DNA from: Octopus vulgaris
Lineage: Eukaryota
NCBI GenBank assembly: GCA_951406725.2
Contig: OX597822.1
Location: 98,146,001 to 98,210,000 of the forward strand
Length of the DNA: 64,000 nucleotides
Direction: 5' to 3'
How positions within the stretch are numbered: the stretch's first letter is position 1; each line of letters opens with the position of its first letter. Below are positions 1 to 64,000 of the stretch, piece after piece. The translations under genes and the position numbers were made by a program. The notes below the pieces were generated by a model. The model worked only from the letters and a program-made list of their open reading frames with translations, had not been told where the DNA came from and searched no databases.

Positions 1-471
1 ATTTGCTGTGTATGTTGGCAGCAAATGGACCATTTGGTCAGAGGAATGATTTCCGTTCACAGGAACAAAAAAAACGAGAAGCTTCCAATACAGTTAGAAA
101 AGAGCTGGAGCTTGTGCTAAGTTATAAAGGGTGTGATGTTGGCATACGCCACTTACGTTCAGAATTTCTTGGATAAATCCTTTCGGGCTCATTTCTGGGG
201 AGGCTAGATACCCAACTCGTAACTGCGTCCGAGTCTTGGTTCAAATTTCAATCAATTGTTATCTACACCTTTACAGAAAGAACAGCTGGCTGGAAAAGGT
301 AATACAATTCCTGAGAGTTGATTAAATAAAACTGGTAATTATATTTTCCCCATGGAAAAGGTCTCTTGTGCACGATTCATAATTTGCTTTGCTGGAGAGC
401 TATTTCAAAATGGCGATCTTTGTTCGTAAATTGAAGATCAATAGCCTATTGCTTCAACGTGCAGTACACAT

Positions 472-675
472 ATTGGTTTCAAATTTTGGTACAAGGCCCC
501 ATCAATTTTGGAGGAGATAGTACCAGTTCTCAACTGGTAATTATTTTATTGACACCGTATGGACAAAAGGCAAAGTCTAACTACGACGGAATTTGAACTC
601 ACAACGTAAAGAAGTACGAAATGCTACTAAGAATTTTGCCTAATTCGGTAACGATTCTGGCAACTCACCGCCTTG
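472..675 (-). mobile_element. Degraded SINE family C copy (tRNA-derived head, TTTGCCTTTCATCC..GTCGATAAA core)
   Basis: Reverse complement aligns by eye with the cleaner copy at 5038 (AAGGCGGYGAGYTGGCAGAA...GAGTTCAAATT...TTTGCCTTT) and carries the CCTTGTACCAAAATTTGAAACC tail. Confidence 0.75.
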
Positions 676-1067
676 ACGAGTAATGTATATTACTGCTCGT
701 CCTATTACATTGCATTTGTGATAAGATACCCAAATCTAATCCCGGTGAAATCGGGAATCAGTGTAGCGAGACACCAGCCTATGTACTGTTACATTCTATT
801 CTTTTGCTATGCAATAACAATACTGATAGTTTGATACTCAAAGAAATATATTAGAAATAATTTGTAATTGGAGTAAGAACTGAGAAATTAGGACTCCAAT
901 ACTTGTTAATTTGTCATTAGTAACTGAAGAATCATTTAATTGATTTTGCACAACACTAAACATGAAATAAAACTAATTTCTCTTTACTAATCGAAGAGCC
1001 AACATTCGGTAAGGCACACTAACAAGGTTATCTAGGTAAATGATCGACCAGTAGCCACGAATTATAT

Positions 1068-1240
1068 CGGTTTCAGATTTTCGCACAAGGCCAGGAGGTT
1101 CGGGGGAGTAGATAAATTGATTATATCAACCCCACTTGTTTAACTGGTACTTATTTTATCGACCCTAAAAGATCAGAGGCATAATCGACTTCGGCGGAAT
1201 TTGAAATCAGAACGTAAATATGGACGAAATGCCGCTAGAC
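1068..1240 (-). mobile_element. Degraded SINE family C copy
   Basis: ggtacttattttatcgacc...ggcggaatttgaaatcagaacgtaa is the reverse complement of the family C core. Confidence 0.7.
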
Positions 1241-2336
1241 ATAATATTAACATTTAGCTTGGCACAATACCAGTATTTTACTGAAGTACAAGGTCAACGT
1301 TTTGAGGGAAGGGGCATAGATGACAGCTCTTCTTTGAGTATACTAAAAGGTACCAATTTTGTCAGAACATGTCACATAAAGCAAGGACATACTCCATTTA
1401 TAACATATGAGTTGAGGCGTTATACTTCAATTCAAATAGTGATGTGGAATCGTTCATTCTTGTCACATGGTTTGTACTAACGCAAGTGAAAGCCTCTGAT
1501 ATCAATTAGCCTAATCCAATTTCTGTAAGGGTAAATTTTCTTACCTTGCCACCTCAAATCCTGACTGAGGTGCATGTCATCAGAAATTTTGAACCTGAGG
1601 AAGCCTACTTTGCTATACTTCTGGCCACAGCCTATTCCTTCCAGAAATAGTTGGATACAAGCAGAGAATAAAGGAAGGAGGTTGACGAATCGACCCATTA
1701 CAAGATTCGTGCTTTATTTATCGCCCCCAAATGGACGGCTGATAAAGTAGACCCCAGGATTTTTTAAACTCGGAGCGTAAAGAGCCAGAATGTATACCGC
1801 TTGGCAATCTAACTGACACTCTAGATATATTTCCAGTTCATCAATTTGAGGTAAATATTTAGACAATAAAATTTACTTCCATGTAAAACTGATTTTTGTT
1901 CTTTTCTTTTTGTACATCGCAGAAATGAAAGACAAATTTTATCTCAGCGAGAATTAAAAGTAGAATTTAGAAGGACTGAAATAATTATTGCAAAGCATAT
2001 TCGTTAGTTGTTCAACTTTATTCGCCAAATCAGCAGATATCAGATTAGATACCATTGATTTATGGTTAAGAATAGAGGAAAGCGACTATTCAAAGAAGAA
2101 AAATATAAGCATCTGAACCAATCCATTATTGTAACTTACTCTGATATTTTCCCAACTCCAGTGAGTGAGAAACAGTGCAAACAGTATTCTGCTAAGACCA
2201 CGTTGAGATAATACAAGTTTATATTAAGTCTATAATCAATTATACTTAGTAACTGCTAACGCTAAATCTGTGATACAAGATTTAAGAATAAATTCTAACT
2301 TTGATCTAAAACAAGACAGTATAATCTTGTAAGATT

Positions 2337-2426
<90 letters not shown>

Positions 2427-2428
2427 GT

Positions 2429-2812
2429 GGAGGCGCAATGGCCCAGTGGTTAGGGCAGCGGACTCGTGGTCATAGGATCGCGGTTTCGATTCCCAGACCG
2501 GGCGTTGTGAGTGTTTATTGAGCGAAAACACCTAAAAGCTCCACGAGTCTCCGGCAGGGGAAGGTGGTGATCCCTGCTGTACTCTTTCACCACAACTTTC
2601 TCTCACTCTTACTTCCTGTTTCTGTTGTACCTGTACTTCAAAGGGCCGGCCTTGTCACTCTCTGCGTCACGCTGAATATCCCCGAGAACTACGTTAAGGG
2701 TGCACGTGTCTGTGGAGTGCTCAGCCACTTACACGTTAATTTCACGAGCAGGCTGTTCCGTTGATTCGGATCAACCGGAACCCTCATCGTCGTAACCGAC
2801 GGAGTGCTTCCA
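2429..2812 (+). mobile_element. SINE family A (tRNA-derived head), full length
   Basis: GGAGGCGCAATGGCCCAGTGG A-box-like and GGTTTCGATTCCC B-box-like motifs; near-identical copies at 13255 and 24358; flanked by (TA)n. Confidence 0.9.
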
Positions 2813-2869
2813 TATATATATATATATATATATTCCGCACGTGTTTTCAAGCACATAAATTAGTAAGTT

Positions 2870-3235
2870 AATGCCACTGGTTTATCTTGGCTGTGTTTTC
2901 TCTGCATCCGTCCTGGCGATATTGGCCCCTTTCATACCAATTATGAATGCTCTGTGACATGTAGATCCCGGTCTTTTCCTCATTTTGATTTTTTTCCTCC
3001 GGTGGTGGCCATTTGAAAGCTGTTTAATCAATGGATTCTTCTGGCAGTCGAATTCTGTGATCTGCTATTTTTAATCTGCGTTCTCTGATGATTTCATTTG
3101 TGTTGTCTCGGTTTAGAATACCTTCATTATTTATGTAGTCCTTCTCAAGCAGGTTTAGTGGAACACATGTAGCATTGTAGATTTTTGTTCCGGTGTTCTT
3201 CCATGTCTCACTGGCAGAGGGAAAGAGGGCTTGCT
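2870..3235 (-). mobile_element. RTE-clade LINE 3' remnant
   Basis: Minus-strand translation gives SETW...DYINNEGIL...IIRERRLKIADH.IRLP...AFKWPP, resembling the RTE ORF C-terminus; stops present. Confidence 0.6.
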
Positions 3236-3415
3236 TTTTGATAAAAAAACTTCAAGAATAACGACGGAACATTTACGGTTTGGGCTATCTGATAGTGAGA
3301 ATAGCCGCATTCACAATTGGTGTTGACTGGGATATAAGGTTTTAGTCTAACAGCTTATTCAAACAGTTGAGTAAACCTTCATATTGAAATTTTACAATGA
3401 AATCTCTCTCTCTCC

Positions 3416-3454
<39 letters not shown>

Positions 3455-3623
3455 GCGCGCGCAAATAAAAAAGGTCAAAAGGAGGTATACAGTGAATGTA
3501 TTATTTTGACGCTCAATTTAAGTTGGGGAAAAAGGTGTGTCACTTTTAGCACATGGCACTTCGTCAGTTCGCCGAAAGCCCGTGTGTGGTTACGCAGCTG
3601 AAGTGACCCGAAATCATATACAT

Positions 3624-3667
<44 letters not shown>

Positions 3668-4189
3668 ATGGATAGGAGCATGTATGTTTCTCTCTCTCTC
3701 TCTCTTTTCAACTTTATCACTGTGTACGGCCATACGCACGCACACATATGCCACTGAGTTTTATCTCTTCATTTATGTTTAATTTATGCAAATTATGTAC
3801 TTTTCTATTCTTTTTTGTATAAATATATGACCCTTGCTACAGGTTGTACAACTGTCGTGCCGATTACGGCGCTCTTCAGCAAGAAACTCGCGACTACAAC
3901 TGTTCTCTTGTCTTCAGTCAATACACTATTACTGTTCTTTAAATACTTATCAATTTTAAAGAAATCTCGAAATCACCTCCCCTTCTCAAGTGGAGCTATT
4001 CTTAATTGCCATTTCGTAATTATGATAATCATTCCAGATGTGGAGAATAATTCTAATAAATCAAGAATTCAAGTTGCATGGTATTTGATATGCCTTTCTC
4101 TCTCTCTCTGATATATATATATATATATACAATTGTTTGTTTGTATTCCACCTGCCTTCGTCTTTTGTTTATTTTCATAAAGCTTCCCG

Positions 4190-4249
<60 letters not shown>

Positions 4250-4253
<4 letters not shown>

Positions 4254-4524
4254 AAGAAAAAGTCTATGTAGAAAATGTTAAAATAATTTTATAAAAAATA
4301 TTTCAGTAGCGGTTTCAGTCATTGAGACTTTTTCAATTGTAAGTATGGAAAACAATTAAATTTTGGAAAAATGAAAAAGTTTTTAAAAGAATATTGCATA
4401 GTATTCAAATACAAGGGACATGAGCTTATGTGAACACAAACATTTGTTCATTATAGACAAATCATCAGTATGGTTGTTCAGCAAGAAATTCCAGAAATGC
4501 ATCTTCTAATGACGTGAGATGACA
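4250..4524 (-). mobile_element. Short non-coding element with a hammerhead-like motif (probable Penelope pLTR fragment)
   Basis: Bounded by (TA)n on both sides; contains the motif at 4302-4340. Confidence 0.5.
4302..4340 (-). ncRNA. Minimal hammerhead-like motif, U3-A8 core variant (degraded)
   Basis: Minus strand: caa TTGAAAA agtc-tcaat-gact GAAA ccgc TA ctg; 4-bp stem II; stems I and III each have one mismatch. Confidence 0.5.
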
Positions 4525-4537
4525 TTATATATATATA

Positions 4538-4720
4538 TGAGGACGGGTAACCAACGAGAAACTCGAGTCCGTGTGTATCACATAAGGCTAGAGATGGGAA
4601 CAGTGACCTCTCTCGCAAATATTAATCGGAGACAGACTGTGTCATTAGCCAGCCAGAGTAGATGTCTTCCTGGGGATAAAAACAATAGCACTGTCCTGTA
4701 TAGGACGCTACATTCAGTTG

Positions 4721-4721
<1 letters not shown>
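4538..4721 (+). mobile_element. 5'-truncated copy of the HHR-bearing 346-nt element family
   Basis: Homologous to the reverse complement of 11872-12059; begins TGAGGA cggg taacca acga GAAA ctcgag TC cgtgtgt; (TA)n on both sides. Confidence 0.75.
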
Positions 4722-4757
<36 letters not shown>

Positions 4758-4767
4758 CCCATACATA

Positions 4768-4985
4768 CAGGGTTGCCTAAAAGTCACCAGATAGTAAATC
4801 AGAATTCCATAAATACTATCTATAATTCTGTATTGACTCGAATGGAAAAATGTGTCGCTGAAGAACAAATCTCATGACGTTTCATATTTAGATGCTTTTA
4901 TTAAATTTATTCAGTTGTTAAGCATAAAGAAATCTTGGAATTACATTGTGTGGGTTTACTCCCAGGTGACTTTTGGCCAATCATG
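4768..4985. mobile_element. Tc1/mariner-type MITE (218 bp)
   Basis: Imperfect ~30-bp TIRs (CAGGGTTGCCTAAAAGTCACC / GGTGACTTTTGGCCAATCATG), TA dinucleotide on both sides, no ORF. Confidence 0.7.
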
Positions 4986-5037
4986 TATACATATATACAC
5001 CTGAGTCGTCTAAGACATCATATATAATATATGTGTT

Positions 5038-5900
5038 AAAGCGGCGAGCTGGCAGAAACGTTAGTACGCCGGACGAAATGCTTAGCGGTATTTCGTCTGC
5101 CATTACGTTCTGAGTTCAAATTCTGCCGAGGTTGACATTGCCTTTCATCCTTTCGGGGTCGATAAATTAAGTACCGGTTACGCACTGGGATTGATGTAAT
5201 CGGCTTAATCCCTTTGTCTGTCCTTGTTTGTCCCCTCAATGTTTAGCCCCTTGTGGGTAATAAAGAAATAGGGATTTCGTCTGCCGTTACGTTGTAAGTT
5301 CAAATTCTGCCGAGGTTGACTTTGCCTTTCATCCTTTCGGGGTCGATAAATTAAGTACCGGTTACGCACTGGGATTGATGTAATCGGCTTAATCCCTTTG
5401 TCTGTCCTTGTTTGTCCCCTCTATGTTTAGCCCCTTGTGGGTAATAAAGAAATAGGTATTTCGTCTGCCGTTACGTTGTGAGTTCAAATTCTGCCGAGGT
5501 TGACTTTGCCTTTCATCCTTTCGGGGTCGATAAATTAAGTACCGGTTACGCACTGGGATTGATGTAATCGGCTTAATCCTGTCTTGTTTGTCCCTCTATG
5601 TCCCCTTGTCCGTTGTTTGTCCCCTCTATAAATTAAGTACCGGTTACGCACTGGGATTGATTTAGCCCCTTGTTTGTCCCCTCTATTGTGGGTAATAAAG
5701 AAATAGGTATTTCGTCTGCCGTTACGTAAATTAAGTACGTGAGTTCAAAATTCGTGCCGAGGTTGACTTTGCCTTTCATCCTTTCGGGGTCGATAAATTA
5801 AGTACCGGTTACGCACTGGGATTGATGTAATCGGCTTAATCCCTTTGTCTGTCCTTGTATGTCCCCTTTATGTTTAGCCCCTTGTAGTCAATAAATGAAT
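5038..5900 (+). mobile_element. SINE family C with tandemly amplified 184-bp body (~4.5 units)
   Basis: Single head at 5038; ATTTCGTCTGCC recurs at 5090, 5274, 5458 and 5709; third unit scrambled. Confidence 0.85.
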
Positions 5901-5906
5901 ATATGT

Positions 5907-5950
<44 letters not shown>

Positions 5951-6002
5951 ATACACGCGCAGAGGTTTTATTTAGCCTCTATATAATACAGCTGAACTTA
6001 TT

Positions 6003-6377
6003 CTCTTTACTCTTTTACTCTTTTACTTGTTTCAGTCATTTGACTGAGGCCATGCTGGAGCACCACCTTTTAGTACTTATTCTATCGGTCTCTTTTTGCC
6101 GAACCGCTAAGTGACGGGGACCTAAACACACCAGCATCGGTTGTCAAGCAATGCTTGGGGGACAAACATAGACATACAAACACACACACATATACATATA
6201 TATATACATATATACGACAGGCTTCTTTCAGTTTCCGTCTACCAAATCCACTCACAAGGCATTGGTCGGCCCGGGGCTATAGCAGAAGACACTTGCCCAA
6301 GATGCCACGCAGTGGACTGAACCCGCAACCGTGTGGTTGGTTAGCAAGCTACTTACTACACACCCACTCCTGCGCCT
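6003..6377 (-). mobile_element. SINE family B (tRNA head, CORE-like CTTGGGCAAGTG block, internal microsatellite, LINE-like tail)
   Basis: Reverse complement of the 10853-11247 copy with an internal deletion near the tail; (AGAGTAAA)n end. Confidence 0.9.
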
Positions 6378-6894
6378 ATGTTTGGGAGAATATGCAAAAA
6401 TATAATAATCAATATCAGTTAACGATCTAATGCAACAGCAATCGAACTTTGCAGCATCTAAAAAGGTCGACGATGCAAAGCTTTATTGACAGTTTCTTTA
6501 GTCCACAAGGAACAAAACATGTTTTATTGTCTCCTGACGGAAACAAATGTCATTATATACAAATGAACAGACGAAAACAAAATGAGTTTCTTTTCTATGA
6601 CTTTTTAATACATCTTCTGTTCTGTTCTTTTTTTTTTCTCAGCTGATGTAATTTTAACAACCTACTCATTTCCTCGCTTCCAACAGAATAACAAAAGTAG
6701 TAATTAGTCTCGGGAAATGTTTTAAGCTATAATTAGCTATCTTATACAAGTTATAAATAAAATTTTAAGCAAAATATATTGGGTAATTTTAATCGCAGCA
6801 GTTTCTAATATCACCAAAAGTGCTCATCCATATATATATATTGCTATTTGCACATGCTACGCAATGCATAAGGATAAACATGGGATATGCATAC

Positions 6895-6947
<53 letters not shown>

Positions 6948-6991
6948 CAAAACAAAGACACAGATGCGCGCGCATACAATAGGTGTTTGTG

Positions 6992-7023
<32 letters not shown>

Positions 7024-7300
7024 TATATACACAAAATATATATATATACAAAGTATATAATACATATATATACATATATATATATATACATATATATACA
7101 TACATATATATATATATACATATATATACATACATATATATATATACATATATACATACATATATATATATACATACATATAACATATATATACATATAC
7201 ATATATATACATATATATATACATATATATATACATATATATATATATATACATATATATACATATATATGATGCGCGCGCATACACATAGGTGTTTGTG

Positions 7301-7367
<67 letters not shown>

Positions 7368-7368
7368 C

Positions 7369-7415
<47 letters not shown>

Positions 7416-7428
7416 TATATATATATAT
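6895..7428. repeat. (TA)n/(TACATA)n microsatellite tract
   Basis: Directly visible; source of spurious YI-repeat ORFs. Confidence 0.95.
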
Positions 7429-9642
7429 GCAAACTGGGAAGCGATCAATAATGATCTTGCACAAGTCGATTGGTCCTTCACGCACACATACACACCCACT
7501 AACATCAAAAAGTCCTGGCAGTCACTTGTAGACACCATCACGAACATATGTGCAAGACACACCCCATTAACATCTGCAAACAAATCTAAGTGTCGAATCC
7601 CTAGAAATAGAAAATCTCTCATAAGGAAAATTAAAAGAATCAACAAAAAGATCAACATGCTGAAATACTGTCAACAGCAACACACCAACCTGACTGCCAT
7701 CTCGTCGCTAGAGATTAAAAAACATAAACTCCAAAACAACATGATGTCTATCATCAATAGTCAGCGAAGAGCTGAAGAGGCCTGGGCCATTGAGAAGATC
7801 AAACTCAATCTCAAAGTGTTCTTTTCATTTGCAAAAAAACACAGAGTCACTGGTTCTACTGTTGGCCCTCTGATTGATGAAAATGGTATTCTTCAAGACA
7901 ATGCCAAAACCATGGGAGAAATATTGCAGAAACAATATTGCTCTGTTTTCAGCAATCCTGATATGACTGATCTGGGCTGTATCAGTGATGTTACTCCCCA
8001 ATACACTTTATCGGACATAACATTTGGCGCTCCTGATGTCTTAGCAGCAATAAAGGAAATGAAGCATAATTCAGCAGTAGGTCCCGATAGGTTCCCTGCT
8101 TGTGTCTTGAAGATGTGTCAAAACCAACTTGCACCCCCTCTAGCCAATCTGTGGCGGAACTCATTGGATGCTGGATATATACCAGAAGACCTTCTATCCC
8201 AGTCTGTTGTCCCAGTTTTCAAAAAAGGAAACAAATCGCTTGCCGTGAATTACCGTCCAATCTCACTCACCTCTCATATCATCAAGGTATTTGAGAGGGT
8301 GCTGAGATCGCGTATGACTCACTTCCTTGAGAGTCATAATATGCTGAACCCCAACCAGCATGGATTCCGTAATGGGAGAGATTGCCTGACGCAGCTACTG
8401 CATCATTTTGATGACATTTTGAGAGCCTTGGGAGAGGGTTCCAACACTGATGTCATCTACCTTGATTTCAGCAAGGCCTTTGACAGGGTTGATCATAAGA
8501 TCCTTCTGAGAAAGCTGTCCAATATTGGTGTCACTGGAAAGCTGCTGCAATGGATCAAGTGCTTCCTCTCTAACAGAACCCAACATGTTGTAGTCGAAGG
8601 AGTCAAATCCAGCCCAGCCAAAGTCAGCAGTGGTGTCCCACAAGGCACTGTGTTGGGCCCACTTCTCTTCATCATCTACATAAATGATATTACTGACACC
8701 ATCAAACACAGCAACATCAGAACCTTCGCTGATGATTCCAAGCTCCAGAAGGTCATCAATGGCGTGGATGACCGAATAAACCTTCAGTCAGACCTACTAG
8801 CTGTTGTCCAATGGGCGGAAAAGAATAACATGTTGCTAAATGAAGACAAATTCGAACTGATCCACTTTGGAAGAGAGGACGCTCTGAAACTCCCATACTC
8901 TCTTCCTTCTGGAGAAATTCTCATGGCATCCAACAACATCAGAGACCTGGGAGTAACAGTGGACAACAACATAAGCTGGGCTACACATATAAGCAGCAAA
9001 GTTGACATGGCCCGCAGAATGTGTTCCTGGATTCTCAGAACCTTCCAGTCGAGAGATTCCCACGCTATTATCCTTCTCTTCTCCACTTTTGCCCGACCCC
9101 ACCTTGAATACTGCTGTCCACTGTGGTCTCCCTACACAAAACAAAATATTATGAGAATTGAAGCTCCCCAAAGGTCAATCACAAAAAAGATAGATGGCAT
9201 GTCAGACCTTGACTACTGGGGTAGACTAGAGAAGCTGAAATTGTATTCACTCCAACGACGCCGTGAACGCTACATTATCTGTATGATGTGGAAAATATTC
9301 CATCAGCACTGTCCGAATGATGTTGGCATCACCTTCAAAATGCATCCAAGGCTTGGACCACGTGCCATCCGTCCACAACAAAAATCTAAATCGCATCACA
9401 TAACGACAATACGGCACAACTATTTCACCTCAATTGGACCCGCTCTCTTCAACATTACACCAGGACACGTCAAAAAAGAAACTGACCACACAAAATTCAA
9501 GAAGTCTTTGGACAAATTCCTTCAAACAGTACCGGACAAACCATCCACACCGGATATGTCTCCGCAAACAATAACTCTCTGCTCGAATGGGCCTTGGTGC
9601 CCAAATCCTGAACTGAAAGACTTCGCCAGGTGGTGCTATTAA
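7429..9642 (+). CDS. LINE ORF2 fragment: linker + reverse transcriptase (no endonuclease); probable 1-nt frameshift near 9549
   Basis: Open frame extends 76 codons upstream of the ATG at 7657; motifs [54 protein letters not shown]; the twin copy ends [20 protein letters not shown]. Confidence 0.9.
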
Positions 9643-9690
9643 GTTAGACATGGCCGGGCCAATACTGGCCAAAAACCTTTCTAAGTTATT
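7429..9690 (+). mobile_element. Young 5'-truncated CR1/L2-group LINE
   Basis: Starts abruptly at ANWEAI after (TA)n; 3' UTR stem-loop and (TTCTAAGTTA)2 tail; high-identity twin at 40453-41252. Confidence 0.93.
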
Positions 9691-9890
9691 CTAAGTTATA
9701 TATATATACATATATATATACACATACATATATATACATACATACATATATATATACATACATATATATATATACATACATATATACATACATATATACA
9801 TACATACATATATATACATATATATATATACATATATACATATACATATATACATATATATATACATATATACATATATATGTATATATA

Positions 9891-9960
9891 ACAGGTGTTG
9901 CTATTAAGTTAGACATGGCCTGGGCCAATAATGGCCGAAACCTATCAAAGTATCAAAGTA
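9891..9960 (+). mobile_element. Isolated ~70-bp 3' end of a sister LINE subfamily
   Basis: GCTATTAAGTTAGACATGGCC..GGCCGAAACC matches 9634-9678 but the tail is (TATCAAAG)2. Confidence 0.75.
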
Positions 9961-10344
9961 TATATACATATATATACATATATATACATATATATATACA
10001 TATATATATATACATATATACATACATATATATATACATATATATATACATACATACATATATATATACATATATATATACATACATACATATATACATA
10101 TATATATACATACATATATACATATATATATACACATATATATATATACATATATATATACACATATATATATACACATATATACATATATATATACACA
10201 TATATATATACATATATATATACACATATATATATATATACAATGTATATATATATATATATATACATACATATATATAAAATTATATACACCACAAAAA
10301 ACAAAGACACACAGATGCGCGCGCATACACATAGGTGTTTGTGT

Positions 10345-10383
<39 letters not shown>

Positions 10384-10414
10384 GTATAAATATATATATG
10401 TAAGTATGTTTATA

Positions 10415-10721
10415 CTAGCTGGCCCCGTACCGTCAAACATGACGGCTAATTGTAGTATTTTATATATAAATATGGATGGTAAATCAACTTGTCAATGTTC
10501 ACATACATTCACATTCTTCCCTTTTACACGCACATACATAAAAAAATATATACGCATACAGAGTTGAAACGCTGTTTGATTTTACTTTTCAGCGTTGAAT
10601 GTTCACCATCCTACCAGTTTGCCATCAACATCAACCCTTCCTTCTTTATTCATCTGTCACCCCTTCCTTTCTCATTCATATGTTCTGACGGGGAAAAACA
10701 CTGGAGTATTATTATAATAGA
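10415..10721 (-). mobile_element. Non-autonomous Helitron (307 bp)
   Basis: Minus strand starts TC (TCTATTATAATAA), ends CTAG, has subterminal hairpin CCGTCA-tgtt-TGACGG (10430-10445) and sits between A and T. Confidence 0.75.
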
Positions 10722-10852
10722 TGATTGTGCTTATACTGCTAGCTGTGTCATGTGTGAATTCTATGGTGAACTACATGTTGCTGATGATATCCCAAGACAA
10801 TTTAAACTAGTTCCACTGATCCCACAGCTTACTATAAAACTATTGTATATTA

Positions 10853-11247
10853 AGGCGCAGAAGTGGCTGTGTGGTAAGTAGCTTGCTAACCAACCACATG
10901 GTTCCGGGTTCAGTCCCACTGCGTGGCATCTTGGGCAAATGTCTTCTGCTATAGTCCCGGGCCGACCAAAGCCTTGTGAGTGGATTTGGTAGACGGAAAC
11001 TGAAAGAAGCCTGTCGTATATATGTATATATATGTATGTGTGTGTCTGTGTTTGTCCCCCTAGCATTGCTTGACAACCGATGCTGGTGTGTTTACGTCCC
11101 CGTCACTTAGCGGTTCGACAAAAGAGACCGAAAGAATAAGTACTGAGCTTACAAAGAATAACTCCCGGGTCGATTTTCTCGACTAAAGGCGGTGCTCCAG
11201 CATGGCCGCAGTCAAATGACTGAAACAAGTAAAAGAGTAAAGAGTAA
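10853..11247 (+). mobile_element. SINE family B, full length
   Basis: AGGCGCAG..TGGCTGTGTGGTAAG head, GGTTCAGTCCC B-box-like motif, tail GGTGCTCCAGCATGGCCGCAG..CTGAAAC(AGTAAAAG)n. Confidence 0.92.
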
Positions 11248-11300
11248 GTCAAGGGACATTACTTCTGTCTGCTGGGTATTGATTAAAATCAATAGATATA

Positions 11301-11340
11301 GACTTTAGTTTCTGGGTGGTTAACCGTCTTCAGCGTGTGT
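11301..11340 (-). ncRNA. Type I minimal hammerhead, 5' portion ending at the GUC cleavage triplet
   Basis: acacacg CTGAAGA cggt taacca ccca GAAA ctaaag TC, followed by unrelated flank. Confidence 0.7.
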
Positions 11341-11466
11341 TAATCACTGGCTAGTTATGAAAACTCATTCCACTCGCAAAATACTTCATACTTTTCTAGC
11401 GACTCACCGTCGCTGGTCTCGTAAAAGAGAGATATGTTATATTAAATCTCTGAGCGAGATATAAAC

Positions 11467-11844
11467 AGGCGCAGGAGTGGGTGTGTGGTAAGTAGCTTAT
11501 TTACCAACCACATGGTTCCGGGTTCAGTCCCACTGCGTGGCACCTTGGGCAAGTGTCTTCTACTATAGCCTTGGGCCGACCAAAGCCTTGTGATTGGATT
11601 TGGTAGATGGAAACTGAAAGAAGCCCGTCGTATATATGTGTATATATATATATGTTTGTGTGTGTGTATTTGTCCCCCTAGTATTGCTTGACAACCGATG
11701 CTGGTGTGTTTATGTCCCCGTTACCGATAGAATAAGTACTGGGCTTACAAAAGAATAAGTCCTGGGGTCGAGTTGCTCGATTAAAGGCGGTGCTCCAGCA
11801 TGGCCGCAGTCAAATGACTGAAACAGGTAAAAGAGTAAAAGAGT
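11467..11844 (+). mobile_element. SINE family B nested in the HHR element
   Basis: Full head and tail; AACAG duplicated at 11464-11468 and 11845-11849 (short candidate TSD). Confidence 0.92.
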
Positions 11845-12020
11845 AACAGTACGAATTATAAAATATATTTGCCAACTAAATGTGGTATCCTGTACAGGAC
11901 AGTGCTACTGTTGTTTTTTAGTTCCAGGAAGACTTCTCCTCCAGCTGGCTAAAGACACAGTCTGTGTTCGATTAGTATTTGTGAGGGAGGTCATCGCTTC
12001 CATCTCTAGCCTTACGTGAT

Positions 12021-12067
12021 ACACACGGACTCGAGTTTATGGGTGGTTACCCATCCTCAGCGTGTGT
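12021..12067 (-). ncRNA. Type I minimal hammerhead ribozyme motif (G12 mutated to U in this copy)
   Basis: ACACACG CTGAGGA TGGG-taacca-CCCA tAAA CTCGAG TC CGTGTGT: 7-bp stem I, 4-bp stem II, palindromic stem III; sister copies at 11301 and 4538 retain GAAA. Confidence 0.78.
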
Positions 12068-12200
12068 TAATCACTGGCTATTATATTAGTTGATGTTGAA
12101 ATTTTAACAAATCTGTTACTTATTACCCTTATCCCTGATATTGCATATATAAACAAGATATTTACATTTATGAACAATATACTGTAGAACGGTATAGCAA

Positions 12201-12249
<49 letters not shown>

Positions 12250-12629
12250 TGAGTGAGTGAGTGCAGGTTTGCGTGATTTCATTTAGTTCCTGTTTAAAAG
12301 AAATGGTCTAATGGTTAAATATTTATTTCTATCCTCTCAGTTCACGAGGTGACATAAAAGATGAAATATCAGCTTTCGATGAGATCAACGTTACCAGAAG
12401 CATGGTATGGAGTGTAAGTATAAAATCATTCAAAAGGTGGACGATTCGTAGCTTTAGAGTGTGTAACAAATTCGCTTGCTCTAAACATTCCGTCTCTCTA
12501 TCCTCTCAGTTCAAATACCACTGAGTTCAACTTTGTTTCCCCTTTTCTCTGTTCACGGCACACTCACGCATAAGTGTTAAATTATATTGCGAATACAATG
12601 AACGATAAAAGAGATATGACAACACAGGT

Positions 12630-13150
12630 ATGGGTTAAGTTGTAACACATAGTGTATTAACTTAATGCTCAAAAAGAAGATAAACTTTTAACGTTTCGGC
12701 TAGAAGTTCTTCGTCATAGGAAAGGATATATAAATTATTGATTGTCTAAGAAAGAAAATTAGATAATAAAAGTACCGTTGAGTGGTTTGAAGCCATGCTG
12801 GAATGTCGTTCTACGGGGAAAGTTAAGAAGGAAGGAGGTAATGAGAGTATTTATGTAGAAGTGTGCAAGTGTGGAGGTACTGAGGTATGGGTTAGTGAGG
12901 GTGTGCAGTGTTGGTGTGTGTTTAACACAATACAGTGTAAGTAAAGGACGGAAGTGAGGAGGTAGTAGCGGGTGCAACCAAAGGAAGGCAAGAGGCATGT
13001 GTGTGCAATGGTATACGCGTGTGACGTGGAAGAAATATAAGAGCAAAAGAAGAGAAATTGAGAAAAAAGGGTGAGTTTGTGAAAAGAAATGACTGAGAAG
13101 GAGGTAAAATTGGAGAAAAACACTGATGAAAAATTTTCTTTCTTCCGTGA
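12630..13150 (-). mobile_element. Non-coding pyrimidine/CA-skewed element ending in a degraded HHR-like motif (12686-12718)
   Basis: Minus strand: ATGACGA agaacttctagcc GAAA CG TT AAA, similar to the 36540-36574 motif; divergent inverted relative at 13660-14090. Confidence 0.45.
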
Positions 13151-13254
13151 CATAACACTTTACATCTCTACATGTACACGTACATTTTTACTATTTCTCT
13201 TACCTTTCTCTCTGCCTTACTTAAGCAATTTTCATTTACCATACTTAAGACACT

Positions 13255-13623
13255 GTGGAGGCGCAATGGCCCAGTGGTTAGGGCAGCGGACTCGCGGTCA
13301 TAGGATCGCAGTTTCGATTCCCAGACCGGGGGTTGTGAGTGTTTATTGAGCTAAAACACTTAAAGCTTCACGAGGCTCCGGCAGGGGATGGTGGCGAATC
13401 ACAACTTTCTCTCACTCTTACTTCTCGTTTCTGTTGTGTCTGTAATTCAATGGACCAGCCTTGTCACACTCTGTGTCACGTTGAATATGCCCGAGAACTA
13501 CGTTAAGAGTACACGCGTCTGTGGAGTGCTCAGCCATATGCACGTTAATTTCACGAGCAGGCTGTTCCGTTGATCGGATCAACTGGAACCCTCATCGTCG
13601 TAAGCGACGGAGTGCCAACAACA
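13255..13623 (+). mobile_element. SINE family A with 12-bp TSD and (CAA)n tail
   Basis: ACTTAAGACACT at 13243-13254 and 13624-13635. Confidence 0.92.
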
Positions 13624-14254
13624 ACTTAAGACACTACATTCTACACAACATTTCTGTAAGTAATTTTTTCTCCATTTTCTCTCTAATTTTTTTTATTGCT
13701 CTTCTTTTTTCCTTGAACTCTCAATTTTTTTCCCATTTTCGCCTCGTTTGTTTATAAATTTATTTCACGCCAGACCTTCTCAAGTTAATACTTGTGCCTA
13801 CATTTCTGTCAGAACCACTTGCCTTCCCGTTTACCCCAAACTCGCGCTCACTCTAACGTCCTAACTTCCACGCTCTACTCACACACAAACCAACGCTTCA
13901 CACTCGAGTAACACCCACCACAATAATTCTACACTTTACACATTTCTTCTCACCAATAAACACCCCAACAAACCACACTCACACCACTTGCCCAATATGC
14001 TAAAAACTCCATATACAAACATCCCACCCTCTCATTTCTTAATACCATCATAGAACAGCATTCCTATCTGGCAACCCGCCAGTTTTTTTTTTCTCTTCAT
14101 ATTCAAGTTTTCTAATTCCTTTCCTTTTAAGTGATATACAACAGAATATTTCTTAAACCTTGTTCCTCTTAGACATACATATTTGCAATCAGAGATAAAA
14201 ATATGCGCAGGCGCAAAGATGTTGATTTAGCATATTTGTCAAATATTGGAAACC

Positions 14255-14286
<32 letters not shown>

Positions 14287-14893
14287 TAATAATAATAATG
14301 AGGAGGACTTAAATCAAAACCATTGTCAACGTTAGTGATTACATATAGTTAACTATCTAAAGTGGGAAGAAAGGTATTTTAGAATATTGGTAATTTAAAC
14401 CAATGAGATATATAAACAATTGACAGAAGAACAAATAAACCGATTTTATCCAATATTGGAACCATCTGTAATTTTCTTAATAGATTCACATAGATTTTTT
14501 GACAGCAAGAATGGTAATATGTAAGTTTATAATTAAGTGCTAACAGAAGCAAATAATGAAATTGTGGTACTAGGTAAATGGAAACGAATTCTAACTGGCG
14601 TTCAGTATACTCTAGATATATTATTGATATTATATTATTGTTGCCTTATAACAACAAAGTATTATCATACGTTTGAAGAAATTTGGGTTTCTTTTCCCCT
14701 CCAAATTATCTTAGAGATTTCAGATTTCTTGAGAAACATAACACTTATGGGTAATGCACTTTAGAAATATTTACCAAAGGTAGCCCTGTTAACGAAAGTT
14801 AACGAAATCCCCTGCATAGAAATCTTTGTACCTAGCTTCACACTAAACTAACGAACACACACTCACTCACACACATATACACACACAAACAAA

Positions 14894-15305
14894 TTTATGC
14901 ATTGGCTTAAGTCTTTCTTTGTTTGATTTGCATAATAGTGGTGTTGTCTCTTATTTAATATAGTGGTTATTTATAATTGTTAAATTTCTAAATTTTAAAT
15001 AAATTATTTTATGTATTGGCTTAAGTCTTTCTTTGTTTGATTTGCATAATAGTGGTGTTGGCTCTTATTTAATATAGTGGTTATTTATAATTGTTAAATT
15101 TCTAAATTTTAAATAAATTATTTTATGTATTGGCTTAAGTCTTTCTTTGTTTGATTTGTATAATAGTGGTGTTGTCTCTTATTTAATATAGTGGTTATTT
15201 ATAATTGTTAAATTTCTAAATTTTAAATAAATTATTTTATGTATTGGCTTAAGTCTTTCTTTGTTTGATTTGCATAATAGTGGTTTTGTCTCTAATTTAA
15301 TATAA
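14894..15305. repeat. 114-bp tandem repeat, ~3.5 units
   Basis: ATTGGCTTAAG at 14901, 15015, 15129 and 15243; single inverted relative at 33157-33227. Confidence 0.92.
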
Positions 15306-15402
15306 TATAATATTTTACTATAAAATTGGATTCAATCCTAAATCTGATTTTTCCCTGTAAATTTGTATTTATTCCCTAATATTTATTATTATACACACAT
15401 AT

Positions 15403-15502
15403 NNNNNNNNNNNNNNNNNNNNNNNNNNNNNNNNNNNNNNNNNNNNNNNNNNNNNNNNNNNNNNNNNNNNNNNNNNNNNNNNNNNNNNNNNNNNNNNNNN
15501 NN
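15403..15502. other. Assembly gap (100 N)
   Basis: Run of N. Confidence 1.
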
Positions 15503-15521
15503 TAAGTCTTTCTTTGTTTGA

Positions 15522-15935
15522 TTTTTTCCTTGAACTCTCAATTTTTTTCCCATTTTCGCCTCGTTTGTTTATAAATTTATTTCACGCCAGACCTTCTCAT
15601 AGTTAATACTTGTGCCTACATTTTCTGTCAGAACCACTTGCCTTCCCGTTTACCCCAAACTCGCGCTCACTCTCTAACGTCCTAACTTCCACGCTCTACT
15701 CACACACAAACCAACGCTTCACACTCGGGTAACACCCACCACAATAATTCTACACTTTACACATTTCTTCTCACCAATAAACACCCCAACAAACCACACT
15801 CACACCACTTGCCCAATATGCTAAAAACTCCATATACAAACATCCCACCCTCTCATTTCTTAATACCATCATAGAACAGCATTCCTATCTGGCAACCCAG
15901 TATTTTTTTCTCTTCATATTCAAGTTTTCTAATTC
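15522..15935 (+). repeat. Near-identical direct duplicate of ~13705-14118 beside the gap
   Basis: Same sequence apart from a few indels and substitutions. Confidence 0.9.
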
Positions 15936-20424
<4,489 letters not shown>

Positions 20425-20580
20425 ATTTTACTTCGTTTTTGGATTTGGTTTGCAACATTCTTTATGTGAGATCGTGCGTTTAAACATATTCTGTTGTGTC
20501 TGGGGAAAGTCATTCTCTTTTGGTGCCTTATAATTTAACACACTCACCTGTAAAATTTCCTATCTCTCTTTTTTATCTTT

Positions 20581-20617
20581 CTAAAATTTTCGTTGCGTCT
20601 AGCAACCTTTTCAATAG
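20581..20617 (-). ncRNA. Minimal hammerhead-like motif, U3-A8 core variant
   Basis: CTA TTGAAAA g GTTGC-tagac-GCAAC GAAA AT TT TAG: 3-bp stem I, 5-bp stem II, palindromic AAATTT stem III; located where a Penelope pLTR is expected. Confidence 0.62.
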
Positions 20618-21344
20618 TTTTGACTGTTCGTTACGCACACTGCGTTCCTTTTTGTTCGTTTGTGTGCATGTATGTGGATCAGTGTGTGTGTGTGTTTGTG
20701 CCTGTACATACATGCATGTATGTGTGTGTTCCTATACTTGCATGTCTTATGTATGTATGCATGTGTGTATACATGTATGTGTGTGCATATGTATATATAT
20801 ATATATATATGTGTGTACGTTTCTATGTATGTATTCTCCATATTCATGCGTTCGCATGTCCGTATTTGTGTTTTCATCCATGTGTGTGTGTGTGTGTGTA
20901 TGTGTGCGTATCTGTGTTTGTATATGTGTGTGTGTGTACCTCTGTCTCCTTGTGTGTGCATGTGCGTATGTGTGTGTAATTTTGCAACTATGTACCGTGT
21001 TTGTATGAATGGATGCGCATCTCCATATGTGTGGACACATGTCTCCATATGTGTCCTTGTGTGAAGTAAAATGTGTGTGTATATATAGTTATGTGTTTCA
21101 GTCTTCATTTGCGTATGTGTGCTTGTCTGTTCATATAACCTATGTACCTATCCGTCTGTATGTTGATCTGTTTATTTTCATATCCATATGCTTACATACA
21201 TGTGCATATACATATACTACCCCCATACATACATCTATCTATATAACAGCCTACTAACTATTCTACTCTACCTGTGTAAACTGTGGGTATGGGGGTATGA
21301 TATCTACTATGTATATTTCCTATTTAGTATTGGGGAAGTTTCAT

Positions 21345-24300
21345 TTATAAGGACGTACTCCCGTATTTGTCTGAGTGTTGGGATTTTGGGTGCTTGGATA
21401 AGATGCGGATGTCAAGTTGACCCAGGTTGCCTCCATGATGGTCTTTGGCATGTTGGTAGAGTATGGAGGACTGTTTTTTGTCGTCATATTGTCTCTGATG
21501 ATCATTTAGTCGTTCCGCTATGCTTCGAGATGTCTCCCCTAAGTATGTCATGTTCATGTCTTTACAAGCACCTTCTATGCATCTTATGCTGTAAACTACA
21601 TTTCTAGTTCTACAGTTAATGCCAGGGCTAATCCTACATACCATGCAGTTATCATTGGTGCATATGGTATTCTTAAAGGAGTACGTCCTACATAGTTGTG
21701 ATCTGACGGAGTTCCCTGGCTTTTCAACAATCTTAATGTTGAGTTTGGTCTCCTTCAGAGCTTTTCTAAATCTACGGGCTAGTTCTCCATGGGCTGTGGC
21801 CTCTACAAACATCACTCCTTGATATTTGTCGGTTTTATACCACAGGTTCATCCTGTTTGCTTTGTCACAAGTTACTTGTATCCTATCCCAGTCTTTGTTT
21901 CTATATCTAGGGCAGGTACCACTGGTATCATTACGTATAATGTTGTCTAATTTCTTTCTAGCCCCACTGTATACTCGAACCCTATCTTTCTGATCATATC
22001 CAGAGAACTGCATGTGGTGCATGAAGTTCTGTATATGTTTTTTCATTTCATAGGGTTCGCATTGTGGGGACACATTGTTCATTATTCTAACAAAGTCTGC
22101 TATTAGTATGTTAATTTTCATGTTGTGTGACAAAGCTGAGTTCTTGTGAACAACATATTTTGAAGCTATGGGTTTCATGTAATAGGAGTGGAGGAGCTGC
22201 ACTCTACTGTTCACAGTCTCTAACCAAAGTTCAGTATCAAGTACAGGAAGTCTATTGTTGGGGTGCTTAGTGGGGTAATCTATAGTTACCTTGATACTTT
22301 GGTGGATGGAGTTAGCTATTTGCTGGATGCTCTCCATTACGTTCTTCTCAGTTTCTACACAACCATCACTAGAGTTGGTCCTAACTATGATATTAATGTC
22401 ATCTACATATCGTCTGTAGAGCAGAGGGGCTGTGGACTGTTCTGCTAACATTTGCTTAAGTTTTCCGTCCCACCAGGTCATGAAGAGGTCGGCCATATCT
22501 CCAGATACACCAACACCGATGGTTTCACACTGAAACTGCATGTATTGTTTTTATTAAACTTTACTATGTGGTTCTTCACACTGGCCCCTATTGCATGTGC
22601 AATCATTTCTTTCACCTGATTGTTGTTCTCAGGGTCTTGGGTGGGTATGGTCCAGCCATTCCAGCACTCTGTGGTGCTTTTCTTCATTGGTGAAGTGATG
22701 GTGGGTGGTCTTCCCCTCTGTGGCCTGGTGGGTGCAGAATCTACTGAGGTCATGGTCATCTAAATAGTCACTGAGGAGGAGGTCCAGTTCCCTCTTGTTG
22801 ACCTTACAGAACTCCACGTCACTCTCACAGATTACCTGAATGTATTTATCCACAGCAAAATCTGTCAATAGATGGGTAGAGTGAAATCACATCCATACTA
22901 CCCACGACACAATCTGTGAGGTCGTTGGAATGGTTGCAAGGACTGATTTTACTGAGATCTTCCATGCTCACACAGACACCTGGAGACATTGCTATGAGAG
23001 GCCATAACACCTGTGAGAGGAAGTAGGACAGTCTAATAGTTGCTGGAGATATTCGCTCCACAAACTGGTCTGGTTGGGGGACCCATGACAGGGTTTATGT
23101 AGGGTTTGTGGTCTTTGCGTAACCCGTATAGTGTAGGAACATCATTGTTGGATGCTTGGAAATGGTGTGCCGTCCTTTTGATTGGTTGGAGTACGTTGCA
23201 CCACATTCCCATGTATGCATTGAGGAGTTTTTCCACTCTTTCATGTTCCTGTGGTGCAACTTCTCTCATGCTACTGATGTGTTGTCGCATGATCTGGGCA
23301 TAGTTCTGTGGGTTATCTATTGACAGTCTGCCAGACTTGTCCGTAAGGAGGTACACTAATTCTCTGTCCCTAATTCGCTGTTTCAGTTTTTGTAGGCCTT
23401 TGTCAAAAGATGGACTGATTTAATGGATCCCCTCCTCACTGTGTTTTTTAGTGGATTTGTTGTATCGGTGTAAGATATGGCGGGGTCTATTTGTATCTAA
23501 GAAGATCTTTGCTTTTGTTTCACTGTCAATTTGGGGTGAGATACATAACATTTTGTTAAAGGGTAAGTCTGTGGGGTAGATCCTTGTCATAAGATTTCTT
23601 GCTAGAGTTATAGAAGACAGAGTGTAGAGTGTTATTATCGTTCTGGCTGTTGTTGTTATAGTTACTGGCATTGTTGTTGTTGTTGCTGGTGGCAGTGCTT
23701 GTGCTGTGCCTATTGTTGTCATTGTTGGTAGTGGTGTGGAGGATGTGGTTGGTGTTGTTGTCCGTGTGTGGGATGTTGTTGTTACTGTTGCTATCATCAT
23801 TGATACTGTTGTTGTTATTATAACAGTTGTTTCTATTTCGAACGCTTGTGTTGTTGTTATAGTTGGCTGAGTAAGGAATGTTGTTGTTGTTGTTGTTGTT
23901 ATTGTTATTGCCACTATTGTTGTTGTCATCAACACTGCTATTGTTATTTTGTTTTTTTCTTATGTTTCTGTTGTTGTTGTATTGTCCTAACCTCCATCTT
24001 AATTTTAAGAACGTTTTTTCAATCTCAGATAGGCAATCAATTTTTCTGACCTTTTTATACGTAGCGAATTTTGGTGGCAACTCTAAAGCGTGCATTTCAT
24101 CTGTATCTAGCTGTACTGAACCAAATATTGCAGAGGTGTAATTGATGTTGATGTTGATTGTGGTAATGTTTTCCGGTGTCCTGGCGTTGAAGTCCTCTGG
24201 TAGTTAACATTCTGACATGACAATCCCGTCGATATTGTTTGGGTATTTGTAATGATTCCTACCATGCTGGGAACGTTGTTGTTGCTATTTCATCCACTTG

Positions 24301-25102
24301 AGTTTATCGTTGAAGTGTTTGTTACAGGTATGGTTAACTCGGCGATATTCTTGGGTGGGAGGCGCAATGGCCCAGTGGTTAGTGCAGCGGACTCGCGGTC
24401 ATAGGATCGCGGTTTCGATTCCCAGACCGGGCGTTGTGAGTGTTTATTGAGCGAAAACACCTAAAAGTTCCATGAGGCTCCGGCAGGGGATCCCTGCTGT
24501 GCTCTTTCACCACAACTTTCTCTCACTCTTACTTCCTGTTTCTGTTGTACCTGTATTTCAAAGGGCCGACCTTGTCATTTTCTGTGTCACGCTGAATATC
24601 CCCGAGAACTACGTTAAGGGTACACGTGTCTGTGGAGTGCTCAGCCACCTACACGTTAATTTCACGAGCAGTCTGTTCCGTTGATTCGGATCAACCGGAA
24701 CCCTCGTCGCCGTAACCGACGGAGTGCTTCCATTCATTCTTGGGTGTTTGTCATGAACCTGTCTCTTTCGTGTCGAGTAGTGGTGTTTTTTAGTTCATGC
24801 AGCAGGAATGTGTCACGTTTTTGGTACGGGTTGATTTCTGTGTGTATTTTCTTTTTCGTGTTTTGTAACATCGTGTGTTTTAGTTTTCTTGATTGATGTT
24901 CTGAGAGTCCTAGCCGTTTGATAGAAGAATTGACACATTTTGTGTATAGCTTGGAGGAGATGCATGTTTTAATGAAGTGGAGCTGCCGGGTAGCTATCTT
25001 GATTTCTATACAGCACACGGTGTTTCTCAGCGTCTTGCTAGCTTGGGCAAAGCTTATTTTATTTCGTTTTTGGATTTGGTTTGCAAGATTCTTCATGTGC
25101 AT
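21345..25102 (-). pseudogene. Frameshifted Penelope RT + GIY-YIG endonuclease ORF
   Basis: TDKSGR, LYGLRKDHK..PPTRPV, GSMDVISLYPSI, YRRYVDDI, LPVLD, C-x4-C-x2-C linker, NVVYSIRC...YLGETSRSIAERLNDH; interrupted by an (AAC)n expansion and a SINE. Confidence 0.9.
24358..24735 (+). mobile_element. SINE family A nested in the Penelope ORF, 11-bp TSD
   Basis: ATTCTTGGGTG at 24347-24357 and 24736-24746. Confidence 0.93.
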
Positions 25103-25139
25103 TCTTGTGTTAAAGCATATTCTGTTGTGTATTGTAGTT

Positions 25140-25625
25140 CTTAATCAATGACTCGCATGTTTCTATAGGAATCCCCCCCCCATTCTTCTTGACAAATTTT
25201 CTTCAAATCTGCAATGCACGTTGGGGCTCTTGAATGAATTTTAATTTTCAAATAACGCTACAAATTTTCAATGGGGTTCAAGTCAAGTCACTGGCTTGGC
25301 CATTCTAATAATTTTATATTGTGATCGACAATCCATTTTTGGTAGACTTCGCCGTCTGCTTAGGGTCGTTATCTTGTGGTAAAACCTACCCTTCAGAAAG
25401 CTGGAGCTTTTCTACAGAGTCCCATAAATTATTGTTCAAAATATTTTGGTACATCTCTGCATCCATTCTACCGTCTATCACATGTAAATTGCCAGTACCA
25501 TTTGCAGAGAAACACCCCAACACCATGATGTTGCCACCTCCAAACTTTACGGTAGGAATTGTGTTTTTCGACGAATAGGAGTTACCATCTTTCCTCCGAA
25601 CATGGCTACGCGAATTTGGTCCAAA
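25140..25625 (-). mobile_element. Tc1-family transposase fragment (DDE domain C-half)
   Basis: [43 protein letters not shown]; stops present. Confidence 0.9.
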
Positions 25626-25637
25626 CAATAAGCCAGG

Positions 25638-25930
25638 CACTTATTCTATCAGCCTCTTTTCGAACCGCTAAGGTGCATGAGCATAAATACACCAATACCC
25701 TTATCAAGCAGTGGTGGAACGTACACAAACATACACGCAGACACACATACACACACACACACGTGTATATATACATACGATGGGCTTCTTTCAGTTTCTG
25801 TCTACCAAATGCAATCACAAGGATTTAGTAGGTCCGTGGCTTTAGAACAAGGCACTTGCTCAAGGCGTCATGCAGGGAAACTGAACCCGGTTGGGAAACA
25901 AGCTTTTTACCACACAGCAACGCTGCTGCT
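25638..25930 (-). mobile_element. Degraded SINE family B
   Basis: ggcttctttcagtttctgtctaccaaat..cacaagg core. Confidence 0.75.
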
Positions 25931-26735
25931 TACATCCTAATGTTCACCTACATATGGCGTGTATATCATAACTAGTAACATTACTCAGTACAGTGGTACG
26001 TTGATCACTACAGTGGAAGCTGACTGGATAATGATATATAACTGCACACACAAGGTATGACTGGATGTAGATAGATGGATGTGCCGGCACACACACACAC
26101 ACACACACACATTGAAAGAAACCAATGTGTTAATACTTGAGACCCAATTCTTAACTCATTTTATCATGCTTTTGTGTAGTTTGAGTTGGCAGACAGTCTA
26201 CCTTTACACTCTAGCGTTAAGACGGTTAACTTCTAGTTTTGCAACGCTCACTTCACTTAGCTATCTAGTGAAGAATCTTAAATGATAGAACGAACAGTAA
26301 TTCTTAAGTTACTCCCATTCATCCATTTTGTATAGTTTTCGTAGAAATGTTTTCAAAGTATAATTATAAAAGAAAGAACGTAGATAACGCATATTAGCGT
26401 ATCTTAAACTAATTTTTAACGCTAAGTGCCGCGCTGTTGGCAATTAACGTTTTTTGAGAATATAGAAGACAAACGCGATAAACAATAATGTGCACACAAA
26501 AATTACACCATAAAATGAAAACAATAAACAATTAGATACAGTTAATCTACAGTTAATTTCATTTCTAATTAAATTTGTTGATTAGGTAGCATCAGATAAG
26601 TTGCAGAAAATATAGAGAACTCTAAAATTTTACATACATTTCTTCTAATCTATAAACGATTTTTTTTTATAGCGTAGAGAAAAAGAATACTCGAAAACAT
26701 ATACGAGTCGTTGTATGCTTATACATGCGTGTGTA

Positions 26736-26910
26736 TTTCTCTTTTACTTGTTTCAGTCGTTGGATCGCGGCCATGCTGAAGCTTCGCCTTGAAATATTTA
26801 GCGGAAGAAAACGAGCCAACACAAGTTGTCAGGCGATGGTGGGAGACAAAATAAAAACACACATACATATACACGTACCCACGCACATCTCTGTCTTTCT
26901 CTCTCTCTCT

Positions 26911-26979
<69 letters not shown>

Positions 26980-27115
26980 GCAGGCTTCCAGATAGTTTCC
27001 ATCTATAAAAATTACCTACAAGGTATTAATCAGCCCTGGGTTATAGTGGAAGACACTGCCTGACATGCCGTCCTGGCAGTTAAACTGAAATGACGTGGTT
27101 ATTACAAAGTGAGCT

Positions 27116-27117
<2 letters not shown>
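26736..27117 (-). mobile_element. Degraded SINE family B
   Basis: Tail cttttacttgtttcagtc..gcggccatgctg and internal (TA)n. Confidence 0.7.
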
Positions 27118-27181
<64 letters not shown>

Positions 27182-27313
27182 TGTGTGTGTGTGTGTGTGT
27201 ACGTGCATATATATGTATGTATATATATATACATATGTGTGTGTATATATATATAAATATATATGTGTGCATATATATACATATATATATGTGTGTGTGC
27301 GTATATACATATA

Positions 27314-27355
<42 letters not shown>

Positions 27356-27369
27356 CGTATATACATATA

Positions 27370-27412
<43 letters not shown>

Positions 27413-27423
27413 ATATACATATA

Positions 27424-27479
<56 letters not shown>

Positions 27480-27534
27480 TATATGCATATATACATACAT
27501 ATATGTACGTACCTACCTCTACATGTATATATAC

Positions 27535-28186
27535 ATGGTATATGGGTACAGGACCAAAAAAACGTCGAACACAATGAGAAACGAAAACATAAACACAAAA
27601 CCAATGAACTGGACATTTTTCTTAAACAACGAAAAAATAGACTACAGGACAAATAACACAAGGAAAATTCCCCTTCTTCAGTCGCCATGGTTTCATCTCT
27701 TCTGCGTTTCGAAGGTGAAGGCGATACGCATCTTCAATTGAAACTTTCCTTCCCGCGAAAAGCAAATTAAATAAAATTTGAGATCTTTTGGCGGAATGGT
27801 AAAAATGGTAACAAAAACAGGACAGTAACGACAGTACAAAATATAAACAGTAAAAGACAGGACAAGGAGAACAACAAGACAAGAAGAGCTGTTAAACCGA
27901 ACGAGATAAAGTATTACGAACGCTACATTTGAAAACGGCGAAGGAGCAACAGAAAATGCCGTCTACACTTGAAGGAAGCCAGGTCACAAAGACAGTAGCA
28001 GAGCTCTCGTCGCGGCTCAAAGACGGGAGGGAGGAGGAGGAGTAAGAGAAAGGGAGAGAAAAAAAGCGAATAGTTGTAGAGAAAACCAGAAAGAATGAAG
28101 TGTCTTTCTGATCTGGCTTCCTTCAAGTGTAGACGGCATTTCTGTGGCTCCTTCGCCGTTCTCAAATATAGCGTTCGTAATACTTA
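27535..28186. mobile_element. TA-flanked non-coding element with a terminal ~75-bp inverted duplication
   Basis: 27910-27983 is the near-perfect reverse complement of 28113-28186. Confidence 0.6.
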
Positions 28187-28224
28187 CATATATAATATAT
28201 ATGTCAAATATATATGATATATAA

Positions 28225-28271
<47 letters not shown>

Positions 28272-28324
28272 ATATATTATATATATAATATATATGTATA
28301 ATACATATATTTATAATATATATT

Positions 28325-28508
28325 TATTTTGTTTTATTTTTATTTTATTTTATCTAGTTTCAGCTCACGAGCTGTGACCATGCTGGGGCACCGCCATTTG
28401 GTGTTGCTACATGATTTTACTTCACGAATGCTTTTTAGCAATTGCCATTTGGTGCATGAGAGAGTTCGATGCAGCTGCCCTCATCTGCACCCCCTGTCGT
28501 GAAGTTGA
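28325..28508 (-). mobile_element. CR1/L2-group LINE 3' end
   Basis: Reverse complement matches 53085-53228 (CACGACAGG..CAGATG.GGGCAGC.GCATCGAACTC; GGTGCCCCAGCATGG..GCTGAAAC); (TAAAA)n tail. Confidence 0.75.
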
Positions 28509-28835
28509 ATGTAGATATATATGATGTATATATAATATACATATATACGAGAGCATACCAATATTTTGTTGTCGTATAGTACAGGGATATTATATGCACT
28601 TACTAATAATCTACTGGATAAATTCTAGCTATTACCGGTGACTACTCAGTGCTACATGCTTGTCCCCACATGGTAGTATTACCATGTATTGATAATTTTC
28701 TTGTGGATTTTATTGTAACCGCTCTGTACACTCAGTTTATTATTATAGCTTTATATTGGGTAATTTTTCTCTGTAAAATTAAAAATTCAGTTCATCACGA
28801 TACAGAGTAAATGCTATTTAATACTCAAAAGTGTC

Positions 28836-29187
28836 TATGTGTTCAGTAGCTTGCTTACCAAACACAGGGTTTCGTGTTCAGTCCCAGTACGTGACACCTG
28901 GAACGAGTGTCTTCTTCTATAGTCTCGGGCTGTCCAAAGCGTTGTGAGCAGATTTGGTAGACGGAAACTGAAAAGAAGCTCGTCATAGATACGTATATGT
29001 TTGTTTCTCCCCAACATCGCCTGACAGTCAATGCTGGTGTGTTTACGTCCTAATAATTTTACGGTTCAGCAAGAGGGGCCAATAGAGTACTGGACCGAGA
29101 GAGAACGGGTACTGGGGTCAATTTTCTGAGTAAAGGTGGTGCTCGAGCATGGCCAAAGCTAATTGACTGAAACAAATGAAAATAATA
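28836..29187 (+). mobile_element. Degraded SINE family B
   Basis: gatttggtagacggaaactgaaaagaagc core and GGTGCTC.AGCATGGCC tail. Confidence 0.8.
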
Positions 29188-29218
29188 GAATGTAATATAT
29201 GCATATGATATACATATT

Positions 29219-29260
<42 letters not shown>

Positions 29261-29339
29261 CAGATATATGATGTATATATATATGTGCGATATATATATA
29301 TTACATATACATATATATATATAAATATCATATATATAT

Positions 29340-29720
29340 ATATCATATATATCATCGATATATAATATACATGTATAATGTATATATATATATATATAAT
29401 ATACATACAGATATATATAATATACATACATACATATATATATCAGATATATAATATACATGTATGATGTATATATATATATATAATATACATACATACA
29501 TACATATATATATCAGATATATAATATACATGTATGATGTATATATATATATAATATACATACATACATACATATATATATCAGATATATAATATACATG
29601 TATGATGTATATATATATATAATATACATACATATATATATCAGATATATAATATACATGTATGATGTATATATATATATAATATACATACATATATATA
29701 TCAGATATATAATATACATG

Positions 29721-29758
<38 letters not shown>

Positions 29759-29790
29759 TAGATATATAATATACATGTATGATGTACATA
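29340..29790. repeat. ~60-bp TA-derived minisatellite within a larger TA tract (29190-30510)
   Basis: TCAGATATATAATATACATGTATGATG recurs at 29442, 29513, 29581, 29641 and 29701. Confidence 0.85.
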
Positions 29791-29969
29791 TAGAAATATA
29801 CATAACATATATAAATATTATATATATACATAACATATATAAATATTATATATATATATATAACATATAGAAATATAATATATATATATATAACATATAG
29901 AAATATATATATATATATATATATATATAACATATAGATATATATATAATATATATATATAATATATAG

Positions 29970-30016
<47 letters not shown>

Positions 30017-30124
30017 TATAACATATATATATATATATAATATATATATATAACATATAGATATATATATATAATATATATATAACATATAGATATATAA
30101 TATATATATATAATATATATATAT

Positions 30125-30223
<99 letters not shown>

Positions 30224-30283
30224 CATGCATGCACACACACACACACATATATATATTATATACATACACATATATATATATAT

Positions 30284-30360
30284 GAGCGTCCAATAATACT
30301 ATATCTGTTCCACGTTCTCGCGTTGTTGTGTTTTTTGTGCTTTCTTGTTTGGATTAACTT
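30284..30360 (+). mobile_element. 77-bp terminal fragment of the element at 36450-36650, opposite orientation
   Basis: Reverse complement of 36450-36526 with few differences. Confidence 0.75.
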
Positions 30361-30511
30361 TATATATATACATACATATGTATATATACATGCATATATA
30401 TACATATACATACATATGTATATATACATACATATATATATACATACACACACACACATATATATATATGTATATATATATACATACACATATATATATA
30501 TATATATATAT

Positions 30512-32980
30512 AATGTTGCAATAGTTATGTGACATTTTCAAGAATAGTAAATGTACTAAAACAAAACCTATAGCAGAACACACCCACACCAACGTAAACT
30601 TAGGAAAATGCTTTATGAGTTTGAAATGGCCCAAGTAATAATCGTATCAGCTGACAAAACCGGTAATGTTTATATTATTGACTTTAACCTCTATAACAAT
30701 CTTATACGTCATGAACTATGCGGTAAATACAGACACGCACAAACAGATATACTCAAAATAATAAATAGAAATTGATTAGAAATAGTAAATAACTTAAATA
30801 TATAGAACCGAACCTAATGCAGCACGAAAACCTCGAATCCAACTGAAAGATAAGCCAAACTTCCATACTGCCCCCTCTGTTAGATTGATCTTCCCCTCAA
30901 AATATGATATTGGGAGGATTGGTAGGAGAATATTAGATAGTATTATACTCCAACTTCGATCTAGAATGACCCTAACACTATGTTCTGACAACCAACAAGT
31001 AATAGGGTAGTTTAACCACCTAATAACAAGTAAACATAGCAAATTAATTCAACTAGATATCGAAGGATATTATGCCAATATTAAACCTATCCTCTTAAAT
31101 AAGGCTTTAATCTTTGCTAGAAATATTTCGGATCTTTTCAGATACAAAATTTATATAATACTAGCCGCGCAAGGAACCTTGGTAGATTTTGATAATTTAT
31201 TGAATAGATTTGATACTCCGAATGCGTTTGACATAGTTATGGGTTTATTCGATTCTGCTGAAATAACTGACCTTTTAGTAATTTACATCCTATCCCAGAT
31301 ACGATGATATATTTCTGGATTAAATAGCGGGCTATACAGAGATGACGCATTATTCTTCTTACATAAATGTTGCAAAGTACAGGGCGAAAAGTACAAAATA
31401 TCCCTCTATAAATTAAAAATAAATAACGGACTCTCTATCAGAATAATCAATGAATACCGTAGAGTCAACTTTTAAATGCTACGTTGATTTGGATACTAGT
31501 CTACACGAACCGTTTCATAAACCTAATGAAAACCTGAAATACATCAACGTTTGATCTAAGCACCCACCACCAATAATTAGGAGACTCGTTAATGACATCT
31601 CGGCTAGAATATCCAGGTTATCCGCAAATGAAATTATAGTCAACATAACGCACCTTATTAAAACTCAGCCTTAGCTAAGGTTGAATACCATGAGAGAATC
31701 CAATATGCCAGTAGTAGTAACAACTCTTATAACTCAACTAGTAATAATACGATTCATAATAACAACCTGACTAAACACTACAATAACTACACGCACGAAG
31801 TCAAAAACCTAGATAATAGAATCCTAAACCATAAGATAAGACTAATCAAACTCAGACACATTAGAATCAACCATGAGTTAGAGAAAACTTGTAATAGACA
31901 ACGAATTAAACACCCCACGCCACAAAATCGAATTGCCGCTCCAAGCACCCAGATAAACAGACCTAACCGAAAATATAAAACCATGACGTCCTTTGGTATA
32001 ACCCAATCTGGTACTCCAACCTCTCATCTAAGATCGGGAAACAAGTTTTCACCGCACTTGATTGCTGCTTCCCTAGAATTGGAGCGTACAGCAAAATATT
32101 CAATCGTCGCACTATAAAACTATCCTATGCAAATTTCTCAAACTTATACCACTATATTCATAGGATTAGCAACTATAAACTGAGGCGAAGATTAGTCAGA
32201 ACTTAAAATAACCTTCTCGACATCAACCATAACTCATATGACCAACCTAAAGACAACGTTTATAACTCGAATTATACTACCTAACAGCAGAACAATAATT
32301 ACAATATCCATGATAACCATCTAAAAAATAACACCAGCAACAATTCAAAGAATAAACTGAGAACACCTAGTGATAATAAAACGATAATATTGATAGCCAA
32401 CATACCGAACAGAACCAATCCCTCCAGCGCTCGATGTACACAAGACAATATCAAACACTTATGCTCATGCAGAGATAGATCTAATTGTCCTTTGGATAAC
32501 CAATGAATGACTAAGAACGTGGTATACAAGTGCACTATACGGGGGCATCCGCCAATTTCATCAAAAATCGATAGCGCAATCGCATCGCCAGCTTTCGAAA
32601 TATCCTTAAACATGTAACATCACTGCCCGATTATATCTGGAGGCTTAAAGAATCGAAGACAAAATTCGACGTTACATGATCCATACTTAGACACACGAGT
32701 GTCTAAGTATGGATCATGTTGTCTAAGTATCCATACTTAGACAACACTGTATCCCGGAAATGCCAGTTATGCCCGAGGAGTCACTCTCGATAATGTTAAC
32801 AAAGGAGCGTATTATAAAAAAAACTAATTGGACAATTACCCAGATGCCTACACTCAAGTAAACACACATTCACATATTACAATCCCGACCATACACAGCT
32901 TGATGTATACATGCAGCCCATAACACTTATTACACATGAACTTGAACTATATTCGAATAACTTGGATTTAACATATGATC
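30512..32980 (+). mobile_element. Degraded Penelope-like element, Naiad-like
   Basis: ADKTGNVY, PSVRLIFPSK.DIG, LDIEGYY, FDIVMG.FDSAEI, GLYRDD, FHKPN..LKYIN, KIFNRRTIKLSY, CSCR..CPL...NVVYKC, KCQLC; many stops and frameshifts. Confidence 0.85.
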
Positions 32981-33794
32981 TTGCACTCTAGATTCATATA
33001 TGTATATGTGTACATATACATGTGTACATATATATATATTTGTGTGCGTGTATGTTTGTGTGCATATGCATATATGTGTACGTGTATGTGTGTATGTATG
33101 GAAATATGTGTGGGTGTGTATGTGTGTGTGTATATGTGCATGTATATATATATTATATTAAATTAGAGATAAAACCACTATTAGGCAAATCAAACAATGA
33201 AAATCTTAAGCCAATACATAAAATCAATTAATTATATATACGTATATATATTTACTTATGTGTATACGCGAGTGCATTAACACGTGCGTGTTTGTGTGAA
33301 GCTTGGCACAGATGTCTGTAGCTTGCTTTACGTACGAATCTATGCATATATCTATCTATGCTATAAAAGTACATATACACTTTTATACCTGAGTATATGA
33401 GTTCATATATATATGTATATATATATTCATCCATACGTATGCGTATGTGGTTGTATCTAGTTGTATGCATATGCTCATATACTTGAACGTGCGTGCGTGA
33501 GTGCGTATGTATATAGGTGTATATGTATATATCTGTGTTTGTATATATGCATCTAAATACGAACACAAACAAATTTTTTAGTCTAAGTATTATCTTCCGT
33601 TCAACTTCTACTTCCTTTGCTTTCTCTTTACAGTCACGCTATTTTCTCTAACTAGAACGTATACTTTCCACGTTCATATTTGAAACTTCTGCGTTTCAAT
33701 AATTTTTCTCCGATTTTACTCATTCTCGAATTTGATGGACATATAGCGGTACGTAAGCCGACTCAAGAAATCTCTAGTGTGAGTTTTTATCCAT

Positions 33795-33832
33795 GTACCT
33801 GAAGAGATCCACAATGGGTCGAAACATATACC
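33795..33832 (+). ncRNA. Degraded hammerhead-like motif
   Basis: CTGAAGA GATCC-acaat-GGGTC GAAA cata TA; stem II good, stem I not formed; downstream of and co-oriented with the Naiad-like element. Confidence 0.45.
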
Positions 33833-34249
33833 CAATGAAGTCTGTTACACATGCCAGCCCCTATTTTATTAATTCTGTTACCCTAAACGCCACTACGACG
33901 TTCCTGCAATAAATCTACGGATAACAACAGGTAATCAAAACTGTGCTGGTGCTTTACTCAATTTACCAAATAATCAGCTTTAGACTTTGTGGGTCCAAGG
34001 GTAGCGTATTAGCACAATTTTGACATGAAATCCCCGGCTACAATGGGGTCACGTAACAGCAGAGCCAGGAACTGTGGAGAGCCCCTCTTCTCCGTACAAC
34101 GCTGCTGTCTTTAATTCCTCTTGCCATATCTGATTCTGAGTGCTGTACTCTGGAGTACACAGCAAGCGATCTTAAGCAAGTTGTACTCATAGAAACTGCT
34201 CTGGGGTACACTTTTTCAAAGTCATCTTACAAATATGCAGTGTGTGTAT

Positions 34250-34252
34250 CTT

Positions 34253-34289
<37 letters not shown>

Positions 34290-34697
34290 ATGTCTATCTA
34301 TCTATCTATCTATCTATATGTCTATCTATCTATCTATCTATATGTCTATCTATATGTCTATCTATCTATCTATCTATCTGCCCCACCCATCAATACATTC
34401 AACAACACCCATCCATCTACCTCACCAATTCCATCTATTCATTCACTCATTTATCCAGCCAATCTACCCATCCATCCATCCATCCATCCATCCATCCATC
34501 CATCCAACCCTCCATGTACCTTTGTGTGTATTTATAAGAATGAAATATAATAGTTTAAACAATCTTTCATCACAAACTGTCTACCGAGTGTAATTTCCGT
34601 GTTGGCTGTTGAACTATTTATTACTCTGCTGCTACTACCACTACAAGAAATGCTGCTACTGCAACTACTACTGCTGCTGCTGCACCTCCTCCTGCTG

Positions 34698-34740
<43 letters not shown>

Positions 34741-34745
34741 CGTTT
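34250..34745. repeat. (CTAT)n, (CCAT)n and (CTA/CTG)n microsatellites
   Basis: Directly visible. Confidence 0.9.
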
Positions 34746-35509
34746 TTGTTGTTCCTGGGCATGCTATTTTCGCTCTTGTTCTTTTAATTCCGCTTCTTCA
34801 TCTTAAATATAATTTGACATTCAGTTCGTTTATTTTTGTCTTGTAAGTTAAGGTAAAAAAAAGATGAAAAAATCATTCGGCATGTTGAGAGGTGAGATCT
34901 CATCTGAAACATTTGCTTCTGTTTATTGCAAATGTCTTTTGCATCTGATAAGAATCGACAGTTTTCGTAAAAACTACATTCGTTTCCCTCCTTGATATAA
35001 AAATAAATTCATACAAAAATAGTTGGAAAGAGAGATAAATATGTGAAAATTAATAGTTTTTATGTTATATTTTTCAAAGCGAAACAAGTGATATATTTTC
35101 GGCAGACAAACATTTAAGCATACAAGTACACATATATGCTCACATGCAGGCATATACACACATATATACGCACACACAGAGGCACATGCACACATATATA
35201 TGCACACACACACACACATATATACGGACACACATACATATACACACGTATACACACACACACATATATACGTACACACAGACATACAGACACATATATA
35301 GAAACATCACATTCACACATACATGCACACAGTAACGTAGGCATACGCAGATACATGTACATACATTTATACAAATATTCATATACATACACACACAGAC
35401 AATACAATAATAAATGGTCTGTAAGGAGGATATCCCTCATATCACAAAGGCATATACAAGTGAGTGCTTCTTCAAATATCATTATTTTTATTATTATTAT
35501 TATTATTAT

Positions 35510-35720
35510 TTGGCTGAATCGTTAGAACACCGGGCAAAATGCCTAGTGGCATTTCGCCCGGTGCGTTTGTACATACTGTTTCAAATGCCGCTGAGGTCAA
35601 CTTTACTTTTCATCCTTTCGGTGTGGATAAAATAGGTACAAGCTGAACACTGGGGTACATCTAATCGACTCATCCTCTCCCCCAAAATGACTGCCCTTGT
35701 AGCAAAATTTGAAACCATTA
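35510..35720 (+). mobile_element. Degraded SINE family C
   Basis: gaatcgttag..ttcaaat..gaggtcaacttt.cttttcatcctttcgg..ccttgtagcaaaatttgaaacc. Confidence 0.75.
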
Positions 35721-36417
35721 TTCTTAATTATATATATAATTATGTATTTGTTATATTAATAACGATTTGTCAAACCCAGGAATAGGCAAATTAATCTATC
35801 CATTACGGTGATAGCCTAATGTATGGTCATTATATATAATAGTTAAATATGGCACGCTACTGATTGGCGGAGGGGAAAGATGCAAGTTTATCTGATGAGC
35901 TTTCAACAAATCTCGAAGTGATCTGACAGAAGTCTCCACCCAAATTCTCTACACATTAAAACACGAAATACGGTTTGCATTCTTATCTATGTGTATACCT
36001 ATGTTATAATAGCAGATAAATGCCAGCATGTTTGGTTGATTTCTCCAATCCCGCATTAAATTGGACTGAGAGAGAGACCGAGAGTTAAGAAGTGCAGGAT
36101 GAGTAGAGAGACACAATCACAAAAGCAGAAAACGAGGTGAGGAAACAAATGACCCCAGTGGAAATTATGCAAAGGAAAAAGGGTTTATTAAATTCTGAGG
36201 GGATGGGGATAAAGAAAGCTAACAAACAAGCTCTGAGAAGTTAAAATTCATTTCCTTTATATAAGAATTAAAAAAATTTAGTATAAATGAAATTATGATT
36301 GTTTATATACATTCTGGCCTGACATTACTCATCGTCGTAAAAATATACTTCTAGAGTCACCTATCATATGACGAGTACACTCTGGTGTGTGCACATGTAT
36401 GTATGTATGTATGTATG

Positions 36418-36449
<32 letters not shown>

Positions 36450-36650
36450 GTTAATCCAAACAAGAAAGCACAAAAAAACACAACAACGCGAGGACGTGGA
36501 ACAAATATAGTATTATTGGACGCTCAGGAAAGAAGGAGGGTTTAACGTTTCGAGCGGAGCTCTTCGTCGGAAACATATGAGAAGGAAAGACCCAGAGAAG
36601 GGAAGACAGAGGGAAAAAATCGCCAACGGTACACACGCGGTCACATTTTG
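36450..36650 (-). mobile_element. 200-bp HHR-bearing element inserted in (TATG)n
   Basis: Sharp microsatellite boundaries; second fragment at 30284; HHR-like motif at 36540. Confidence 0.65.
36540..36574 (-). ncRNA. Minimal hammerhead-like motif (U4C variant)
   Basis: GTTT CCGACGA a GAGC-tcc-GCTC GAAA CG TT AAAC: 4-bp stems I and II, palindromic AACGTT stem III. Confidence 0.62.
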
Positions 36651-36666
36651 AATGTATGTATGTATG

Positions 36667-36716
<50 letters not shown>

Positions 36717-36918
36717 GAGAGATAGCGAGATAGATGAGTATGTATATAGGTATATATATATATGTGTGTGTGCGTGCGTATATATGTATATATGTGTTTG
36801 TGTGTGGATATATATGTGTGAGTGTATGTGTATATATATATATATATATGTGTATGTGTGTGTATGTATATATATATGTGTGTGTATATGTATGCGTGTA
36901 TATATGTATGTATGTTTA

Positions 36919-36949
<31 letters not shown>

Positions 36950-37417
36950 ATATATATATATATATTGATAGATGCCTTATACTATGATCTTATTAACAAT
37001 TATCTAAGCTATTTGTGAGTAGTGTTTGTTTGTACGGTTCTAGTTGCATATTACCGAGAACGCCCCGCTGCATCTGCTGCTTATTACACAAATTGTGATA
37101 TCTTAACTAAATATTTACTTATTTCGCTTAGATCACGTGCATCAGATCTGTAATCGTAGAGATTAATTCTGTTTACTACACTCGTTATCTAAAAATATCT
37201 TATTCCAAGTTTACATTTCTGGATAACACATGCCGTTAAATTATAAAGCCATTGAATTTTTATTCACACATATGTTTGTATGTATGTACCTAAGCATTCT
37301 TGTGTCTGATTATCTCGGCTATCTCTTCCGAATTGAATCCTGCATGTATTTGTTAACAGAGCTGCTAAAGACCATCTAAATTTTACCTCTATTGTAAGAT
37401 CAATAAGCTTTTAGTAG

Positions 37418-37605
37418 TATGCTTAGCGGCGTTTCTCCCGTCGTTACGTTCTGTGTTCAAATTCTGCCGAGGTTGATTTTGCCTGTCATACATTCGGGGT
37501 CGAAAAAATATGTATCAGATTAACCCTGGGTTCGATGTAATCAACTTACTCTATCTTCCAAAATTGCTGACCTTGTACCAAAATTTGAAATCATTATTAT
37601 TATTA
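37418..37605 (+). mobile_element. SINE family C, 5'-truncated, (TTA)n tail
   Basis: gttacgttctgtgttcaaattctgccgaggttga..ggggtcga..ccttgtaccaaaatttgaaa. Confidence 0.8.
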
Positions 37606-37606
37606 T

Positions 37607-38095
37607 GCAAGTGTTTGCTAATTTGGTTAGAAGGTATTTTATTTGGAGGCGTAGTGTTAACAAGTGACTTCAAATCTCAAGAGATTTTTGTTGGAATTCC
37701 TGCAGAATATAGGATAATGCTTTTCTGCAGGTCGACAATGCAAGTTTCACTTTCAATTTCTTTCAGTCCTTTAGGTAGCATTTTTGGGTGTTGTATCAAG
37801 TGCGCTTATTGCGACAGGAATAATTGTTGTTTTTAGCCTTCGAAAGTCTCCTCAGCTTTCTAGCTAGATCCTGGTATTTCGCAATTTCTTCCCATTTCTT
37901 TGGTATCAACTCTGCCATCACAGGGAATTGTAAGATTCGTGATCTTGCACTGTTGGCCTATTTTGTCCTCTATAATCAGGCCTGGTCGTCTTGTCTCCGT
38001 AATATGGTCAACCTATATAGCAAAGTCTCACAAGATCTTGTAATTCTCATTATCTATCGCAGCCTACGTTTCTTGTTCATACCATTTTCCTGTTT
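37607..38095 (-). mobile_element. R4/Dong-like LINE 3' remnant (restriction-like endonuclease)
   Basis: WYEQ...DNENYKIL*DF...DHITETRRPGLII.DK...CKI....P.D.RVDTKE; its 3' end abuts (TAA)n. Confidence 0.75.
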
Positions 38096-38164
38096 GTTTT
38101 GAAGCCACGTACTCGATTAGTACTCTTTTGCCTACGCAGTACCCCTCTTGTGCTAGTATACTTC

Positions 38165-38207
38165 ACTCACTCAGTATATATTGCACTGTCTTCTTATTCG
38201 TATTCTG

Positions 38208-38243
<36 letters not shown>

Positions 38244-39897
38244 TCTTCTACAATAGCCACAGGATCGGAATTTTGTGGTCAGTGGCTATTCGAATTACAT
38301 CAAGCCCTGGGCTCAACTAGTACTTGTTTTCTAGATCCCAAAATGATGTACACAGAAGCAGATTTCGGCACATTGAACTCTGAAAGTAGAGTGAGTCAGA
38401 AAAAATGCCATTAATGAGTCTGCCAAGACAAAAAATAATAGCCAAATTAATTTTGGTACAAGGCCAACAGCTTTAATGGGAAATGGTAAGTTGACTATCA
38501 TGACCGCAAAACTTGAGTGGTACTTTATTGTATCCACTTGGGTGGTATGAATAACAAAACTGACCTCAGTAGGATTTGTACACAGAAGGTTAAGCGACGG
38601 AACATACATACCGAAGCACTTCAGCCGATGATCTTACCATTATCTCTGCACATGAAGTATAGAGGTTTCTGATTTTAGTAGATGGGCAGCTATTTTGGTT
38701 GGAGAAGAGAAGACGGTGCTATATTTTTCTTGACATCTAAACCACGAAATTCGAACTTTATGTAAGATACCTCTCTTTATCAAAACAATCCAGCATTATT
38801 TGCTTCTATCTAACAAACCCATTACCACTTCGTCTTTTCTTCCTCGCACCATCCATATACTAAGATATCCGACTCATTTTTACAAATATCTCCGGTTTCG
38901 CTACCATAGTAAGATGGACTCTGACGCCACTTTTGAACAAAGTGTCACCTGCCAAATTCAATATCATTAACTAGACAACTGGATCTTTGTTGCGTAAAAA
39001 AAGCCGCATAGTCTAACTCTATTTGCTTATATATTTAACTATTATTGTTAACCTGAAGATTGGCTATAATTTTAAATTGAATTGATTTCAATTCAATTTA
39101 ATTCGAATTTAATTATAAGTTCTCTTCTTGGTTGTGATTCAGCTTTTTCCCTTTTACCAAGCCACTGTTTACGTCGTTTAACACTTCGATAGAAGATCCA
39201 TTTTTGTTACCAGTCACAAGTCTATCCAAAAAGGGTGAAATGAGTTCGCGAGAATAGAGAGAAGAGCAGACGCCAACTCGGGATTTGTACTTGCTTTCGG
39301 ACAATTCAGGATGCACCGGTTTTCCAAGTTTAGGTACCTTTCCAAGTTGTTGAAGATGATGAAAAATTGCATGGTCTGACCTAAGATTTATTGCCAAATC
39401 TTGAATTGATAATGCAGGATTTTCTTCAAGTAATGCCTCAAGGTGTTTATCATCAAACTCAACTAGACATCTTGTTCAATCTTCATCTTCAAGGCTGAAT
39501 TCTCCACTTCAGTATTTTGCAAAACATCTTCTGCAATTTCTTTCATTCAAACATTCTTTCCCATAAACTGTCAGTTTTGTTATTCATACCACCCAAGTGG
39601 ATACAATAAAGTACCACTCAAGTTCTGCGGTCATGATAGTCAACTTACCATTTCCCATTAAAGCTGTTGGCCTTGTACCAAAATTAATTTTGCTATTATT
39701 TTTTGTCTTGGCAGACTCATTAATGGCATTTTTTCTGACTCTCTACTTTCAGAGTTCAATGTGCCGAAATCTGCTTTTGTGTACATCATGTTGGGATCTA
39801 GAAAACAAGTACTAGTTGAGCCCTGGGATTGATGTAATTCGAATAGCCACTCACTACAAAATTCCGATCCTAATAATAATAATAATAATAATAATAA

Positions 39898-39928
<31 letters not shown>

Positions 39929-40069
39929 AAGAAGAAGAAGAAGAAGAAGAAGAAGAAGAAGAAGAAGAAGAAGAAGAAGAAGAAGAAGAAGAAGAAGAAG
40001 AAGAAGAAGAAGAAGAAGAAGAAGAAGAAGAAGAAGAAGAAGAAGAAGAAGAAGAAGAAGAAGAAGAAG

Positions 40070-40100
<31 letters not shown>

Positions 40101-40124
40101 CAGTGCAATATATACTGAGTGAGT
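38165..40124. repeat. Inverted duplication: arms 38165-38564 and 39570-40124, ~1-kb spacer
   Basis: Arms are reverse complements; the right arm carries an expanded (AAG)n at 39899-40099. Confidence 0.9.
39113..39572 (-). mobile_element. mariner transposase N-terminal fragment
   Basis: VYGKECLNERNCRRCF..SGEFSLED, HLQQLGKVPKLGKPVHPELS (WVPHEL-like), PFLDRLVTG. Confidence 0.85.
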
Positions 40125-40452
40125 CTCTTCGGTTGCAGAGTTTCCTTTTTTGTAAACAGAAAGGATTATTTGTTTTAATGAAACAAATTTTAATTCTATT
40201 ATTCTGTAAAATAATATTTAATTAGTTAAAGTGTACACAATGCATAACATAATTTTAAATTCCATTAGATATTTTAAATTACTATCAAATTTCATTCAAT
40301 TTAAAAAAAGATTAAATCGGAGAGAACTTATATGTTGACCTGGTATATATGTAATATATTTATATATATATATATATTTATATATATTAATATATATATT
40401 AATATACATATGTAATATATTTATATATCTATACATGTATATATTTATATAT

Positions 40453-41252
40453 AACTTAGAATAACTTAGAAAGGTTTTGGCCAGTATTGGCCCAGGCCAT
40501 GTCTAACTTAATAGCACCACCTGGCGAAGACTTTCAGTTCAGGATTTGGGCACCAAGGCCCATTCGAGCAGAGAGTTATTGTTTGCGGAGACATATCCGG
40601 GTTTGGGTGGTTTGTCCGGTACTGTTTGAAGGAATTTGTCCAAAGACTTCTTGAATTTTGTGTGGTCAGTTTCTTTTTTGACGTGTCCTGGTGTAATGTT
40701 GAAGAGAGCGGGTCCAATTGAGGTGAAATAGTTGTGCCGTATTGTCGTTATGTGATGCGATTTAGATTTTTGTTGTGGACGGATGGCACGTGGTCCAAGC
40801 CTTGGATGTATTTTGAAGGTGATGCCAACATCATTCGGACAGTGCTGATGGAATATTTTCCACATCATACAGATAATGTAGCGTTCACGGCGTCGTTGGA
40901 GTGAATACAATTTCAGCTTCTCTAGTCTAACCCAGTAGTCAAGGTCTGACATGCCATCTATCCTTTTTGTGATTGACCTTTCGGGAGCTTCAATTCTCAT
41001 AATATTTTGTTTTGTGTAGGGAGACCACAGTGGACAGCAGTATTCAAGGTGGGGTCGGGCAAAAGTGGAGAAGAGAAGGATAATAGTGTGGGAATCTCTC
41101 GACTGGAAGGTTCCGAGAATCCAGGAACACATTCTGCTGGACATGTCAACTTTGCTGTTTATATGTGTAGCCCAGCTTATGCTGTTGTCCACTGTTACTC
41201 CCAAGTCTCTGATGTTGTTGGATGCCATGAGAATTTTTCCAGAAGGAAGAGA
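40453..41252 (-). mobile_element. 800-bp 3' fragment of the same LINE family as 7429-9690
   Basis: 229-aa ORF nearly identical to the C-terminus of the 661-aa ORF; same tail; embedded in a TA tract. Confidence 0.95.
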
Positions 41253-41266
41253 AATATATATTAATA

Positions 41267-41300
<34 letters not shown>

Positions 41301-41319
41301 ATATATTTATATATCTATA

Positions 41320-41840
41320 TATGTAGATATATAAATATCTACATATATAGATATATAAATATCTACGTATATAGATATATAAATATCTACATATATAGAT
41401 ATATAAATATCTACATATATAGATATATAAATATCTACATATATAGATATATAAATATCTACATATATAGATATATAAATATCTACATATATAGATATAT
41501 AAATATCTACATATATAGATATATAAATATCTACATATATAGATATATAAATATCTACATGTATAGATATATAAATGTCTACATGTATAAATATATATAT
41601 TATATTACATATATATATATATTGACATATATATATTGATATATATTAATATATATATGTGATATATTTATATATCTATATATGTAGATATTTATATATC
41701 TATACATGTAGATATTTATATATCTATACATGTAGATATTTATATATCTATACATGTAGATATTTTTATATCTATACATGTAGATATTTTTATATCTATA
41801 CATGTAGATATTTTTATATCTATACATGTAGATATATATG
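41320..41840. repeat. 24-bp minisatellite array followed by an inverted array of the same unit
   Basis: CTACATATATAGATATATAAATAT ~11x (41320-41590), then its reverse complement ~7x (41660-41840). Confidence 0.85.
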
Positions 41841-41962
41841 TCCCAGGTTGTGACAGGAGTGTTTCAACTGTGTATGTATATATAAATATATATATATGTA
41901 TATATATGTATGTATATATATATATATGTATATATATATTTATATATATGTATATATATATG

Positions 41963-41994
<32 letters not shown>

Positions 41995-42142
41995 GATATG
42001 CATATATATATATATAGATATGTATATATATATATATGTATATACGAATATATATGTACGTATATGTATATCTATATGTACATACATATAAATATTTACA
42101 TTTATATACGTATATATGCATTTATATATATCTATCTATCTA

Positions 42143-42196
<54 letters not shown>

Positions 42197-42199
42197 TAT

Positions 42200-42677
42200 A
42201 ATAAAGGAAGAGGAAGGTATTGTATATCCTCTTTTATTTATGACAACGATATTCTGAACCCAAACATTTGTCAGCGAGTTTGTTGAAATTTCTCAACAAA
42301 TATGCTCCAGTATTTTAAAATTAAGTGCTCTGATAAAGTGGTTGGTCTTAACCTCATTAATTAATTAGCTACTGCATGGATTTACATGAATCTGTAATTT
42401 TATAAAATGCTTCTATACGCTGTTGAAAGGATCGTACTCTTTGAAAACATGATATCATGCCATCAATATTCCTTCATTTTTTTAATATTATACACTGTGA
42501 TGAATACATCTACTACTCAACTGATGCAGTTATTTAGATTTCCAACTCCTTTGGATCGCTTTGTGAAAAGGTTAAATAGATATTCTGATTTTTTCTACAT
42601 AGAGTTACCCAACTTTCCACCATGGAGAGCTAAGTCAGGCATTCTCCTGCATATTATTTATGTCTACTTGCCTTCGT

Positions 42678-42775
<98 letters not shown>

Positions 42776-42962
42776 ATCATGTATGTGTATACATGTATAT
42801 ATATATATGTATATATATGTATCTATATATTCATATGTATGTATATATACATATATATATACATACATATGAATATATAGATACATATATATACATATAT
42901 ATATATACATGTATACACATACATAATTATACACACATATAAATACACACACACACCCACAC

Positions 42963-43006
<44 letters not shown>

Positions 43007-43478
43007 CAAGTAGACATAAATAATATGCAGGAGAATGCCTGACTTAGCTCTCCATGGTGGAAAGTTGGGTAACTCTATGTAGAAAAAAATCAGAATTTCT
43101 ATTTAACCTTTTCACAAAGCGATCCAAAGGAGTTGGAAATCTAAATAACTGCATCAGTTGAGTAGTAGATGTATTCATCACAGTGTATAATATTAAAAAA
43201 ATGAAGGAATATTGATGGCATGATATCATGTTTTCAAAGAGTACGATCCTTTCAACAGCGTATAGAAGCATTTTATAAAATTACAGATTCATGTAAATCC
43301 ATGCAGTAGCTAATTAATTAATGAGTTTAGGACCAGCCACTTTATCAGAGCACTTAATTTTAAAATACTGGAGCATATTTGTTGAGAAATTTCGACAAAC
43401 TCGCTAACAGATGTTTGGGTTCAGAATATCGTTGTCATAAATAAAAGAGGATATACAATACCTTCCTCTTCTTTTATT
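42200..43478. repeat. ~1.28-kb fold-back palindrome (arms ~42200-42674 and ~43002-43478)
   Basis: Near-identical ORF translations on opposite strands (42407+ and 43271-); the TA/CA spacer is itself palindromic around ~42853. Confidence 0.93.
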
Positions 43479-43488
43479 AGTTTGTTCA

Positions 43489-43519
<31 letters not shown>

Positions 43520-44203
43520 CATCTATATCTATCTATCTATCCATCTATATCTATCTATCTATCCATCTATATCTATCTATCTAACCATCTATATCTATCT
43601 ATCTATCCATCTATATCTATCTATCTAACCATCTATATCTATCTATCTATCCATCTATATCTATCTATCTATCCATCTATATCTATCTATCTATCTATCT
43701 ATCTATCTAAACCAAAGGCATTATAATGAAATTATAACTCTTAATTTCATTGCAAATGTCCGACTTTACATTCCTCATATACTTTGTATTGTGTTCAAAA
43801 AGTTGAAGCAGTGCAAATCGCCCGAGCTATAATAATGTAATCGTGTACAGAACAAATGCTTATGGCGATGGAATAATTGTAGTTGAGAAAATACTTATGA
43901 TTCTTTTGTGAAATATATTGGATTAATGATGTAATTGGTGGAAAAGATTATATAAAAGAAATAGAACCAGAGGCAGAACTGCTTCAATTACTCAACAGAA
44001 TGCCACTTAGAATAACAAAGATTGCAAAGAATGACTCGAGTGTTAGTGAACAGAACATCAAATAAGCTAGAGGTATTTGAATTTGAACTCACTGTCGATA
44101 TCGGAATTGAAGTGTTTTGGAGAATTTGGACTAGTAATAGAGGAAAATAATGCACACACTTCACACACACACACACTGACGCACATATAGACGTTCATAT
44201 ATA

Positions 44204-44282
<79 letters not shown>

Positions 44283-44284
<2 letters not shown>

Positions 44285-44580
44285 AGGCGCAATGGCCTAG
44301 TGGTTAGGGTAGCGGACTCGCGGTCGCAGGATCATGGTTTCGATTCCCAGACCGGGCGTTGTGAGTGTTTATTGAGCGAAAACACCTAAAAGCTCCACGA
44401 GGCTCCGGCAGGGAGTAGTGATCTCTGTTGTACTCTTTCACCACTCTTTTTCCCACTCTTTCTTCTGTTGGCCTGCTCGCTTAGCCAGCAGGGTGGCGTC
44501 ATTCGAAGGCTAAAAACAATGCGAATGCATTGTGACCAGCGATGTGTAACAACATCTGATGGTCTGGTCGGTCACGTGAT
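44283..44580 (+). mobile_element. SINE with family A head but a different 3' body
   Basis: Matches family A to about 44460, then diverges (..GGTCTGGTCGGTCACGTGAT). Confidence 0.85.
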
Positions 44581-45009
44581 ATATATATATACATATACAT
44601 ATGAATAGGTACATGCATATATATGTGCATATGCCCACAAACATTCATATAATACATACATTTGTGTGTGTATATTTGTATATGCATATGTGCACACACA
44701 TACACGTATGTAAGTAAATGTATATATTGGTATCTATACATGTACTTGGTCTAAGATCTTTGTTGACAGGTCATTAACTTGTCTTAAGTCTAACAACTCA
44801 ACTGGTAGGCTTAAATACGGTAGCTGACATGCTTTCGTGTAATGGGTAGTAGACATACTGTTGAATTTCCATCGGAAATTTTAGAAGTTTGAGCATCTTC
44901 TATAGTAAACATATATATGTTTTTGGGAAATGTTTTTGGTAAAATCATAGACAATCGACTTCTTAGTCCACACAATACATGCATGCGTATGTATATACGC
45001 ATATGCTTT

Positions 45010-45089
45010 TACATCTACATATATACATACATATATATACCTATGACTATATATATATTCAAATACATACGGAAATAAATGTATGTGCC

Positions 45090-45138
<49 letters not shown>

Positions 45139-46453
45139 GCATATATATACATATATATATACCTATGACTATATATATTCAAATACATAGGGAAATAAAT
45201 GTATGTGCCTATGTGTATATATATATATATATATATGCATATATATACATATGCATATATATACATATATATATATATACATATACATATGCATATATAT
45301 ACATATATACATATGCATATATATACATATATACATATGCATATATATACATATATATATGCATATATACATATACATATGCATATATATACATATATAC
45401 ATATACATATGCATATATATACATATATACATATATATACATATATACATATGCATATATATACATATATACATATACATATATGCATATATATACATAT
45501 ATACATATACATATATGCATATATATACATATATACATATACATATATACATATATATATACATATATACATATATATATACATATATATACATATACAT
45601 ATATACATATACATATATACATATATACATATATATATATATACATATATACATATATATATATACATATATACATATATATATACATATACATATATAC
45701 ATATATATATATACATATATACATATATACATATATATATATATACATATATATATACATATATATGTATACATATATATATATATGTATACATATATAC
45801 ATATATATGTATACATATATACATATATATGTATACATATATACATATATATGTATACATATATACATATATACATATATATGTATACATATATACATAT
45901 ATATGTATACATATATACATATATATGTATACATATATACATATATACATATATATGTATACATATATACATATATATATATATATTACATATATATATA
46001 CATATATATATACATATATACATACATATATATATATACATATATACATATATATGTATACATATATACATATATACATATATATGTATACATATATACA
46101 TACATATATATACATATATACATACATATATATACATATATACATACATATATATACATATATACATACATATATATATACATATATACATACATATATA
46201 TATACATATATACATACATATATATATATACATATATACATACATATATACATACATATATACATACATATATATATATACATATATACATACATATATA
46301 TATATACATATATACATACATATATATATATACATATATACATACATATATATATATACATATATACATACATATATATATACATATATATATACACATA
46401 TATACATACATATATATATATACACCTATATACATACACATATATATATATAC

Positions 46454-46484
<31 letters not shown>

Positions 46485-46613
46485 TACATATACATACATA
46501 CATATATATACATATACATACATACATATATATACATATACATACATACATATATATATATACATACATACATATATATATACATATATATATATATACA
46601 TATATATATATAC

Positions 46614-46674
<61 letters not shown>

Positions 46675-46759
46675 TATATACATATATATATACATATATA
46701 TATACATATATATATATACATATATATATATACATATATATATATACATATATATATAC

Positions 46760-46826
<67 letters not shown>

Positions 46827-47205
46827 CATACATATATATATATATACATACATATATATATATATACATACATATATATATATATACATACATACATATA
46901 TACATATATATATATACATACATATATATATATATACATACATACATATATATATATATACATACATACATATATATATATATACATACATACATATATA
47001 TATACATACATACATATATATATACATACATACATATATATATATACATACATACATATATATATATATACATACATACATATATACATACATACATATA
47101 TATATACATACATACATACATATATATATATGCATACATACATATATATATATGCATACATACATATATATACATACATACATACATATACATACATACA
47201 TACAT

Positions 47206-47238
<33 letters not shown>

Positions 47239-47366
47239 TACATACATACATATAGATACATATATATACATACATATATACATACATATATACATACATA
47301 TACACACATATATACATACATATACTTACATCTGTACATATATACATATACATATATACATATATA
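45010..47366. repeat. ~2.3-kb (TA)n/(TACA)n tract
   Basis: Directly visible. Confidence 0.95.
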
Positions 47367-47370
47367 CTCA

Positions 47371-47583
47371 TTACTCTTTACTCTTTTACTTGTTTCAGTC
47401 ATTTGACTGCGGCCATGCTGGAGCACCGCCTTTAGTCGAGCAAATCGACCCCGGGACTTATTCTTTGTAAGCCCAGTACTTATTCTATCGGATTTCTTTT
47501 GCCGAACCGCTAGGTGACGGTGTCGTAAACACACCAGCATCGGTTGTCAAGCAATGCTAGGGGGGACAAACACAGACATACAA

Positions 47584-47639
<56 letters not shown>

Positions 47640-47795
47640 ATATATACGACAGGCTTCTTTCAGTTTCCGTCTACCAAATCCACTCACAAGACATTGGTCG
47701 GCCCGGGGCTATAGCAGAAGACACTTGCCCAAGATGCCACGCAGTGGGACTGAACCCGGAACCATGTGGTTGGTAAGCAAGCTACTTACCACACA
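47371..47795 (-). mobile_element. SINE family B, young, head slightly truncated
   Basis: Highly similar to the reverse complement of 10866-11247. Confidence 0.92.
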
Positions 47796-48176
47796 TATAT
47801 ACATATATATATACATATATACATATATATATGTATATATAAACACACATATACATATATACATATATGTATATATAAACACACATATACATATATACAT
47901 ACATATATATATAAACACACATATACAAATATACATACATATATATATAAACACACATATACATATATACATATATAAATACATATATATATATATATAT
48001 ATATATACATACACATATATATAAACACATATATACATACACATATATATAAACACATATATACATATATATATAAACACATATATACATATATATATAA
48101 ACACATATATACATATATATATAAACACATATATACATATATATATAAACACATATATACATATATATATAAACAC

Positions 48177-48226
<50 letters not shown>

Positions 48227-48823
48227 ACATATATACATATATACATATATACATACATATATACATACATATATATATGCATATTCACATATGCATATTT
48301 TACTTACACACACACACACACAAACATGCACATACATTTAGTAGTTATCGATATAGAAAAACACAGGTGATCACAGCTGAAAACTCATATTAGTCTGATT
48401 AACCTCGTCCGACGAGAGGAGAAATATCATGTTTAAGAAATATACACGTTTCCAGTCATTGAGGAAACCTCTAGCTTCCGGCTCGATCTATTTCACCATT
48501 TTTTTTTATTTATTCGCTATATATAAGAGATTTCCTCTCCGTTAAGATGCTACTTTGAAAATGACAGACAGTCAAGCAGACAGACAGAGAGACAGACAGA
48601 CACACACACACACACACACACATACTGCCAGCTCCTTGAGTTAAGCAGATACTAATAGAAAGATACCTTATACTCTTATACTTTCAGTGAGGATATTGAT
48701 GAGTTGCGTCCGTTGAATTTTTGGCGACTGCTGTACTTCGTTCGTATTTAAGAGAAAGAATACAAATCTTTCAAAACTATACCACGGCACCCCCATTTTG
48801 GAGGGATTTCTCTCGCTTTGACT

Positions 48824-49437
48824 GCTAACATATGGAACCTCACACTTCCTAAATATTGTAATGTAGATTTCACATTGTCCCCATCTTTTTGAGAAAAATA
48901 CTTTCAAATTATTTAATCTTTCTTTCGTCCTGCCTTATTTGATGTCCACCCTCAATGATTTTTAGGATGTGTTTTGGCAACTGAAAATAACTCCCTTCCA
49001 GAGAATAAGCATGTAATCTTTTAGTTCAGAATGTTCTCAGAATCCTGCTTGCCAAATCATGTGCGTAGTTTTTCTCATTTTCGTAACATGTGTGTGGAAG
49101 GTTGCATTACCACACAATACAATTCACAAGTCCCACTTTATTCCTAAAATTGGTATTGCAATTTTTGTGACCTTGCGTATATCTATTGTCCTGTAATGGA
49201 AGTATGGCGGCGAAGCACTTGCAAATTTCCTTTGTTGAACCATGTTCTGTTACAACATATCTGTGTACAGCAAGGCAAACCTCCCATTTGAACGCTAACA
49301 TGTGGTACCTGACACTTCCTAAATTTTGTAATGTACGAGATTTTACATTGCCCCATCCTTTTGAGAAATATACTTTCAAACCTTTCAACCTATCTTTCGT
49401 CCTGCCTCATTTGATGTCTACACTCAATGATTTTTAG
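48824..49437. repeat. Diverged ~145-bp direct repeat (48824-48965 and 49293-49437)
   Basis: gctaacat.tgg.acct.acacttcctaaat.ttgtaatgta ... ctttcgtcctgcct.atttgatgtc.ac.ctcaatgatttttag in both copies. Confidence 0.85.
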
Positions 49438-51052
49438 TAGGTACTTTGTTAGCTAGAGCCTCTACTCCTTTTCCTATCTTAATACCATCAGCATATTTTA
49501 TGAGTTGCTTTGCTGAGAATCAATGGTAACTTTAATAGAGCAATTACAAACAACAAGACAGAGCCTTGTTATACTTTGCTCTGCATAGTCTTTCAACTAT
49601 AATAAGGTGGCGAAATTTAAGTAAAGTGCTGTCACGGGATCGATGTTTCAGACATCCACACTAAAATACTGGTATGCTACATCTATATTTAATATGTTGT
49701 GCACCCAATTCCGCATCCTAATGTTATATTGTAGTAACAGTGAGCAGTGACTTCTGTCGAATTTAAAAACGTTACGGGTCTCTTAGCAAAATATTTTTCT
49801 TCAGAATTTTTCTCTCTCAAGATTCTTTTGATGACTTTGCCGACATGGTAAGTTAGATATATAGGTGGATTTCTTTAATTAATAAACAAAGGTATATTTT
49901 ATAGGGAAGTGAGTTGCACGTATCAGATTTAGGGAGTTAAAACGTAACATCGCTGCATTTGAACTCAGAATGAAAAGGAACAAGACAAATATGCAGCATT
50001 TGTTAAATATTTCAATATTTAGTATTGTTAAATTTTTAGTATCTGAGCGCTTTACTGCTACGTTCACACATTTCTGTCAACACACAAAGGGGATCAAGAA
50101 CGAGCTATAATTTGTTTGAAGACACCATATGAAAATACTATTCTCTGCTGATACAAATCAACCAATGATGATTTGCATCCATCATAATCTTTATCTTTGA
50201 TCTGTGATTCAGACTTTATATTTCAATAACTTAACGCGTGATAATATTTTATAATGAAAATTTGTTTTTTAAGTCGTAAATCATTATATACTTGGTGTAA
50301 CATAGTTATTAAAAAATGAAATATTATTTTTGAACTTAGATATCATTTCTAACAACTAAGTATACATACATTTCTGTGTGTTTGTACGTGAATGTCAGAT
50401 ATATTGAATGAAGGAATAAGTCGCGCCTTTGTGTTTGCATTTCATTCGTTTACAATCGATTTCTTTTTATGTAAGTGTTTTCTGCTCAACAAACTTATTC
50501 TCAGTACTCATCCTCCTCATCTTCTGTAAGCACACTAAGTGAATTTCTATTGGCTGTGTTGCATGAATTAATACAGAGAGTGAAGTAAGCTGATATACCG
50601 ATAATCGTTGAACATTGAAAATTGCTAATAAATCCAGGCATTCACTATACATGCAGCTGTTGCCTATTTTAGTTTATTTAGCACATTTAGCAACCAATTC
50701 AATATATTGCTGTGTTCGTAAATCAGCCCTATTACTGATAATTGTATCAGATAAGAATTCTATTTTCTAAGAAAAAGTGTCACATCAATAGTTTGACGCT
50801 GATGTTGGGTATAAAAAAAAATAGACTGAGTCTTTCATGCAAAATCATTTCTGTGTTGTTCGTATTATGCTACTCTCTATTGCAAACTCAAGAACTGAAT
50901 TATAAGAGAACAATAGAAGGATTTCCTTTTCGACAGCGTAATCTTCGTTTAAATCATTGTTGTATACGCATCATCATCAATTGACGATGTTCAATAAAAT
51001 AAGAGAACCTGGTATTAAAGAAGGTTACCATATATACACATATGTGTGTTTC

Positions 51053-51115
<63 letters not shown>

Positions 51116-52947
51116 ATGTGTGTGTGTGTGTGTATTCATATATGTATGTATAAAGTTTCTTGTTCCACAATTTTAGACAAATACCTGGTGACCGGTAGGA
51201 GAAACTTTCTATTGCCAATAACAACCGATGCACTATGATGCGCTATTTCTTCTCCCCGTCCTTCTTTTGTTATATGAAAACTTTTCTTCCTCTGAACTAA
51301 TATATTCCAAAAGGACAAAAAATTAATATCAGTTTCAGACGCACAAGGGGTAACAGAACCTGATTAAATACCGGAATATTTTGGGTTTGCTGAACTCTTT
51401 TAGCGCTCTATTGTATTGTATAAAATATTAATTTTAAAAAATCTTAGCTGTAAGGAATATATACAGCATTAGGAATAAAAGAAATAAGACTTCAGCGTAT
51501 AAGATATTTACTCTAAAATAATCCAATCCAGAAATCCTGTTTATGTGATAGTTTACCAGTAAGACGTTTCCTTAATAAATATGGTAATTAATGTTGTTTG
51601 TTGGAAGTTTTCAAGTCAGCATGTTATATAAGAACTTACAGCAAATGTAAAAATATCAGGAGGGTGAGAAATCGATATAACTGAAGACAAGATAATAGAT
51701 TCTATGATCACAAAAACCATGATAATCATGATCCGCATCTTCGCGTCCTTATGGATGATGAAAACTAGAAAAGAAAAAACAAAAAACAAAACAAACAAAC
51801 AAAAACCTGTGATAATAGGACGAACTGAGAATTTTGAATCTCTAATGTTCTTGCTTTGTTTAGACCCAAATAACTTGGGATTATAAACGAAACGAACAAC
51901 CACGAAATGTAAAAGATTTAAGATACCAAATAAAGTCAATGAACAATAGAAGGATTTCCTTTTCGACAGCGTTAACAACAGCCTTAACCGATAAATTCCA
52001 TGCGAAAGATGTACAAATTTAATTAATTGCAGAATATTGCAAAATAATCCCAACTGTATTTGGCATATTTACTGATAAAAACAAATAAAATGCATTAATG
52101 ATTTATGACCGGGCAAGTGTAAGGTATTATATAATTAATTTAGTTGTTTTACACTTTTTCAGCACACACACTTTCTAGCAGAATTACATAACGTTACTAG
52201 ATTCATAGGAAGAATCTTTCTAGAGAATTTTTTGTAAAATGTTATATTTGCATATATTTATTATATAGCGCCTAATACATGGTCAAACTGGAATTTTTCC
52301 CAGGTTTTTAACATGTATGAACCATTTGAGACTGAAGTTTTGATAATTTTAATTTGCTGACTTTAGAATACTTACCACTATACCGCCGAGAGCCGGTGTG
52401 TTTATTTCTTAAGCATTGTCAACATTGATCAATGTACTTGACTAAAAACTTTAATATCTAGGGAGAAATGACCGAAAAAATATTCACCAATAAAACACTC
52501 AACTTCCAATGAATAGATGCAGTTTCCAAGTAGTTGACGATAACAACTTTCTCATCTCTCTATTAAACTATATCTCGTATCACTTAACTATTCTATTGAA
52601 CGATAAAAAAAAAATGAAACTAAATCACTTATGAAAGCTTTTAGTGCTATAAAGACATTTATTTACTTGTTTTCGTAAATGCGGGCAGCTATGAATATTC
52701 GAGATATTGTTGTGAATATATGAAAGAGAATATTGCTTAAATTTTTAATGTACAAAGAAACACATTAATGTAAACTTAAACGTAAGTTTAGTCTGTACAA
52801 CATACATGCATACATTTCACAACTGCCAGCATTTAGAAGATTAAATGTACGGCGTACATACATGTATGCATATGTGTGTATGTATATACACACACAGAGG
52901 CATATATTTGCATATATAAAGATTTACACACAGATATATATATATAC

Positions 52948-53242
52948 TGCAACAGCTAGGGTTTCAGAGGACCACAGCTCTTTAACATCCTCCCTAAATG
53001 CCTGAGAGACTTACATGGTGTGGATGTGGGTTTCTTTAAAACTAAACTGGATCGCGTCTTGTCGGGAGTCCCAGATGAACCTCCCTCACGACAGGAGACG
53101 CAGATGCGGGCAGCAGCATCGAACTCCCTTGTTGATCAAGTGCCACGTATCAGAGGTGGATTCACATATTAGTGTAGCTCATTCAGCGGTGGTGCCCCAG
53201 CATGGCCGCGGCCTTCGGGCTGAAACATTTTTATGGATTTAA

Positions 53243-53245
<3 letters not shown>
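52948..53245 (+). mobile_element. CR1/L2-group LINE 3' end
   Basis: GFRGPQLFNILPKCLRDLHGVDVGFFKTKLDRVLSGVPDEP followed by the 3' stem-loop; (TA)n on both sides. Confidence 0.85.
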
Positions 53246-53316
<71 letters not shown>

Positions 53317-53807
53317 CTCATACATTTTTCCTGCCTCTAACTGTTTCATATAACGACTGTTGGATTAGACGGTCGTTTTTCTTCATCTCGCGGTTTCTTT
53401 CGTTTATAATTTAGCGTCAAATAAAAATATGCTTTTTTCTTTTCTAATGTTACTTCGTACAACTTCGAAACAAACATATTCATGTATGCATGAATATGTT
53501 TGTTTCGTCTGAATGTTGTCCATTTCTCTCCAAAACATGCTTTATCCTACCATTCAGTCAAAGACCATATATTTTATTCCATTACATTCCTTGTCTAAAT
53601 ATTTGTTAGTTCATTGTTCGCTTTCCGTATCCGCTTGTATATAACCCAGCAACATTCATTTTCCCGACCAGATTAAACAATGTTGTTGGAAGGACTCGAA
53701 ATTGTGATATTTTGGTCGTCATTCGACAATAGACTGTTCAACTTGTTTATTTGTGCTCCTCGCCGATTTCTGCGTTGCTCCTTGGTGCCTTATATATATA
53801 TATATAT

Positions 53808-54171
53808 GGTAAAGTAAAAAAATTCACTTTACCGCACACCGAACTTTTCAGAAATAGCAGCCAAAAATTTGGCTATTTCTTCAACTGCAAGTAAAAGTCT
53901 CCAGACAATGCATACTCAGAAAATAACTCACATAGGTATAAGGGAAAAACAATGAAAGATCACATCCATATAAGATACCCGAGAACAGCCTGTTTCTGGA
54001 TTCGTGGGTTAAACGCCACTTTTCCTTCATCAGCTCAGAGATTTCTGAGGGTATCTTATATGGATGTGATCTTTCATTGTTTTTCCCTTATACCTATGTG
54101 AGTTATTTTCTGAGTATGCATTGTCTGGAGACTTTTACTTGCAGTTGAAGAAATAGCCAAACTTTTGGCTG

Positions 54172-54175
<4 letters not shown>
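53808..54175 (-). mobile_element. TA-flanked hairpin element: 127-bp inverted arms enclosing a hammerhead-like loop
   Basis: 53854-53980 is the reverse complement of 54049-54175 (one mismatch seen). Confidence 0.8.
53979..54038 (-). ncRNA. Type I hammerhead-like motif with extended stem II
   Basis: CTGAG CTGATGA a GGA aaa GTGG-cgtttaac-CCAC gaa TCC a GAAA CAG g CTG TT CTCGG; canonical CUGAUGA and GAAA boxes. Confidence 0.65.
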
Positions 54176-54242
<67 letters not shown>

Positions 54243-54245
<3 letters not shown>

Positions 54246-54746
54246 ACCCCCTTCGGTCATGAATGACTATGGGATTCCACCTAGAAAGTTACCCTTCAAT
54301 GCACATGTTTGGGCAAGGTTGTTTATGGAAGACCAGCAGTTCCCCATGCATACCTCCCTCCTCTGTCCACGCCACCGATGTTATCCAAGGGAAAGGCAAA
54401 GGCCGATACAGCTTGGCACCTGTGACATTGCAGCTCATTTATTAACGTGCAAGTGGCTGAGCACTCCACAGATACGTGTACCTTAACGTAGTTCTTGGGG
54501 AGATTCAGCGTGATACGGGGTGTGACAAGGCTGGCCCTTTGAAATACAGGTACAACGAAACAGGGAGAGAGAGTGGGAGAAAGTTGTGGTGAAAGAGTAC
54601 AGCAGGGTTCACCACCACCCACTGCCGAAGAGTCGTGGAGCTTTACGTGTTTTGGTCAATAAACATTCAAAATGCATGGTCTTGGAATCGAAACCGCGAT
54701 CCTACGACCGCGAGTCCGCTGCCCTAACCACTGAGCCATTGCGCCT

Positions 54747-54748
<2 letters not shown>
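54243..54748 (-). mobile_element. Chimeric SINE: family A head/body (54748-54441) joined to a different 3' module (54440-54243)
   Basis: Family A homology stops at CACGTTAAT; what follows is unrelated to the tails at 2740-2812 and 44460-44580. Confidence 0.8.
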
Positions 54749-54784
<36 letters not shown>

Positions 54785-55209
54785 ACATATAGCTTTCTCT
54801 AGTTAATATTCCTTTTTTCTCTCTCTCTGTACAGACACACACACACACACACACAAATACACTGACAGAACTGTTTGTACGAGATTTCATTACATCATCG
54901 ATATGTCGTGTCAAAAGTGCGGGAGCTTGTACTTTTGTGCAATAAAGTAAAATTCCGCATCAAACTGAAAGCATTTAATTGGTCTCGATCGTTGATATAT
55001 CAGAAAAGCTTTTCGGTGAATGCAATATTTAGCTGAGCTGCACTACAGCTGTACTTGATATATTTCAATTAACTTTGTTGCAGTTATATTATGTAACATG
55101 ACATGATATGCTGAAATAAGTGTATAGAAAATATACACAGATGTTTCACTACATATAATCTCACAGGTAATATACGACTTTCAATTTCTATGTTGAAATG
55201 AACATTTCC

Positions 55210-55965
55210 TCTTTGGAGTTGGCAGCAGACCAAACTTTATAAGCGGAGAAGAATACAATAAACGATCAAACACAGTCATAGTGCTGTAAGATCTGGTTCA
55301 GGCAGCTCCTACATAGTCGAAAGCCATGCTGGGTATCACTCAGCAAGTCGGTTTCTTCAAGGAATGCGATTACTTTCCCTCTCACTATCCGTTTCATGAC
55401 TTTACTGGTGTGTGCCTAAAGTTTTTGGTATCTGCTCTGCTTCCCTCATAATTGATTGGGCATATTAGTTCTTCCGTCAGTTTGCTTGGCATCCTGTCAT
55501 TTGCAAGAAAGCTCTGGAAGAGAATCAGGGGGTTTTTGCCAGGGTACGCTTATACGATTTGAGGAGGATTGCAGGGAAATCATCAGGACCAGAAGTGGAG
55601 CTTGCGTCATCCTCATCTATGGCTAGTAGTATATCTTCTTCGCTAATGTCGATGTAATCCATCGTAAATACTTCACTGTTTATAGGTGAGGCAGTAAAGA
55701 ATTCCACCAGTTCGTTCACTTGTCTGTGTTACAACGGATTGGTAAAGACATTTTTGAACTGGTCGTTCAGTACCTCACTAATCCTGGTTTGACTGTCTGT
55801 GAGGGTACCATCCTTTTGGAAGAGAGCTCCTATCTTGCAGACTTACTGATGCTGTTTCTTTCGCATAATGAAAGAAGGCATTTGGGTTTGATTATGTTTT
55901 TATAACCCAGACTTCTTTGCCTGCTCTCTCCCTCACATAGGATTGTCGAAGGCTTCTTTCAATCT
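55210..55965 (-). mobile_element. Degraded CR1/L2-group LINE fragment (linker + start of RT)
   Basis: ISEEDILLAIDE..SGPDDFPAILLK, QHGFR..RSCLNQILQHYD. Confidence 0.8.
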
Positions 55966-55969
55966 CAAT

Positions 55970-58070
55970 TTATGCAAAACACAAGGAACACACACCCACC
56001 ACCAACTACAAAATCATAAACACAGAGCTCCACACAAAATCTACCTTAATGCTACCTCTGAACAACATAAAATATAATTTAGAACAATGCAAACATCAAA
56101 CAACCCTTACCTCGACATTTCTATTAAATGCACGTGGCATCAACCCATCACTCATTGCCCAAAAATGGAAAATTCCATATATAGAGAGTTGGCTTGCCGA
56201 AACGGCACATTGCTTTCCTTTCTTTTCCTTACTGAAACTCACCTAAAGAGCACACATATCGATACCGAGGTGTAAATATAAGATTTCACCATCATCCGTG
56301 CAGATCGCACAGACCAAAATAAAGTGGGGACAGCCATCTTTCTCCATGACTCCTTTTCAGTTGATGCCAAGGACATATTTTCTAATGGCTATTGTTGAAT
56401 ATCACTATTCAACAAGGCTAAAGACATAATCATTGTTGGTCTTTACAGGTCTCCCCAAGCACCTCTAAAGTGCTGTGAAGAGTGCCTCAGCAAAATCAAG
56501 TCCTTCCTTCAAGCATACAACTCCGGAAATATACTAGTGATGGGTGATTTTAACCTCCCTCATATAAACTGGCCCACAAATATTCTGAAATTAGGCAAAT
56601 GCTCTACATCAGATAAAGTAGCTGCAGAATTACTTTTTAATCTAATGTATAAATTCTTCCTGACTCAGCTACTGCTCGAACCAACAATACAGAATAAAAT
56701 CCTGGATCTAATATTAACCAAACACTCTAGCTCCGTTCACAGTATTTTAGTTGAAAAAACTATCCTCTCAGACCACGATATGTTACTCTGCAATTTTGAT
56801 TTCCGTCATATCAAAACAATCCCAATCCACGACACTTATTTGACAACATAAACTTCCACAAAGCTGATTGGAGAGCAATCAGAAAGGATCTTTCCTTCAT
56901 TGACTGGTCCTTCACTCTCAGTTTCACTCACATTGAGACCGCATGGGAACACTTTGAGAACATTGTCACCTATACCTTCTCAAAACACGCTCCTACGAAA
57001 TCCACTATCACAAACAGAAACCGGCTCCCTAGAAAGAAAAAAGCACTCACCAGGCGCATCAAAAGACTCAGTAAAAATCAAACAATTAAAATACCTCCAC
57101 ATACAACATCCACATTCAACAAAAATGAAAACCTATATTGAAAATGAAAGAGCTGCAGAGGAACAGTGAGTAATCAAAAACATCAATCAGAACTCAAAAA
57201 GTGTTCTACTATTATGCAAATAATCATAGAACCGCTGTCTCACCCATTGGGCCATTGATCGATGATAACGGCATTTCCCAACGCGATGCAAAAGAAATGG
57301 CAGAAATACTGCAGAAACAATACTGCTCTGTCTTTAGTGATTTTACTGATATTGAAGGAAGAGAAGCGAACGAAGTTGATTCCCAACATAAAATATCGGA
57401 CATAACCTTCACTGCCGCAGACATCATAGCATCAATAAATGAGGTCAAATACTATTCTGCTGTAGGCACTGATAGATTGCCCGCTAGTCTCCAGAAGGAA
57501 TGTAGGCACCAACTACCAGTCTGTCTGACCAACCTCCGGAGAAATTCTTTAGGCTCAGGTAATATACCGAAACAGCTCCTAACCCACTTTGTCATCCCGG
57601 TTTTCAAACAGAGAAACTGATCCCTCGCAGTCAACTATCGCCCAATCTCACTCACCTCCCACATCATTAAAGTGTTTGAAATAGTCGTAAGATCAAGGAT
57701 AGCTGGCTTCCTGGAGATCCACAAACTCCTAAATGCAAATCAACATGGCTTTCGCTGTGTCAGGGACTGTTTAACACAGATCTTACACTACATTGAGGAT
57801 ATACTTAAAGCCTTGGGAACAGGTTCGAACTCTGACGTCATATCTTGACTTCAGTAATGCGTTCAACAGGGTTGGCCATAATATCTTACTCTCAAAATTG
57901 GCAAATGTTGGAATCCGTGGAAAACTTCTACACTGGATTGAGTATTTCCTGGCAAATAGAACACAACATGTTATGGTCGATGGAGTTCACTCAAGCCCAG
58001 TAAAAGTTACCAGTGGTGTCCCTGAGGGGGACTGTCTTGGGCTCGCTTGTCTTTATAATATACATAAATG
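55970..58070 (+). mobile_element. Degraded CR1/L2-group LINE with APE endonuclease and 5' half of RT (older relative of 7429-9690)
   Basis: LNARGI, LTETHL, IRADR, GLYRSP, GDFNLPHINW, ILDLILT, SDH; [43 protein letters not shown]. Confidence 0.9.
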
Positions 58071-58269
58071 GCCTTTCCTACTGAGAGAGACGGTCCAAAC
58101 TTAAGAAATAAAAACTTTTTAAACCAGTGTATTAAGTATATCCTGTAATTAGCATGCATTACATTTCAGCAAGATGCATTCCTTCTCTCTTTTTCTCTAT
58201 ATCTATATACACACACATGTATGCGTGTGCGTGTTGCATTAAGCAGCGTTAAATAGAATACACATGGGT

Positions 58270-59514
58270 AAAATTACATTTAATAAGTTCGAGCGTATTC
58301 GGAAGTGATTAGATCTTTTACTGTGGAAGTAATCCAGAAAGAATATTCTTTATCTAGTCATTACCTAGACATGTCCTCTTGTATCATGCTTTGAGCAGCA
58401 TTTACAATAGCATCCCAGAGGCGATTTTATTTGAAAACTGCCGTCCATCTGTGTAAACGCGCCTCTTCAGGACACTCTAAAGGTTTTCGATCGGGCTTAA
58501 GTCTGGGGAGCACGGTGGCCACTCCAGCAAACGACCTCCAGAGAGGTCAATTTGCTGCAGGTATTCCTTAGGATTCTTCGCTGCATGAGACGGGGCATTG
58601 TTTGGCATGAAGATCAGGTTTTTCTTGAATGAACGTTTTTGCTTTTTGAACCACGTCTGGAAATTGTCATTTAAGAAGGTAACATGTTTACGATGTCATC
58701 TTAATGCAATCTGGGACACTCCATGGCCTAACCATCATACCGCCAACGATGCCAGCCCAAAACATGATCATACCTTCTCCCGGATGGCGTCGCAAACGAT
58801 GAGGACGGTTCCCGCTGATTGATACTCAAACTTTACTCCAGCTATCTGGTCCGTCAAGGATAGAACGGCATTCGTCAGTGTACAGAACTGTTGAAAAAAA
58901 AAATCTTAATGTATTCTTCTGCCCATTTCAGTCTCTTCTGCTTATGAACAGCCTTCAGAGATGGCTTTGTAACAGGTTTAACATTCCTGGCTACCTGCTT
59001 CAAGAGGCCACATCTGGTAGTTTTCTATACGTCTTCCTTACCGCAACGTTTGAAGGCTTCTCTGCTTGTCCCACATGGGTTCCGCATAATTTTCCTTTTC
59101 ACATGTGATAAAGTACGATTCGAAATAACTCTCGACTGGACAGAAATAGGAAACTGCACAAATTTCTGCTCTGTTCAGTGATCACTTCCTAGTATTTTTT
59201 ATACTTCTATGATTGTTTTTTACTTTTCCAAGCTCTGACACGATGGTAGGCTTCTCATTCGAGGTAAGATCACGTTTCTTACTCATAATGACACTTAAAT
59301 TGGGCACCTACCTAATAATTTAGGACAGCAGAAATGTTGCTCCTACACGATAATGGCTGCCGTTTGTTTTCGTCTGCGCAGATCCGATTTATCTTAACAG
59401 AATGTATGCAGATAGGTGTTGCCAACAGTTAGTGGGACAACAACTAATTTTGAACGAATATACATGTATTTAATGAAAAAACCGTTGGTTTGCCTAATAA
59501 TGTGGGACGTAGTG
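58270..59514 (-). mobile_element. Degraded Tc1-family transposon
   Basis: ATG at 59286 (MSKKRDLTSNEK), TDECRSILDGPD, IMFWAGI, NAPSHAAK, EWPPCSPDLSPIENL; right end CCTAATAATGTGGGACGTAGTG|TA with a degenerate inner repeat near 59311. Confidence 0.85.
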
Positions 59515-59529
59515 TATATATAACCATTC

Positions 59530-60745
59530 ATATGTGGATATAATATATCTCGACTTTGCCAAAACCTTTGACAAAGTCGAATATGGGATGATATGTTACA
59601 AATTGCGTGACGTCGTTATCGTGGTAGACTAGGAATGTGGCTGCATGATTCCTGTAGGCCAGAAGTCAAGCTCTCACAGCAAATAGTGCTCTCTCTCTGA
59701 AGTGACACCAATCCTCAGCAGAGTCCCCCAGAGGACAGTGCTGGGACGATTACTGTTTGTGGTTGCTCTCTTGGACATGCCCTCAGACACACTCACCAGC
59801 TACGCCGACGGTACAAAAGTATCACAGGCGGTCAAGGATCCTACTGATATCCTAAGACTGCAGAATGACTTGAGCACAATATATATGTAGGCAGACCAGA
59901 ATAATGTGCAGTTCAATGGCGCAAAATTTCATGTACTCCACTATCAGCCCACAAACAAACTACAACTAAAGCTCACAGAACCAGCAGAGTTAGAGTCGGT
60001 GCGCAACCTGGGAATCCACATGAAAAACGACGCCAATTTCCATGTGCACATTGCTCAGATGGCAACACTATGCAGGTGGGTGGCAGGTTGGATCCTAAGA
60101 TCCTTCAAGACCAGGAACAGAGACGCAATGCTACTGCTTTGGAGAACCTTTGTCCTCAGTTTTCTGGACTACTCCTCCGAACTACAGTCACTGGGGAGCG
60201 TAAAACCAATTGCAGAACTAGAGGTGATCCAGCGCCGCTACACAAAGAAGATAGGCTAAATAAAACATATAGGTGACTGGTAGAGGTTAAAGGAACTGGG
60301 ACTCTGCTCCCTAGAGAGGAGACGTGAGAGATATGCCGTGATATACATATGGAAAATAATGGGGGTCTAGCTCCAAATTTCGGAATTGAAACGACAACCC
60401 CCGAACTGGACGGCACTGCACAGTACCAAATGTTCCTTCTCCATCGAGGATATGAAACCGATACTTTTATAGCTTGGGATTCAAGGACCACAACTTTTTA
60501 TTGCCATACCACAGAACATCAGGGATCTGCGAGGTGTGGACATGTAAGTTTTCAAAAAACGTCTAGACAGTTTTTTATTTGCAATACCGGATGAACCCAC
60601 ATCGCAGTAGGAGGCAAAAAGAAGAGCGACAACTTTCAACTCGCTACATCACCAGAAGCAATTGTGGAAAAATCCCCGGATGCAGTAAAAACAGCGCACC
60701 AGCATGGCCTCAGCCTGTGGATGAAACCCATAAAAGATAAAAGAG

Positions 60746-60747
<2 letters not shown>
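59530..60747 (+). mobile_element. Degraded CR1/L2-group LINE, 3' half of RT to tail
   Basis: VDIIYLDFAKTFDKV, VPQRTVLG.LLF, SYADGTK, VRNLGI, GWILRSFKTR, IPDEP; CCAGCATGGCC..GAAAC + (ATAAAAG)n tail. Confidence 0.88.
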
Positions 60748-60791
<44 letters not shown>

Positions 60792-60795
<4 letters not shown>

Positions 60796-61152
60796 CGCAG
60801 TTGTGGCTGTGTGGTAAGAGGTTTGCTACCCAACTATATGGTTCCGGGTTCAGTCTGAGTTGCCCTTGGAAAAGCGTCTTCTACCATAGCATCGGGTCGA
60901 CTATAAGCATGTGACTGAATTTGGTTGATGGAAGCTGAAAGAAGATACACACCTACACTTACATACACACAACTGTGTGTATGTCTGTATATGTGTTTGG
61001 CCCACCACCATCGCTTGACGATCGGTGTGTACATGTTTCAGTAAATTAGCGGTTCGGCAAAATAGACCGATAGAATATACATTACACTTACGAAAAAAAG
61101 TACTAAACCTCAAGGCGGGGCACCTACATGGCCACAGTCTGAAAAGAAGTAA
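60792..61152 (+). mobile_element. Degraded SINE family B
   Basis: AGGCGCAG.TGTGGCTGTGTGGTAAG head; ttagcggttcggcaaaa.agaccgatagaat. Confidence 0.8.
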
Positions 61153-62714
61153 AATTATTATATAACTATATTTCTCTTCATTTGGGTTCCTACCTTCACC
61201 TTTGATGAGAAAGTAGCCTATCAGATCTCTATACCAAATTACCTGACCGCTTTTTATCAATTATGATGCTCGATTTTGTCCCTAGGTCTTTTTCTTTTTC
61301 CTGCGCTGTCTTTTGAAGCCAGATACAATACTGTTTCTTCGGTTGATATCACATGCACACTTAGAAGTTCGCTCAGTTAGTTAGAAATAGCAGCCACTTC
61401 ACTTTCACATCAAACCCTATAATTATAAATTTTAAGGATATTTGTGATAAAGCAACTGGACTACCGTGTAGAGTCAGTCACGCTGATGGTCCTAACAAAA
61501 CAAAGGGTCAATCCATAACACGTACACTAGAAACACTTTCATCTTATTTGCATTGCTTGTATTAAGGGAGACAGTACAAAGCTCGGCGATTAACTATCTA
61601 ATACTCTAGTCTTTCCAATCGACAAATAGAAACAACTTGAAACAATATATGTCTAAAATGTCTGCGGTGCTTAGATTATGAAGCCTTAATTACTTATAGT
61701 ACCTCACAGGTATGGCTTTTTTTAAAACTTATCACCTTAAGAGTAGCTTGTCTTTAGAGCTGCGAAAAATATTCATCTCTTAATTTCGTGAAATTCTTTA
61801 AAGTCGGGAGATGAGCTCATCCGTGTAGCATAGTAGTGTTCATGACTTGTTCTATCACCTTCCCTTTCAGAACTGCAGCCATTTGAATTCGTCTCTAACC
61901 AGGAATCAAGAAATGTATTTAATTGTGACTTAGAGAATAAAGGGAACTTCTATTATCTTAAGCAGTGTATCTGAGAATGGGATAGGAAAAATATGTCATG
62001 CTATGATAAAAATCAGCAAATCAGTGTATCTAGTTAACCTCATACTGGTGACCGGGAGCAAATGCCTGTAACAAATTGGTCTCGACAAAACCCATGCAAT
62101 AAGCTCAGATCGTATGTGTGTTTAAGTCTACAAGTTAAAAGAAAAGACTGTCCTTTTGATACTTTTTTACGTTTTTGTTTTTGTGTTGTGGTAGCAATGC
62201 TAATTTCGAAGAAAAAGTTATTAACTGAAAGTTCATAATTTTACCCAGTCACTTATATATTACAGTGGATTAATTTTCTATGAATGCAGATGCAAAAATA
62301 GATATAGCAATATTAAATTGGCACTATAAAATATACAACTTTTTCATTCTGTCATCACATATATGCTTTTAAGTTGCATAACGCTGCATTAATTCCAAGT
62401 GTTTGGTAATACGCTTATAAGTGTAGGGAAGAATATTGTCTCTATGGTGTACCCAGAATAATGTGTTGGAATTAATCAGGAAAAGGTAATAATTCAATGA
62501 TAAATTATGACTTTTGCACTGGATTATTTACTATAATCTTTAATAAATTGCCAATTGAAAATCTCAGGTTTAATGAATCTTTCATTAAGCTTCATAATTC
62601 TATTGATATCCGCTGCTGCATCTTATTAAGCACAAGGCTATCATTTTTGATGGGAGTAGTTAATCTCTATCAACGACCCCTAATGATTGAATGGTTGAAA
62701 AGTAATACACCACT

Positions 62715-63225
62715 GAAGGATTTGAACTCAGAATATAAAGAGCCGGAACAAATAAGACAAAGTAATTTTTCATAGTCGTTAACTTTTTTGCCAGTTCACC
62801 GCCTTACTAACAACAATGATTTCTAATAATTTTGCACAAAACCAGCAATTTCGACGGTATGTCAATTACCCCGATCCAAATAGTCAACTAGTATTTATCC
62901 TATCGACTCCGAAACAATGAAAGGCAAAGGAAACTTCAGTAGCATTTGAACTCAGAAGGTAAATCAGGAAGAAAAGCCACTGAACATGTTAACTAATCTG
63001 GCCGCTCGCCTCCTTCATAATAATAATGAAAATAATAACGATTTCAAATTTTTTGCCACAAGGACAGCTTCGAGGATGGGATTAATTCGATTACATCGAC
63101 CCCAGTGCATAACAGGTACTTATTTAATCGACCACGGCGGAATTTGTACTCAGAACGTAAAGAAGGATGAAATACAGCTAAACATTTCGCCCGGCGTGGT
63201 AACGATTCTGCCAGCTCACCGTCTT
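62715..63225 (-). mobile_element. Cluster of three degraded SINE family C copies
   Basis: ATTTGAACTCAGAA-type B-box complement near 62720, 62944 and 63142, each followed by a head remnant (tcaccgcctt). Confidence 0.7.
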
Positions 63226-63227
63226 TT

Positions 63228-63277
<50 letters not shown>

Positions 63278-63309
63278 ATAATAATAATAATAATAATAAT
63301 AAATATATT

Positions 63310-63450
63310 TAAAAATTGTAATGGCAAACTGGAAAACCAGTATGGCATTAAAAGATGACACACAAGTAATTAAAACCTACCCTATACCCATAAGAAGGGA
63401 AATTTTCCCTGGAGACTCACTGTCACCCCTGCTTTTCTGCCTTTGACCAT
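63310..63450 (+). mobile_element. R4/Dong-like RT fragment
   Basis: MANWKT...IPIRREIFPGDSLSPLLFCL (QGDSLSPLLF-like motif) just after a (TAA)n run. Confidence 0.65.
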
Positions 63451-64000
63451 TGAACAGAAAAACCTTATCAAAGTTGTCCATAAGTTCAACAAGGCCATCG
63501 GAATGAGCATGGGCTGTACATTTATGCCGGAATTCACACTGAGAAGAGGCAAATTAATCGGTTCTCGGAACATTTGCTGTAAACATTTTTGCTGCAGGAA
63601 AACTCGCCCCAAGAGTTATCACCGTAGGAAAATTTACTATATAGAAAATTTTGCCGTAAGATAACTTCATCATATAGATAATTTCGAAGATATGTCAGGC
63701 AACCTGATTTACAGAGAATTGCATCTCTGAAAAAAATAGCTTTTTATGTATATATGTTTTTTCTTATAATTCTGTTTTAGATTTAACTGTTTTTTTGGTT
63801 TTCTTTTTGCTCTTTGTAAATATTATATTTATATTGTATTACCTTTTGTTTAAGTAGAATTTTTTTAAAAAACATATTCAACTTTTAGATTGCTTTATTT
63901 TGCACCTAGCCATATAGCTTTGCTAGGCTCTTCCACGCACGCTTCACCATTACCCAAAAGTGTCACAGAAAGAGAAACAGTATAGGTTTGTGACTATTCT

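Follow-up and report, generated by a model that had tools for sequence, protein, structure and literature searches.

The hammerhead repeat at 11301–12080 of the window (the whole stretch of 64,000 nt of Octopus vulgaris DNA analysed here) is real, far beyond what chance would produce. We favour the reading that its unit is an ORF-less dispersed repeat, ending at two internal sites by (TA)n, which is likely to be mobilised in trans by a Penelope-like RT-endonuclease of the Neptune/Nematis type and probably from a circular RNA made by the hammerhead. We regard it as very likely that Penelope-like machinery moved the family, and a circular RNA as its probable template. Judged from its sequence, the family would work like a non-LTR retrozyme, as a retrozyme-like, non-autonomous Penelope-like parasite with predicted cleavage and a predicted circle. 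The original prediction, namely that a non-coding hammerhead unit of ~350 nt is copied, probably by a Penelope-like RT, via its own junction, is backed much more strongly by the family data than by the window.

The window copy (11301–12080, minus strand), identified by sequence, BLAST and profile, is a decayed, SINE-interrupted member of subfamily A that consists of 53 nt and one 352-nt unit. As predicted, two direct hammerhead-like motifs are located on the minus strand, with GUC at 12028 and 11301, 727 nt apart; a SINE sits between them, the 5' end lies about 53 nt upstream of the first GUC, and a third copy is present on the plus strand at 4538–4729. The upstream type I motif (12021–12067, minus strand; sequence and alignment) has its predicted cut between 12028 and 12027, from where unit positions 1–184 (11844–12027, minus strand) extend through the usual short 3' end site (about 11855–11860), which is read through here. 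Next comes a SINE-like insertion of 375 nt (11469–11843, plus strand), antisense to the unit and with a tRNA-like head, and then the remainder of the unit as far as the second GUC (11301–11468, minus strand), with the downstream motif at 11301–11340 (minus strand). The insert, which we take to be a SINE on account of its box A/B motifs, has at least six further copies inside the 64-kb window. Its extent differs from that given originally, where a SINE plus one AACAG (381 nt) left a monomer of 346 nt. Because the CTGTT doublet is native to the unit and not a target duplication, the SINE measures 375 nt and the monomer 352 nt. Indeed, a doublet similar to CTGTT is present in 10/10 uninterrupted monomers, and a target duplication is not required to explain the insert.

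All three window motifs are damaged, contrary to the intact hammerhead consensus that had been drawn from them. The two motifs of the interrupted copy are 88% identical over 58 nt. TAAA replaces GAAA in the upstream one, which is predicted to be inactive because G12 is T (12039); in the downstream one, the core is intact, loop III is non-palindromic and the 3' strand of stem I is missing or decayed. The second subfamily A insertion of the window (4538–4729, plus strand) is 5'-truncated inside the core, being without the 5' stem I and without C3, and displays the family-typical pattern in that its end is the short site, within (TA)n. The motif had also been described as a minimal Penelope-type HHR, whereas by the definitions in the accessible part of PMC4209133 it belongs to the canonical type I of metazoans. 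The window copy itself, old and mutated, is a product of the family's mobilisation and a dead relic.

Genome searches with subfamily A returned 2,428 and 2,254 first-look candidates in the 2.8-Gb genome. Five queries were used to fetch 141 loci, of which L049 was dropped for having no central profile match, and the remaining loci collapsed into 99 independent insertions. One insertion has been amplified inside a larger repeat, at a spacing of 9–30 kb on contigs C4, C7, C8, C9, C29 and C31, and was counted once (L117, L118, L122, L123, L125, L129–L135, L139, L140). Ten natural GUC-to-GUC monomers of 321–359 nt share a mean pairwise identity of 82%. The copies are circular permutations of the unit and cross the junction in 97/99 cases, a proportion raised by the choice of queries, most of which favoured such copies. 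Their 3' ends cluster at profile positions 160–182 (54/99) and 214–240 (22/99), and the same two clusters appear in the sets unselected for 3' end (31/61 and 15/61, respectively). A (TA)n tract follows the 3' end in 59/99 copies and precedes the 5' end in 28/99, against a background of 222/1,980 windows. An inverted 5' arm is found in 26/99 insertions.

The young and apparently recently active subfamily B was found behind an old Penelope-like copy (L143), inserted in (TA)n at the end of that element. It has a period of 352 nt and shares 67% identity with an A monomer, and its copies are mostly 97–100% identical to a natural B monomer. Exact matches genome-wide number 490 for a B 26-mer and 49 for the 33-nt core, with 0 for the reversed controls. 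The sample comprises 67 independent insertions from 100 loci with 109 segments, and 40 of the loci, from contigs C1 and C4, were taken without selection. The 3' ends of the 109 segments fall at c173 (41), c216 (27) and c219 (7), and (TA)n stands directly after 87 of them. A minor third end at unit position 313, without (TA)n after it, is seen at L209, L214, L215 and L263, which share their downstream flank and probably represent one insertion amplified within another repeat. The six natural GUC-to-GUC units of B, together with the ten of A, establish that complete double-hammerhead tandems exist, and the copies span at most 2.35 units. The B unit is covered by contigs from four runs presumed to be RNA, three of which also have contigs bridging a hammerhead junction; these contigs are uninformative on the ends, strandedness or circularity of any RNA, and a flanking SINE is present at far higher depth.

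More than half of the B insertions (38/67) are arranged head-to-head, and the two arms of these end in a strikingly regular manner: 30 pair a short with a long 3' end, eight have one atypical end, and none pairs short with short or long with long. Under equal site choice, a short and a long end in 30/30 would have a probability of about 7e-10. Since the short arm is too short to have supplied the tail in 19/30, the long arm was templated separately. The 26 subfamily A insertions with an inverted arm comprise 12 short-long pairs, no like pairs and 14 with an atypical end. Divergence in B is 3.2% within and 3.3% between insertions, which is uninformative by itself.

The core CUGANGA...GAAA...UH is intact in 45/48 B and 66/91 A instances, proportions that are inflated by loci selected by pattern. 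In the majority A sequence, the base of stem II is a C-A mismatch (C in 67/91, A in 86/91). Across 36 instances, 34 of them sampled from 139, the hammerhead helices are paired in 89% of cells, compared with 15–57% in slid controls; doubly changed pairs amount to 6/15, which is not beyond shuffles, as 63/500 of these reach the same level. When folded as a circle, the natural B monomer reaches −128.6 versus −86.7 ± 4.7 kcal/mol (z −8.9), and for the natural A monomer the fold does not surpass shuffles (z −1.1). Double changes across A and B affect 13/53 predicted pairs versus 2–6 in slid controls, a comparison in which the covariation is mostly one A-versus-B divergence and the structure tested came from the same alignment; many of these changes lie in the long stem I extension that joins the two ends of the unit. 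By reading of the separate folds, 12–13 of 17 helices are common to A and B, including a modelled pairing between CUGA and loop III that would block the monomeric core. The active monomer fold of B is predicted to be disfavoured (−8.7 versus a minimum of −16.2 kcal/mol, 7.5 above it), and an intermolecular stem III of 8 bp is predicted for this subfamily. The unit has a GC content of 0.42–0.46, the longest ATG ORF in B encodes 56 aa, and the unit length falls within the 150–450 nt range of retrozymes. In Rfam, neither the focal stretch of the window nor a young copy matched a hammerhead at E ≤ 10, and there was none among the best 150 of 407 rows for the whole window, where the top rows were microsatellite-driven miRNA. 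RF00163 (Hammerhead_1) exceeds its cut-off at six other genomic loci outside those fetched, including C5:6546758, which are probably further hammerhead families.

Two Penelope-like families of the same genome are candidate partners. The older one is represented in the window by a decayed element (20424–25130, minus strand) with an RT, a Cx4CxxC linker and, C-terminally, a GIY-YIG domain, the latter a weak match (E 0.0026); the element carries a 76-nt terminal direct repeat, ends in a TA microsatellite and is physically unlinked to the hammerhead unit. Members of this family are 82–93% identical to the window copy. A protein search with the window element returned the older family together with a young one, and a related query gave 10,057 first-look candidates. 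The young family (L172–L179) has ORFs of 1,310–1,312 aa that are about 99% identical and contain a long asparagine-rich insert, and it is probably still active. All 13 copies examined have their end at either of two sites, which are 56 nt apart, and are followed by (TA)n, and one has short and long arms. The intact young ORF returned no match in searches of Pfam and PDB, and was identified from its motifs, the weak GIY-YIG match in the window copy and look-alikes in the Atlas; the Neptune/Nematis placement of the candidate partner is likewise by motif only (RT with DKSG, Cx4CxxC linker, C-terminal GIY-YIG). Profile searches revealed no homology between the unit and the pLTR of the young family, and no match to the 3' regions of the older family. 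In the absence of unit-pLTR homology, we infer the partner from footprints and age only, and the age match is loose for subfamily A, with 82% pairwise identity against the 82–93% identity of older elements to the window copy.

The young pLTR itself contains a hammerhead-like motif with a non-canonical core (L172, oriented 2063–2372 and 6658–6911), in which C replaces A9 and one additional base precedes stem II; it lies ~125 nt upstream of the short 3' end. The motif occurs 22 times in the fetched loci of the young family and once in a diverged relative (L002 flank), where the hairpin is kept. Elsewhere in the window, a second SINE-like insert (about 24350–24740) and an AAC-rich tract lie inside the decayed Penelope-like ORF (23900–24740, minus strand), and kilobase-long degenerate TA/CA microsatellite fields span 15800–20400 and 45000–48300, the first of which holds the end of the decayed element. 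An open frame of 789 aa (7273–9642, plus strand; RVT_1, E 8.6e-31) is LINE-like, 5'-truncated and microsatellite-flanked, and endonuclease-RT LINE fragments (Exo_endo_phos_2) are located at 56399–57620 (plus strand).

The original model, in which RNAs with ribozyme-generated 3' ends were integrated, does not fit the family. When copy ends are tabulated relative to GUC, as had been proposed, the 3' ends lie 170–220 nt downstream, at two fixed internal sites. The exact A pattern ending at GUC occurs at 21 sites, 20 of which run straight on into the unit and one of which does so after a 10-nt deletion, so that 21/21 exact-core A copies continue past GUC, as do 30/30 fetched exact-core B sites. 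Ends within 5 nt of GUC are confined to 1/99 independent A copies, the window's own, and 0/109 B segments. With ~0.8 expected by chance, such an end is atypical rather than a family rule, and that of the window copy is probably down to chance. Even there, the claim that homology stops precisely after GUC (11301) proves ambiguous, since BLAST goes 9 nt and the profile 4 nt further. The window copy alone, ending at or within 4–9 nt of GUC, may fit the model, to which we attach scarcely any likelihood. It is also very improbable, and already largely refuted, that the copies are mere pLTR fragments of an autonomous Penelope-like element. The end signature and the target are indeed those of autonomous elements, and the L143 insertion lies directly behind a Penelope-like ORF, but longer copies run upstream into further units and never into an ORF (flanks of about 1.5 kb), and the unit has no homology to the young pLTR. 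RT homology is present in only 2/241 unit loci over the same flanks, both of which are the L143 insertion, and (TA)n lies between this insertion and the end of the element itself. We also considered the L143 hammerhead as the element's own ribozyme and rejected this, as it belongs to a separate B insertion in (TA)n at the element end.

The other alternatives retain a Penelope-like enzyme and differ in the template. Linear self-cleaved monomers could be joined into tandems if the RT jumped from the 5' end of one to the 3' end of another, which would explain read-through without ligation and is favoured by the few arms whose stops lie close to position 1. At ten diagnostic non-CpG positions in B, a test with few insertions and linked sites, a minority allele is common to the tandem passes in 12/15 comparisons (1.2 expected) and to the inverted arms in 23/30 (2.3 expected). 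The minority alleles shared between passes and arms point to one template, and, although 3/15 tandem comparisons are discordant, they argue against jumping between monomers. The 5' truncations at the cut site are not significantly enriched (3/24 arms, p=0.17), and an excess that had been suggested by eye was rejected on this basis; we consider template jumping improbable. A stronger case can be made for an uncleaved read-through tandem transcript as the template, with the hammerhead as inherited baggage or serving another step and with no circle. In the accessible text of PMC11167929, hammerhead cleavage is dispensable for insertion in vitro and no reads end at the cut site, which would allow an uncleaved tandem transcript to serve as template; the substrate there was mainly unprocessed RNA, and hammerhead mutants inserted normally. 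In keeping with this, the octopus copies indicate that the RT crosses the cut site with no added stops, folding predicts the active monomer to be unfavourable (−8.7 versus −16.2 kcal/mol), and 8/9 Xenopus dimers remained uncleaved in vitro according to the available part of 10.64898/2026.07.22.740005. Against it stands the shortness of the arms, the longest of which is 827 nt, with a median of 145 nt and 6/59 above one unit among unselected arms. As no copy made from a linear transcript can exceed its parent in length, copies would become progressively shorter, and something must restore their length. Long arrays that might serve as a source are not seen: none of the 49 exact B cores belongs to a run longer than two, and there is no longer tandem run among the first 100 of 490 listed 26-mer matches. 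In addition, the core is kept in both subfamilies although the units are only 67% identical. On balance, we regard a read-through template as unlikely. A circle regenerates unit length simply, and a collapsed tandem array may be an alternative source.

We retain the circular template in the scheme that we propose. Transcription of a copy longer than one unit would produce an RNA in which two hammerheads are predicted to cleave as a dimer via the palindromic stem III, thereby releasing a monomer whose ends would be held by the long extended stem I and then ligated. Judging from the insertion footprints, a Penelope-like protein would nick both strands of a (TA)n tract, and reverse transcription would be primed internally, 173 nt past the cut on one strand and 216–219 nt past it on the other. 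The copies found in the DNA have variable 5' truncation, extend for up to 2.35 units through the junction and often carry head-to-head short and long arms. A bolder and tentative version is that B is an animal retrozyme still active today, with a dimeric Penelope-like RT-endonuclease bound to its circular RNA; the enzyme would prime both nicked (TA)n strands on one RNA, with subunits at 173 and 216, and roll through the ligated junction. If true, a single mechanism would account for the pLTRs and tails of Penelope and for the head-to-head inversions, and an animal retrozyme would have an intact protein identified as its partner.

These findings bear on the identity of the enzyme that mobilises animal retrozymes and on the role of the circle as its possible template. 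Penelope-like elements have been argued to be the movers from co-occurrence and pLTR homology, as set out in the available parts of PMC7229834 and 10.64898/2026.07.22.740005. In the octopus, one genome contains a young hammerhead unit without an ORF and a Penelope-like family that is intact, and both bear the same nucleotide-precise insertion signature. For an assay that the accessible part of PMC11167929 establishes with another Penelope-like enzyme, the pairing offers an RNA found in nature, a protein candidate and predicted sites of priming, and the main value of the young subfamily B and its intact candidate partner is that they make the mobilisation question testable. The strict pairing of short and long arms also touches on the origin of Penelope inversions, for which antisense self-priming was proposed (PMC3846280, available text). 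We found no description of this hammerhead family in the literature within reach, which takes in few of the subscription papers and repeat databases; "octopus" and "cephalopod" have 0 occurrences in the available main text of PMC7229834, as do "hammerhead", "ribozyme" and "retrozyme" in that of PMC13282606.

The octopus unit resembles the metazoan non-LTR retrozymes, as described in the accessible portions of PMC7229834 and 10.64898/2026.07.22.740005, in its non-coding ~350-nt length, GC content of 42–46%, canonical type I hammerhead, palindromic 2-bp stem III, partial tandems and highly self-paired predicted circle, as well as in the co-occurrence of Penelope-like elements, which were proposed as partners. 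It differs in that its copies are dispersed, span at most 2.35 units and mostly less than one, and are not seen in long arrays, in that cleavage and circles are predictions in the octopus, and in its lack of detectable homology to the pLTR of the candidate partner, unlike 24/57 Xenopus families (10.64898/2026.07.22.740005). The two-site 3' ends, the (TA)n targeting and the head-to-head arms have no counterpart that we found in the available retrozyme literature. The ORF-less Penelope-type tandem insertions are shared with the non-autonomous Chlamys elements, such as MRC1; in the accessible text of PMC8557442, however, the 3' ends of these are in general similar to those of their autonomous partners, which is not the case for the octopus unit, and most Chlamys are without the canonical hammerhead that this unit carries.

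The insertion signature itself is closest to that of Penelope-like elements. For PAc, a Poseidon element of Anolis, the available part of PMC11167929 describes two internal RT start sites, priming of both strands and AT-rich targets, and a tail on one of two inverted arms is known for Penelope-like elements from the accessible parts of PMC3846280 and PMC8557442. The octopus unit has this same PAc and Penelope "tail" signature, with two RT starts downstream of the hammerhead, a tail on one arm only, an inverted 5'-truncated arm and an AT-rich target. Unlike PAc, it is without an ORF and has a 352-nt period and a tail of 43–46 nt, and its bipartite arms always use different sites, whereas PAc displayed no strand difference in vitro. 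The hammerhead-like motif in the pLTR of the candidate partner, with its non-canonical core (C at position 9), is not the hammerhead of the octopus unit. Rather, the likeness of this partner is to Neptune/Nematis, as characterised in the available text of PMC8557442, with which it shares the DKSG-containing RT, the Cx4CxxC linker and the C-terminal GIY-YIG domain, and it is for a linker of the Cx4CxxC type that a bias towards (TA)n has been proposed there.
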